From the sequence record SRR22947725_1091: a stretch of 41,917 bases of DNA; one strand, given 5' to 3'. This document shows, in pieces, positions 1 to 41,917 of this stretch (its first letter is position 1; every line of letters begins with the position of its first letter). The notes beneath the pieces were generated by a model, which had not been told where the DNA came from, did not search any database, and was given only the letters and a program-made list of their open reading frames with translations. The position numbers were made by a program, and so were the translations under genes.

Positions 1-587
1 GGGTGTTGTGGGTCCGCGCGCCATAACAGACATTTAAGCCACCAGTAGGGGACATGTAAGGCGTGGGCTCTATGGGATCGATAGCGTTTGAATCCTAATT
101 GCTCGATGTTTCGATGCAAGGTGCTTGCTGAAAAAATTCTGATGTGACCGCCTTCCATCGCGTGGTAGGCATCGCTCAGTTTCCAGCAAACCCACTCAGG
201 AAATGCGGCCGGTACGCTCACAGCAAACACACCACCAGGCTGGATCACTCTCTTAATTTCCCGCAAGAACGCTTGGTAGTCATGTATGTGTTCGAGCACT
301 TCAGAGCAGACGACTTTGTTAAATTGTTGGTCTTTGAACGGCAGTTGATTGCCAGAGCCTTGCGTGAAGCACACTCTGGGTGATTCAGCGCCGCTCAGGT
401 CTTGAAAGTCCGACAGTCTTTCGGTCGCGGTCTTTAAGTCTGCATGGGATAAATCGAGACCCACGGCAGTGATTTGCTGACTGAGACCAAAGGAAATCGT
501 GTGGCGACCCTCACCGCTGCCTAGGTCCAGCAAAAGATCCCCAGGGGTTAGATCGAGTAAGGCGGCATTAATGGTTTCAAGTGACAT
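1..587 (-). CDS. Class I SAM-dependent methyltransferase, MeT1-like; 3' end runs off the window and it is absent from the ORF track
   Basis: Manual translation from ATG at 587: MSLETINAALLDLTPGDLLLDLGSGEGRH...LPFKDQQFNKVVCSEVLEHI...AYHAMEGGHIRIF...HALHVPYWWLKC. SAM motif LDLGSGEG. Open to the window edge; overlaps the upstream glycosyltransferase end by 11 nt. Confidence 0.9.
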   Translation of the reverse strand, partial: MSLETINAALLDLTPGDLLLDLGSGEGRHTISFGLSQQITAVGLDLSHADLKTATERLSDFQDLSGAESPRVCFTQGSGNQLPFKDQQFNKVVCSEVLEHIHDYQAFLREIKRVIQPGGVFAVSVPAAFPEWVCWKLSDAYHAMEGGHIRIFSASTLHRNIEQLGFKRYRSHRAHALHVPYWWLKCLLWRADPQH

Positions 588-1812
588 GGGTTGATCCGTT
601 GACGGTTTGATACAGGGCTAGAAATTCTGCCGCGGCTCGTGACCATTGAAACTGCTGCTCAATGCGCTTGCGGCCGATGCTTGCGAGTCGTTCGAGTTCA
701 TCTGGGCGGTTTAAAAGATCAAGGATTGCCGCAGCAAGACCCTGACTGTCCTTTGGTTCAACTAAAACCCCGCAATCGCCAACAACTTCAGGGAGCGCGC
801 CACCCCGGGTTGAAATAACCGGTACGCCGCAGGCCATCGCTTCGCCTGCGGGGAAGCCAAATCCCTCGTAAACCGACGGTACAATGGCGATCGTTGCGCG
901 CGCATAAAGGGCAACCATTGCTTCATCGGAAATGTCGACGTGGAATTCGATCCGATCGCGAAGATTCAAGGCGTCGATGAGGGCTTCGGTTTCTCCGCCT
1001 GGTTTCAGTTTTCCAAGTAAACAAAGAGTGATATCGGGAACAACCGTCGCGACTTCAGCGAGCGCCTTGAGCAGGTACTGCACGCCTTTGAGCGGCGCAT
1101 CCGCGCTGGCTGTTGTCATCAGCCGATGGGGTGCTCGTATGATCTCAGGCATGGGTCTGAATCGGTTGAGATCGATGCCATTGTGCACGACATGAATGCG
1201 TTGGGCGTCCACCTTAAAGGCACTGGCAATATCCTGTCTGGCGGCATCTGACACGCTAACCAGATGCGTTAGCTTGCGAATCACTTTGGTCTGCATTGAA
1301 AGGAATGAATGCCAGCGTTTAATGAGTAATCGTATGCCCCAATCGGTGGTTTCGGAGAGTGCAATCTCTAAGTCTCGGGTGATGGGGTGATGGACCGTTG
1401 TAATGACCGGGTAGCCTTTTTCTTGAAGTGCGAGAACGCCGTAACACAAGCTCTGGTTGTCATGAATGATATCGTATTGAGGCTGATGGTGATCAAAATA
1501 GCGAATGAGCCTGCGGCCGAAGGTATAAGGTTCAGGAAAGCCCCCGAAGACGGTATCTACATATTCGATTAAATCGGTTATCGATCCTAAGTAGCCCCAC
1601 TTAAAAGCGCGGATATGGTCCGGGGTGGCATAGAGGTCAAGACTTGGGAGCTTGATCAGGTTAATGCGAGGGTCCAGATCAGGGTAGGGCGGTCCCGAAA
1701 TGACGTCGACGTCGTGACCGGCGTCGATGAGCGCAAGTCCGAGATGGCGAAGATAGATCCCCTGGCCGCCGCTGTAAGGATTGCTGCGATAACCCAGCAG
1801 ACAAATTTTCAT
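577..1812 (-). CDS. Glycosyltransferase family 4 (GT-B), resembling mycobacterial mannosyltransferase ManT
   Basis: N-terminal YRSNPYSGGQGIY, HDNQ and TVHHPITRD, plus the C-terminal GT4 motif EGFGFPAGEAMACG. Confidence 0.9.
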   Translation of the reverse strand: MKICLLGYRSNPYSGGQGIYLRHLGLALIDAGHDVDVISGPPYPDLDPRINLIKLPSLDLYATPDHIRAFKWGYLGSITDLIEYVDTVFGGFPEPYTFGRRLIRYFDHHQPQYDIIHDNQSLCYGVLALQEKGYPVITTVHHPITRDLEIALSETTDWGIRLLIKRWHSFLSMQTKVIRKLTHLVSVSDAARQDIASAFKVDAQRIHVVHNGIDLNRFRPMPEIIRAPHRLMTTASADAPLKGVQYLLKALAEVATVVPDITLCLLGKLKPGGETEALIDALNLRDRIEFHVDISDEAMVALYARATIAIVPSVYEGFGFPAGEAMACGVPVISTRGGALPEVVGDCGVLVEPKDSQGLAAAILDLLNRPDELERLASIGRKRIEQQFQWSRAAAEFLALYQTVNGSTHVT

Positions 1813-1993
1813 GTTTCGTGCGATCCCGCTTGGACGCAGTGTCTGTCGTTATTTGAGTCTATCAAAGACTAATCAGTGCAATAACGGTCCACACAGCGTT
1901 AAGAATTTCCGCGCAATAGTATAAATTTTGGACCCAAAATGCGACCAACAGTCGGGATAGGATGGGTGTATTGAGGAAATCGAGGCAGGTAAT

Positions 1994-2038
1994 TGAATTT
2001 TCTTCTTGATCTAGTAGTATTTACATGAACTTTAATCA
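1994..2038. promoter_or_regulatory. Two candidate MetR boxes
   Basis: TGAATTTTCTTCT (1994-2006) and TGAACTTTAATCA (2026-2038) each differ by one base from TGAA-N5-TTCA and sit directly upstream of metR. Confidence 0.6.
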
Positions 2039-2048
2039 TCTGCAAAAC

Positions 2049-2972
2049 ATGCTTGAACTGAGACATTTAAAAACGTTAATGGCGCTCCGGGAAACGGGTA
2101 GCTTGGTTGAGGCCGCGGAGGTCCTGCACTTAACGCAATCAGCCTTATCACACCAAATTAAGGATCTTGAAGATCGATTAAATTGTACGCTGTTTGTTCG
2201 TAAAACTAAGCCGCCTCGGTTCACGAGTGCCGGTCGCCGGTTACTGGCGCTCGCGGATCTGGTCGCGCCCGAATTTAAAGCGGCTGAACGAGACATCGCA
2301 AGATTAACACTGGGCGAGACCGGTCGGCTGCACATTTGTATTGAGTGCCATTCTTGCTTTCAGTGGCTGGTGCCCTGTATCGAAGCCTATCGTCTAAATT
2401 GGCCTGAAGTGGAATTGGATTTGATCGGCGGATTTAGTTTTACGCCGCTGCCGGCTTTGGCGCGGGGGGATCTTGACCTCGTGATCACCTCGGACCCGAT
2501 TGACCTACCCGATATTCATTACGAGCCTCTGTTCGAATACGAAGCAATGCTGGCTGTGTCGAATCGCCACGCATTGAGCCAGAAGCCCTTTATCGATCCA
2601 TTGGATTTGGCGGATCAAACCTTGATCACCTATCCCGTTGATCGAGACCGGTTGGATGTTTTTACCCAGTTTCTAGACCCGGCCGGGGTCGACCCAGCTT
2701 CAATTCGAAATGCCGAACTCACGCCAATGATGGTGCAATTGGTCGCAAGCGGTCGAGGCGTTGCCTGTCTGCCCAATTGGGCTTTGACCGAGTACTTGGC
2801 AAACGAGTTACTCACCGCGAAACGATTGTCGGAAAACGGCCTTTGGGGACGACTTTACGCCGCCGTCCGCCGCGAGCAACTCGAGGATCCCTTTATGCAA
2901 GAGTTCTTGAGTACTGCGATATCAACTTGCTTCAATCATCTGGCTGGCATCAAAAGAATTGAGGCCCTTTAA
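2049..2972 (+). CDS. metR: LysR-family methionine regulator MetR
   Basis: MLELRHLKTL..., HLTQSALSHQIKDLE helix-turn-helix and the MetR signature IECHSCFQWL. The start at 2049 matches the usual MetR N-terminus; the ORF track starts at 2025. Confidence 0.93.
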   Translation: MLELRHLKTLMALRETGSLVEAAEVLHLTQSALSHQIKDLEDRLNCTLFVRKTKPPRFTSAGRRLLALADLVAPEFKAAERDIARLTLGETGRLHICIECHSCFQWLVPCIEAYRLNWPEVELDLIGGFSFTPLPALARGDLDLVITSDPIDLPDIHYEPLFEYEAMLAVSNRHALSQKPFIDPLDLADQTLITYPVDRDRLDVFTQFLDPAGVDPASIRNAELTPMMVQLVASGRGVACLPNWALTEYLANELLTAKRLSENGLWGRLYAAVRREQLEDPFMQEFLSTAISTCFNHLAGIKRIEAL

Positions 2973-3118
2973 GGCAGTCGGCGCTGCGCTGAGCGACCTG
3001 ATGTTTAGAATGCTCGCTGGGATTCACTGAATCACGACACAGTGTGACGAGGGGCATTGCACGGGGCGCGCGTCGGTTTATCGCCGCAATAGCATGGTGT
3101 CTGCGAAACCCCGGACAT

Positions 3119-3153
3119 TAAAAAGCCCCAAAATGCCAAGGCACTTTGGGGCT
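3119..3153 (-). terminator. Rho-independent terminator
   Basis: Minus strand reads AGCCCCAAAGUGC-CUUG-GCAUUUUGGGGCU followed by UUUU. The single A/C mismatch on the plus strand becomes a G-U pair on the minus strand. Confidence 0.85.
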
Positions 3154-3306
3154 CTGTCTTAACGTTTGGGAGCGGACTCCGAGTTAATTTAACTCGGAGG
3201 CGCCCCTCATAGACTGACTATTGATGGGATCACCTCCTTTGCGGTCAGGGGATTAAAAGGCGCGCTGGAGGTTCCCCCTGGTTAGAACGTCTGCGCTTTA
3301 AACTCG
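3119..3306 (-). ncRNA. Candidate structured small RNA or micro-ORF mRNA with an extended Shine-Dalgarno sequence (AAAGGAGGUGAUCC)
   Basis: Bounded by a sigma70-like promoter and an intrinsic terminator. Contains several helices, including a perfect 11-bp inverted repeat (3177-3199), and a 14-nt complement of the 16S 3' end (3240-3227). Confidence 0.6.
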
Positions 3307-3312
3307 GGTAAA

Positions 3313-3341
3313 AATGTAAGTCCAATCAAGCCCGGAGTCAA
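3313..3341 (-). promoter_or_regulatory. sigma70-like promoter for the candidate small RNA
   Basis: TTGACT (3341-3336), 17-nt spacer, TACATT (3318-3313). Confidence 0.65.
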
Positions 3342-3363
3342 AGGATTTTGTCATTTTTGCGTC

Positions 3364-3951
3364 TTACGGGACGAGCGCCGTCGCAATCCAGCCGTTTTCG
3401 GATCGCTCAAACAAAGTGCGCTCGTGGGGTAAATCGTTTTGAGACAGGTCCAGGCGTTCAATTTGATCAAGCTGAACAGACAGTCCAATGGCGGCGCTGC
3501 TCGGTTTTAAGTCCTCCGGCGCAACGCGTTGTGACAAAGCCTCAAATTGCTCGAGCAGTCCAGCTCGGGAGGTCATAGGACTGCTTTGCGGGGCCGTCCT
3601 GTCATAAAAATAGTCCAAAAGCTTCGCGCGCAGGGGGCGTTTCTGCCAATTGTCTTGGATCGCGTCGCTGGCCAAGGCTTCTGCGATTCCGCTCAAGCGA
3701 TATTGGATTTGGAGGCTGGGATACCAAAGCAGTGCCTGGCAGCGCGGTTGCTTTACGAGCTGTTGCCATTTCGGGCTGCTGGTATTAATGAATAGGGTGA
3801 TGGTTGTCTCGGCAATTTGACGTAAAACCAGCGTCCGGACCTGGGGTGAGCCGGTGGCATCCACCGTCGAGAAAAAACACACGTTGGCGTTTGGATCCTG
3901 TTGCCCATTGGCGGCCATCTGGTCAGATTGCAGCTGCTCGATAATGTGCAT
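3364..3951 (-). CDS. Pyridoxamine 5'-phosphate oxidase-family FMN-binding split-barrel protein
   Basis: STVDATGSPQVRTLVLR, SPKWQQL, QIQYRLSG and the C-terminal HERTLF...W...LVP pattern. Confidence 0.8.
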   Translation of the reverse strand: MHIIEQLQSDQMAANGQQDPNANVCFFSTVDATGSPQVRTLVLRQIAETTITLFINTSSPKWQQLVKQPRCQALLWYPSLQIQYRLSGIAEALASDAIQDNWQKRPLRAKLLDYFYDRTAPQSSPMTSRAGLLEQFEALSQRVAPEDLKPSSAAIGLSVQLDQIERLDLSQNDLPHERTLFERSENGWIATALVP

Positions 3952-4229
3952 CAGGCCTCTGATCCCAAATCGAAGTCGCCGGATGCGATTTCTACCTCGC
4001 TCATCATTAACGTGAGTCGAACCGATTGATCTTTGCGCTCGAAGGTTCCGCTAATTTGCTCATGCCATTCATAGTCTGTTTGAACGACGCTCTGTAGTTT
4101 GAGTCGGGTCAAGCTTCGGCCTTCGTCTCGAACCAGGCCATTGATGATGAGCTGGGCATGACCATCAGCTCGATAGATGAGGGCAAGTTTTGCGCCGCGA
4201 TGCTCGCTCTGCAAGGTTGTTGGTGCCAA
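3951..4229 (-). CDS. Hypothetical protein (~92 aa)
   Basis: TTG start at 4229 preceded by GGAG. The TGA stop overlaps the next ATG (TGATG), suggesting translational coupling. The ORF track extends to 4277. Confidence 0.65.
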   Translation of the reverse strand: MAPTTLQSEHRGAKLALIYRADGHAQLIINGLVRDEGRSLTRLKLQSVVQTDYEWHEQISGTFERKDQSVRLTLMMSEVEIASGDFDLGSEA

Positions 4230-4326
4230 GCGCTTTTCTCCATTGAATTGCCATTTGCCTTGATGATTGCAACGCACAAATCCGTTATCATGCGCGCCAA
4301 GTGCATGAATATACAGGGTGAGCAGG

Positions 4327-4497
4327 ATGAGTCAAATTGGGCAAGCCAAAGCAAATGCTTCTGAAATCTTAGCCGGTTTGCGGAAGTTAGGACCCAATCG
4401 AGTGGTTGCGCTGTCGACCCATAAAAGCAAAGAGTTGTTGGCTGAACTCGAGGCGAAAGCGGAAGCGCTGGTCGAGCAACTGGCGTCAGAGAGCTAG
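4327..4497 (+). CDS. Small hypothetical protein (56 aa), not in the ORF track
   Basis: MSQIGQAKANASEILAGLRKLGPNRVVALSTHKSKELLAELEAKAEALVEQLASES*. Purine-rich AGGGTGAG upstream, helix-favouring composition, and it fills an otherwise empty gap. Confidence 0.6.
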   Translation: MSQIGQAKANASEILAGLRKLGPNRVVALSTHKSKELLAELEAKAEALVEQLASES

Positions 4498-4601
4498 TCG
4501 CGAGCGTTCGGAGCCTGCAACGCGAGTGATCCGGGTGCCAAATTGATTGATCTGGATTGACCAATAATCGGGGTGTTGAAGCCGAAAGGAAATCAGTCTT
4601 C

Positions 4602-5432
4602 ATGGAATGCAAACGCGTGTCGGGTGCCCTGGGCGGGCTGATTACAGGAGTTGATCTCACGGCGCCACTATCGGCGGCAGTATTGGGTGATCTCAAGCAA
4701 GCGCTTTTAGAGCACCAAGTCCTATTCTTCCGAAACCAAGCATTGTCGCCTGAGCAGCATATGGCGCTCGCGACGGCTTTTGGGGAGCCGCAGTACCATG
4801 AGGCTTACCCGCATGCAACGGGGTTCCCTGCGATCACAATCCTTGAAAATGATCGAGATAATCCTTCAAAAATTGAAGTGTGGCATACCGATATGACGTT
4901 TCGGGCTTGCCCGCCCTTGGGTTCTATTCTGCACGGCCAGTCGATCCCCGAACGGGGCGGCGATACCCTTTTCGCGAGTCTATCGGCGGCTTACGAGAGT
5001 TTGTCTCAGATCATGAAAGACCTGCTCGAGAATTTGGTTGCGATTCATGATTTCAGTTTTGGGTTTAAAGAGTCTTTGGCAGAGCCTGGCGGGCGGGATC
5101 GACTCGCACAGATGGTGATCGATAATCCGCCGGTTGAGCATCCCGTTGTGATAACCCACCCTGAAAGTGGTGCGCGCGGAATATACGTTAATCCGCTTTT
5201 TACGGCTCGGATCAAGGGGCTCCAAAAAACGGAAAGCGACGCGTTACTTAACTTTTTGTTTGCCCATATGATTTTGCCTGAGCATACCTGCCGGTTTACC
5301 TGGGAAAAAGACTCGATCGCTTTTTGGGACAATCGAATTACCCAGCACAAACCCGTCAATGATTATTGGCCACAGTCACGAAAAATGCAGCGGATTACCG
5401 TTGATCAGGGCCTTCGGCCGAGCCAGCGGTAA
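4602..5432 (+). CDS. tauD: TauD/TfdA-family Fe(II)/2-oxoglutarate dioxygenase
   Basis: WHTDMTF iron motif, GGDTLF and FWDNRITQH. ATG at 4602 follows AAAGGA. Substrate not established. Confidence 0.85.
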   Translation: MECKRVSGALGGLITGVDLTAPLSAAVLGDLKQALLEHQVLFFRNQALSPEQHMALATAFGEPQYHEAYPHATGFPAITILENDRDNPSKIEVWHTDMTFRACPPLGSILHGQSIPERGGDTLFASLSAAYESLSQIMKDLLENLVAIHDFSFGFKESLAEPGGRDRLAQMVIDNPPVEHPVVITHPESGARGIYVNPLFTARIKGLQKTESDALLNFLFAHMILPEHTCRFTWEKDSIAFWDNRITQHKPVNDYWPQSRKMQRITVDQGLRPSQR

Positions 5433-6336
5433 GCGTTAAAAGCGTCTCGATCGTAGACAAGGGCTGATCGATCATTAAGTGATGACCGGCGTCGTCGATG
5501 ATCTTGACGTCATGGTTTGCAAGCTGTTTTGTTGCGGTCGATAAATTGCGCTCCCCAACCGGGGTTTCGGGGTCAAAAAACACACTCTTGCGGCCGATCA
5601 CCAAGCTGGTTTTGGTTTGCAGACTCGCCATCATCTCGGATCCGGTGGGTAAGTCTGACGCCGGCATCATCTTGTTAAAGACTTCGCGATCAAATTTGAA
5701 TACAAAACCCGCCTCAGATTCCCGAAAAGAATGGTGGGCGATGTGGGTGAGAATATGAGGGTGTGTCAAAGGCTGTCGAGGCGTTAGTCTAAAGCGTTTC
5801 ATCGCAATGAGCCGTGTTGGATACACCCGTTCTGGGCGCTGGGTCTGCCGCGCTGGTTTTGTCGGCCCTTTGACCTCTTTGGAGTTGCGCGGCCCGGCGG
5901 GCTGCCTGGACGGGATCACCGAATCCATCAAGATCAGCTGTTGTGCCCAATGGGGATTTAGATAACAGGCAACCCGAGCAAGGGTGCCGCCAAAACTGTG
6001 GGCGATGATGATCGGCGACGCATAACCTGCATGGTGTGTGACGGCCATCATTTCTTCGGCAAATAAGCGAGATGAGTAGGTTGTTCTGTGCGCGCTATCG
6101 CCAGCGCCAGACAGGTCAATCGCGGAGACATCGAATTGATGATGCAATGATGGGCCAATATGGTCCCACCAGCGAGCGTGCGCGGCGTGGCCATGAACCA
6201 GTAAGACGCCAGGCGCATGGGGCTTTGGCCAGCGCCGATACTGAATTCGAACGTCCTTGACCATCACCGAATACGCTTTGGGTGGATGGCTGAGTGCCTG
6301 TGCAAATTGTTCTGGTGTCATAGATGGCAGCGTCAT
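5395..6336 (-). CDS. Alpha/beta hydrolase
   Basis: LLVHG oxyanion loop, DLSGAGDS, AHSFGG nucleophile elbow and AGHHLMIDQP catalytic His. Confidence 0.88.
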   Translation of the reverse strand: MTLPSMTPEQFAQALSHPPKAYSVMVKDVRIQYRRWPKPHAPGVLLVHGHAAHARWWDHIGPSLHHQFDVSAIDLSGAGDSAHRTTYSSRLFAEEMMAVTHHAGYASPIIIAHSFGGTLARVACYLNPHWAQQLILMDSVIPSRQPAGPRNSKEVKGPTKPARQTQRPERVYPTRLIAMKRFRLTPRQPLTHPHILTHIAHHSFRESEAGFVFKFDREVFNKMMPASDLPTGSEMMASLQTKTSLVIGRKSVFFDPETPVGERNLSTATKQLANHDVKIIDDAGHHLMIDQPLSTIETLLTLTAGSAEGPDQR

Positions 6337-6385
6337 CGCGTTGCGTTAGTATAGAGCATTCTTATGGGCAAAAAGGGGTAACGCG

Positions 6386-7510
6386 ATTAAGAATCCTTGG
6401 ACAAATCAAACCGCGCTGATTGCCATTGTTGTGGCATTTCTGGTGGGTCTTGTCGGCGCCCTGAGTCTTCGCTCAACAGCGCACGTACAGAACACCATCA
6501 CCGCCTCAGAGGCCCCACAGATTAAGTGGCGCACGCCGGTGGCGTTCGGCACCCACTTGCCCGCATTGGGCGACAATATCCTATATGTTTCAGAGCAACT
6601 GAGTCGGGCCTCAGGCGGGCGGGTACTGTTGGATGTCTATGAGCCGGGCATGCTGGTCCCAGCCTTTAGTATCACTGAGAGCGTGAAGGCGGGGAAGTTA
6701 GAAGCGGGTTACACCTGGCTTGGCTATGATCAGGGCAGGATCCCCGCGACGCCGCTCATATCAGCCGTACCCTTCGGACTTGAACCTTGGGAATACACCG
6801 CTTGGTATTACGAGGCAGGGGGTAAGGCCTTAGCCGAAGCGCTCTATGCGCCCCACAATATTCATCCAATTCTGTGCGGCATCATTGGCCCAGAAACCGC
6901 CGGCTGGTTTCGATTTCCCATTACCGACCTCACCCAATTTGAAGGTCTGAAAATACGATTCGCCGGGCTCGGGGGGCGCGTTTTGCAAGCACTGGGTGCG
7001 TCCGTGACCTTAATACCCGGCGGGGAAATCTATCAAGCGCTTGAAAAAGGGGCGATCGATGCGACCGAGTACTCCTTACCCGTTGTGGATGCGATGCTGG
7101 GGTTCGATCAAGTTGCGAAGTTCAATTACTTTCCGGGCTGGCATCAAACCTTTACCGCGGCGCATCTCGTGGTCAATCAAGCCCGTTGGGATGCGCTCAG
7201 TACGGGTGATCAGAGCCTCATCGAGATGGCTTGTACGGCCGGCGTCATTCGAAACCTGGCGAAGGGTGAGGCCTTGCAAGGCGCTGTGATCGAAAGCTTC
7301 GAGGCAAAAGGCGTAACCCCCATTCGGTTTGATCGAACGGTTTTAAAGTCGCTTCAGGCCGTCACTGAGTCCGTGCTTCAGGTTGAAGCTGAGAAAGATC
7401 CGCAATTCGCGGAGATTTTGGCATCCCAAAGAAAATTTATGCGCAGCTATAAGAAGTGGAAAGCCTTAGCGTACTTGCCTCGGGATTTTGATGAGATGGC
7501 CGAGGAATGA
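6386..7510 (+). CDS. dctP: TRAP transporter substrate-binding protein (TakP/FcbT1-like); start either ATT at 6386 or GTG at 6431
   Basis: GLKIRFAGLGG, GGEIYQALEKGAIDATEY and YFPGWHQ; followed by dctQ and dctM. Confidence 0.9.
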   Translation: MKNPWTNQTALIAIVVAFLVGLVGALSLRSTAHVQNTITASEAPQIKWRTPVAFGTHLPALGDNILYVSEQLSRASGGRVLLDVYEPGMLVPAFSITESVKAGKLEAGYTWLGYDQGRIPATPLISAVPFGLEPWEYTAWYYEAGGKALAEALYAPHNIHPILCGIIGPETAGWFRFPITDLTQFEGLKIRFAGLGGRVLQALGASVTLIPGGEIYQALEKGAIDATEYSLPVVDAMLGFDQVAKFNYFPGWHQTFTAAHLVVNQARWDALSTGDQSLIEMACTAGVIRNLAKGEALQGAVIESFEAKGVTPIRFDRTVLKSLQAVTESVLQVEAEKDPQFAEILASQRKFMRSYKKWKALAYLPRDFDEMAEE

Positions 7511-8046
7511 GCGATCAGTTGTTGCCGGTGACGAGCCTATCTCAATTAATTGATGGCGTGGTGATCAAGCTCGGCTCAGCGTTAGGATGGATTTGGCTAC
7601 TGCTGATCGGTGTCATTGTTGTGAACGTTATTTCTCGCTACCTCTTCTCTGAAGGCTTTATTGAACTGGAAGAATTGCAATGGCACTTGTATGCCACCGG
7701 CTTTCTTCTAGGGCTATCCTACGCCTTAGTACAAGATGCCCATGTTCGAGTGGATGTCTTTCGGTCCAGATGGTCCGAGCAGACCCGAGCTTGGGTCGAA
7801 GGCTACGGACTATTGCTGCTGCTTTTACCCTTTGTGATGTTGGTCCTGATCGCGGCTGGCCCGTTCGTGCTGTACGCGTTTGAAACATCGGAAGTCTCGC
7901 AGGCGCCGGGCGGCTTGCCTTTTCGTTGGGTGATTAAAGCGATGCTTCCAATCGGGTTTGTTTTACTGTTGCTGGCAACGCTGTCCCGTCTGTCTCGGGT
8001 GTTGTGCCTGTTGTTTGGCTGGCCAAAGCCGAGGGCTGCGCAATGA
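7507..8046 (+). CDS. dctQ: TRAP transporter small permease
   Basis: Four hydrophobic segments, EELQWHLY and HVRVD; ATGA overlap with dctP. Confidence 0.92.
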   Translation: MSDQLLPVTSLSQLIDGVVIKLGSALGWIWLLLIGVIVVNVISRYLFSEGFIELEELQWHLYATGFLLGLSYALVQDAHVRVDVFRSRWSEQTRAWVEGYGLLLLLLPFVMLVLIAAGPFVLYAFETSEVSQAPGGLPFRWVIKAMLPIGFVLLLLATLSRLSRVLCLLFGWPKPRAAQ

Positions 8047-9392
8047 CCGATGGCGATTGGCTCAGTCTGTGGATGTTCGTCAGTTTTATCCTCTTAATTT
8101 TTTCTGGTTTTCCTGTGGCCTGGGTCCTTGGAGGACTCGCCGTGATCTTTACCGCTGTGGGAATGATCGCCGGCATTGATTTTGGTTGGGATATCGCAAT
8201 CAGCTGGGATTATTCAGGGCTTGTGGTGGATCGCATTTGGGACGTGATGAACAACTGGGTCTTGGTGGCGTTACCGATGTTTATTTTTATGGGGGTGATG
8301 CTTGAAAAGTCTGGATTGGCGGAGCGATTGTTACGAAATCTATCAACGTTATTCAATGCGGTTCCTGGGGGCATGGCGTTGTCAGTTGTTGGAATTGGCG
8401 TCTTGCTATCGGCATCGACGGGCATCATCGGTGCTTCTGTCGTGCTGCTGGGGCTCTTGGCGATGCCGCCGATGCTGGCGCGCGGTTATCAGCCTGAATT
8501 AGCGGCTGGTACCATAGCGGCGGTCGGGTCTTTAGGCATATTGGTGCCGCCTTCAATCATGCTGGTTATGATGGCGGATCGCTTGGCGTTGCCTGTCGGA
8601 CCGTTGTTTTTGGGCGCGCTGATCCCGGGGTTGATGTTGGCTGGTTTGTACGCGGTCTACATCGTGATGGTTGCGATTTTGAAACCAAAGCTTGCGCCGA
8701 GGGTTCTAAATCCCGAGCCCTTAACCCTTGGGGTGTTAATGGCGGTTGTTCAGGCCATGTTGCCGCCTCTGATGCTTATTTTTGCGGTGTTGGGATCCAT
8801 CTTTACTGGGATCGCAACGCCGACCGAAGCGGCAGGTGTTGGTGCCGCCGGCGCTCTGATCTTAACGGCGTGGTATGCCAATTTGACGCCCCAGGTCTTA
8901 AGGCAGGCCTTGCTTGAAACCACCAAAACAACCAGTTATATCTTTGCAATATTCTTGGGGGCTACAGCATTTTCGTTGGTGCTGCGCGGGCTTGGGGGTG
9001 ATCATTTGATCGAGAAAGGCCTTTTGGGTTTGCCCTTTGGGCCGGATGGGATATTGATCACCATCTTGCTGGTGGTTTTTTTATTGGGATTTGTCCTGGA
9101 TTGGATTGAGATCACCTTGATTGTGCTGCCACTGGTTGCCCCGGTGGTGACGGGGCTCGGGTTTGATTTGATTTGGTTTACCGTTTTGTTTGCGGTCTGC
9201 TTGCAAACCGCATTCCTGACACCGCCCGTTGGTTTTGCGATTTTTTATCTCAAAGGGGTGGTGCCAGATGCGGTGACGGTGCCTGTCATTTATCGCGGTG
9301 TTGTCCCGTTTATTGCGCTACAACTTCTTGGGTTGGTGCTCATTTATTGTTTTTCCGATTTGGTGCTGTACCTTCCCAGTCGTCTGCAATAG
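8043..9392 (+). CDS. dctM: TRAP transporter large permease
   Basis: ALPMFIFMG, LGILVPPS, ATPTEAA and FLTPPVG. ATG at 8043 overlaps the dctQ stop (ATGA). Confidence 0.93.
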   Translation: MTDGDWLSLWMFVSFILLIFSGFPVAWVLGGLAVIFTAVGMIAGIDFGWDIAISWDYSGLVVDRIWDVMNNWVLVALPMFIFMGVMLEKSGLAERLLRNLSTLFNAVPGGMALSVVGIGVLLSASTGIIGASVVLLGLLAMPPMLARGYQPELAAGTIAAVGSLGILVPPSIMLVMMADRLALPVGPLFLGALIPGLMLAGLYAVYIVMVAILKPKLAPRVLNPEPLTLGVLMAVVQAMLPPLMLIFAVLGSIFTGIATPTEAAGVGAAGALILTAWYANLTPQVLRQALLETTKTTSYIFAIFLGATAFSLVLRGLGGDHLIEKGLLGLPFGPDGILITILLVVFLLGFVLDWIEITLIVLPLVAPVVTGLGFDLIWFTVLFAVCLQTAFLTPPVGFAIFYLKGVVPDAVTVPVIYRGVVPFIALQLLGLVLIYCFSDLVLYLPSRLQ

Positions 9393-9617
9393 ATCGGTTG
9401 AGGCGCCTTTGCGGTTGCCCGGATGCACCCAGGCATTGAGGGGGGCAGCGCGCCCCCGCGCCCTGCCGAAAGCGGGCATCGGCTAACAGACTCAACAGTT
9501 CCGGTCGGATCCGATTTAGAATCAGGGGCAAAGTCCACACGGACACCTGGCGAATGTCTTGCGGCATAAGGCGCGAGCAAACCATAAGGCGCGGCCCTCG
9601 GCGCCATGCCGCGGCCT

Positions 9618-9653
9618 CGCCCCAATTAAGGGCAACCGCCCCAGCTTCGTGCA
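9618..9653. promoter_or_regulatory. Tandem NtrC-like enhancer sites
   Basis: CGCCCCAATTAAGGGCA (9618-9634) and CGCCCCAGCTTCGTGCA (9637-9653) resemble TGCACCA-N3-TGGTGCA and lie about 100-130 nt upstream of the sigma54 motif. Confidence 0.6.
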
Positions 9654-9748
9654 TGAATTCCGCAGTATCAAAAGCTGATCCGACCCGCACGGAACCCCTA
9701 ACCCTATGAATTGAACCCTGACGCCTATTTTTGTCGGGATTTTGATCT

Positions 9749-9764
9749 TGGCACCATCTTTGCT
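9749..9764 (+). promoter_or_regulatory. sigma54 (-24/-12) promoter of amtB
   Basis: TGGCAC-CATCT-TTGCT matches TGGCAC-N5-TTGCW. Confidence 0.85.
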
Positions 9765-9879
9765 TTTACTGAGGTAGGACAAAACCAGTCCAGGGAATGA
9801 GCCGACTAAGCTCGCAGGAGTTAGGTCAGCACATATTCAGGAGCGAAAAGCGTCACGACGTTATCCGAGGAGGAAAATT

Positions 9880-11121
9880 GTGGAAGAGTCATTAATACAA
9901 CTTAGTTATTCGGTAGATACGCTCTACTTTTTAGTGATGGGGGCATTGGTCATGTTTATGGCGCCCGGATTCGCCATGCTCGAAGCCGGAATGGTTCGAG
10001 CTAAAAATACCAGTGAAATTTTAACCAAGAATGTGGCGTTGTTTGCGATCGCCTCCCTGATGTATCTGATTGTGGGCTATAGCATTATGTATAGCGATGG
10101 TTCCGGATGGATTCCAGGGATCGGCACCTACCTGGGTGGTGGTGATAACTCAGTGAGTGAGGTTTTAGCGTCCGATGGCGATATCTACTACTCCGGGGCA
10201 TCAGACTTCTTTTTCCAGGTTGTGTTTGTTGCTACCGCGATGTCGATCATCTCAGGCGCGGTTGCAGAGCGAATGAAGCTATTCGCGTTCCTGGCTTTCG
10301 CAGTTGTGATGACTGGTTTTATTTATCCGGTGCAAGGGTTCTGGAAATGGGGCGGCGGTGCTTTAGATGAAGCAGGCTTTCTAGATTTCGCAGGTTCTGG
10401 CGTGGTGCATATGTGTGGCGCTGCCGCGGCACTCGCTGGCGTTATCTTGCTCGGCGCAAGAAAAGGCAAGTACGGCCCCAATGGACAAGTGAATCCCCTG
10501 CCAGGCGCAAACATGCCGCTCGCAACGCTGGGCATGTTCATACTCTGGTTTGGTTGGTTTGGGTTCAATGGTGGCTCAGAATTAGTCATCAGCAATATTG
10601 AGGAAGCCAATGCGGTTGCACTGATCTTCGTCAACACCAATACCGCGGCTGCGGCTGGCCTGATTGGCGCGCTTCTAACGGCTAAAGTGCTATTTGGCAA
10701 AGCGGATCTCACCATGGCGCTAAATGGTGCTTTGGCCGGATTGGTTTCGATTACAGCCGAACCTTTGACGCCGATGCCTGGCGAAGCAGCACTCATTGGC
10801 CTGGCGGGCGGGATCTTAGTGGTCGGCTCGATCGTTTTGCTCGACAAGCTTCGAATCGATGATCCGGTCGGCGCGATTTCGGTTCACGGTACCTGCGGAA
10901 TATGGGGCTTGCTGGCAGTGTGTTTCACAAATTCAGATGCCACGCTTTCCGCACAGTTAATGGGTATCAGCGCAATTTTCCTCTGGACCTTTGTGGTCGG
11001 CGGCATCGCTTGGATGGTTATTAAGTTGGTAATGGGTCTTAGAATTTCTGAAGAAGAAGAGATTGCAGGCTCTGATATCTCGGAGATTGGCATCGAAGCT
11101 TACCCCGAATTCACCCGTTAA
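9880..11121 (+). CDS. amtB: Ammonium transporter (Amt family)
   Basis: GFAMLEAG, ISGAVAER, DFAGSGVVH, LWFGWFGFNGGS and DDPVGAISVHG. GTG start after a strong GAGGAGGA RBS. Confidence 0.96.
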   Translation: MEESLIQLSYSVDTLYFLVMGALVMFMAPGFAMLEAGMVRAKNTSEILTKNVALFAIASLMYLIVGYSIMYSDGSGWIPGIGTYLGGGDNSVSEVLASDGDIYYSGASDFFFQVVFVATAMSIISGAVAERMKLFAFLAFAVVMTGFIYPVQGFWKWGGGALDEAGFLDFAGSGVVHMCGAAAALAGVILLGARKGKYGPNGQVNPLPGANMPLATLGMFILWFGWFGFNGGSELVISNIEEANAVALIFVNTNTAAAAGLIGALLTAKVLFGKADLTMALNGALAGLVSITAEPLTPMPGEAALIGLAGGILVVGSIVLLDKLRIDDPVGAISVHGTCGIWGLLAVCFTNSDATLSAQLMGISAIFLWTFVVGGIAWMVIKLVMGLRISEEEEIAGSDISEIGIEAYPEFTR

Positions 11122-11195
11122 TCAGTTTGGTGGGGGGTGCCAGGGACGGCGCCTTCTGCCTTTATTTCCCCCCCGAGTCTCACAAAAGACTCTTT

Positions 11196-11223
11196 AGGCG
11201 CTCACAGTGTGAGCGCCTTTTTT
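11196..11223 (+). terminator. Rho-independent terminator after amtB
   Basis: AGGCGCTCAC-AGT-GTGAGCGCCT followed by TTTTT. Confidence 0.88.
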
Positions 11224-11771
11224 TATGGTGAATAGGCCCCGGGAAAGGGTTCTAACGGTTCAGCTGGGACCTTGGCCATGAAGCGTTCTTCTTTAAAAAG
11301 ATTAAAGCCGTGTTTTGTATAGTTTGGAAGTGCATTGGGATGGTCGAGTGAACAGGTATGGAGCCAAACGCGGCGCTGACTGGGCTTAAACGCTTGATGA
11401 ATTGCATCTTGTAGCAGATCGCTGCCGAGGCCCCTGCCAACCCAATTAGGCATAAGCCCAAACAAACAAATTTCAGAGGCGCTGTCATGGCCGTGCTTGA
11501 TCTCAAAATAACCGATCGGATTGCCCGAAACATAAGCAACCCAAAACGCAACGTTGGGTTGGTTAACGTGATGCTGCCACTCGGACAAGGACCAACCGAT
11601 TTTTTCATACCAAAGCCAAGGCGCACCCACCGTTGCATAGAGGTATCGACAAAAACCGGGATCTGGGTCGACAAGGTTCACAAGCTCGTAGGCGTGAGGC
11701 GGCGGGGGGGCTGGCAAGGGCGTTAATCGCTCTAGGTGCCAAACGGTGATGTCCTTTAGTTCCCAATGCAT
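11223..11771 (-). CDS. GNAT-family N-acetyltransferase
   Basis: FGLMPNWVGRGLG acetyl-CoA motif and RVWLHTCSLDHPNALPNY. Confidence 0.88.
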   Translation of the reverse strand: MHWELKDITVWHLERLTPLPAPPPPHAYELVNLVDPDPGFCRYLYATVGAPWLWYEKIGWSLSEWQHHVNQPNVAFWVAYVSGNPIGYFEIKHGHDSASEICLFGLMPNWVGRGLGSDLLQDAIHQAFKPSQRRVWLHTCSLDHPNALPNYTKHGFNLFKEERFMAKVPAEPLEPFPGAYSP

Positions 11772-11776
11772 CGTAC

Positions 11777-12457
11777 TTAGGCGTTAATGGCCCACCCTCC
11801 CGAGAATGGAAAGATTTGGCCTACAAAGAAATCACTGTTGTTTGAGGCCAGAAAGAGTGCGAATTCTGCTTGTTCCTCAGGCCGAGCAACCCGCCGAATC
11901 GGAACGTTGCGCGCGAGGTGCTTTTGAAACCGCTCACTCTGAACCAGTTCATCCGGGTAGTAAACGGGGTTGCTCACATAGTTTTGGGCAATGGCATTGA
12001 TCTGTACGTTCTTGGCCGCAAATTCGAGACCGACGGCTTTGATAAACGCATTTTGAGCACCCCGAGCCGCGCAATAGGCGGCGGATCCCGGCAAACCTTT
12101 TAAGGGTGCGGCGCTGGTGATCGCAATAATTTTTCCGTGACCTTGATCGGCCATTCGTGGGGCAAAGTGTCTCACCAAGGCCATCAGTGGATGCACCATT
12201 GTGTCAAACAGCTTCTCCCAGCTTTCATCCGCTAAGGTTTCAATGGGACCGTTACAGGGATCATGGGCGAGGTTGGCAATGACAACATCGAAGTCTGGTA
12301 AATCCTGAACATACCTTGCGAACTGGGCACCGAATGGAACCAATCCAGGGCGCGCCGTGACGCGGGCGGCTTCTGCGGCAAACAAGTCTGCAATCGCTGG
12401 CCCCATGTAATCGTCAGACTGGGTGATTAAAACCTTTTTGTGTTCGAGTCGGGTCAT
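11777..12457 (-). CDS. Halohydrin dehalogenase (SDR-like fold, HheE-like)
   Basis: T-X4-Y-X-G (TQSDDYMG) replaces the Rossmann TGxxxGxG. Catalytic S-X12-Y-X3-R (S-AAPLKGLPGSAA-Y-CAA-R). Likely start MTRLEH at 12457. Confidence 0.85.
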   Translation of the reverse strand: MTRLEHKKVLITQSDDYMGPAIADLFAAEAARVTARPGLVPFGAQFARYVQDLPDFDVVIANLAHDPCNGPIETLADESWEKLFDTMVHPLMALVRHFAPRMADQGHGKIIAITSAAPLKGLPGSAAYCAARGAQNAFIKAVGLEFAAKNVQINAIAQNYVSNPVYYPDELVQSERFQKHLARNVPIRRVARPEEQAEFALFLASNNSDFFVGQIFPFSGGWAINA

Positions 12458-12515
12458 GAATCTTGATTCCCTAAGCTTTGCTGGAGGGTCTGAGTCGGGT
12501 CCTATCAATGCCCAC

Positions 12516-12905
12516 TCAATTAATGGTAACGGCGTTCTCTAAGAGATGCTCCAGAGGAACAATTTTAAGCGCTTCTTGGTGCGTACTGGTGAGAATGACT
12601 TTTGGGGCAATGCCCGCCTCATAGGCTTCGAGCCATCGTCCCGCACACAAGCACCAACTGTCGCCGGGTTTGAGGCCATCAAAGCCAAATTCAGGATGGG
12701 GCGTCATGAGGTCGTTGCCCCTTGCTTTCGAAAACAATAAAAACGCCTCGCTAATTTCGACACAAACCGTGTGTGAGCCTGCATCTTCCGCGCAGGTATT
12801 ACACAGGCCATCGCGAAGGAATCCGGTTAATGGCTTATTGCTGCAAGGTGACAGTTCACTGCCGAGAACGTTAATAGAAGGCGCAAGGACAAGGGGGTTA
12901 TTCAT
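12516..12905 (-). CDS. DUF2237-family protein
   Basis: NVLG..L.PCS..PLTGF.RDG.C, GSHTVC and GLKPGDSWCLCAGRW. Confidence 0.9.
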   Translation of the reverse strand: MNNPLVLAPSINVLGSELSPCSNKPLTGFLRDGLCNTCAEDAGSHTVCVEISEAFLLFSKARGNDLMTPHPEFGFDGLKPGDSWCLCAGRWLEAYEAGIAPKVILTSTHQEALKIVPLEHLLENAVTIN

Positions 12906-13437
12906 TGGGTTTTTGCTCAAATTCAGGAATGGGGTCTGCTCGGTCTGTTAACGGATTGGCGCCGGTTAGGTATTTACGCTGCACCGCTGTTCGGTCACCG
13001 TGAACTCTAAACTGGCGGAGATCCAAGTCAGGATAATCACAAATATCGATGGCGCATCGAGTGCCGCCCATAAGGTAAATAAGATCTTCAGGGTTTGGAT
13101 TGTATAAACTATGGGCTTCAGAGCGCGTATTAAAGCCCATAAAATCCCCTGGCGCGACGTCATGTTGATGCTCACCAATTCGGGCAAGGCCGCAACCAGA
13201 CAAAATATAGATGAATTCTTCATCTTCATGATGACGGTGATATTCCGTTGAGAAATGCCCTTGGGTCAAGGTCACGAGGTGAACGCCTAAGGTCTCAAGG
13301 CCAGTAAGGTTTGATAAAGACCGTGTGAGGCGGATGGCATTGGCATTATGCTGGTGCACGTGTCGGACAGGTTCTAAGCCGTCGATATCCGATCGACGTA
13401 GTAGGGCATCGACCGGGCGCGCTTTTGGTTGGGCCAT
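12898..13437 (-). CDS. Cupin-domain protein
   Basis: EYHRHHEDEEFIYILSG and GDFMGF....AHSLYN metal-binding motifs. Confidence 0.88.
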   Translation of the reverse strand: MAQPKARPVDALLRRSDIDGLEPVRHVHQHNANAIRLTRSLSNLTGLETLGVHLVTLTQGHFSTEYHRHHEDEEFIYILSGCGLARIGEHQHDVAPGDFMGFNTRSEAHSLYNPNPEDLIYLMGGTRCAIDICDYPDLDLRQFRVHGDRTAVQRKYLTGANPLTDRADPIPEFEQKPNE

Positions 13438-13439
13438 GG

Positions 13440-14918
13440 CTAGCCTCTTCTTCGGGGTGGTTTCCGGGTATCTTTGTCTTTCGGAATGAGATCGTTATTC
13501 ACCCGCCGCGCCCGAACGGGCGAGCCAAGTTGAATCAAGAGGTCATCCGGCGGATAGGTGAAGCTCAATGACTCGCCAAGAAGTGCTTCGATGCTCGGCA
13601 TCATGAAGGCATCGCTTTCACAGACCAAGCTGATCGAGATCCCTTTGGCGCCGGCGCGGCCGGTTCGGCCAATCCGATGCACGTAATCTTCCGGGTCTTC
13701 TGGCAAATTATAATTGACGACGTGGCTGATGTTGTCGACGTGAATTCCACGTCCAGCAACATCGGTGGCCACCATAACTTGAATATCGCCATCCTTAAAC
13801 TCGTCTAGCGTCTTGATGCGCTTGCGTTGCGCGACTTCGCCGGTGAGCAATCCTGTTTTAAACCCTTGTCGATAGAGCTTTTCCTCAAGTCGCCGGGTTT
13901 CGTCTCGGCGATTCACAAACACGATCACTTTACTTTCGGTTTGTTGGGCAATGAGGTTACACAAGACTGTGAATTTTTCTGATTCCGACGTGAAATAAAT
14001 CAATTGTTCGACACTGCTAACGGCAACCTGTTCGGGCGCAATTTCGATTTTGACGGGGTCTAGGGTCCAAGTTTTTGCTAGTCGCTTGATATCCTCACTA
14101 AAAGTCGCGCTGTATAGCTGAGTTTGCCGCTTATCTTTCTTAGGTGTTCGCTGAACGATGGCTTTCACATCTGGGATAAAGCCCATATTCAACATTCTGT
14201 CGGCCTCATCAATCACGAGGGTTTCGACTTGGCCTAGATTGATGACCCCAGAACGGCAGAAATCAAGCAATCTACCGGGGGTTGCGACAATGACCTCAAC
14301 GGGTCTTTCAAGTTCTCGTTTTTGTTTTTCATAATCAATGCCGCCGACCACAGCCATCACGTGCAAATCAGTGAACGCTGTCAGCAGTTCGGCATCTGAT
14401 GCAATTTGCATGACCAACTCTCGGGTCGGTGCAATGATGAGCGCGAAGGGGGTGCCGGCTTTGCGGGGTTGCCGCTCAGGATTTTCTAAATGGTAGGTGA
14501 TAATAGAAATTAAAAAGGCCGCAGTTTTGCCTGTGCCCGTTTGCGCCTGGGCGATCACATCTTCGCCATCTAAGCTGTGGGGTAAAACTTCTTTCTGGAT
14601 CGGTGTGCAGTTCGAGAAATTAAGCTTTCGGATAGCCAGGTTCAACGGTTCAGGCAGATCAAGATCTATGAAATCTTGACCTAGCAAGGGTAGGTCCGCA
14701 GGCGGTTGTTTTGCGAGGGACTTGCCGGCTTGACCAGAAGGTTGCAAGGCGGCCTGTTGCGTCGCTGCCGGTTTGGGTGCCGGGCGCTGCTTTGTGGCAG
14801 GCTTCTTCTGAGTGGCCTTCTTCTGAGCGGTTTTTAGGGTGGACGCTGATGGCTTGACAGGTTTAGCGGGCGACTTCTTGGTTTTGAATAGGTTTGAAAA
14901 AATACTCATACTCGACAA
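13440..14918 (-). CDS. rhlB: DEAD-box RNA helicase, RhlB type
   Basis: AQTGTGKT, PTREL, DEAD, SAT and HRIGRTGRAG. MLNMGFIP and the long basic N-terminal extension resemble pseudomonad RhlB. Confidence 0.88.
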   Translation of the reverse strand: MSSMSIFSNLFKTKKSPAKPVKPSASTLKTAQKKATQKKPATKQRPAPKPAATQQAALQPSGQAGKSLAKQPPADLPLLGQDFIDLDLPEPLNLAIRKLNFSNCTPIQKEVLPHSLDGEDVIAQAQTGTGKTAAFLISIITYHLENPERQPRKAGTPFALIIAPTRELVMQIASDAELLTAFTDLHVMAVVGGIDYEKQKRELERPVEVIVATPGRLLDFCRSGVINLGQVETLVIDEADRMLNMGFIPDVKAIVQRTPKKDKRQTQLYSATFSEDIKRLAKTWTLDPVKIEIAPEQVAVSSVEQLIYFTSESEKFTVLCNLIAQQTESKVIVFVNRRDETRRLEEKLYRQGFKTGLLTGEVAQRKRIKTLDEFKDGDIQVMVATDVAGRGIHVDNISHVVNYNLPEDPEDYVHRIGRTGRAGAKGISISLVCESDAFMMPSIEALLGESLSFTYPPDDLLIQLGSPVRARRVNNDLIPKDKDTRKPPRRRG

Positions 14919-14997
14919 GCTGTACTGAAGGCGACGCCATGCTGGGGCTGCTGTAATCTCATAAGGTTTTATCTTATTGCTTTAGGAATTTGCGCGC

Positions 14998-16209
14998 TTA
15001 GTGACCACTTCCACTGGCTTTGACGATGCAACAAACTAGGACATCAAGCGCTTGATCGAGCTCCATCATATCAGGAAAGCTGGGCGCAATTCGGATATTC
15101 TTATCCTCCGGGTCGCACCCATAAGGAAAGGTTGCACCAGCGGGGGTAAGCTTTACACCCGCGGCATTGGCTAACGCGATAACGCGAGTCGCGCTGGCGG
15201 TTTTCAAATCTAAGGAAACGAAGTAACCGCCACCGGGTTGACTCCAAGTGGCTAAGTCTATCTCGGCCAGTGGCATCAATTTTTTCTGGACCCGCTTGAA
15301 TTTTGGCGCCAGGATCGCTCGGTGCGCCGTCATATGCCTTGCAATGTCGTTTGGATCTTTCAGCAGACGGGCATGTCTCAGCTGATTTACCTTATCAAAA
15401 CCAATCATTTGCGGCGTGAGAAAGGTCTCGAATCCCTTTAACATCGGCTCGCTTAAGCCGCAAAATGCGAGCCCAGCACCGGCAAAGGTAATCTTGGATG
15501 TTGATGCAAAGAGGGCAATTTGATCTGCTGTTCCAGCGTCTTGAGCGTGCGCCATGATGTTGCTAAGGGGCATCGTTTGGGGGTCTAAATCGTGAGCCGC
15601 ATAAGCGTTATCCCACATTAGGACAAAGTCTTTGCTTGCAAGATTCGGCAAGTTTGCGAGCCGCTTGACGGTTGCCTCGCTATAAGTGTGTCCAGTTGGA
15701 TTGCTGTGCTTTGGCACGCACCAGATGCCTTTGATATTTTGATCTTGGCGGACGAGCGTCTCGATTTCGGTCATGTTGGGGCCTGCATTGTCGAAGCCCA
15801 CCGAGAGCATTTCAATGCCCAAGTGCTCACAGATCGTAAAGTGACGATCATAGCCCGGCACCACGCAAATAAATTTGAATGTCTGCGACGGGTTATTTGC
15901 CTGCCAGGCCTTGAGTCGCCAAACCAGGAATTGATACATGAGTGTGAGGCTGCTGTTGCCGCCGGCCATGATGTACTTGGGATCAACGTCAAGCAATGTG
16001 CCGCCCAGGGCACGTGCCTCGGGTATCCCCAGCAGGCCGCCATAATTGCGGGCATCGATGCCATCGGTTGTCTTAAAGTTACCACCGATCATATCCTCCA
16101 AGGCGCAGCTGAGATCAAGCTGATCGGAGCAGGGCTTGCCTCGGGTCAAATCCAGCGTGAGGCCAGCGTTTAAATATTGTTCGTATTGCGCGTCGATCGA
16201 CGTGGTCAT
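14998..16209 (-). CDS. PLP-dependent class I aminotransferase (actinobacterial AspT-like aspartate aminotransferase family)
   Basis: LDLTRGKP, PGYDRHF, SNPTG, WDNAY, STSKIT (PLP Lys), GGYF and NIRIAPSF. Confidence 0.85.
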   Translation of the reverse strand: MTTSIDAQYEQYLNAGLTLDLTRGKPCSDQLDLSCALEDMIGGNFKTTDGIDARNYGGLLGIPEARALGGTLLDVDPKYIMAGGNSSLTLMYQFLVWRLKAWQANNPSQTFKFICVVPGYDRHFTICEHLGIEMLSVGFDNAGPNMTEIETLVRQDQNIKGIWCVPKHSNPTGHTYSEATVKRLANLPNLASKDFVLMWDNAYAAHDLDPQTMPLSNIMAHAQDAGTADQIALFASTSKITFAGAGLAFCGLSEPMLKGFETFLTPQMIGFDKVNQLRHARLLKDPNDIARHMTAHRAILAPKFKRVQKKLMPLAEIDLATWSQPGGGYFVSLDLKTASATRVIALANAAGVKLTPAGATFPYGCDPEDKNIRIAPSFPDMMELDQALDVLVCCIVKASGSGH

Positions 16210-17162
16210 GGGTTAATCCTTGGGTGCGTATCTTGAGCTGACAAGCCAGTTTGCTCGTCGATGCCCAGCATGAGGTTTAAGTTTTGAACGGCGGCACCGG
16301 CAGCCCCTTTGCCAAGATTATCCAAGCGGGCTATGAGCAAGCTTTGCTGCTCATCACCAAAGGCGAAGAGGTCGACTCGGTTGGTGCCGTTGCAGGCCTG
16401 GGGTTCTAGGAAATTCCCGTCTAAACCGGCGGTGTGATTGGGTTCTTGCACCTGGATGTTGGGCTCATTGTGATAAAAGCGCTGCCAATGTTCCGTAATG
16501 CTTGCGGCGCTGATGGGTTTTGCGAAGTGATTTGACGTCAAACCAATTTCGACCAACATCCCTTGGTAAAAGTCACCGACATGAGGCAGGAAGACCGGAT
16601 CATTCTGAAGGCTTGCAAATTGCGTCATCTCAGCCAAGTGTTTGTGCTTGAGTGTCAGGCCATAGGGTCTGCACGCTGTCTGGGATTGATCTTGGTAATC
16701 TTTGATCATGGCCTTACCGCCGCCAGAGTACCCGCTCAACGCGCTGACGAATATCGCCTGTTCAGGTTTTAATAGGCCCAGTGCAATCAGGGGCCGCACG
16801 AGCAAGATGAACCCCGTAGGATAGCAGCCCGGGTTGCTGACGCGCTGTGCGGTTTGAATTTTGCGACGTTGCTCAGGGCATAGTTCTGGCAGGCCATAGG
16901 TCCAGTCTGGATGGGTTCGATGGGCGGTGCTGGCGTCAATTAAGCGCGTTTTTTTTGCAAGCGCTGCCGTTTGACGTGCCGCGTCATCGGGTAAACATAA
17001 AATCGCAACGTCTGCAGCATCCAGGGCTGCCCGTTTTGCTGCATCGGTTTTGCGCTCAGCATCCAACAGCTCGATGAGCTCGATATCGCCGCGCTCGGCC
17101 AAGCGGTCCTTGATTTGCAGGCCCGTGGTGCCGTTTTGACCATCGATGAAAATTTTAAACAT
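16206..17162 (-). CDS. argC: N-acetyl-gamma-glutamyl-phosphate reductase, type 2
   Basis: KIFIDGQNGTTGLQI, DASTAHR, SNPGCYPT, SGYSGGG and DNLGKGAAGAAVQN. Likely start 17162. Confidence 0.95.
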   Translation of the reverse strand: MFKIFIDGQNGTTGLQIKDRLAERGDIELIELLDAERKTDAAKRAALDAADVAILCLPDDAARQTAALAKKTRLIDASTAHRTHPDWTYGLPELCPEQRRKIQTAQRVSNPGCYPTGFILLVRPLIALGLLKPEQAIFVSALSGYSGGGKAMIKDYQDQSQTACRPYGLTLKHKHLAEMTQFASLQNDPVFLPHVGDFYQGMLVEIGLTSNHFAKPISAASITEHWQRFYHNEPNIQVQEPNHTAGLDGNFLEPQACNGTNRVDLFAFGDEQQSLLIARLDNLGKGAAGAAVQNLNLMLGIDEQTGLSAQDTHPRINP

Positions 17163-17249
17163 AAGGCTGTCCTGTCGAGATCTAATGATATCACGACGGA
17201 TGGCCGGCAATAGAAGCCTTATCTTGAGAAATGCGTTGAAACTAGGGGT

Positions 17250-18488
17250 TTACGCGAGATCCCGGATCTTCTCGAGCCGGTCGCGGCGGATGTCCAATGC
17301 ATGGGGCGATTGAAACCAAGGCGCCTGCAGGACCCGGGCTAGGGTGACATCGGGCAGGTCAAGATCTCGTAGATGGTGGATAAACTTGAGCTGCTGAAAC
17401 CCATCAAACCAATTCAGTAAGGCGCGTTGAAAGTGGTTTTTTCGTCCGGCGTTGGCTTCGAGTTTTCGAAAGGTGCTTAGGCAGTTACTGTTGGTAAAGT
17501 AACTTTGAATTTTGGGGTCCGAAACAGCCTCAATTGCGGCCGTTGTTTCGGCGGTGGTTAAGGTGGTGAGCAGTAATTGTAGATGTGCAAATGTCTCTGG
17601 ATTATAAAATAGGGCGGTTTTTTCTAAATTTTGATCAATGAGCGCGCGAACCCCCGTGCCGGTGCCGATGGGCACGCGTTGAGAGAGTCGGGGCGACAAC
17701 ACGACCCGGCCGCCTTGAAGCCGGATAATGGGGCCAATTTTCGCCAATTTATTGAGTAAGTAAAAATCCTCGCCCGTGGCACGTTTTGGAAAGCCGCGCA
17801 CCTGGGCATAGGCGACGGCGTTAATGGCAATGATTGAGCCGAGGCTGGCATGACCAAAACGGGAACCGGCCCATCTCAGCCCACCGGTGAAGTGACTCAA
17901 TTTTAATTCGTACAAGCGCATCGCGGTTTTGAGATGCTCGGGCGCCGGTAACCGGTGCCGGTAGGCGTAAACCCAGCCGGCCGCATCACTGGGTTGGATT
18001 TGGGTAAAGTAATCTTTGGGCAAGCGCGCATCGGCATCGGTTGAGTGAATAATCGGACTTTGAACAGTGCCGTCATTGATCAGTTTCAAAGCAATATCAG
18101 CGCCGATCTTGCGCGCTAAACCTACGCCCTGTTGCTCGGGGATGAGCGCACAAGGATAACACCGGTTAATCACGAGTAAGCCAGCTTTGTCTTTGTGAAG
18201 GCTGGTTTGCCAGAGCGCTTGGGGGCCTGGCCGTGTGCAATAGCCCTCAAAATGCGCCAGCAATGCAAGGGTTTTTGGATGCAGGGCTGGGGCATTAATC
18301 ACAAGAATCAGTAAGCTATCGGTTGGCATTTCAGCCCATAGCCGGGTGAGGGTTGCGGGCCGTTCCGAATAGGCCGGAATCACGAGGACCTGAGAGAATT
18401 GGCGGTGTAGCGTGATTTCAACCCCATCAGGTTCCGAATACTGCGCGAGGTATTGGTCAATGGTTGATTGTTGTCGGTGACTGAACAC
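17250..18488 (-). CDS. Conserved hypothetical protein, possible GT-A (GT2-like) fold
   Basis: VLVIPAYSE, GVGLARKIG, DxD motif STDAD, and GF....GEDFYL resemble GT2 motifs. Confidence 0.65.
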   Translation of the reverse strand: MFSHRQQSTIDQYLAQYSEPDGVEITLHRQFSQVLVIPAYSERPATLTRLWAEMPTDSLLILVINAPALHPKTLALLAHFEGYCTRPGPQALWQTSLHKDKAGLLVINRCYPCALIPEQQGVGLARKIGADIALKLINDGTVQSPIIHSTDADARLPKDYFTQIQPSDAAGWVYAYRHRLPAPEHLKTAMRLYELKLSHFTGGLRWAGSRFGHASLGSIIAINAVAYAQVRGFPKRATGEDFYLLNKLAKIGPIIRLQGGRVVLSPRLSQRVPIGTGTGVRALIDQNLEKTALFYNPETFAHLQLLLTTLTTAETTAAIEAVSDPKIQSYFTNSNCLSTFRKLEANAGRKNHFQRALLNWFDGFQQLKFIHHLRDLDLPDVTLARVLQAPWFQSPHALDIRRDRLEKIRDLA

Positions 18489-18494
18489 GCAGAA

Positions 18495-19064
18495 CTAATG
18501 CAAGCGCGGTCTAATCGGAAGTGCGGTAAGCACCGCGGCTTCTTCGGTTAACCAGAATTCTAATCGCGTCTCAACCTCGCTTGGGTCAAAGTAGGTCAGG
18601 GCAAGATCTAGAAACATCTGATGATGCTGAGATTCGCTGCGCGCAAGGGTTTGGTAGAAGTTCGCAAGTTTTGTGTCATCCAGCGCATTGCCGATCATCT
18701 CGAACCGCTCAGCCCCCCGGGCTTCTATCACCGCAGCAGAGAGCAGCCGATCGAGAAAGTACTCATGGCTGGGCTTGCGTAGGTGTTGCCTAAGAGCATT
18801 GACGTAGTGGTCTTTAACGTCGGCCGTAAGGTTGGACCCTCGCGCTTCGATGAGTCGATAGACTTGCCTGAAGTGGTTTAACTCTTCGAGCGCTAAGTCG
18901 ATCATTGCCCGAGTCAATTGCGTGCGGTCTGGATAATGAGTCACCATCGACATGGCCATAGAAGAGGCTTTACGTTCATTGGCAGCATGATCTTGCAGGA
19001 AGGTTTCAAAATCTGCGAGTACGCATTGCAACCATTCCTTGGAAGATTGAACTTTTAATTTCAC
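18495..19064 (-). CDS. miaE: tRNA-(ms2io6A37) hydroxylase (diiron, ferritin-like)
   Basis: DHAANERKA, EELNHF, IEARGAERF and SESQH. Confidence 0.9.
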   Translation of the reverse strand: MKLKVQSSKEWLQCVLADFETFLQDHAANERKASSMAMSMVTHYPDRTQLTRAMIDLALEELNHFRQVYRLIEARGSNLTADVKDHYVNALRQHLRKPSHEYFLDRLLSAAVIEARGAERFEMIGNALDDTKLANFYQTLARSESQHHQMFLDLALTYFDPSEVETRLEFWLTEEAAVLTALPIRPRLH

Positions 19065-19708
19065 AGTATCCGCCGAATAAAGATCGCGATGTCTTCAATC
19101 TCCTCGAGGCACACTTGGTGTGCCATCGGGTAGTCCTGCCAGGTGACGTCATAGCCCAACCGGATCAGATTTTCTCTGGCGGTGGCGGCTCTCATGATCG
19201 GTATCATTGGATCGCCCTGGCCATGCCCCATGAAAATCGGAAGCGCGAGGTTTTCGTCGTGACGTTCAGTCTCGAGGCCCTGGGGGTCGTGCAGGTAAGT
19301 GGAGATCGCAATCACGCCGGCCAGGCGGTGTTGAAGCCGGAGCGCTGTGTGTAAGGCAATGACGCCGCCTTGTGAAAATCCCGCTAGGATGATCCGGTGA
19401 CTTTGGATCCCTGCGTCAAGTTGTTGATCGATAATCAGTCGAATTTGATCGGCGGATGCTTGGACATCTACCGAGCTGCCGCGCTCTGAATGAAATTGAA
19501 AGTCGTACCAAGCGCGCATCTCGTCGCCATTGTTAATGGAGACTGGGCGAATTGGTGCATGCGGAAAGATGTAGCGAATGGCAATATCAGACAGGCCGAG
19601 TTCAGGCACAATGGGTTCAAAGTCGTGCCCGTCGGCGCCCAGGCCGTGCAACCAAATTAAGCTCGCATCAGCAGGTGTTTCCGGTTCAATTGTGATGTGC
19701 TCAAGCAT
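19061..19708 (-). CDS. Carboxylesterase/phospholipase (abhydrolase_2)
   Basis: IWLHGLGADG, MRAWYD, GFSQGG, HGQGD and MAHQV. Confidence 0.92.
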   Translation of the reverse strand: MLEHITIEPETPADASLIWLHGLGADGHDFEPIVPELGLSDIAIRYIFPHAPIRPVSINNGDEMRAWYDFQFHSERGSSVDVQASADQIRLIIDQQLDAGIQSHRIILAGFSQGGVIALHTALRLQHRLAGVIAISTYLHDPQGLETERHDENLALPIFMGHGQGDPMIPIMRAATARENLIRLGYDVTWQDYPMAHQVCLEEIEDIAIFIRRIL

Positions 19709-19842
19709 GGTTGTTCCCTCGTGACTTAAATGGGCAGAGCATAACGCGGATCAGGTTGATCCTCTATATCGTCTGCCCGCGGCCAGATTTGCTCACGGCG
19801 AGTGATTGTGCCTAAATATCGGCAGACCTATAGGAGACGCAA

Positions 19843-20976
19843 ATGGGACCGTTAACAGGAATTAAAATCATTGAATTAGCCGGCATTGGCCCGGGGCCCT
19901 TCTGTGGAATGATGTTATCAGACATGGGCGCCGAAGTGATCCGCGTGGATCGCTTGGGGAGTAGAGCGCGTGGACAAGATGTATTGAACCGAGGTCGCAA
20001 ATCGATCGCAGTTGACTTGAAGTCGGATGCAGGCCGCGAAGTCGTGCTGAAGCTGTGTGAGTCTGCAGATGCTATTTTTGAGGGATTTCGACCGGGTGTT
20101 ACCGAACGGTTAGGGCTCGGGCCGGATGATTGCCGCGCCCGCAATAAGCGCCTAGTTTATGGGCGAATGACGGGCTGGGGACAAGATGGCCCGATGGCAC
20201 AGGCCGCCGGGCATGATATCAATTACATTGCGCTGACAGGCGCGCTGCATGCGATTGGTCCGAAAGGCGGTAAACCGGTTCCGCCTTTGAATTTGGTTGG
20301 TGACTTTGGCGGCGGTGGTATGTTGTTGGCTTTTGGGTTGGTCTGCGCGTTGTTAGAGGCGGGGCGCTCCGGTGAGGGACAAGTCGTTGATGCGGCGATG
20401 GTGGATGGTGCGGCAGCCCTCATGGCGATGTTTTTTACGATGAAAGCGGGGGGGATGTTTCAGGAATCAAGAGCGAGCAATATGTTAGACGGCGGCGCTC
20501 ACTTTTATGGTACCTATGAAACCAAAGATGCAAAACACATTGCGCTCGGCTCTATTGAACCTCAGTTTTATGCCTTGCTCATTGAAAAGGCCGGATTAGA
20601 TGCGGAAGATTTTAGTGCTCAGATGGATCAAAGCCGCTGGCCTGAATACCAAGAAAAGTTAACGCGCGTGTTTAAAACCAAAACTCGGGATGAATGGACC
20701 GCCATCATGGAAGGCTCGGATGTGTGTTTCGCGCCAGTCCTCGCGCTCAGTGAAGTGGCTGAGCATCCTCATAATAAAGCACGTGGCACCTTTCAGGAGC
20801 TGGATGGTTTGACGCAACCGGCGCCAGCGCCGCGCTTTAGCCGAACGGGGGTGAGTCTAAGCCATGCTTCACGCGCGCCGGGTCAGGATAGCCAACAGGT
20901 CTTACTTGATGCGGGTTATGACGCCGAGGCCGTGGCTGAAATGATTCGAACGGGCGCTGTGAGTATTCCGGAGTAA
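19843..20976 (+). CDS. CaiB/BaiF family III CoA-transferase, alpha-methylacyl-CoA racemase type
   Basis: [22 protein letters not shown], and GHDINY plus GDFGGG (racemase-type His/Asp pair). Confidence 0.88.
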
Positions 20977-20979
20977 GTC

Positions 20980-22902
20980 TTGGCTGATTCTGTGCATTAT
21001 GCAGCGGCTTTTGAGTCCGCGGTGAGCAATCCTCAAGGCTTCTGGACGGAAGCAGCCGAGCGAGTGGCTTGGATTAAGCCGCCGGTCACGACCCTGAAGA
21101 CCCGAGGTGATGGCTTGGCCGACTGGTATGAAGGCGGCACGCTGAATACCTGCCACCTTGCGTTGGATTTGCACATCGAGCAGGGCCGAGGGGATCAAAT
21201 TGCCTTGATTTATGACTCCCCCGCCTCGGGTGAGATTCAACAATGGACTTTCGCCGAGTTGCTTGCTGAGGTTGCCCGACTCGCAGGACTGTTGACGAGT
21301 GAAGGGGTCTCGTTGGGTGACCGGGTGATCATTTATTTGCCGATGGTGCCAGAGGCCGTGTTTGCCATGTTGGCCTGCGCCAGAATTGGGGCAATCCATT
21401 CGGTGGTTTTTGGGGGGTTTGCCGCAAAAGAATTGGCAACCCGAATTGACGATGCGACGCCAAAGGTGCTGCTAACGGCTAGTTGCGGCCTTGAATTTGA
21501 TCAAGTGATCCCCTATCTGCCGTTGGTTGATGAGGCCTGTCAGTTGGCTCGCCACACGGTTGCCACCCGAATCGTCCTGCAGCGAAAGCAACTGCACGCA
21601 ACCTTGCAGCACGGCGATCTTGATTGGCAGACGGCCATTGCTCGCGCAGAGCCGGTCGGGTTTGTCGAAGTTCCCGCGAGTCATCCGCTTTATATTCTTT
21701 ATACCTCTGGTACAACGGGTAAACCAAAAGGGGTGGTGCGTGATCACGGTGGCCACGCGGTTGCATTACTACAAAGTATGGCGGAAACCTATGGCGCGGC
21801 GGCTGGCGACGTGTTTTGGGCGGCCTCGGATGTGGGGTGGGTAGTAGGCCATTCTTACATTGTATATGCGCCGCTGCTGGCAGGGTGCACGACGATCTTA
21901 TTTGAAGGCAAGCCCGTTAGAACACCGGATGCGGGCACTTTTTGGCGGGTCATTGAGGCGCACCGAGTCAACGTGTTTTTTACCGCACCGACCGCATTTC
22001 GAGCCATTCGCAAAGAGGATCCAGCGGGAGATCGGCTTAAAAACTATGAATTGAGCAGCTTGCGGCAGGTGTTTGTGGCGGGCGAGCGGACCGACCCGTC
22101 AACGTTTCAATGGCTGAGCAGTTTGTTGAAGCGTCCTATTATCGATCATTGGTGGCAGACCGAAACGGGTTGGCCGGTGGCGGGGGTGCCCCAGGGTTAT
22201 GCCGATGACCTGGCCATCATCGAAGGATCCGCAGGGGTTGTTTTGCCTGGATTTGAGGTTGTTATAGTCGATGAGCACAACCAGCCCTGTGCTGCGAATG
22301 AAACCGGTGCCGTGGTGCTGAAATTACCCCTACCGCCCGGCTGTTTGCCGACGGTTTGGAATGATCATGCGCGATTGGTTGCAGCCTATCTAGAAGAATA
22401 TCCCGGGTACTACCACACGGGTGATGGTGGGTATATTGATGATGCGGGTTATCTGTTCATCATGGGCCGAACCGATGATGTGATCAATGTCGCGGGGCAC
22501 CGCCTTTCAACCGGCGAGATGGAGGCCATCGTTGCGGCACACCCGGCCGTTGCTGAGTGTGCGGTGGTTGGCGTGCAAGACAGGGATAAAGGACAAGTTC
22601 CGGTTGGCCTCGTGATTCTCAAGGACAACAGCGCCGCCGCATTTTCAGAGATTCAAAAAGAACTAATCCAACGGGTCAGAAAAGAAATCGGGGCCTTTGC
22701 AAATTTTAAATTGGTGATTGAGGTGGCGCGATTACCTAAGACGCGCTCGGGTAAGATTCTGCGTAAGACGCTTCGCCAAATTGCAGATGGCTTGACGGTT
22801 GAAGCGCCGGCCACCATTGATGACCCCAAAATTCTGGACGAAATTGCCGCGGGCTTCATTCTTTCCGGCATTGGGGAAATTGCAAGGCGATCTGATGGGT
22901 AG
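20980..22902 (+). CDS. prpE: Propionyl-CoA synthetase-like acyl-CoA ligase
   Basis: YTSGTTGKPKG, SDVGWVVGHSY, DHWWQTE and PKTRSGK. Confidence 0.85.
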   Translation: MADSVHYAAAFESAVSNPQGFWTEAAERVAWIKPPVTTLKTRGDGLADWYEGGTLNTCHLALDLHIEQGRGDQIALIYDSPASGEIQQWTFAELLAEVARLAGLLTSEGVSLGDRVIIYLPMVPEAVFAMLACARIGAIHSVVFGGFAAKELATRIDDATPKVLLTASCGLEFDQVIPYLPLVDEACQLARHTVATRIVLQRKQLHATLQHGDLDWQTAIARAEPVGFVEVPASHPLYILYTSGTTGKPKGVVRDHGGHAVALLQSMAETYGAAAGDVFWAASDVGWVVGHSYIVYAPLLAGCTTILFEGKPVRTPDAGTFWRVIEAHRVNVFFTAPTAFRAIRKEDPAGDRLKNYELSSLRQVFVAGERTDPSTFQWLSSLLKRPIIDHWWQTETGWPVAGVPQGYADDLAIIEGSAGVVLPGFEVVIVDEHNQPCAANETGAVVLKLPLPPGCLPTVWNDHARLVAAYLEEYPGYYHTGDGGYIDDAGYLFIMGRTDDVINVAGHRLSTGEMEAIVAAHPAVAECAVVGVQDRDKGQVPVGLVILKDNSAAAFSEIQKELIQRVRKEIGAFANFKLVIEVARLPKTRSGKILRKTLRQIADGLTVEAPATIDDPKILDEIAAGFILSGIGEIARRSDG

Positions 22903-23662
22903 TGTCGTCATTACAGGTGCAAGTTCCGGGTTTGGTCGCGCGGCGGCGAAGTGCTTTTCCGAGGCGGGCTTCGATTTGGTGCTGGTGGCGCGCCGTGCAG
23001 ACCGGCTTGCTGAGGTGAAAGCTGCGCTTTCAAGCAAGGTCGATGTTTTAACGATTGCACTCGATGTTCGCGATAAGGACGATGTCCTAGCGTCTTTGAC
23101 CGCACTGCCGGATCAAATGGCAGAGGTCTCAGTCTTAATTAATAGTGCTGGACTGGCCTTGGGATTGGGCGGTGCAAATGATGCGGACCTGGATGATTGG
23201 GACGCCATGGTGGATACCAATATCAAAGGTTTGATGTATTGCACGCGCGCGATCTTGCCAGGGATGGTTGCTCGAGGCGCTGGTCAGATTATCAATCTAG
23301 GCTCGGTCGCCGGCAGCTGGCCTTACCCTGGTGGTAATGTCTATGGGGGTACCAAAGCGTTTGTTCAGCAATTTAGTCGAAACCTTCGAGCCGATCTTTT
23401 GGGAAAAGGAATTCGAGTCACCAATATTGAGCCCGGAATGTGTGAGACGGAATTCTCCAAAGTGCGATTTGGTGGTGATGAGGTGCAAGCTGCCGCGGTC
23501 TATCAAGGTATGCAGCCCTTGTCAGCGGAAGATGTTGCTGAAGTTATCTTGTGGGTCGCTATGCGCCCGCCTCACGTCAATGTTAATCAGCTCGAGCTGA
23601 TGCCGGTCTCTCAGGCCTGGTCTGGCTTTTCGGTTCATCGTGAAGATGGAGCAGGTGGATGA
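22895..23662 (+). CDS. NADP-dependent SDR, YdfG-like 3-hydroxyacid dehydrogenase
   Basis: TGASSGFG, NSAGLALG, YPGGNVYGGTK and PPHVNVN. Likely start ATG 22895. Confidence 0.85.
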   Translation: MGSVVITGASSGFGRAAAKCFSEAGFDLVLVARRADRLAEVKAALSSKVDVLTIALDVRDKDDVLASLTALPDQMAEVSVLINSAGLALGLGGANDADLDDWDAMVDTNIKGLMYCTRAILPGMVARGAGQIINLGSVAGSWPYPGGNVYGGTKAFVQQFSRNLRADLLGKGIRVTNIEPGMCETEFSKVRFGGDEVQAAAVYQGMQPLSAEDVAEVILWVAMRPPHVNVNQLELMPVSQAWSGFSVHREDGAGG

Positions 23663-24039
23663 TAATTGTTCATGGTGTTTTGCTGGTTGTTAAAGATCAG
23701 CGGTCTCGTGCGCAGGTCTTGATGCAGGAAATGGCGACGGCGAGCCGGCTTGAAGCGGGTTGCATAAGCTATGAGTTTTACGCGTCGTTAACCAATCCCC
23801 GTCAATTCCTATTGTTCCAAGAATGGGCGTCGGTAGAGGCGCTGCAAGATCACTTTCAGACCGCGCATATGGAAATTTTCCTTGAGCAATTGCCGGATAT
23901 TTTAGACGGTGAGATTGTGACTCGGCGGTATGAAGTCCGACAACAGCAAGGGCGCTCACAAGCATTGGGTGAGGTCGATGCTGAACCTGAACGGTCCCCG
24001 AGTGCCCCCGAGATGTCTGTTCCGAAAATTATTCATTGA
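23659..24039 (+). CDS. ABM-domain putative quinol monooxygenase
   Basis: SRLEAGCISYEF and FQEW.S.EALQDHFQTAH; ATGA overlap with the upstream gene. Confidence 0.82.
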   Translation: MIIVHGVLLVVKDQRSRAQVLMQEMATASRLEAGCISYEFYASLTNPRQFLLFQEWASVEALQDHFQTAHMEIFLEQLPDILDGEIVTRRYEVRQQQGRSQALGEVDAEPERSPSAPEMSVPKIIH

Positions 24040-24278
24040 TGTTCGAGTGATTGTCGGCGGTGGTGCGACAAGATTTGAAGTGGGGCGACACCTTCTGGAT
24101 TTGACGGGCGCAATCTGAATCTGTGGTCTTTGGGGTAAGGCCGCCCAGCCTACTGCCACAGGCTGATATGATGGCCTCGTGACGTCAGGGCCGATCAATG
24201 GATACACCGTAACTCAAAAGTGGCCAATGTGCTTTGACTGCAGCGCGTTTTTTGTGGCGCGCATTTCATGCAAAGCGC

Positions 24279-24662
24279 TTAAGGATCGACGGCATCAAGG
24301 TCCAGGCTAGACGACAGAAGCCGCACGATATTCTCGATAGGGCGTCCAATGCAGGCTGATCCTTGATGCAAAAGGATTGGGCGCTCAATTAGGACCGGAT
24401 AGGTCGCGCAGAGATCAATTAAGGCCTCATCGTTGAGATCGGAAAGATTTATGCCCTTTGTTTTTAATATAGGCTCGTTCATTCGAATCAAGGCGCTCGG
24501 CGCGAGTTTGAGTAAGCCAAGAAGCTGCGCAATTTCAGCAGGATTAAGCGGGTCCTGAAGATATTCTCGAATCAAAAAAGGGATATTTTCGGCCTGTAAC
24601 AGGGCAAGGGCTGCGCGGGATTTTGAGCAATTTGGATTGTGGTACAGTACGGTTTGGGTCAT
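24279..24662 (-). CDS. arsC: ArsC/YfgD-family glutaredoxin-dependent reductase
   Basis: YHNPNCSKSR, LIERPI and IGRP. Confidence 0.88.
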   Translation of the reverse strand: MTQTVLYHNPNCSKSRAALALLQAENIPFLIREYLQDPLNPAEIAQLLGLLKLAPSALIRMNEPILKTKGINLSDLNDEALIDLCATYPVLIERPILLHQGSACIGRPIENIVRLLSSSLDLDAVDP

Positions 24663-24678
24663 AGGTATCGAGCAGATC

Positions 24679-25521
24679 TTGGACGAGTCAGGCGAAGATT
24701 TTGCCCAAAAAGAGGTGGTTTTAACAGCGCGCGTCGGGCGCGCAGTTGAAAAGGCGCGCCGCTTTGCGAAAAACTGTCAGGCAGATCGTTGTCAGATGAT
24801 TGCGGGGGCGCTAACCCTTCAGACATTGTTTGCCTTGGTGCCTGGGCTGACGATTGCGTATCTGTCGCTATCGACGTTTGAGACGTCCCTGGCTTTAAGT
24901 CGTTCGATGGAGAACGTTATTTTCTCGTATGTTGTTCCCGAAAGCGTCGGCAAGGCCCAAGAATATCTAAGGCAGTTCTCAGATCAAGCCCAAACTTTGA
25001 GCATTCCAAGCGCTGTCCTGCTGGGCATTACGGCCATTTTAATGCTGAACACGATCGAGCAGACCTTCAATCAAATTTGGCGAGTCACAGCGCCGCGAAC
25101 CGGTTTGCGCAGGTTGGCGGTCTACATCGCCCTGCTAACCCTCGGGCCACTGCTGTTGGTCTTGGGATTGTCGATTACGATTTATGTTTTTTCATTACCG
25201 TACCTTTCTAATCTTGCGGGTTCCCAATGGGGGCTTTGGATATTGCCGTTCTTAACCAGTGCGGCTATGTACACCCTGGCCTATTGGGTCATTCCCAATG
25301 CCTTAGTGAATTGGCGGCATGCATTGCTCGGCGGGCTTGGCGTTGCGGTGATCTTTGAGGTCGCTCGGTTTGGTTTTGCGCTGGTGATGACCTATTCGGA
25401 CATGGCGGTGGTTTACGGCGCCTTCGCTGTATTGCCTGGGTTGCTGCTTTGGATCTATATCTCTTGGCTTATTATTTTAGGGGGCGCGGAGTTGGTCGCC
25501 GAAATCGGTGGCCGTGAATGA
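24679..25521 (+). CDS. YihY/BrkB-family inner membrane protein (start uncertain, 24637-24715)
   Basis: AGALTLQTLFALVP, IEQTFNQIWRV, VYGAFAVLP and WIYISWLIILGGAE. Confidence 0.85.
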   Translation: MDESGEDFAQKEVVLTARVGRAVEKARRFAKNCQADRCQMIAGALTLQTLFALVPGLTIAYLSLSTFETSLALSRSMENVIFSYVVPESVGKAQEYLRQFSDQAQTLSIPSAVLLGITAILMLNTIEQTFNQIWRVTAPRTGLRRLAVYIALLTLGPLLLVLGLSITIYVFSLPYLSNLAGSQWGLWILPFLTSAAMYTLAYWVIPNALVNWRHALLGGLGVAVIFEVARFGFALVMTYSDMAVVYGAFAVLPGLLLWIYISWLIILGGAELVAEIGGRE

Positions 25522-25841
25522 GCATGTCGAGGGGCGCAGGTTGATGTAAGGCTGGATCAATGGCTGAGAGACCTGCTCGTCAATAAAAAAGCGTCTTGTC
25601 CAACGCGTGTTGGATGCAGGGATCAAGGTTTTACTTGCCTGTAACCCAGCGTCGTTCCGTAATTTTGGGCAGTCTGATCGGTACGGGTTTTGGGGTAATA
25701 TCCTCATCAGAAGGCGCCTTCATCTCACCGGGACGTCGCTTGAGTAAATTTGCTGGGGTTACTTCGTAAAGGAAACGGTCAGCAAGCCAAAGATGTGCGT
25801 TGACGTAAAATAACAGTTTGAATGAAACGGGAATCGTGTCC

Positions 25842-26297
25842 ATGAAACGATGTTTTTTGATTTTGGCTTGGGTTGTATTAGTCGGTTGCGAGCGACCGGT
25901 CTTTGAGGTTGTTGGCGGCAGCGGGTTCTCGGATTCAGATCTTAAAGATCGATGGCTGGTGATCAATTATTGGGCGACTTGGTGCGGGCCATGTATTACT
26001 GAGATTCCTGAGTTTAACGAGATTCACCATAACCCGCGGTCTGATTTAATTGTGCTCGGGGTTAATTTTGATGCGCCCAGCGAGCGTTCGACGCAGCAGG
26101 CTGACCTTAAAAAGATGAAGATTGAATTCCCCGTTGTGATTCAAGACCCGGCCGTGCGATTTGGTTATGACGTGCCATCGGTCCTGCCGACGACCGTGAT
26201 TGTTAGACCGGATGGCACTATCGCTGCGCAGTTGGTTGGACCTCAAACGAAGGCCAGTGTGATGCAGGTTATTGGTGCGCCTTTGGTCTCTGGATAG
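25842..26297 (+). CDS. TlpA-like thiol-disulfide oxidoreductase, probable lipoprotein
   Basis: INYWATWCGPC thioredoxin motif and lipobox LVGC. Likely start MKRCF at 25842. Confidence 0.9.
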   Translation: MKRCFLILAWVVLVGCERPVFEVVGGSGFSDSDLKDRWLVINYWATWCGPCITEIPEFNEIHHNPRSDLIVLGVNFDAPSERSTQQADLKKMKIEFPVVIQDPAVRFGYDVPSVLPTTVIVRPDGTIAAQLVGPQTKASVMQVIGAPLVSG

Positions 26298-26326
26298 CCG
26301 CTGGGTTGACCGCGGCAGAGAGAGGC

Positions 26327-28045
26327 TCAGGGCTCGGTTTTCAAATTAGCGACAAGGCGTTGTACAACGGTTTCTATTGGCCAAGCCTCGGTTGCGCCCG
26401 TTGCCCGATCTGTGTATTCAACTGCGCCGTCGGCTAAGGCTCTATCGCCAATGACGATTCTGTGCGGAAACCCCAAAAGTTCTGCGTCGGCAAACTTTGC
26501 GCCGGGTCGCAATTGGTCTCGATCATCCAAGAGCACTTCAATACCGGCCGCACTCAGTTGGGTGTAGAGCGCGTCCGCGGTGGTTTGGACTGCCTCAGAC
26601 TTGTGGGCATTGATGGGAATGAGAACGACTTCGTAGGGTGCAATGCTCGCTGGCCAGATAATCCCCTTGTCATCATGATTTTGCTCAATTGCCGCGCCAA
26701 CAAGGCGTGACACACCAATGCCATAACAGCCCATCAGCATGGTGAGGGACTTGCCTTCAGCATCCAGGACAGTGGCTTTCATGGGGGCGCTGTATTTATT
26801 GCCCAGTTGAAAGATGTGACCCACCTCGATGCCTCGGCGGATCTCGATTGTACCGTCATCGTTCGGTGCCGGGTCTCCAATTTCTATATTTCGTAGATCG
26901 GCAACACTGCCAAGGGCAGCATCTCGGATCCAATTCACGTTGGCCAAATGCAGGTGGTCTTGATTCGCGCCACACGTGAAGTTCTTAATGACACTTGCTG
27001 CCCGGTCAACAATGACTGGGCACTTGAGTCCAATAGGGCCAATGGAGCCCGGTTTGCAGCCCAGTTCGGAGGCAATATCGTCTTCACTCGCAAAGGTCAT
27101 TGGCGCGTCAATAAGCCCTGTTTTTACGGCTTTCAATGGGTTGAGCGTATGATCGCCACGGAGAATGAGCGCAACCAGGGGCGTGTCTTTACCGCGCACA
27201 ATGAGGGTTTTAACGGTCTTGGTAATATCGACGTTGAGAAAAGAGACGACGTCTGCAATGGTTTTTTGGTCCGGAGTCGGCGCCTCGTGCATTGGCTGCA
27301 AGGGTTCGTCTTGCTCGGCGGGCATAAGGGCTTCAGCCAGCTCAACATTTGCCGCATAGTTGCCCTTGGCGCCAAATGCGATGAGATCTTCGCCACTGTC
27401 CGCTAAAACATGAAATTCTGTTGAGGCCGATCCGCCTATGCTACCGCTGTCGGCATCGACTGCACGGAAGTCGAGGGTCAAACGGTTTAAAATGCGTTCA
27501 TAGGTTGCATGCATGACGTCGAAGGTGTCTTGAAGGCAGGCACTGGAGACATGGAACGAGTAAGCATCTTTCATAATGAATTCGCGGGCCCTAAGCACCC
27601 CAAACCTGGGCCGCGTTTCATCTCTGAACTTGGTTTGGATTTGGTAGTAATTAACCGGAAGTTGTTTATGACTGCGTAACTCAGCACGCGCAATATCGGT
27701 AATGACCTCTTCGTGAGTGGGGCCAAGACAAAAATCACGATCATGTCGGTCCTTAAATTTGAGTAACAAGCCCTCGTCATACAGTTTCCAACGCCCGGAT
27801 TCTTCCCAAAGCTCACCGGGTTGCGTGACCGGCATCAATAATTCCTGAGCGCCGGATCGATCCATTTCTTCCCGTACAATGTTTTCTACTTTACGAAGCA
27901 CCCGAAGACCGAGCGGCATCCAAGAGTAAATGCCTGACGCCAGTTTTCGGATGAAGCCGCCTTTTATAAGAAGTTGGTGGGAAATAATTTCTGCGTCCGA
28001 GGGCATTTCTTTGAGCGTCGTAAGCGTAAATTGCGTGGCTTTCAT
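26327..28045 (-). CDS. proS: Proline--tRNA ligase
   Basis: [24 protein letters not shown] editing domain, GIEVGHIF and MGCYGIG. Likely start MKATQF at 28045. Confidence 0.97.
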
Positions 28046-28441
28046 GGCCTTTGAGTTCCTTGCTGGTTTGAGACCGACGCGCATCTGTTCGTTTGAACTA
28101 TTTCAGAACACGATTTGGCGGTCTTTTCTTGCGATTGGGGGGCAGTTTATGCCAGATCCAAACAAGTGTGGAGGCGTTTCTTTGATTGGACGGTCTCCAG
28201 GGCAAGGCCTTGTCTGCCGGGTCTTCAGATAAGGATCGCACGAGCGCCGGTTGGATCGCTTTGAAACAACTGAAGTCGATAAGCTTCGGCTTTTCAGATT
28301 CAAGATATTGAAAAAGGCGGGGCGTCTTTATGCTTTGAAGATTTGGTATAACGCGGGCTCAAAACCGATCGGTTTGATGTGCGTCTTTTGCCGAGCAGGG
28401 GTTTTTAGGGGCTTAAGGATCTTTTTGAGTCAGCATCGGAC

Positions 28442-28470
28442 AAAAAAAAGGCCGCAGGAGCGGCCTTTTT
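28442..28470. terminator. Intrinsic terminator downstream of the HU-like gene, potentially bidirectional
   Basis: A8-GGCCGC-AGGA-GCGGCC-T5. Confidence 0.88.
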
Positions 28471-28484
28471 CGAAAGCATTTCGA

Positions 28485-28820
28485 TTAAACGAAATCTTTC
28501 ATCCCTTTGAGTGGGAGGATCTTAACGGCTGTGCTAGCAGGCTTTGCTGCAACATCCATCGTTTCGCCTGGCTTGAAAGGATTGGGAACACCTTTCTTCG
28601 CTTTTCGGGCTGGCTTCTTAACCGTTTTGATTTTCATAAGGCCAGGAAGCGTGAACTCACCTGCGCCGCCTTTCTTGATGTGTCTCTCAATGAGGCTTGT
28701 CAGTTCGTCCAATACGGCGTTGACTTGCTTCTTGCTAAGCTCAGTGCTTCCGGCAACGGAATCAATGATGGCGCTTTTTGTGTACTTCGTTTTGATTGCA
28801 GTCGCTTTTTTTGCTGCCAT
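28485..28820 (-). CDS. HU-family DNA-binding protein
   Basis: TKSAII...TELSKKQV, FTLPGL.K and NPFKPGE...AAKPAS. Likely start MAAKK at 28820. Confidence 0.88.
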   Translation of the reverse strand: MAAKKATAIKTKYTKSAIIDSVAGSTELSKKQVNAVLDELTSLIERHIKKGGAGEFTLPGLMKIKTVKKPARKAKKGVPNPFKPGETMDVAAKPASTAVKILPLKGMKDFV

Positions 28821-29090
28821 GGAAACCATCCTTTTAATTGAATTTAATTGTTTGGGCCAAGCGTTCACGCGTGAACCGATATGACAAATCAAAAAATCAA
28901 GATCTGACCCCCTGATCGACCATGGAAGCTTTTATAACGGATGAAACCCTTCTGGGCAAGTGTTTTAAGTCGTTGGGTAATTGTTTTTTCCTATTTTTAT
29001 AGTTTGAGCGCTCGGTAGTGTTGTGTCGGGGCTGGTTTGGGTATAATTCGCGGCCCAGGAAGTGACCTGGGTCACGTTGGGAGTGCCTTG

Positions 29091-29378
29091 ATGCCAATCT
29101 ACGAATATCTGTGTAGCAATTGTCAATTTCGTCTGGAAAAGATTCAGAAATTTTCGGATAGCCCGCTTGTGGATTGTCCTGCTTGTGACAATCCAGGGTT
29201 AAAAAAACTGATTTCTGCCGCCGCTTTTCGATTGAAAGGGGGTGGCTGGTACGAAACGGATTTCAAAACTGGGGCGAAGAAAAACGTTTCAGCTTCGGGT
29301 GATTCACCCAGCGGTTCCTCAAGCGGTTCAGGCAGCTCTGACTCGTCCTCTGGGTCGTCATCCAGTTCGGCGGATTAG
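29091..29378 (+). CDS. FmdB-family zinc-ribbon protein with Ser-rich tail
   Basis: MPIYEYLCSNC...CPAC...FRLKGGGWYETDF; usual position upstream of aspS. Confidence 0.92.
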   Translation: MPIYEYLCSNCQFRLEKIQKFSDSPLVDCPACDNPGLKKLISAAAFRLKGGGWYETDFKTGAKKNVSASGDSPSGSSSGSGSSDSSSGSSSSSAD

Positions 29379-29458
29379 CGATTGGATTGCTACAATAACA
29401 AGACCCAAGCGCGACTTGTGCTTGAAGAGTTTAGATTAGAACGTATTGGGAAGAGATT

Positions 29459-31216
29459 ATGAGAAGTCATTATTGCGGCGATGTACGTTCTGATCACATC
29501 GATGAAACGATCAGCTTGTGCGGTTGGGTCCACCGACGGCGGGATCACGGCGGCGTGATTTTCCTCGATGTTCGGGATCATGCTGGCATTGTCCAAGTTG
29601 TGTTCGACCCAGATACCGTTGAGAGCTTTGCCTTGGCGGATCAGGTTCGGAACGAATTTGTTGTCGCAATTCAGGGCCGAGTTCGGGCCAGAGATGCAGC
29701 GGCGGTAAACCCAAAAATGAGCACCGGCGAGATTGAGGTTTTGGGTCAAACGTTAACGATTCTCAATCGAAGTAAAACGCCGCCGTTTCAATTGGATGAG
29801 TATTCCGAGGCCGGCGAAGATGTGCGGTTGCGGTACCGGTATATCGATCTTAGACGGCCCGACATGCAGTACCGCATGCGGTTACGGTCAGCGGCGACGC
29901 ATTTTGTCCGAAATTATCTCAACGACCAACGCTTCGTCGATCTCGAAACGCCCATTTTGACGAAAGCAACGCCAGAAGGCGCTCGGGATTACCTAGTGCC
30001 ATCACGGGTTCATCCAGGCAGCTTTTATGCGTTGCCACAATCGCCCCAAATCTTTAAACAGTTGCTGATGGTGTCGGGGTTTGATCGTTATTATCAGATT
30101 GCGCGATGCTTTCGGGATGAGGATTTGAGGGCCGATCGGCAACCAGAGTTTACGCAAATCGATATTGAGGCTGCGTTTGTTTCCGAGCAAGACATTATGG
30201 ATCTTGCTGAGAAAATGGTGACGGGCCTGTTTGAAGCATTAATTCAGGTGACGTTACCAACGTTCCCAATATTAACTTACAAGGAGTCAATTCGTCGGTT
30301 TGGGAGTGATCGACCTGATCTTCGTTTTGGTTTGGAAATTGTTGATATTGAGGATTTAATGGCCGATGTTGAATTCAAGGTCTTCAGTGGTCCGGCCAAT
30401 GATCCAGGCAGTCGAGTCGCTGCGCTAAAATTACCCCGGGGCGATCGCTTAAGCCGAAAGAATATCGATGACCTGACCAAGTTCGTGGCAATTTATGGTG
30501 CCAAAGGGCTGGCTTATATCAAGGTCAATGATCGGGCTGCAGGTTTGGCGGGTTTGCAATCCCCGATCTTAAAGTTTTTACCCGAGGGGGTGGTTCATCA
30601 GGTATTGGATCGACTCGATGCCGAAGACAACGATCTGATTTTTTTCGGCGCAGACAAAGCCTCTGTCGTCAATGATGCTTTGGGTGCCCTGCGGTGCCGA
30701 TTGGCGGAAGATCTCAATCTGTATGAGAAAGCGTGGGCCGCCTGTTGGGTGATTGATTTCCCAATGTTCGAGCAAACTGACTCAAAGGCCTGGACCGCGG
30801 TTCATCATCCTTTTACTCACCCGACAGGTTCTGTCGAGGAAATGTTGGCGGACCCCGGCGCTGTTGGGTCACGAGCCTATGATATGGTGATCAACGGTTA
30901 CGAGGTCGGTGGCGGGTCGATCCGGGTTCATGACCCCGATCGTCAGCGTGCGATTTTTAATGTTTTGGCGCTGTCAGATGAAGAAGCACAGTCGAAATTT
31001 GGTTTTTTGCTTGAAGCGCTTGAATTAGGGGCCCCGCCCCATGGCGGCATTGCCTTTGGGCTGGATCGGTTGGTGATGCTGTTGTCTGGTACCAAGGCGA
31101 TTAGGGACGTTATTGCGTTTCCCAAAACGCAAACGGCGACCTGTTTGCTAACGGCCGCACCGGGTCAGGTGGAAGACAAGCAGCTACGTGAACTGAGTAT
31201 CAAAACAAACCTTTGA
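29459..31216 (+). CDS. aspS: Aspartate--tRNA ligase
   Basis: [39 protein letters not shown] and [12 protein letters not shown]. Confidence 0.98.
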
Positions 31217-31232
31217 TTCGGGTGGGGACGAC

Positions 31233-31973
31233 ATGGCAGGTCACAGCAAGTGGAGCAATATAAAGCACCGTAAAGCAGGTCAGGATGCGAAGAAGGCCAA
31301 GGTGTTTACGAAGCTCATCCGAGAGTTAACGGTTTCTGCCCGGGATGGCGGCGGCAGCGTTGAAGATAACCCGGGCTTGCGCAATTTGGTCGATAAGGCC
31401 AAAGCGGTGCAGATGCCGAAAGACACGATGGAGCGCGCGATTGTCCGAGGTGCCGGTGGTCAAGATGGCGCAGATCTGGCGTCGCTGGTTTATGAAGGTT
31501 ATGGCCCTGGCGGCGTGGCCGTGATGGTTGAAACCATGACGGATAACAAAAACCGAACGGTTGCTGAAGTCCGTCACGCGTTTAGTAAAGCCGGTGGCAA
31601 TCTTGGAACCGATGGGTCGGTCGCGTATTTGTTCGAAAAGAAAGGGCAGATTGTTTTTGCGGCAGCGGGCCTTGAAGAGGCCGTTTTAGAAGCCGCGATT
31701 GACGCCGGTGCTGAAGACGTCGATGTTGCAGACGACGGTACCGTTGAAGTCACAACGCCGCCTGAGGACTTCGCACGCGTCAAGGATGCGCTTGCGGTAG
31801 CAGGGTTTGAGGCGGAAGCGGCCGAGGTCGCCATGATTCCGCAAACCTACACTGATTTGGATGGCGAGCAGGCGGAAAAAGTATTGCGGTTGCTCGACCT
31901 GCTGGAAGATCTCGATGATGTGACCAACCTGTATACCAATGCCAATTTCCCAGATGAGGAGGTGTCTGCCTGA
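31233..31973 (+). CDS. yebC: YebC/PmpR-family protein
   Basis: [22 protein letters not shown] and TDNKNRT. Confidence 0.96.
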
Positions 31974-32079
31974 TTTTCGGGTTAGGCATATAACCGCTAT
32001 TATTTCAGGTCGTTTGACTGGCTTATTAAGGCAAGCCATTGCCTATGCTAGACTTTAAGTCGGAAAACAGGATATCGCT

Positions 32080-32616
32080 ATGGCGGTGGTTTTAGGAATA
32101 GACCCCGGCTCTCGTGTTACGGGTTTTGGGGTGATCGATCATGCCGCGGCAACGACCGCTTATGTCACCAGTGGCTGTATTCGCGCCACCCTGTCGGAAA
32201 CAGCCGAGAACCGGTTAAACGAAATCTACTCCGGGTTAACGGAACTCATTGGCCAGTATCAACCAGACCACATTGCAATAGAGCGGATTTTTATGGCGCG
32301 CAGCGCAGAATCGGCCCTGAAGCTTGGGCAAGCCAGGGGGGTCGCGTTGCTGGCAGCTGCAAGGCACAGCATTCCAATATTTGAGTACGAGGCGAAGAAA
32401 GTAAAGCAAGCCGTGGTGGGTAGTGGTGCCGCCACGAAGGCGCAAGTTCAGCACATGGTTCAAGTTCTACTATCGCTTGCGGGGATGCCGCAAGAAGATG
32501 CGGCTGACGCCCTGGCGATTGCGCTCTGTCACACGCAAACGATGGGTAACTTACATCGGCTCGGGGCGAGAAAGGGCCGTTTTCGTAAAGGTCGATTGGT
32601 GGAGCCGGACACATGA
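32080..32616 (+). CDS. ruvC: Holliday junction resolvase
   Basis: LGIDPG, LKLGQARG and DAADALAIA. Confidence 0.97.
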   Translation: MAVVLGIDPGSRVTGFGVIDHAAATTAYVTSGCIRATLSETAENRLNEIYSGLTELIGQYQPDHIAIERIFMARSAESALKLGQARGVALLAAARHSIPIFEYEAKKVKQAVVGSGAATKAQVQHMVQVLLSLAGMPQEDAADALAIALCHTQTMGNLHRLGARKGRFRKGRLVEPDT

Positions 32617-33200
32617 TTTCTCAAATAAAAGGTTGGTTACTTGAAATCCAAGACCAACAATTGGTGTTGGATGTGGGCGGAATCGGATATGAAGTCGAGG
32701 TGCCGCTGGCCACGGCTTTGACGCTCCATAACCGCAAAGAACTCGTCCAGCTTTTTACCCACTTTGTTGTTCGGGAAGAGTCCCACACGCTTTTTGGGTT
32801 TCTCAACAGATCCGATCGAGATCTGTTTCGAGCATTGATTAAAGTGAATAAAGTTGGGCCTAGGTTGGCGCTGTCTATTTTGTCTGCGCTGGATGCAAAA
32901 GGCTTTGCGCGATTGATCCAATTAAATGATATCAAGACGCTCAATGGCATTCCTGGCGTTGGACGGGTCATGGCAGAACGCTTGATTATGGAAATGCGCG
33001 ATAAAGTGGAAGAATGGCAGGATGCGGGTGGGGCTCAGCCTTTGGCTGCAGGCACTCGCTCTCAAACGGATGACGCTGAAGCTGCGTTGATTGGGCTTGG
33101 CTATAAGCCGCAGGAAGTGACAAGAGTGCTGGCTCAAATTCAAGATCCAGCCGATAATATCGAAGGCCTGATTCGGCAAGCGTTGAAACTATTGGGATGA
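32613..33200 (+). CDS. ruvA: Holliday junction branch migration protein
   Basis: VGGIGYE, HFVVREE, VGPRLAL and IPGVG. Confidence 0.97.
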
Positions 33201-33210
33201 AGACCGAACT

Positions 33211-34263
33211 ATGATCGAAACCGATCGATTAATTGCGCCCCAGGCCGTGGCCCGGGAGCCTCAGCAGGATTGGGCTATTCGACCCAAAACGCTGCGAGAG
33301 TATGTTGGCCAGCCCGCTGTCAGCGAGCAAATGGGGTTGTTCATTGAGGCGGCGAAACAGCGCAAAGAACCGTTAGATCATACGCTGATATTTGGTCCGC
33401 CGGGTCTGGGGAAAACGACCTTAGCCAATATCATTGCCAGTGAGATGGGCGTTGCAATTAAGTCAACGGCGGGCCCAGTGATTGAGAAAAAAGGCGATTT
33501 AGTTGCGGCCCTTACGAACCTGGAAGCAGGTGACGTCCTCTTTATTGATGAAATCCACCGGTTGAGTCCAGCGGTTGAAGAGGTGCTCTACCCGGCAATG
33601 GAAGACTACCAGATTGACCTGACGATCGGCGAAGGTCCCTCGGCCCGATCCATCAAATTAGACCTGCCAAGATTTACCCTAGTGGGTGCAACAACTCGGA
33701 CAGGTCTTTTAACCTCTCCTTTACGAGACCGGTTCGGCATTGTACAACGGCTTGAGTTTTATCAAGTCAATGACCTGACGCAAATTTTGATGCGCTCGGC
33801 GCGTCTCTTAGAGGTTCCTTGTGATGAAGCCGGCGCCCGAGAGATTGCTGTTCGCTCACGGGGAACGCCAAGAATTGCCAATCGGTTGTTGCGCCGGGTC
33901 CGAGATTTTGCCGAGGTGCGCGGAGACGGCGTGATTCGCAAAGACAGTGCTGATGAGGCGCTGAATCTGCTCAAGGTCGATGCCTCAGGATTCGATGCAA
34001 TGGACCGACGATTGATGATGGCAATGATTGAGAAGTTTGAAGGTGGACCCGTCGGAATCGACAGCATGGCCGCGGCGATCGGTGAAGAGCGCGATACCAT
34101 CGAAGATGTTTATGAACCGTACTTGATTCAACAAGGTTTTATCATGCGGACGCCGAGAGGCCGGGTTGCAACCAATCGCGCCTATTTACATTTTGGCCTG
34201 CAGCCGAAATCTGCCGCGGATTCAGGCGTGGATTCAGGCGCGGGTCAGGCATTGTCGGATTAG
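33211..34263 (+). CDS. ruvB: Holliday junction branch migration helicase
   Basis: [23 protein letters not shown] and [11 protein letters not shown]. Confidence 0.98.
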
Positions 34264-34367
34264 GAGGGGTCCTGCGACCGAAAAGGGTCGGTATTTAGGG
34301 ACGTGGCATAAATCAAAGCATCTGATGCTGGATCAGATCGGCATGTGCGTAAATTAAGGACATCCCA

Positions 34368-35045
34368 ATGAATGAGCCCATATCGATTTTAGAGTTGGTT
34401 TTAAATGCATCGATTGTCGTGCAGTTGGTGATGGCGATCTTAGTGATGGCGTCACTGGTTTCGTGGGTTTTGATTTTTCAACGTGCGTTTTTGCTATCTT
34501 CCGTTAAGCGTCTTGCAACGAACTTCGAAAATGAGTTTTGGTCTGGTCAAGACCTAAGAGCCATATTCCTTGAAATTGAAAACTCGGAGACCGAAATCAT
34601 CGGTATTGAGCATTTGTTTCAGGCAGGATTCAAAGAGTTTACGCGATCCAAACAACAATATGGCAATCAAGCTGAACGCATTATGCAAAACGTGCAGCGT
34701 GCGATGCGGGTGGCGCTCGCAAGAGAAGAAGAACGCTTAGAAGGTGCGCTGGCCTTTTTGGCAACGGTTGGTTCGACGAGTCCGTATATTGGTCTTTTTG
34801 GTACGGTCTGGGGCATTATGAATTCGTTCCGCGGGCTTGCCATGTCGAATCAAGCGAGCCTGTCCGTGGTCGCGCCTGGAATATCTGAAGCGCTCATTGC
34901 AACAGCGATTGGTTTATTTGCGGCCATTCCAGCAGTCATTGCCTACAACCGATATTCCGCGCAGGTGGAGGTGATGATGAATCGATTTGAAACCTTTTCT
35001 GATGAGTTTAGTGCCATCCTCAATCGCTCTATTGCGGATTCTTAA
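34368..35045 (+). CDS. tolQ: Tol-Pal system protein TolQ
   Basis: FENEFWSG, SPYIGLFGTVWGIM and VAPGISEALIATAIGLFAAIPA. Confidence 0.96.
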   Translation: MNEPISILELVLNASIVVQLVMAILVMASLVSWVLIFQRAFLLSSVKRLATNFENEFWSGQDLRAIFLEIENSETEIIGIEHLFQAGFKEFTRSKQQYGNQAERIMQNVQRAMRVALAREEERLEGALAFLATVGSTSPYIGLFGTVWGIMNSFRGLAMSNQASLSVVAPGISEALIATAIGLFAAIPAVIAYNRYSAQVEVMMNRFETFSDEFSAILNRSIADS

Positions 35046-35047
35046 CC

Positions 35048-35473
35048 ATGGCTAAAACTTCCCGCCGTCGTCCGATGTCCGAGATCAATGTGGTCCCCTA
35101 TATTGATGTGATGTTGGTCCTGTTGGTCATCTTTATGGTGACCGCACCTTTGATGACCCAAGGTATAAAGGTCGTCTTGCCCGAGGCCAATAGTGAGGCC
35201 ATTGCAATTGACGATCCGAATCAAATGCTGGTGATTAGTATTAATGATCAAGGGCAGTATTTTATGGATATGGGTGGCGACGATGCAGCGGTCATTGAGC
35301 TTGCTTTGGTTGCCGAGCGGGTCTCTAAAATCACGCGTGCAAACCCAGGTCTAAAAGTCTTGGTTGAAGGGGATGCAACAATTGCCTATGGACGTGTCAT
35401 TGACTTGATGGATCGATTACAGCGGGTGGGCGTGCAAGATGTTGGGCTGATCACGCAACCGCCCAGCGGTTGA
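35048..35473 (+). CDS. tolR: Tol-Pal system protein TolR
   Basis: SEINVVPYIDVMLVLLVIFMVTAP. Confidence 0.96.
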   Translation: MAKTSRRRPMSEINVVPYIDVMLVLLVIFMVTAPLMTQGIKVVLPEANSEAIAIDDPNQMLVISINDQGQYFMDMGGDDAAVIELALVAERVSKITRANPGLKVLVEGDATIAYGRVIDLMDRLQRVGVQDVGLITQPPSG

Positions 35474-35483
35474 TTTCAGACCG

Positions 35484-36194
35484 ATGCTGAAGCAATTTTT
35501 AGCCCCGTTATTGCTCGCTGTTGGCTTTCATGCCTTGATTATTGGTTTGTTTTTAATTGAGTGGCCAGACGATGAGGTCCTTCGGGTAGCCGAGGCGCCT
35601 TTGTACATCTCAGCGGCATTGGTTATGCCGGATGCGCCTGAAAAAAAGGTTGGCCAACAAAAGACACCAAAACCAGTGACGTCAAAACCGGTTGTTGCGC
35701 CGCCTAAAATAAAACCTAAGCCGAAAGCAGACCAAGAAAAAAAGGTGGTTAAGCCGGTTGTGCCGATTTTAGTTGAGCCGGCGCCGCTGCCTGCGCCAGT
35801 CGACTCGGTCAAGCGTGAATCCTTGGCGCAGGATGAAGCGATGGCTGCGCTGATGGCCGCTGTTACTGAGGAGATTGGGCGCCAAGCAGTGACCAACGAC
35901 GAGCAAATTTTGGCGTATATTGGTCAGGTTCAGCGGGATATTGTCAGTCGCTGGTCTCGGCCGCCGAGTGCGCGCAATGGCATGCAGGCGGTCTTGCGGG
36001 TTCGATTGGTCCCAACCGGTGAGGTCGTTGATGTCGGCGTAGAGCAAAGCAGTGGTAATGAGGCATTTGATCGGTCTGCGCTGCTGGCCGTTGAGCGTTC
36101 AGCACGATTCCAGGTGCCCTCAGACCCGAATCTCTTTGAAAAAAACTTCAGGTCGTTTACCGTCCTGTTTCGTCCCGAGGATTTATTGTTGTGA
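35484..36194 (+). CDS. tolA: Tol-Pal system protein TolA (short, Pro/Lys-rich linker)
   Basis: N-terminal transmembrane segment with His, C-terminal WSRPPSARNGM and SSGNEAFDRSA; lies between tolR and tolB. Confidence 0.88.
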   Translation: MLKQFLAPLLLAVGFHALIIGLFLIEWPDDEVLRVAEAPLYISAALVMPDAPEKKVGQQKTPKPVTSKPVVAPPKIKPKPKADQEKKVVKPVVPILVEPAPLPAPVDSVKRESLAQDEAMAALMAAVTEEIGRQAVTNDEQILAYIGQVQRDIVSRWSRPPSARNGMQAVLRVRLVPTGEVVDVGVEQSSGNEAFDRSALLAVERSARFQVPSDPNLFEKNFRSFTVLFRPEDLLL

Positions 36195-37543
36195 AATTAC
36201 TGAGCGTTGTGGGTTGGGTTATGGGGTTGATGCTGGCGCTGCCAGCAGGTGCTGAATTGCAGATTGAGGTCACTCAAGGTGCAGATGATGCGGTGAATAT
36301 TGCGGTGGTGCCCTTTGGCTGGCTTGGCCGAGGTGAACTGCCTGAAGAGTTACATCAGGTGATTGCCTCAGATTTACAGCTGAGCGGTCGATTTCAAGCG
36401 CTTCCAGTAAATCAAATGTTGTCATTGCCCAGTGTGTCCAGCGACGTCTATGTCCGCGACTGGGAACTGTTGAATACGGAATATTTGGTGTTAGGTCAGA
36501 TCGAAGAATCTGGTGCAGACCTCTCGTTGAGGTTTGAATTGTATGATGTTTTTAAGGGTGCCGTGGTTTTCCAGCAAACCATCATCGGTCGCGATCTAGA
36601 CCTAAGAGATATGGGGCATCATGTCAGCGATGCCGTGTACGAAGCGCTCACGGGCGTCCCGGGTGCTTTTTCAACCGAAATCTTGTACATCACGGTCGTA
36701 GAATCTGAAAACGGTCGGGTCTTTAGACTTAATGTTGCCGATGCGGATGGACATCGTGTCCGCACAGTATTGCAATCTCGTGAGCCAATACTCTCTGGAT
36801 CCTGGGCGCCAGATGGCGATCAAATTGCCTATGTCTCGTTCGAGCGTGATGCTCGGCCTGCAATTTACATTCATAACATCCGGACTCGAAAGCGTCAGCA
36901 AGTAACCAACTTCAAAGGCTTAAATAGTGCGCCGGCCTTTTCGCCAGATGGGACGAAACTTGCGATGGTCTTGTCAAAAGATGGTAATCCAGAAATTTAT
37001 GTCTTGGATCTGGCGTCCCAGCCAAGAAAGTTACGCCGGCTAACCCGACATTATGGCATTGACACCGAACCATCCTGGAGCGCCGACGGTGAGTCCATTA
37101 TTTTCACCTCCAATCGAGGTGGACAACCTCAGATCTATTCGATGCGCCTAGAGGACTTGGAGGTTGAGCGATTAACGTTTGAAGGCGATTACAACGCGCG
37201 GGCCGTCTTGGCCAATCGGGGTGATGGCCTGATCATGGTGCACCGCTTGCGGGGTGTTTTTCATATTGCGTATCTGGATTTAAATCGCGGATTCTTGCGC
37301 GTTTTAACCGAGACGTCACTGGATGAGTCGCCGACGATTGCACCGAACGATAGCCTTTTGATTTACGCAACGCAGGTTGATGGTCGGGGGATTTTAGCGG
37401 GTGTGTCGATCGATGGCGGTGTGCGATTTAATTTGCCGGCGACGGAAGGCGATGTTCGAGAGCCGGCTTGGTCGCCTCGCAAAAAGAAAATATTTAACCC
37501 GATTGTAGAAACCGACTTAAAATCGGCTGACAAAATGGAGTAA
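36191..37543 (+). CDS. tolB: Tol-Pal beta-propeller protein TolB
   Basis: Signal peptide, IAVVPF, DADG and PD40 repeats (PAFSPDG, PSWSADG, PAWSP). Confidence 0.97.
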   Translation: MKLLSVVGWVMGLMLALPAGAELQIEVTQGADDAVNIAVVPFGWLGRGELPEELHQVIASDLQLSGRFQALPVNQMLSLPSVSSDVYVRDWELLNTEYLVLGQIEESGADLSLRFELYDVFKGAVVFQQTIIGRDLDLRDMGHHVSDAVYEALTGVPGAFSTEILYITVVESENGRVFRLNVADADGHRVRTVLQSREPILSGSWAPDGDQIAYVSFERDARPAIYIHNIRTRKRQQVTNFKGLNSAPAFSPDGTKLAMVLSKDGNPEIYVLDLASQPRKLRRLTRHYGIDTEPSWSADGESIIFTSNRGGQPQIYSMRLEDLEVERLTFEGDYNARAVLANRGDGLIMVHRLRGVFHIAYLDLNRGFLRVLTETSLDESPTIAPNDSLLIYATQVDGRGILAGVSIDGGVRFNLPATEGDVREPAWSPRKKKIFNPIVETDLKSADKME

Positions 37544-38033
37544 ACTCCGCGGGCAGGTCAAAAAATTGGCTTAAATGATCAGTTTGGGCGCTTTTGTTGG
37601 CGGCAGGCCGCTTGAACCGGTCTCGTAGATGCGCTGACCGCACTTTAAAGACGATCAGCCTAGGGGGATGGGGTCAAGGCGTCGGACTCAAAGGCTCTTG
37701 TAGGTTGGCCAGGTTAAATCATGCCGTTGGACAAGAAGTCTTGTGTAACGGGTCCCTGCGCAGTGATAGAATGAGATGGTGGCGATTTAGGATTGTTGCA
37801 AAAAAGGCCTTAAGGCCAAAGGATGCGGCAGATTAGAGTGAATGGGTTATGGGGCTGCGCCTCTAGCCACAGCGAGCGGTTGAGGCGTCAATCGATTGCT
37901 AAACAGGTTGGAATGAACTGGGTTGAGGCGCTGTCTTCGTGAAAGTGAAATGCGGCACAGCCTCTCAAGAGCAAGAGTACGCGGCCTTCTAATAAAGTTT
38001 GGTAGGGTCGATCTTCAAAAACAGGAGTGGAAT

Positions 38034-38588
38034 ATGTCAATGATAAATAAAGGCTTGAGCTTGGTAGCGATATCCTTACTGCTTGTCGTGGGAGGATGCG
38101 CCAGTACGAGTCAGCCAGCGGCTGAAGCCGTTGTTGAAGCACCGGTAGAAACCCAAGCGGTTGGGGAAGTGGTAGAAGTTGAACCTATCCAACCCATGGT
38201 TCAGGGCGGAAAGATAGTCCTGCCGAATGACCCTATGGATGCGTCAGCTGGCGCCAGTGCGTTGCAAGGCGTCTTTTACTTTGATTTTGACCAGGCGATC
38301 GTTCGTCGGGATGGACATGCGGAACTTGATCAGCATGCTGGCGTATTGGCCAATAATCCGCGGCTGATGGTTCGGCTTGAAGGTCATGCGGATGAGCGGG
38401 GTACTAGAGAGTACAATTTGGCACTGGGCGAGCGTCGAGCCAATGCCGTGCAATCTTATTTACTGTCTCAAGGTGCGTCCAGAAGCCAAATCGAAGTGGT
38501 GAGCTATGGTGAAGAAAAGCCTGCGATGAACGGACATGATCAAATGTCTTGGGAAAAGAATCGTCGGGTTGAGATCGTTTACCGATAA
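38034..38588 (+). CDS. pal: Peptidoglycan-associated lipoprotein
   Basis: ATG 38034 after AGGAG, lipobox VGGC, YFDFD, EGHADERGTREYNLALGERRA and SYGEEKP. Confidence 0.96.
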   Translation: MSMINKGLSLVAISLLLVVGGCASTSQPAAEAVVEAPVETQAVGEVVEVEPIQPMVQGGKIVLPNDPMDASAGASALQGVFYFDFDQAIVRRDGHAELDQHAGVLANNPRLMVRLEGHADERGTREYNLALGERRANAVQSYLLSQGASRSQIEVVSYGEEKPAMNGHDQMSWEKNRRVEIVYR

Positions 38589-38717
38589 TAATTTTGCGGG
38601 TTGTCGATGAGAACATTGGGAATCAGTGGCTCTTAGACAACCTCTGTGCTTTTGATGATGGCAGGTGAAAACAAAATGATCAGCACAGAGCTTATGTGTG
38701 ATGAGCCCCGACACTCA

Positions 38718-39590
38718 ATGATTAGGTTCTATCGAGCCAGTGTTGTTGTTTTTGCAATGATAGGCTTGCTGAGTGGGTCGGCTTTGAGTTTGTCGGCACC
38801 CATTGTCGTTGAATCTCGTTCGACAGAGCTCAAAGATCGTTTCCAAGAGCGGGTTGGAGCAGGTCAGGGCGCCGTCGAGGTGCCGGTCGACACCTTGCCG
38901 ATCGAAATTGAGCCCATGGCAATCGAGGGGGGTGCGGCATCTTTGTCTCCCATCGATTTGACCTACCAAATGCAAGTGCTTCAGCAAGAAGTGATGAGCC
39001 TTCGTGGTTTGGTTGAACAATTAAGTCATGACATTCAAAAATCTAAAAGTATTCAGGAAGATCGCTATTTAGAGCTCGATCGCAGGTTGCAGAACCAGCC
39101 TGCGTCGCGTCAAGCAGCGGCTGTTGTTCCTAACATAGCAAGTGTTCCTGCTGACCTCACGTCGTCTGAGGATACGCAAGCGCCAACCGTGGCCGATGAG
39201 CTTAAGTCAGAGCAGTCCTATTACGATGAGGGGCTAACCTCGATTCGAGCGCGTGATTATGATCAAGCCATTGCGTCATTGAGGTCGGTCATTGAGCATT
39301 ATCCCATTGGGGTGTATGCACCGAACGCCTATTATTGGATTGGAGAAGTGCATGCCGCCAAGCCTGAGCCTGATTATGAGGCTGCCCGGCAAGCGTTGGT
39401 GCAGGTTATTAAAAGTTATCCTGCCAGTAATAAAGTGCCGGACGCTGCGTTCAAGGTAGGCAAGGTCTACCATCTCATGGGAGATTGCCCGCGAGCCAAA
39501 TCGGCCCTCAGTGATGTTGCAGAGACTTATCCAACGAAGTCTGCGGGCAAGCTTGCAGAACGGTATCTGCTCGATCAAATTGACTGTTAG
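38718..39590 (+). CDS. cpoB: CpoB (YbgF) TPR protein (start uncertain, 38646-38718)
   Basis: LQQEVMSLRGLVEQ coiled coil, QEDRYLELDRRL, APNAYYWIGE and KVPDAAFK. Confidence 0.92.
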   Translation: MIRFYRASVVVFAMIGLLSGSALSLSAPIVVESRSTELKDRFQERVGAGQGAVEVPVDTLPIEIEPMAIEGGAASLSPIDLTYQMQVLQQEVMSLRGLVEQLSHDIQKSKSIQEDRYLELDRRLQNQPASRQAAAVVPNIASVPADLTSSEDTQAPTVADELKSEQSYYDEGLTSIRARDYDQAIASLRSVIEHYPIGVYAPNAYYWIGEVHAAKPEPDYEAARQALVQVIKSYPASNKVPDAAFKVGKVYHLMGDCPRAKSALSDVAETYPTKSAGKLAERYLLDQIDC

Positions 39591-39612
39591 TTGTAATCGG
39601 ACGAGATGATTC

Positions 39613-40260
39613 ATGGCCGAACGATTGCGCGTAACGGAAATATTTTATTCTTTGCAAGGCGAAGCTAGGACCGCTGGTAGGCCAACGATCTTCATTCGAT
39701 TGACCGGTTGTCCTTTGCGATGTGTTTACTGTGACACCGCTTATGCCTTTCAGGGTGGCGACTCGTTATCCATACCCGAGATTTTGGCCCAGGCAGATGC
39801 CTTTCCCACGCAGTATGTCACCGTGACCGGAGGTGAGCCCTTAGCCCAGCCTCAATGCTTGGTGTTGTTGGAAGCGCTGGTTGCAAAGGGCTATCTTGTG
39901 TCGCTTGAGACCAGTGGCGCCTTATCCATCGATGGTGTTGATCCATCGGTTTCGATCGTGCTCGATTTGAAAACGCCGGGTTCGGGCGAGGCGCATCGCA
40001 ACCTCGAGGATAATATCCCCAAGTTGAAGTTCGAAGATCAGGTCAAGTTTGTGATCACAGACCGCGCTGACTATGAATGGTCTCGGTTTAAAATCGATAC
40101 CTTGCAATTGAATGAACGGGTTGGTGACGTCTTATTCTCGCCCGTTTACGAAGTCCTTGAACCTTTGGTCCTTGCAGACTGGGTGTTGGCCGATGGTCTG
40201 AATGTTCGGATGCAAATTCAATTGCATAAAGTGCTTTGGGGGGACAAGCCTGGTGTCTGA
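39613..40260 (+). CDS. queE: 7-carboxy-7-deazaguanine synthase (radical SAM)
   Basis: [25 protein letters not shown] and QLHK. Confidence 0.96.
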
Positions 40261-40951
40261 TCAAAAAAAAGCCGTCATTCTGTTGTCCGGTGGACTTGAT
40301 TCGGCAACGGTGCTTGCTGGCGCCATTGCGGATGGTTTTCAATGCTATTGCATGAGCTTTGATTATGGGCAGCGACACAAGACCGAATTGGCGTTTGCTG
40401 CTGGGATTGCCAGTCGTCTCGGTGCGGCTGAGCATCGTGTGACGACCATCGACTTGACGGCTTTTGGTGGCTCTGCACTGACGGACGCGCGCCTTTCAGT
40501 GCCCGCGTTCGATGAGAGCGATTTAGCTATACCGATTACCTATGTCCCTGCCAGGAATACCATTTTTTTATCCTATGCGTTGGCGTGGGCAGAAGTGCTT
40601 GGCGCCCTAGACGTGTTTGTTGGCGTAAACGCTGTGGATTATTCCGGCTACCCAGATTGTCGGCCGGAATATATTGAGGCCTTCGAGGCGATGGCAAACC
40701 TTGCAACCCGGCGGGGCGTTGAAGGAGAGTTTCTGAGTATTCACGCGCCGTTAATCGCTTTATCGAAAGGCGAAATTATCTTAAAGGGTCATGCGCTTGG
40801 CGTTGACTATGGCCAAACGGTCTCCTGTTATCAGCTTGATGAGCAGGGTGCAGCCTGCGGGGCTTGCGATAGTTGTGTTTTGAGACGGGCCGGATTCGTT
40901 GAGGCTGGATGGCCCGATCCGACACGGTATCAGGTAACCGACTCCGGATGA
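40253..40951 (+). CDS. queC: 7-cyano-7-deazaguanine synthase
   Basis: [21 protein letters not shown] and SCY...CGACDSC. Likely start GTG 40253. Confidence 0.96.
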
Positions 40952-41460
40952 TGTCCTATGCCCAGGAGTTTGCTGCTTGGGCGTCTAAGAACCCGGATTA
41001 TGCGCTCGTTGGGTTAGCACTCCTTGGGTTTGCAGAGGCCTGCCCAGGGATCGGCTTGTTTGTCAGTGGCGCAGTCCTTTTGTCGTTGGCAAGTGTGATC
41101 TATGTTCAAGGTTTACTAACCTTACCGGAAATCGTTTTAGCCGCCATGGTGGGTGCGTTTCTGGCGGACCAATTTGGGTTCCATCTGGGCCGCTCGTTTG
41201 GTGATCGCTTACTGCAATCGCGTTGGGCTCAAACAAAGGCTGTTGCGGTCTCGCGGGCTCAGAATTTCCTGATTCGTTTTGGCGCCTATGCGGTTCTTTT
41301 GGGAAGACTCCTCACCATGATCCGAAGTTTAGTGCCGATGCTAATGGGTGTGAGCGGATTCTCGCCTTGGACCTTTTTGTGGTTGGATCTATTGGCCTGC
41401 AGCATTTGGGGCGCGGGGCTTGCTGGCTTAGTGCTCGGCGCAGAGGCTTTGTTTGGTTAG
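40948..41460 (+). CDS. DedA-family membrane protein
   Basis: FAEA...[20 protein letters not shown] and [16 protein letters not shown] overlap with queC. Confidence 0.85.
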
Positions 41461-41809
41461 TCGGGGTCTCTGTGAAGGATGCATTTGATGGGTATTGATT
41501 GAGTCGTCTGCGGGCCTAGCCTTTAAATTTGGTTTTAGGTTTGAAAAATTTCAAGAATACGCATCAAGACCGGCACTGATCAGCCTATTGGTTCAGCCGC
41601 TGTTTTTTAAAGGCCGCGACGGCGATCTGCCGGAATGCCATCATTTTGTTCAACGACCGATTGTGGGAAACGTGCCGAATTGGGTCCGTGGACCTGGTGC
41701 TTAACGCCAACCCACGCGCAATCAGTAGCCGAAGACAATGACCACCCGTTGGGTTCGGTTGTGCAAAAGGGTATTGGGCTACGTTGGGGTTGGGTTCGAA
41801 GGGCTTCGG

Positions 41810-41851
41810 AAAAAAATAAGGGGTTGAGCAGTAAACACTACTCAACCCCTT
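41810..41851 (-). terminator. Rho-independent terminator downstream of tRNA-Lys
   Basis: Minus strand reads AAGGGGUUGAGUAG-UGUUUA-CUGCUCAACCCCUU followed by AUUUUUUU. Confidence 0.88.
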
Positions 41852-41857
41852 CTCGCT

Positions 41858-41917
41858 TGGTGGGCCGTCCGCGACTCGAACGCGGGACCAATTGGTTAAA
41901 AGCCAACTGCTCTACCA
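41858..41917 (-). tRNA. tRNA-Lys (UUU), 5' end truncated by the window
   Basis: Minus strand TGGTAGAGCA-GTTGG-CTTTTAA-CCAAT-TGGTC-CCGCG-TTCGAGT-CGCGG-ACGGCCC-ACCA: D-arm end, TTT anticodon, T-arm and encoded CCA. Confidence 0.96.

Follow-up and report, generated by a model that had tools for sequence, protein, structure and literature searches.

A conserved stand-alone RNA family of marine gammaproteobacteria combining a 13-nt complement of the 16S rRNA tail with an AUH codon at the start position

Comparison of homologous loci shows that a small RNA predicted on the minus strand of sequence record SRR22947725_1091 represents a real and conserved small-RNA family of uncultured marine gammaproteobacteria, outside the described families. 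In the window (the whole stretch of DNA analysed, 41,917 nucleotides), a sigma-70 promoter (3341-3313) and an intrinsic terminator (3153-3120) flank a predicted RNA of approximately 188 nt. The reading that we favor, tentatively and with slightly less than even confidence, is that of a stand-alone mini-mRNA which would dock the 30S subunit very tightly and start at a codon discriminated by IF3, the engagement or translation by the ribosome being what matters and not the peptide. A possible 30S-binding or ribosome-regulating role, one of three ideas put forward in an earlier note on this DNA, is our preferred frame. The features on which the analysis is based are the following, all on the minus strand.

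3336-3341: -35 hexamer TTGACT, found by consensus scan; CTTTGAC(A) is kept in short-class homologues
3313-3318: -10 hexamer TACATT, with a 17-nt spacer, found by consensus scan
3119-3306: predicted transcript, about 188 nt, its 5' end placed from the promoter
3262-3296: P1 hairpin, with an outer stem (3296-3293/3265-3262), an inner stem (3288-3285/3274-3271) and a loop that holds CAGGGGG, from covariation
3276-3280: CAGGG of the P1 loop, pairable with CCCUG and proposed as the 5' strand of a pseudoknot
3246-3250: CCCUG, proposed 3' strand of the pseudoknot, pairable with CAGGG
3227-3239: AAGGAGGUGAUCC, perfectly complementary over 13 nt to the single-stranded 3' tail of the 16S, from the 16S tails of carriers
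3223-3225: AUC at P-site spacing, 7 nt 3' of GGAGG and 1 nt 3' of the 13-mer, read from the sequence
3184-3225: mini-ORF of 13 codons and UAA, (I/M)NSQSMRGASELN*, from translation
3168-3205: P3 (3205-3200/3173-3168) enclosing P4 (3199-3190/3186-3177), from covariation
3196-3201: GCCUCC, invariant, codons 9-10, an internal anti-SD-like element within P3/P4, from the alignment
3154-3167: ..AUACGUUAAGAC.., a linker separating P3 from the terminator, conserved in both size classes
3120-3153: intrinsic terminator, a 13-bp stem (3153-3124) followed by T5, from consensus scan and folding

Transcription unit and distribution of the family

When positions 2500-4000 were scanned for consensus promoters, TTGACT-17-TACATT at 3341-3313 on the minus strand was the single promoter-like site recovered, and it is the promoter that the earlier note had proposed. 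The family comprises two size classes of the RNA (short and long) and two synteny groups, and the promoters of both classes are near-consensus and strong by sequence. The -35 region of the long class reads CTTTACA in place of CTTTGAC(A), the -10 position is occupied in the homologues by TAAATT, TATAAA or TACATT, and the long class has an extended -10, TGTTATATAAAA. In the region upstream of the -35, no conserved motif or regulator box was found in either class, the core promoter alone being kept. Conservation among homologues starts just 3' of the -10 and stops at the T tract. The strong intrinsic terminator noticed earlier was found again and is present at 124 of the 129 homologous loci, with compensatory changes in 10 of the 13 pairs of its stem. 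The folding energy of the window RNA (MFE -76 kcal/mol, z = -5.7) was equalled by none of 200 shuffles.

No downstream gene in the same orientation is found in either synteny group, the downstream neighbour being convergent, a LysR-type gene in the short class and an Lhr helicase gene in the long class. With its own promoter and terminator and nothing co-oriented downstream, the unit stands alone, as had been suggested. A transcription attenuator or a riboswitch leader is at odds with the convergent orientation of the downstream gene in both synteny groups, and an attenuation of antisense transcription into the convergent gene is unlikely because this gene differs between the two groups. Leader-peptide attenuators and antibiotic-sensing leader ORFs likewise present a short ORF, a strong SD and alternative helices followed by a terminator, but the RNA has neither a co-oriented gene nor regulatory codon runs. 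The stretch was found in 19 runs, 9 of them recorded as RNA; the four runs examined are assembled contigs, with one flat depth figure each and pieces bridging genes.

The conservation among relatives, which the earlier note had left to be checked, was found: the 13-mer recurs, together with its spacing and its frame, in at least 120 species genomes of GTDB and, among metagenomes, on at least 119 contigs. According to the record titles, almost all carriers are marine Pseudomonadales (Pseudohongiella, OM182, Azotimanducaceae). By blastn, matches were obtained in 21 of 61 relatives. The distribution is patchy in two families, with 12 of 40 genera in one and strong matches in 2 of 11 genera of the other, and the RNA is therefore no general requirement of translation. 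Over the order, the exact-pattern search found it in 3 of 401 genomes and the covariance-model search gave 1 match among 151 genomes, a spread that is underestimated because the latter search applied strict filters and scored 24 first-look candidates per genome. The weak model matches L161, L172 and L173 (19-24 bits) do not resemble the homologues, and L171 is a different gene. Since most homologues were gathered with a pattern that fixes the core, their apparent invariance is biased; the unbiased set consists of 22 distinct sequences. Searches by blastn of 72,556 plasmid records and 50,697 phage records gave no match that would point to a mobile origin.

The earlier note had recognised no named family, and the Rfam searches, at gathering as well as permissive thresholds, are in agreement with this. 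When the whole window was searched against Rfam 15 at gathering thresholds, a tRNA at 41861-41917 alone passed; between 2950 and 3450, with E up to 10, only chance matches to the terminator hairpin were returned (best 18.5 bits for a cut-off of 95), and the search with a long-class copy gave no match. These searches bear on a CsrA/RsmA-titrating sRNA of the RsmY/RsmZ kind, in which the GGA motifs CAGGGGGA, AAGGAGG and CUCGGAG would be protein sites. Several GGA motifs do have conserved positions, including one in the loop of a hairpin, and the hosts are Pseudomonadales by record title, but no Rsm/Csr family match appeared in Rfam with E up to 10, the core promoter is kept without any conserved upstream activating box, and 30 contiguous invariant nucleotides, the AUH codon and the stop position would be left unaccounted for, so that we give this explanation hardly any credence.

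Complementarity to the 16S tail, start-position codon and frame

On the minus strand, positions 3240-3227 read AAAGGAGGTGATCC, a segment described earlier as a 14-nt perfect complement of the 16S terminus. Because the nearest genome has no assembled 16S, the tail was taken from relatives, and in three carrier genomes it ends ...GCGGCU GGAUCACCUCCUUA-3'. Given this sequence, the perfect complement is therefore of 13 nt (3239-3227) and not of 14: comparison with the 16S 3' end, one of the checks proposed earlier, gives perfect pairing of 13 nt with the tail of the three carrier genomes, whereas at the 14th position A faces A in the window, a U (leading to 14 bp) being present there in 8 of 99 distinct copies. 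The complementarity covers the whole free 16S tail, up to the base of the last 16S helix, and the duplex energy with the tail is -24.0 kcal/mol for the 13-mer against -8.7 for GGAGG alone. Typical SDs are shorter, and a pairing with the whole tail exceeds the need of any start site.

The 13-mer is the most conserved element of the RNA. Among the strong covariance-model matches, the 11-mer GGAGGUGAUCC is found in 20 of 20 and the full 13-mer in 19 of 20, the exception being L160, the most divergent orthologue (52 bits), where the segment begins GAGG. When the 12-mer was sought elsewhere in five genomes, it turned up only at 3 sites within coding sequence, attributable to chance, and as the reverse complement of 16S genes, the RNA being its sole RBS-like carrier; apart from the RNA itself, the 16S rRNA is the only full partner of the 13-mer in these genomes. 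The idea of a sponge for anti-SD-type sRNAs is not supported by this search, since the complements of the 12-mer elsewhere in the five genomes are 16S genes alone. A pairing of the conserved downstream stretch with the 16S beyond the tail was also considered and rejected, its best duplex (-19.8 kcal/mol) being matched by 38 of 100 shuffles.

The codon found at 7-nt spacing from GGAGG is AUC (3225-3223), as had been read before. At this position, 99 distinct genome copies have ATC (79), ATT (19) or ATA (1) and 95 distinct metagenome copies have ATC (82), ATT (11) or ATA (2). The start codon is thus kept as AUU, AUC or AUA in 99/99 and 95/95 distinct copies with no replacement by AUG, GUG or UUG, and no ATG was seen at the start position in the metagenome-wide scan. 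In a related genome, an unrelated 33-codon ORF has an ATG at the same spacing behind the same SD.

The frame opened by this codon is ATC AAT AGT CAG TCT ATG AGG GGC GCC TCC GAG TTA AAT TAA, with the stop at 3186-3184 and the 13 codons counted earlier. The in-frame AUG at 3210, to which the earlier note had drawn attention, is indeed the sole one in this frame (3210-3208), but its codon is not conserved, being ATT, ATC, ATA, AAG, ACT and others in homologues. Of 105 distinct RNAs, 42 have their first in-frame stop at codon 13, 57 at codon 14, 5 at codon 15 and 1 at codon 21, and the other two frames show scattered stops or are closed immediately. A frame of 13-15 codons is present in 19 of the 20 covariance-model matches. 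In L159 a 1-nt insertion has occurred and the frame still ends after 15 codons (peptide IDNQSMKESLRVDIA); in L160 codons 2-7 have diverged and the frame still ends after 13 codons (peptide IITTLLRGASRAA). Both are orthologues at the syntenic locus, with the length of the frame kept and the peptides unrelated. The stop held at codons 13-15 in 104 of 105 RNAs and the lengths kept in L159 and L160 indicate, on comparative grounds, that translation of the frame is under selection.

The peptide has the consensus INSQS-x-x-GAS-[EGNS]-[LY]-x-x, in which positions 1-5 and 8-10 hardly vary in most copies and the C-terminal 2-3 residues are hypervariable. Variation is almost absent from codons 1-5, synonymous sites included. 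In the 22 distinct unbiased sequences, the substitution types at codon positions 1, 2 and 3 number 9, 12 and 13, so that no wobble excess indicative of purifying selection on amino acids was found in this set. The peptide looks dispensable in this comparison. The near-cognate micro-ORF envisaged in the earlier note is therefore retained for its AUH start and its stop at codons 13-15, whereas the peptide looks dispensable from L159, L160 and the lack of third-position bias; of the three ideas of that note, it is the one with the strongest comparative support.

These data bear directly on an ordinary small-protein gene, in which the peptide of 13-15 residues would be the product and the long SD would offset a deliberately weak start codon. 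The conserved frame, start position and stop and the near invariance of residues 1-5 and 8-10 in most copies are in agreement with such a gene, and real proteins with a weak start and an extended SD are known (PMC13009471). We nevertheless consider it unlikely, since the peptides of the syntenic orthologues L159 and L160 are conserved in length and not in sequence, the final 2-3 positions are hypervariable, third-position changes are not in excess, and synonymous sites are equally frozen, codons 8-10 being tied into the P3/P4 pairing.

The same frame weighs on a pure decoy or parking RNA, which would sequester or protect idle 30S subunits, with AUH blocking initiation and the frame and stop serving to clear stray ribosomes. 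This explanation is favored by the pairing over the entire single-stranded 16S tail, by the rank of the 13-mer as most conserved element, by the strong near-consensus promoters without regulator box in both classes and by the absence of another RBS-like 12-mer carrier in the five genomes. However, any stop before the 3' end would suffice for it, whereas the narrow range of codons 13-15 suggests that translation distance has a role, and the hibernation factor RMF shows no consistent association with the RNA, whether positive or negative; we regard this explanation as distinctly unlikely. Of the 41 genomes of one family, 8 have RMF and 6 of these 8 carry the RNA, and 6 strong carriers have no RMF; none of the 40 genomes of the other family has it. 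RMF as a replaced or linked partner was rejected, no consistent pattern being seen across the two families.

Secondary structure and base-pairing segments

The covariation proposed as a check in the earlier note was observed, P1, P3/P4 and the terminator being backed by compensatory changes. In 99 distinct sequences, the outer stem of P1 has both-side changes in 5/5 pairs with 89.7% of cells paired, and the inner stem in 4/5 pairs with 97.6% of cells paired. In 43 short-class sequences, 96.1% of cells pair over the five tested helices (P1 inner stem, P3, P4, terminator), and 96-98% when P3 and P4 are taken alone, with both-side changes in 1 pair of P3 and 3 pairs of P4 in this class. The observed helix scores were matched by 0 of 500 shuffles. 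The 3' strand of P4 begins with the three bases of the stop codon.

A pseudoknot between the P1 loop and CCCUG is possible on this alignment, CAGGG and CCCUG being pairable in 99/99 distinct sequences with both strands invariant and hence beyond a covariation test. Likewise, an alternative helix between the SD and GCCUCC is pairable in 99.3% of cells and, being invariant, lies beyond such a test. Three other elements were discarded: P2, a local hairpin around CCCUG (29.7% of cells paired); an inner hairpin AAUAG/CUAUU at the ORF start, for which the variants in the alignment are uncompensated by eye; and an upstream anti-SD in the 3' strand of P1, which is found in 36 of 99 distinct copies and is not a family feature, although the window MFE pairs it with the SD. 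When 103 RNAs were folded under a nested model, opening the segment from the SD to codon 6 required 10.4 kcal/mol at the median, and the docking site is therefore not simply exposed.

Long invariant unpaired segments beside a terminator are typical of seeds, and this feature, with the stand-alone unit and its own promoter and terminator, is what a base-pairing sRNA of the Hfq/ProQ type would present. Its seeds would be CCCAUCAAUAGUCARUCUA and the AUACG..AGAC linker, and the SD and frame would be secondary, or the RNA would have a dual function. In L160, however, the putative seed is gone, whereas SD, AUC and frame length are preserved, and the exclusive AUH and the fixed stop would be left unexplained; moreover, the downstream conserved stretch has no special 16S complementarity (38/100 shuffles pair equally). 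This explanation appears improbable to us.

Relation to known systems and proposed mechanism

Conserved AUU or AUA starts are described for infC, cvfC1 and ccpN, all of them with extended SDs and with about 10% of the AUG output (PMC13009471). The infC gene of the nearest genome lacks a canonical in-frame start ahead of its N domain; it shows GGAGG, 7 nt and AUC, and appears to use this site. The infC-type sites thus likewise have a conserved AUH, never AUG, at P-site spacing behind a strong SD; unlike them, the RNA has a frame of 13-15 codons in a stand-alone structured RNA and a maximal SD of 13 nt, and for it the discrimination by IF3 is a prediction.

The STAB-SD of Bacillus (e.g., cryIIIA) is an SD-like, full complement of the 16S 3' end which binds the 30S rather than making protein, and it is found within a long mRNA's 5' UTR, with no properly spaced start codon. 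The 13-mer resembles it in this full complementarity, but the RNA has no downstream mRNA and shows a conserved start-position codon and frame. With tmRNA (SsrA) the RNA has in common a stable fold that includes one or more pseudoknots (here a possible one) ahead of a short AUG-less frame, and a stop near a hairpin. In contrast to tmRNA, it has no tRNA-like domain, its 7-nt SD spacing would place the first codon in the P site and not in the A site, and the C-terminus of its peptide is hypervariable, unlike that of a degradation tag; ARAGORN found no tRNA or tmRNA in 2900-3500, and Rfam gave no tmRNA match either. A trans-translation-like resumption on AUH was rejected because of the P-site position that the SD spacing implies and the missing tRNA-like domain.

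SgrS/SgrT and Spot 42/SpfP are similar as stand-alone sRNAs with their own terminator and a conserved short ORF. Their ORFs start at AUG and the peptide is the conserved element, whereas here the geometry of SD and frame is conserved more strongly than the peptide. With CsrB/RsmZ and 6S RNA, the concept of an RNA mimicking the natural nucleic-acid ligand of a cellular machine is shared, the presumed ligand in our hypothesis being the 16S anti-SD tail.

According to the proposed anatomy, the RNA would consist, from 5' to 3', of P1 (its loop possibly pairing with CCCUG), an A-rich linker, the 13-mer, the AUH codon, a frame of 13-15 codons running into P3/P4 with the stop at the top of P4, the conserved linker and the terminator. 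In the mini-mRNA reading that we favor, 30S subunits would dock very tightly on this RNA, and AUH would be a near-cognate start of the infC type, rejected by IF3; productive initiation would therefore be rare or conditional. Upon occasional initiation, the ribosome would read the short frame, melt P3/P4 and terminate. The functional event would be the docking on the RNA or its translation and not the peptide, and the RNA could act as a sensor or modulator of initiation capacity or as a translation-driven switch of its own fold. A duplex of 13 bp that stops 1 nt short of the P-site codon may clash sterically with P-site decoding, which counts against this reading. So do the cost of opening the docking site and the freezing of codons 1-5 at synonymous sites, which suggests that something reads this nucleotide sequence. 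A stronger form, in which the RNA would be a trans-acting regulator of the ribosome, pairing with the whole free 16S tail and holding the 30S on an IF3-rejected start, for parking or for sensing of IF3 or initiation capacity, with translation of the frame as the release, seems to us an unlikely one.

No described case of an RNA mimicking a ribosome ligand or an mRNA start site was found in the literature searched, and, to our knowledge, RNAs engaging the 30S by mimicry of an mRNA start site are a class often proposed and not described. If the ribosome is the target, and not the peptide or an mRNA, this would be the first RNA acting by start-site mimicry on the 30S. Independently of the target, this well-supported and undescribed RNA family is an addition to abundant, uncultured marine gammaproteobacteria (OM182, Pseudohongiella and Azotimanducaceae/HTCC2089 by title). 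Its extreme natural SD design, in which pairing with the whole 16S tail is combined with an obligatory non-AUG start, represents a natural experiment on the trade-off among SD strength, IF3 proofreading and start-codon identity, and the RNA may reveal a new way of engaging ribosomes.

Locus, family and distribution

The earlier note had bracketed the RNA on the minus strand between a promoter and an intrinsic terminator, and both were recovered by sequence scan, the promoter being the single promoter-like site within 2500-4000. The elements of the predicted RNA, in which the mini-ORF is the frame opened by the start-position codon and P3 one of the proposed helices, are the following:

3341-3313, minus strand: promoter TTGACT-17 nt-TACATT, from the consensus scan
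3240-3227, minus strand: AAAGGAGGTGATCC, between promoter and terminator
3225-3223, minus strand: start-position codon ATC, read from the sequence
Stop at 3186-3184, minus strand: mini-ORF ATC AAT AGT CAG TCT ATG AGG GGC GCC TCC GAG TTA AAT TAA
3154-3167, minus strand: unpaired linker AUACG..AGAC (CCC-AUACG-..AGAC/UAGA), kept in both size classes, between P3 and the terminator
3153-3120, minus strand: terminator, a 13-bp G+C-rich hairpin followed by T5, about 188 nt beyond the promoter

The fold of the window RNA reaches -76 kcal/mol (z = -5.7), with equally stable folds in 0 of 200 shuffles. When 3100-3360 was used as blastn query, matches were obtained in 21 of 61 related genomes, namely in the nearest genus (18 of its 19 species) and in three further genera of the same family, and the similarity starts just 3' of the -10 and stops at the T tract. 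The candidate of the earlier note thus belongs to a conserved family, and a chance motif is excluded. That it resembles no named family was also borne out, neither the window copy nor a long-class copy (the Pseudohongiella type, the window's type being the short class) giving an Rfam match at gathering or permissive thresholds, and full-text literature searches found no description of such an RNA. The sole Rfam match in the window at the gathering threshold is a tRNA gene truncated by the window end (41861-41917, minus strand).

Searching 185,579 species genomes for exact matches to the core, with N allowed at five positions, gave at least 120 stretches with the RNA core, and a search of metagenomes in which the start position was left as NNN gave at least 119; in plasmid and phage collections the RNA had no match. 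Among the matches listed, 120 of 120 titles designate MAGs or single-cell assemblies, nearly all of Gammaproteobacteria, Pseudomonadales, Pseudohongiella/Pseudohongiellaceae, OM182 or Candidatus Azotimanducaceae (HTCC2089), and the known carriers are all uncultured. Four listed loci, L028, L032, L049 and L087, come from MAGs titled Fonsibacter, Planktomarina, Glaciecola and Flavobacterium, and are probably mis-binned Pseudomonadales contigs; L032 is near-identical to L023. These homologues were mostly collected by a pattern fixing the core, and the related genomes are not independent.

The distribution of the RNA is patchy. With R1, the covariance model of the RNA, it was found in 13 of the 41 genomes examined from the window's family, i.e. 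12 of 40 genera (12 strong matches and one weak partial), and matches at E up to 0.1 were obtained in 12 of 40 genomes of a second family, the Pseudohongiella-type one, nine of them strong (genus g139, 5/5, and genus g197, 4/4) and three weak (19-24 bits). An exact pattern anchored on the 16S-complementary stretch and GCCTYC matched 3 genomes in a sample of 401 drawn from 58 families of the order, and a covariance-model search of 151 genomes of the order with strict filters retrieved the nearest genome alone. A weak model match of 24 bits at L161:1501-1558 (genome G025), outside the syntenic locus, spans only helix P1 and a CACCCCG element, without SD or frame beyond these, and could be either a relic or a fortuitous match.

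In the short class the RNA lies downstream of a same-strand PNPOx-like gene and opposite a convergent LysR-type regulator, a position also occupied in the divergent orthologues L159 and L160, and in the long class it is flanked by a PilZ gene (divergent) and an Lhr helicase (convergent). Both classes have near-consensus promoters (CTTTGACA-17-TAnAnT in the short, CTTTACA-N14-TGTTATATAAAA in the long), and the promoter comparison of homologues showed no conserved sequence 5' of the -35 in either. Since no gene of the same orientation follows the RNA in either class, a leader, attenuator or riboswitch is ruled out.

Complementarity to the 16S tail

A perfect complement of 14 nt to the 16S tail had been claimed. 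The tail was read in three genomes carrying the RNA, in place of the window's own organism and of the nearest genome, whose assembly lacks a 16S gene, and because their 16S gene ends in ...GCGGCU GGAUCACCUCCUUA, 13 nt (3239-3227) are perfectly complementary. At the 14th position A faces A in the window, and 8 of the 99 distinct listed copies have U there. This 13-mer is the most conserved element of the RNA: in L160, at 52 bits the orthologue that has diverged furthest, codons 2-7 are altered, and GAGGAGGUGAUCC, AUC and GGAGCCUCC are kept with unchanged spacing. The computed duplex with the tail amounts to -24.0 kcal/mol for the 13-mer, -8.7 for GGAGG alone and -12.2 for AAGGAGGU. Opening the RNA from the SD through codon 6 has a median cost of 10.4 kcal/mol (nested folding model, 103 RNAs), which the long 13-mer duplex may pay, and this modelled cost argues against a simply exposed SD site. 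That the RNA is purely a decoy or parking device for 30S is in our estimate distinctly unlikely.

Across five genomes, the counts for the 12-mer AGGAGGTGATCC are 2-5 per genome, and 0 for its reversed control. Among the sites read, those outside the RNA are 16S reverse complements or three coding-sequence sites that lack a nearby start codon; this leaves the 16S tail as the sole full partner, and the sponge for anti-SD-type sRNAs suggested earlier is without support. A base-pairing sRNA has a low probability, and a CsrA sponge is scarcely credible.

Start codon, frame and helices

The start position of the 99 distinct listed genome copies is ATC in 79, ATT in 19 and ATA in one, and with NNN allowed the 95 distinct listed metagenome copies have ATC (82), ATT (11), ATA (2) and no other codon. 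ATG with the same core was found 0 times in the scan of the whole metagenome collection, and all 20 strong covariance-model matches have AUC or AUU. The distance from GGAGG to this codon (AUH, i.e. AUC, AUU or AUA), 7 nt, is ordinary P-site spacing; a trans-translation-like use of AUH is unlikely, because this spacing suits the P site and no tRNA-like domain is present.

In the nearest genome (G001, L309:1440-1500), infC has no in-frame ATG, GTG or TTG in the stretch from the preceding stop to the IF3 N domain, and it appears to start at AUC in GAAGGAGGC-UACCGA-AUC, i.e. GGAGG-7 nt-AUC. In two other-family genomes, an in-frame ATG is present in infC, but an SD nearby is absent. A study on S. 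aureus describes conserved AUU/AUA starts (infC, cvfC1, ccpN) that have extended SDs throughout and give about 10% of AUG output, with a supposed modulation by IF3 (PMC13009471). The start signal of the mini-ORF is therefore of the infC type, at its most extreme. At L171:1565-1700 (genus g192, second family) lies a small gene that is neither related to the RNA nor syntenic with it, in which a TTGACA promoter is followed by TAAAAGGAGGTGATCC-A-ATG, a 33-codon ORF (MSSDICRV...) and a terminator; its SD is the same full-length one as that of the RNA, with AUG at equal spacing.

The first in-frame stop closes the frame after 13 (42), 14 (57), 15 (5) or 21 (1) codons in the 105 distinct RNAs among the matches listed, in which the +1 frame spreads from 0 to more than 60 codons and the +2 frame closes immediately. 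Listed metagenome copies give 13 (25), 14 (64) and 15 (3) codons, three others being ended by contig edges. Because the scan pattern fixes most of codons 1-6, copies found without it were also examined: the frame has 13-15 codons in 19 of the 20 strong covariance-model matches, 13 codons in L160, and in L159, where 1 nt is inserted in codon 8, the new frame still closes after 15. Of the ideas in the earlier note, the micro-ORF with a near-cognate start is the one best supported by these stops and by AUH in all copies seen.

The final two or three residues of the peptide are hypervariable, and the peptides of L159 (IDNQSMKESLRVDIA) and L160 (IITTLLRGASRAA) have little in common with the consensus INSQS-x-x-GAS. 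In 22 distinct unbiased sequences, 9, 12 and 13 substitution types were counted at codon positions 1, 2 and 3; the mini-ORF shows no wobble excess there, and a third-position bias was dropped. The synonymous sites of codons 1-5 are almost frozen, which implies some reader of that nucleotide sequence. These comparisons indicate that selection is acting on the frame and much less on the peptide; a true micropeptide gene, with which the constant frame would also agree, is unlikely.

The order common to both classes is, from 5' to 3', P1, A-rich linker, 13-mer, one base, AUH, P3/P4, linker and terminator, with an additional hairpin (P5) within P3 in the long class. Between the SD and the terminator end, copies of the window's type extend over 113-132 nt and those of the Pseudohongiella type over 144-314 nt, and the terminator is present at 124 of 129 loci. 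In 99 distinct sequences among the matches listed, aligned to the model, the irregular hairpin P1 has both-side changes in 5/5 pairs of its outer stem (89.7% of cells paired) and 4/5 of its inner stem (97.6%). A joint test of the P1 inner stem, P3, P4 and terminator on a structure-blind MAFFT alignment of 43 short-class sequences gave 96.1% of cells paired and both-side changes in 18 pairs; 0 of 500 shuffles matched the observed scores and all slid controls dropped to 33-55% paired. A local hairpin around CCCUG was rejected in the helix test. A possible pseudoknot joins CAGGG of the P1 loop to CCCUG, some 25 nt further 3'; the two are pairable in 99 of 99 listed copies, and both are invariant. 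A possible alternative helix of the SD (GGAGGU..UCCC) with an invariant GGGA-GCCUCC is pairable in 99.3% of cells, likewise without variation.

Codons 1-6 are in no supported helix. From codon 7 the frame runs into P3 (GGGAGC with GCUCCC) and then P4 (CUCCGAGUUA with UAACUCGGAG), and in the window the stop codon forms the first bases of the P4 3' strand. The linker has a possible 4-bp complementarity to GUCU/UCUA in codons 4-6, with no covariation.

Proposed mode of action

The hibernation factor RMF (PF04957) showed no link with the RNA in the two families (f1 and f58, 41 + 40 genomes): it was detected in 8 genomes out of 41 in the window's family and in none of the 40 from the Pseudohongiella-type family. 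In the window's family, 6 of the 8 RMF genomes carry the RNA and six strong RNA carriers are without RMF. Such rarity of RMF is unusual for gammaproteobacteria.

Comparison of the homologues shows a predicted RNA that is conserved, structured and stand-alone, with a maximal anti-SD complement, an AUH-only start, a fixed-length frame invading P3/P4 and no downstream gene. We propose tentatively, with confidence somewhat short of even, that it is a docking mini-mRNA whose peptide is not the output. The 30S subunit would dock tightly on the RNA, IF3 would hold initiation at AUH rare or conditional, and occasional translation would open P3/P4 and terminate within P4, so that the functional output would be ribosome engagement or a translation-dependent refolding rather than the peptide.
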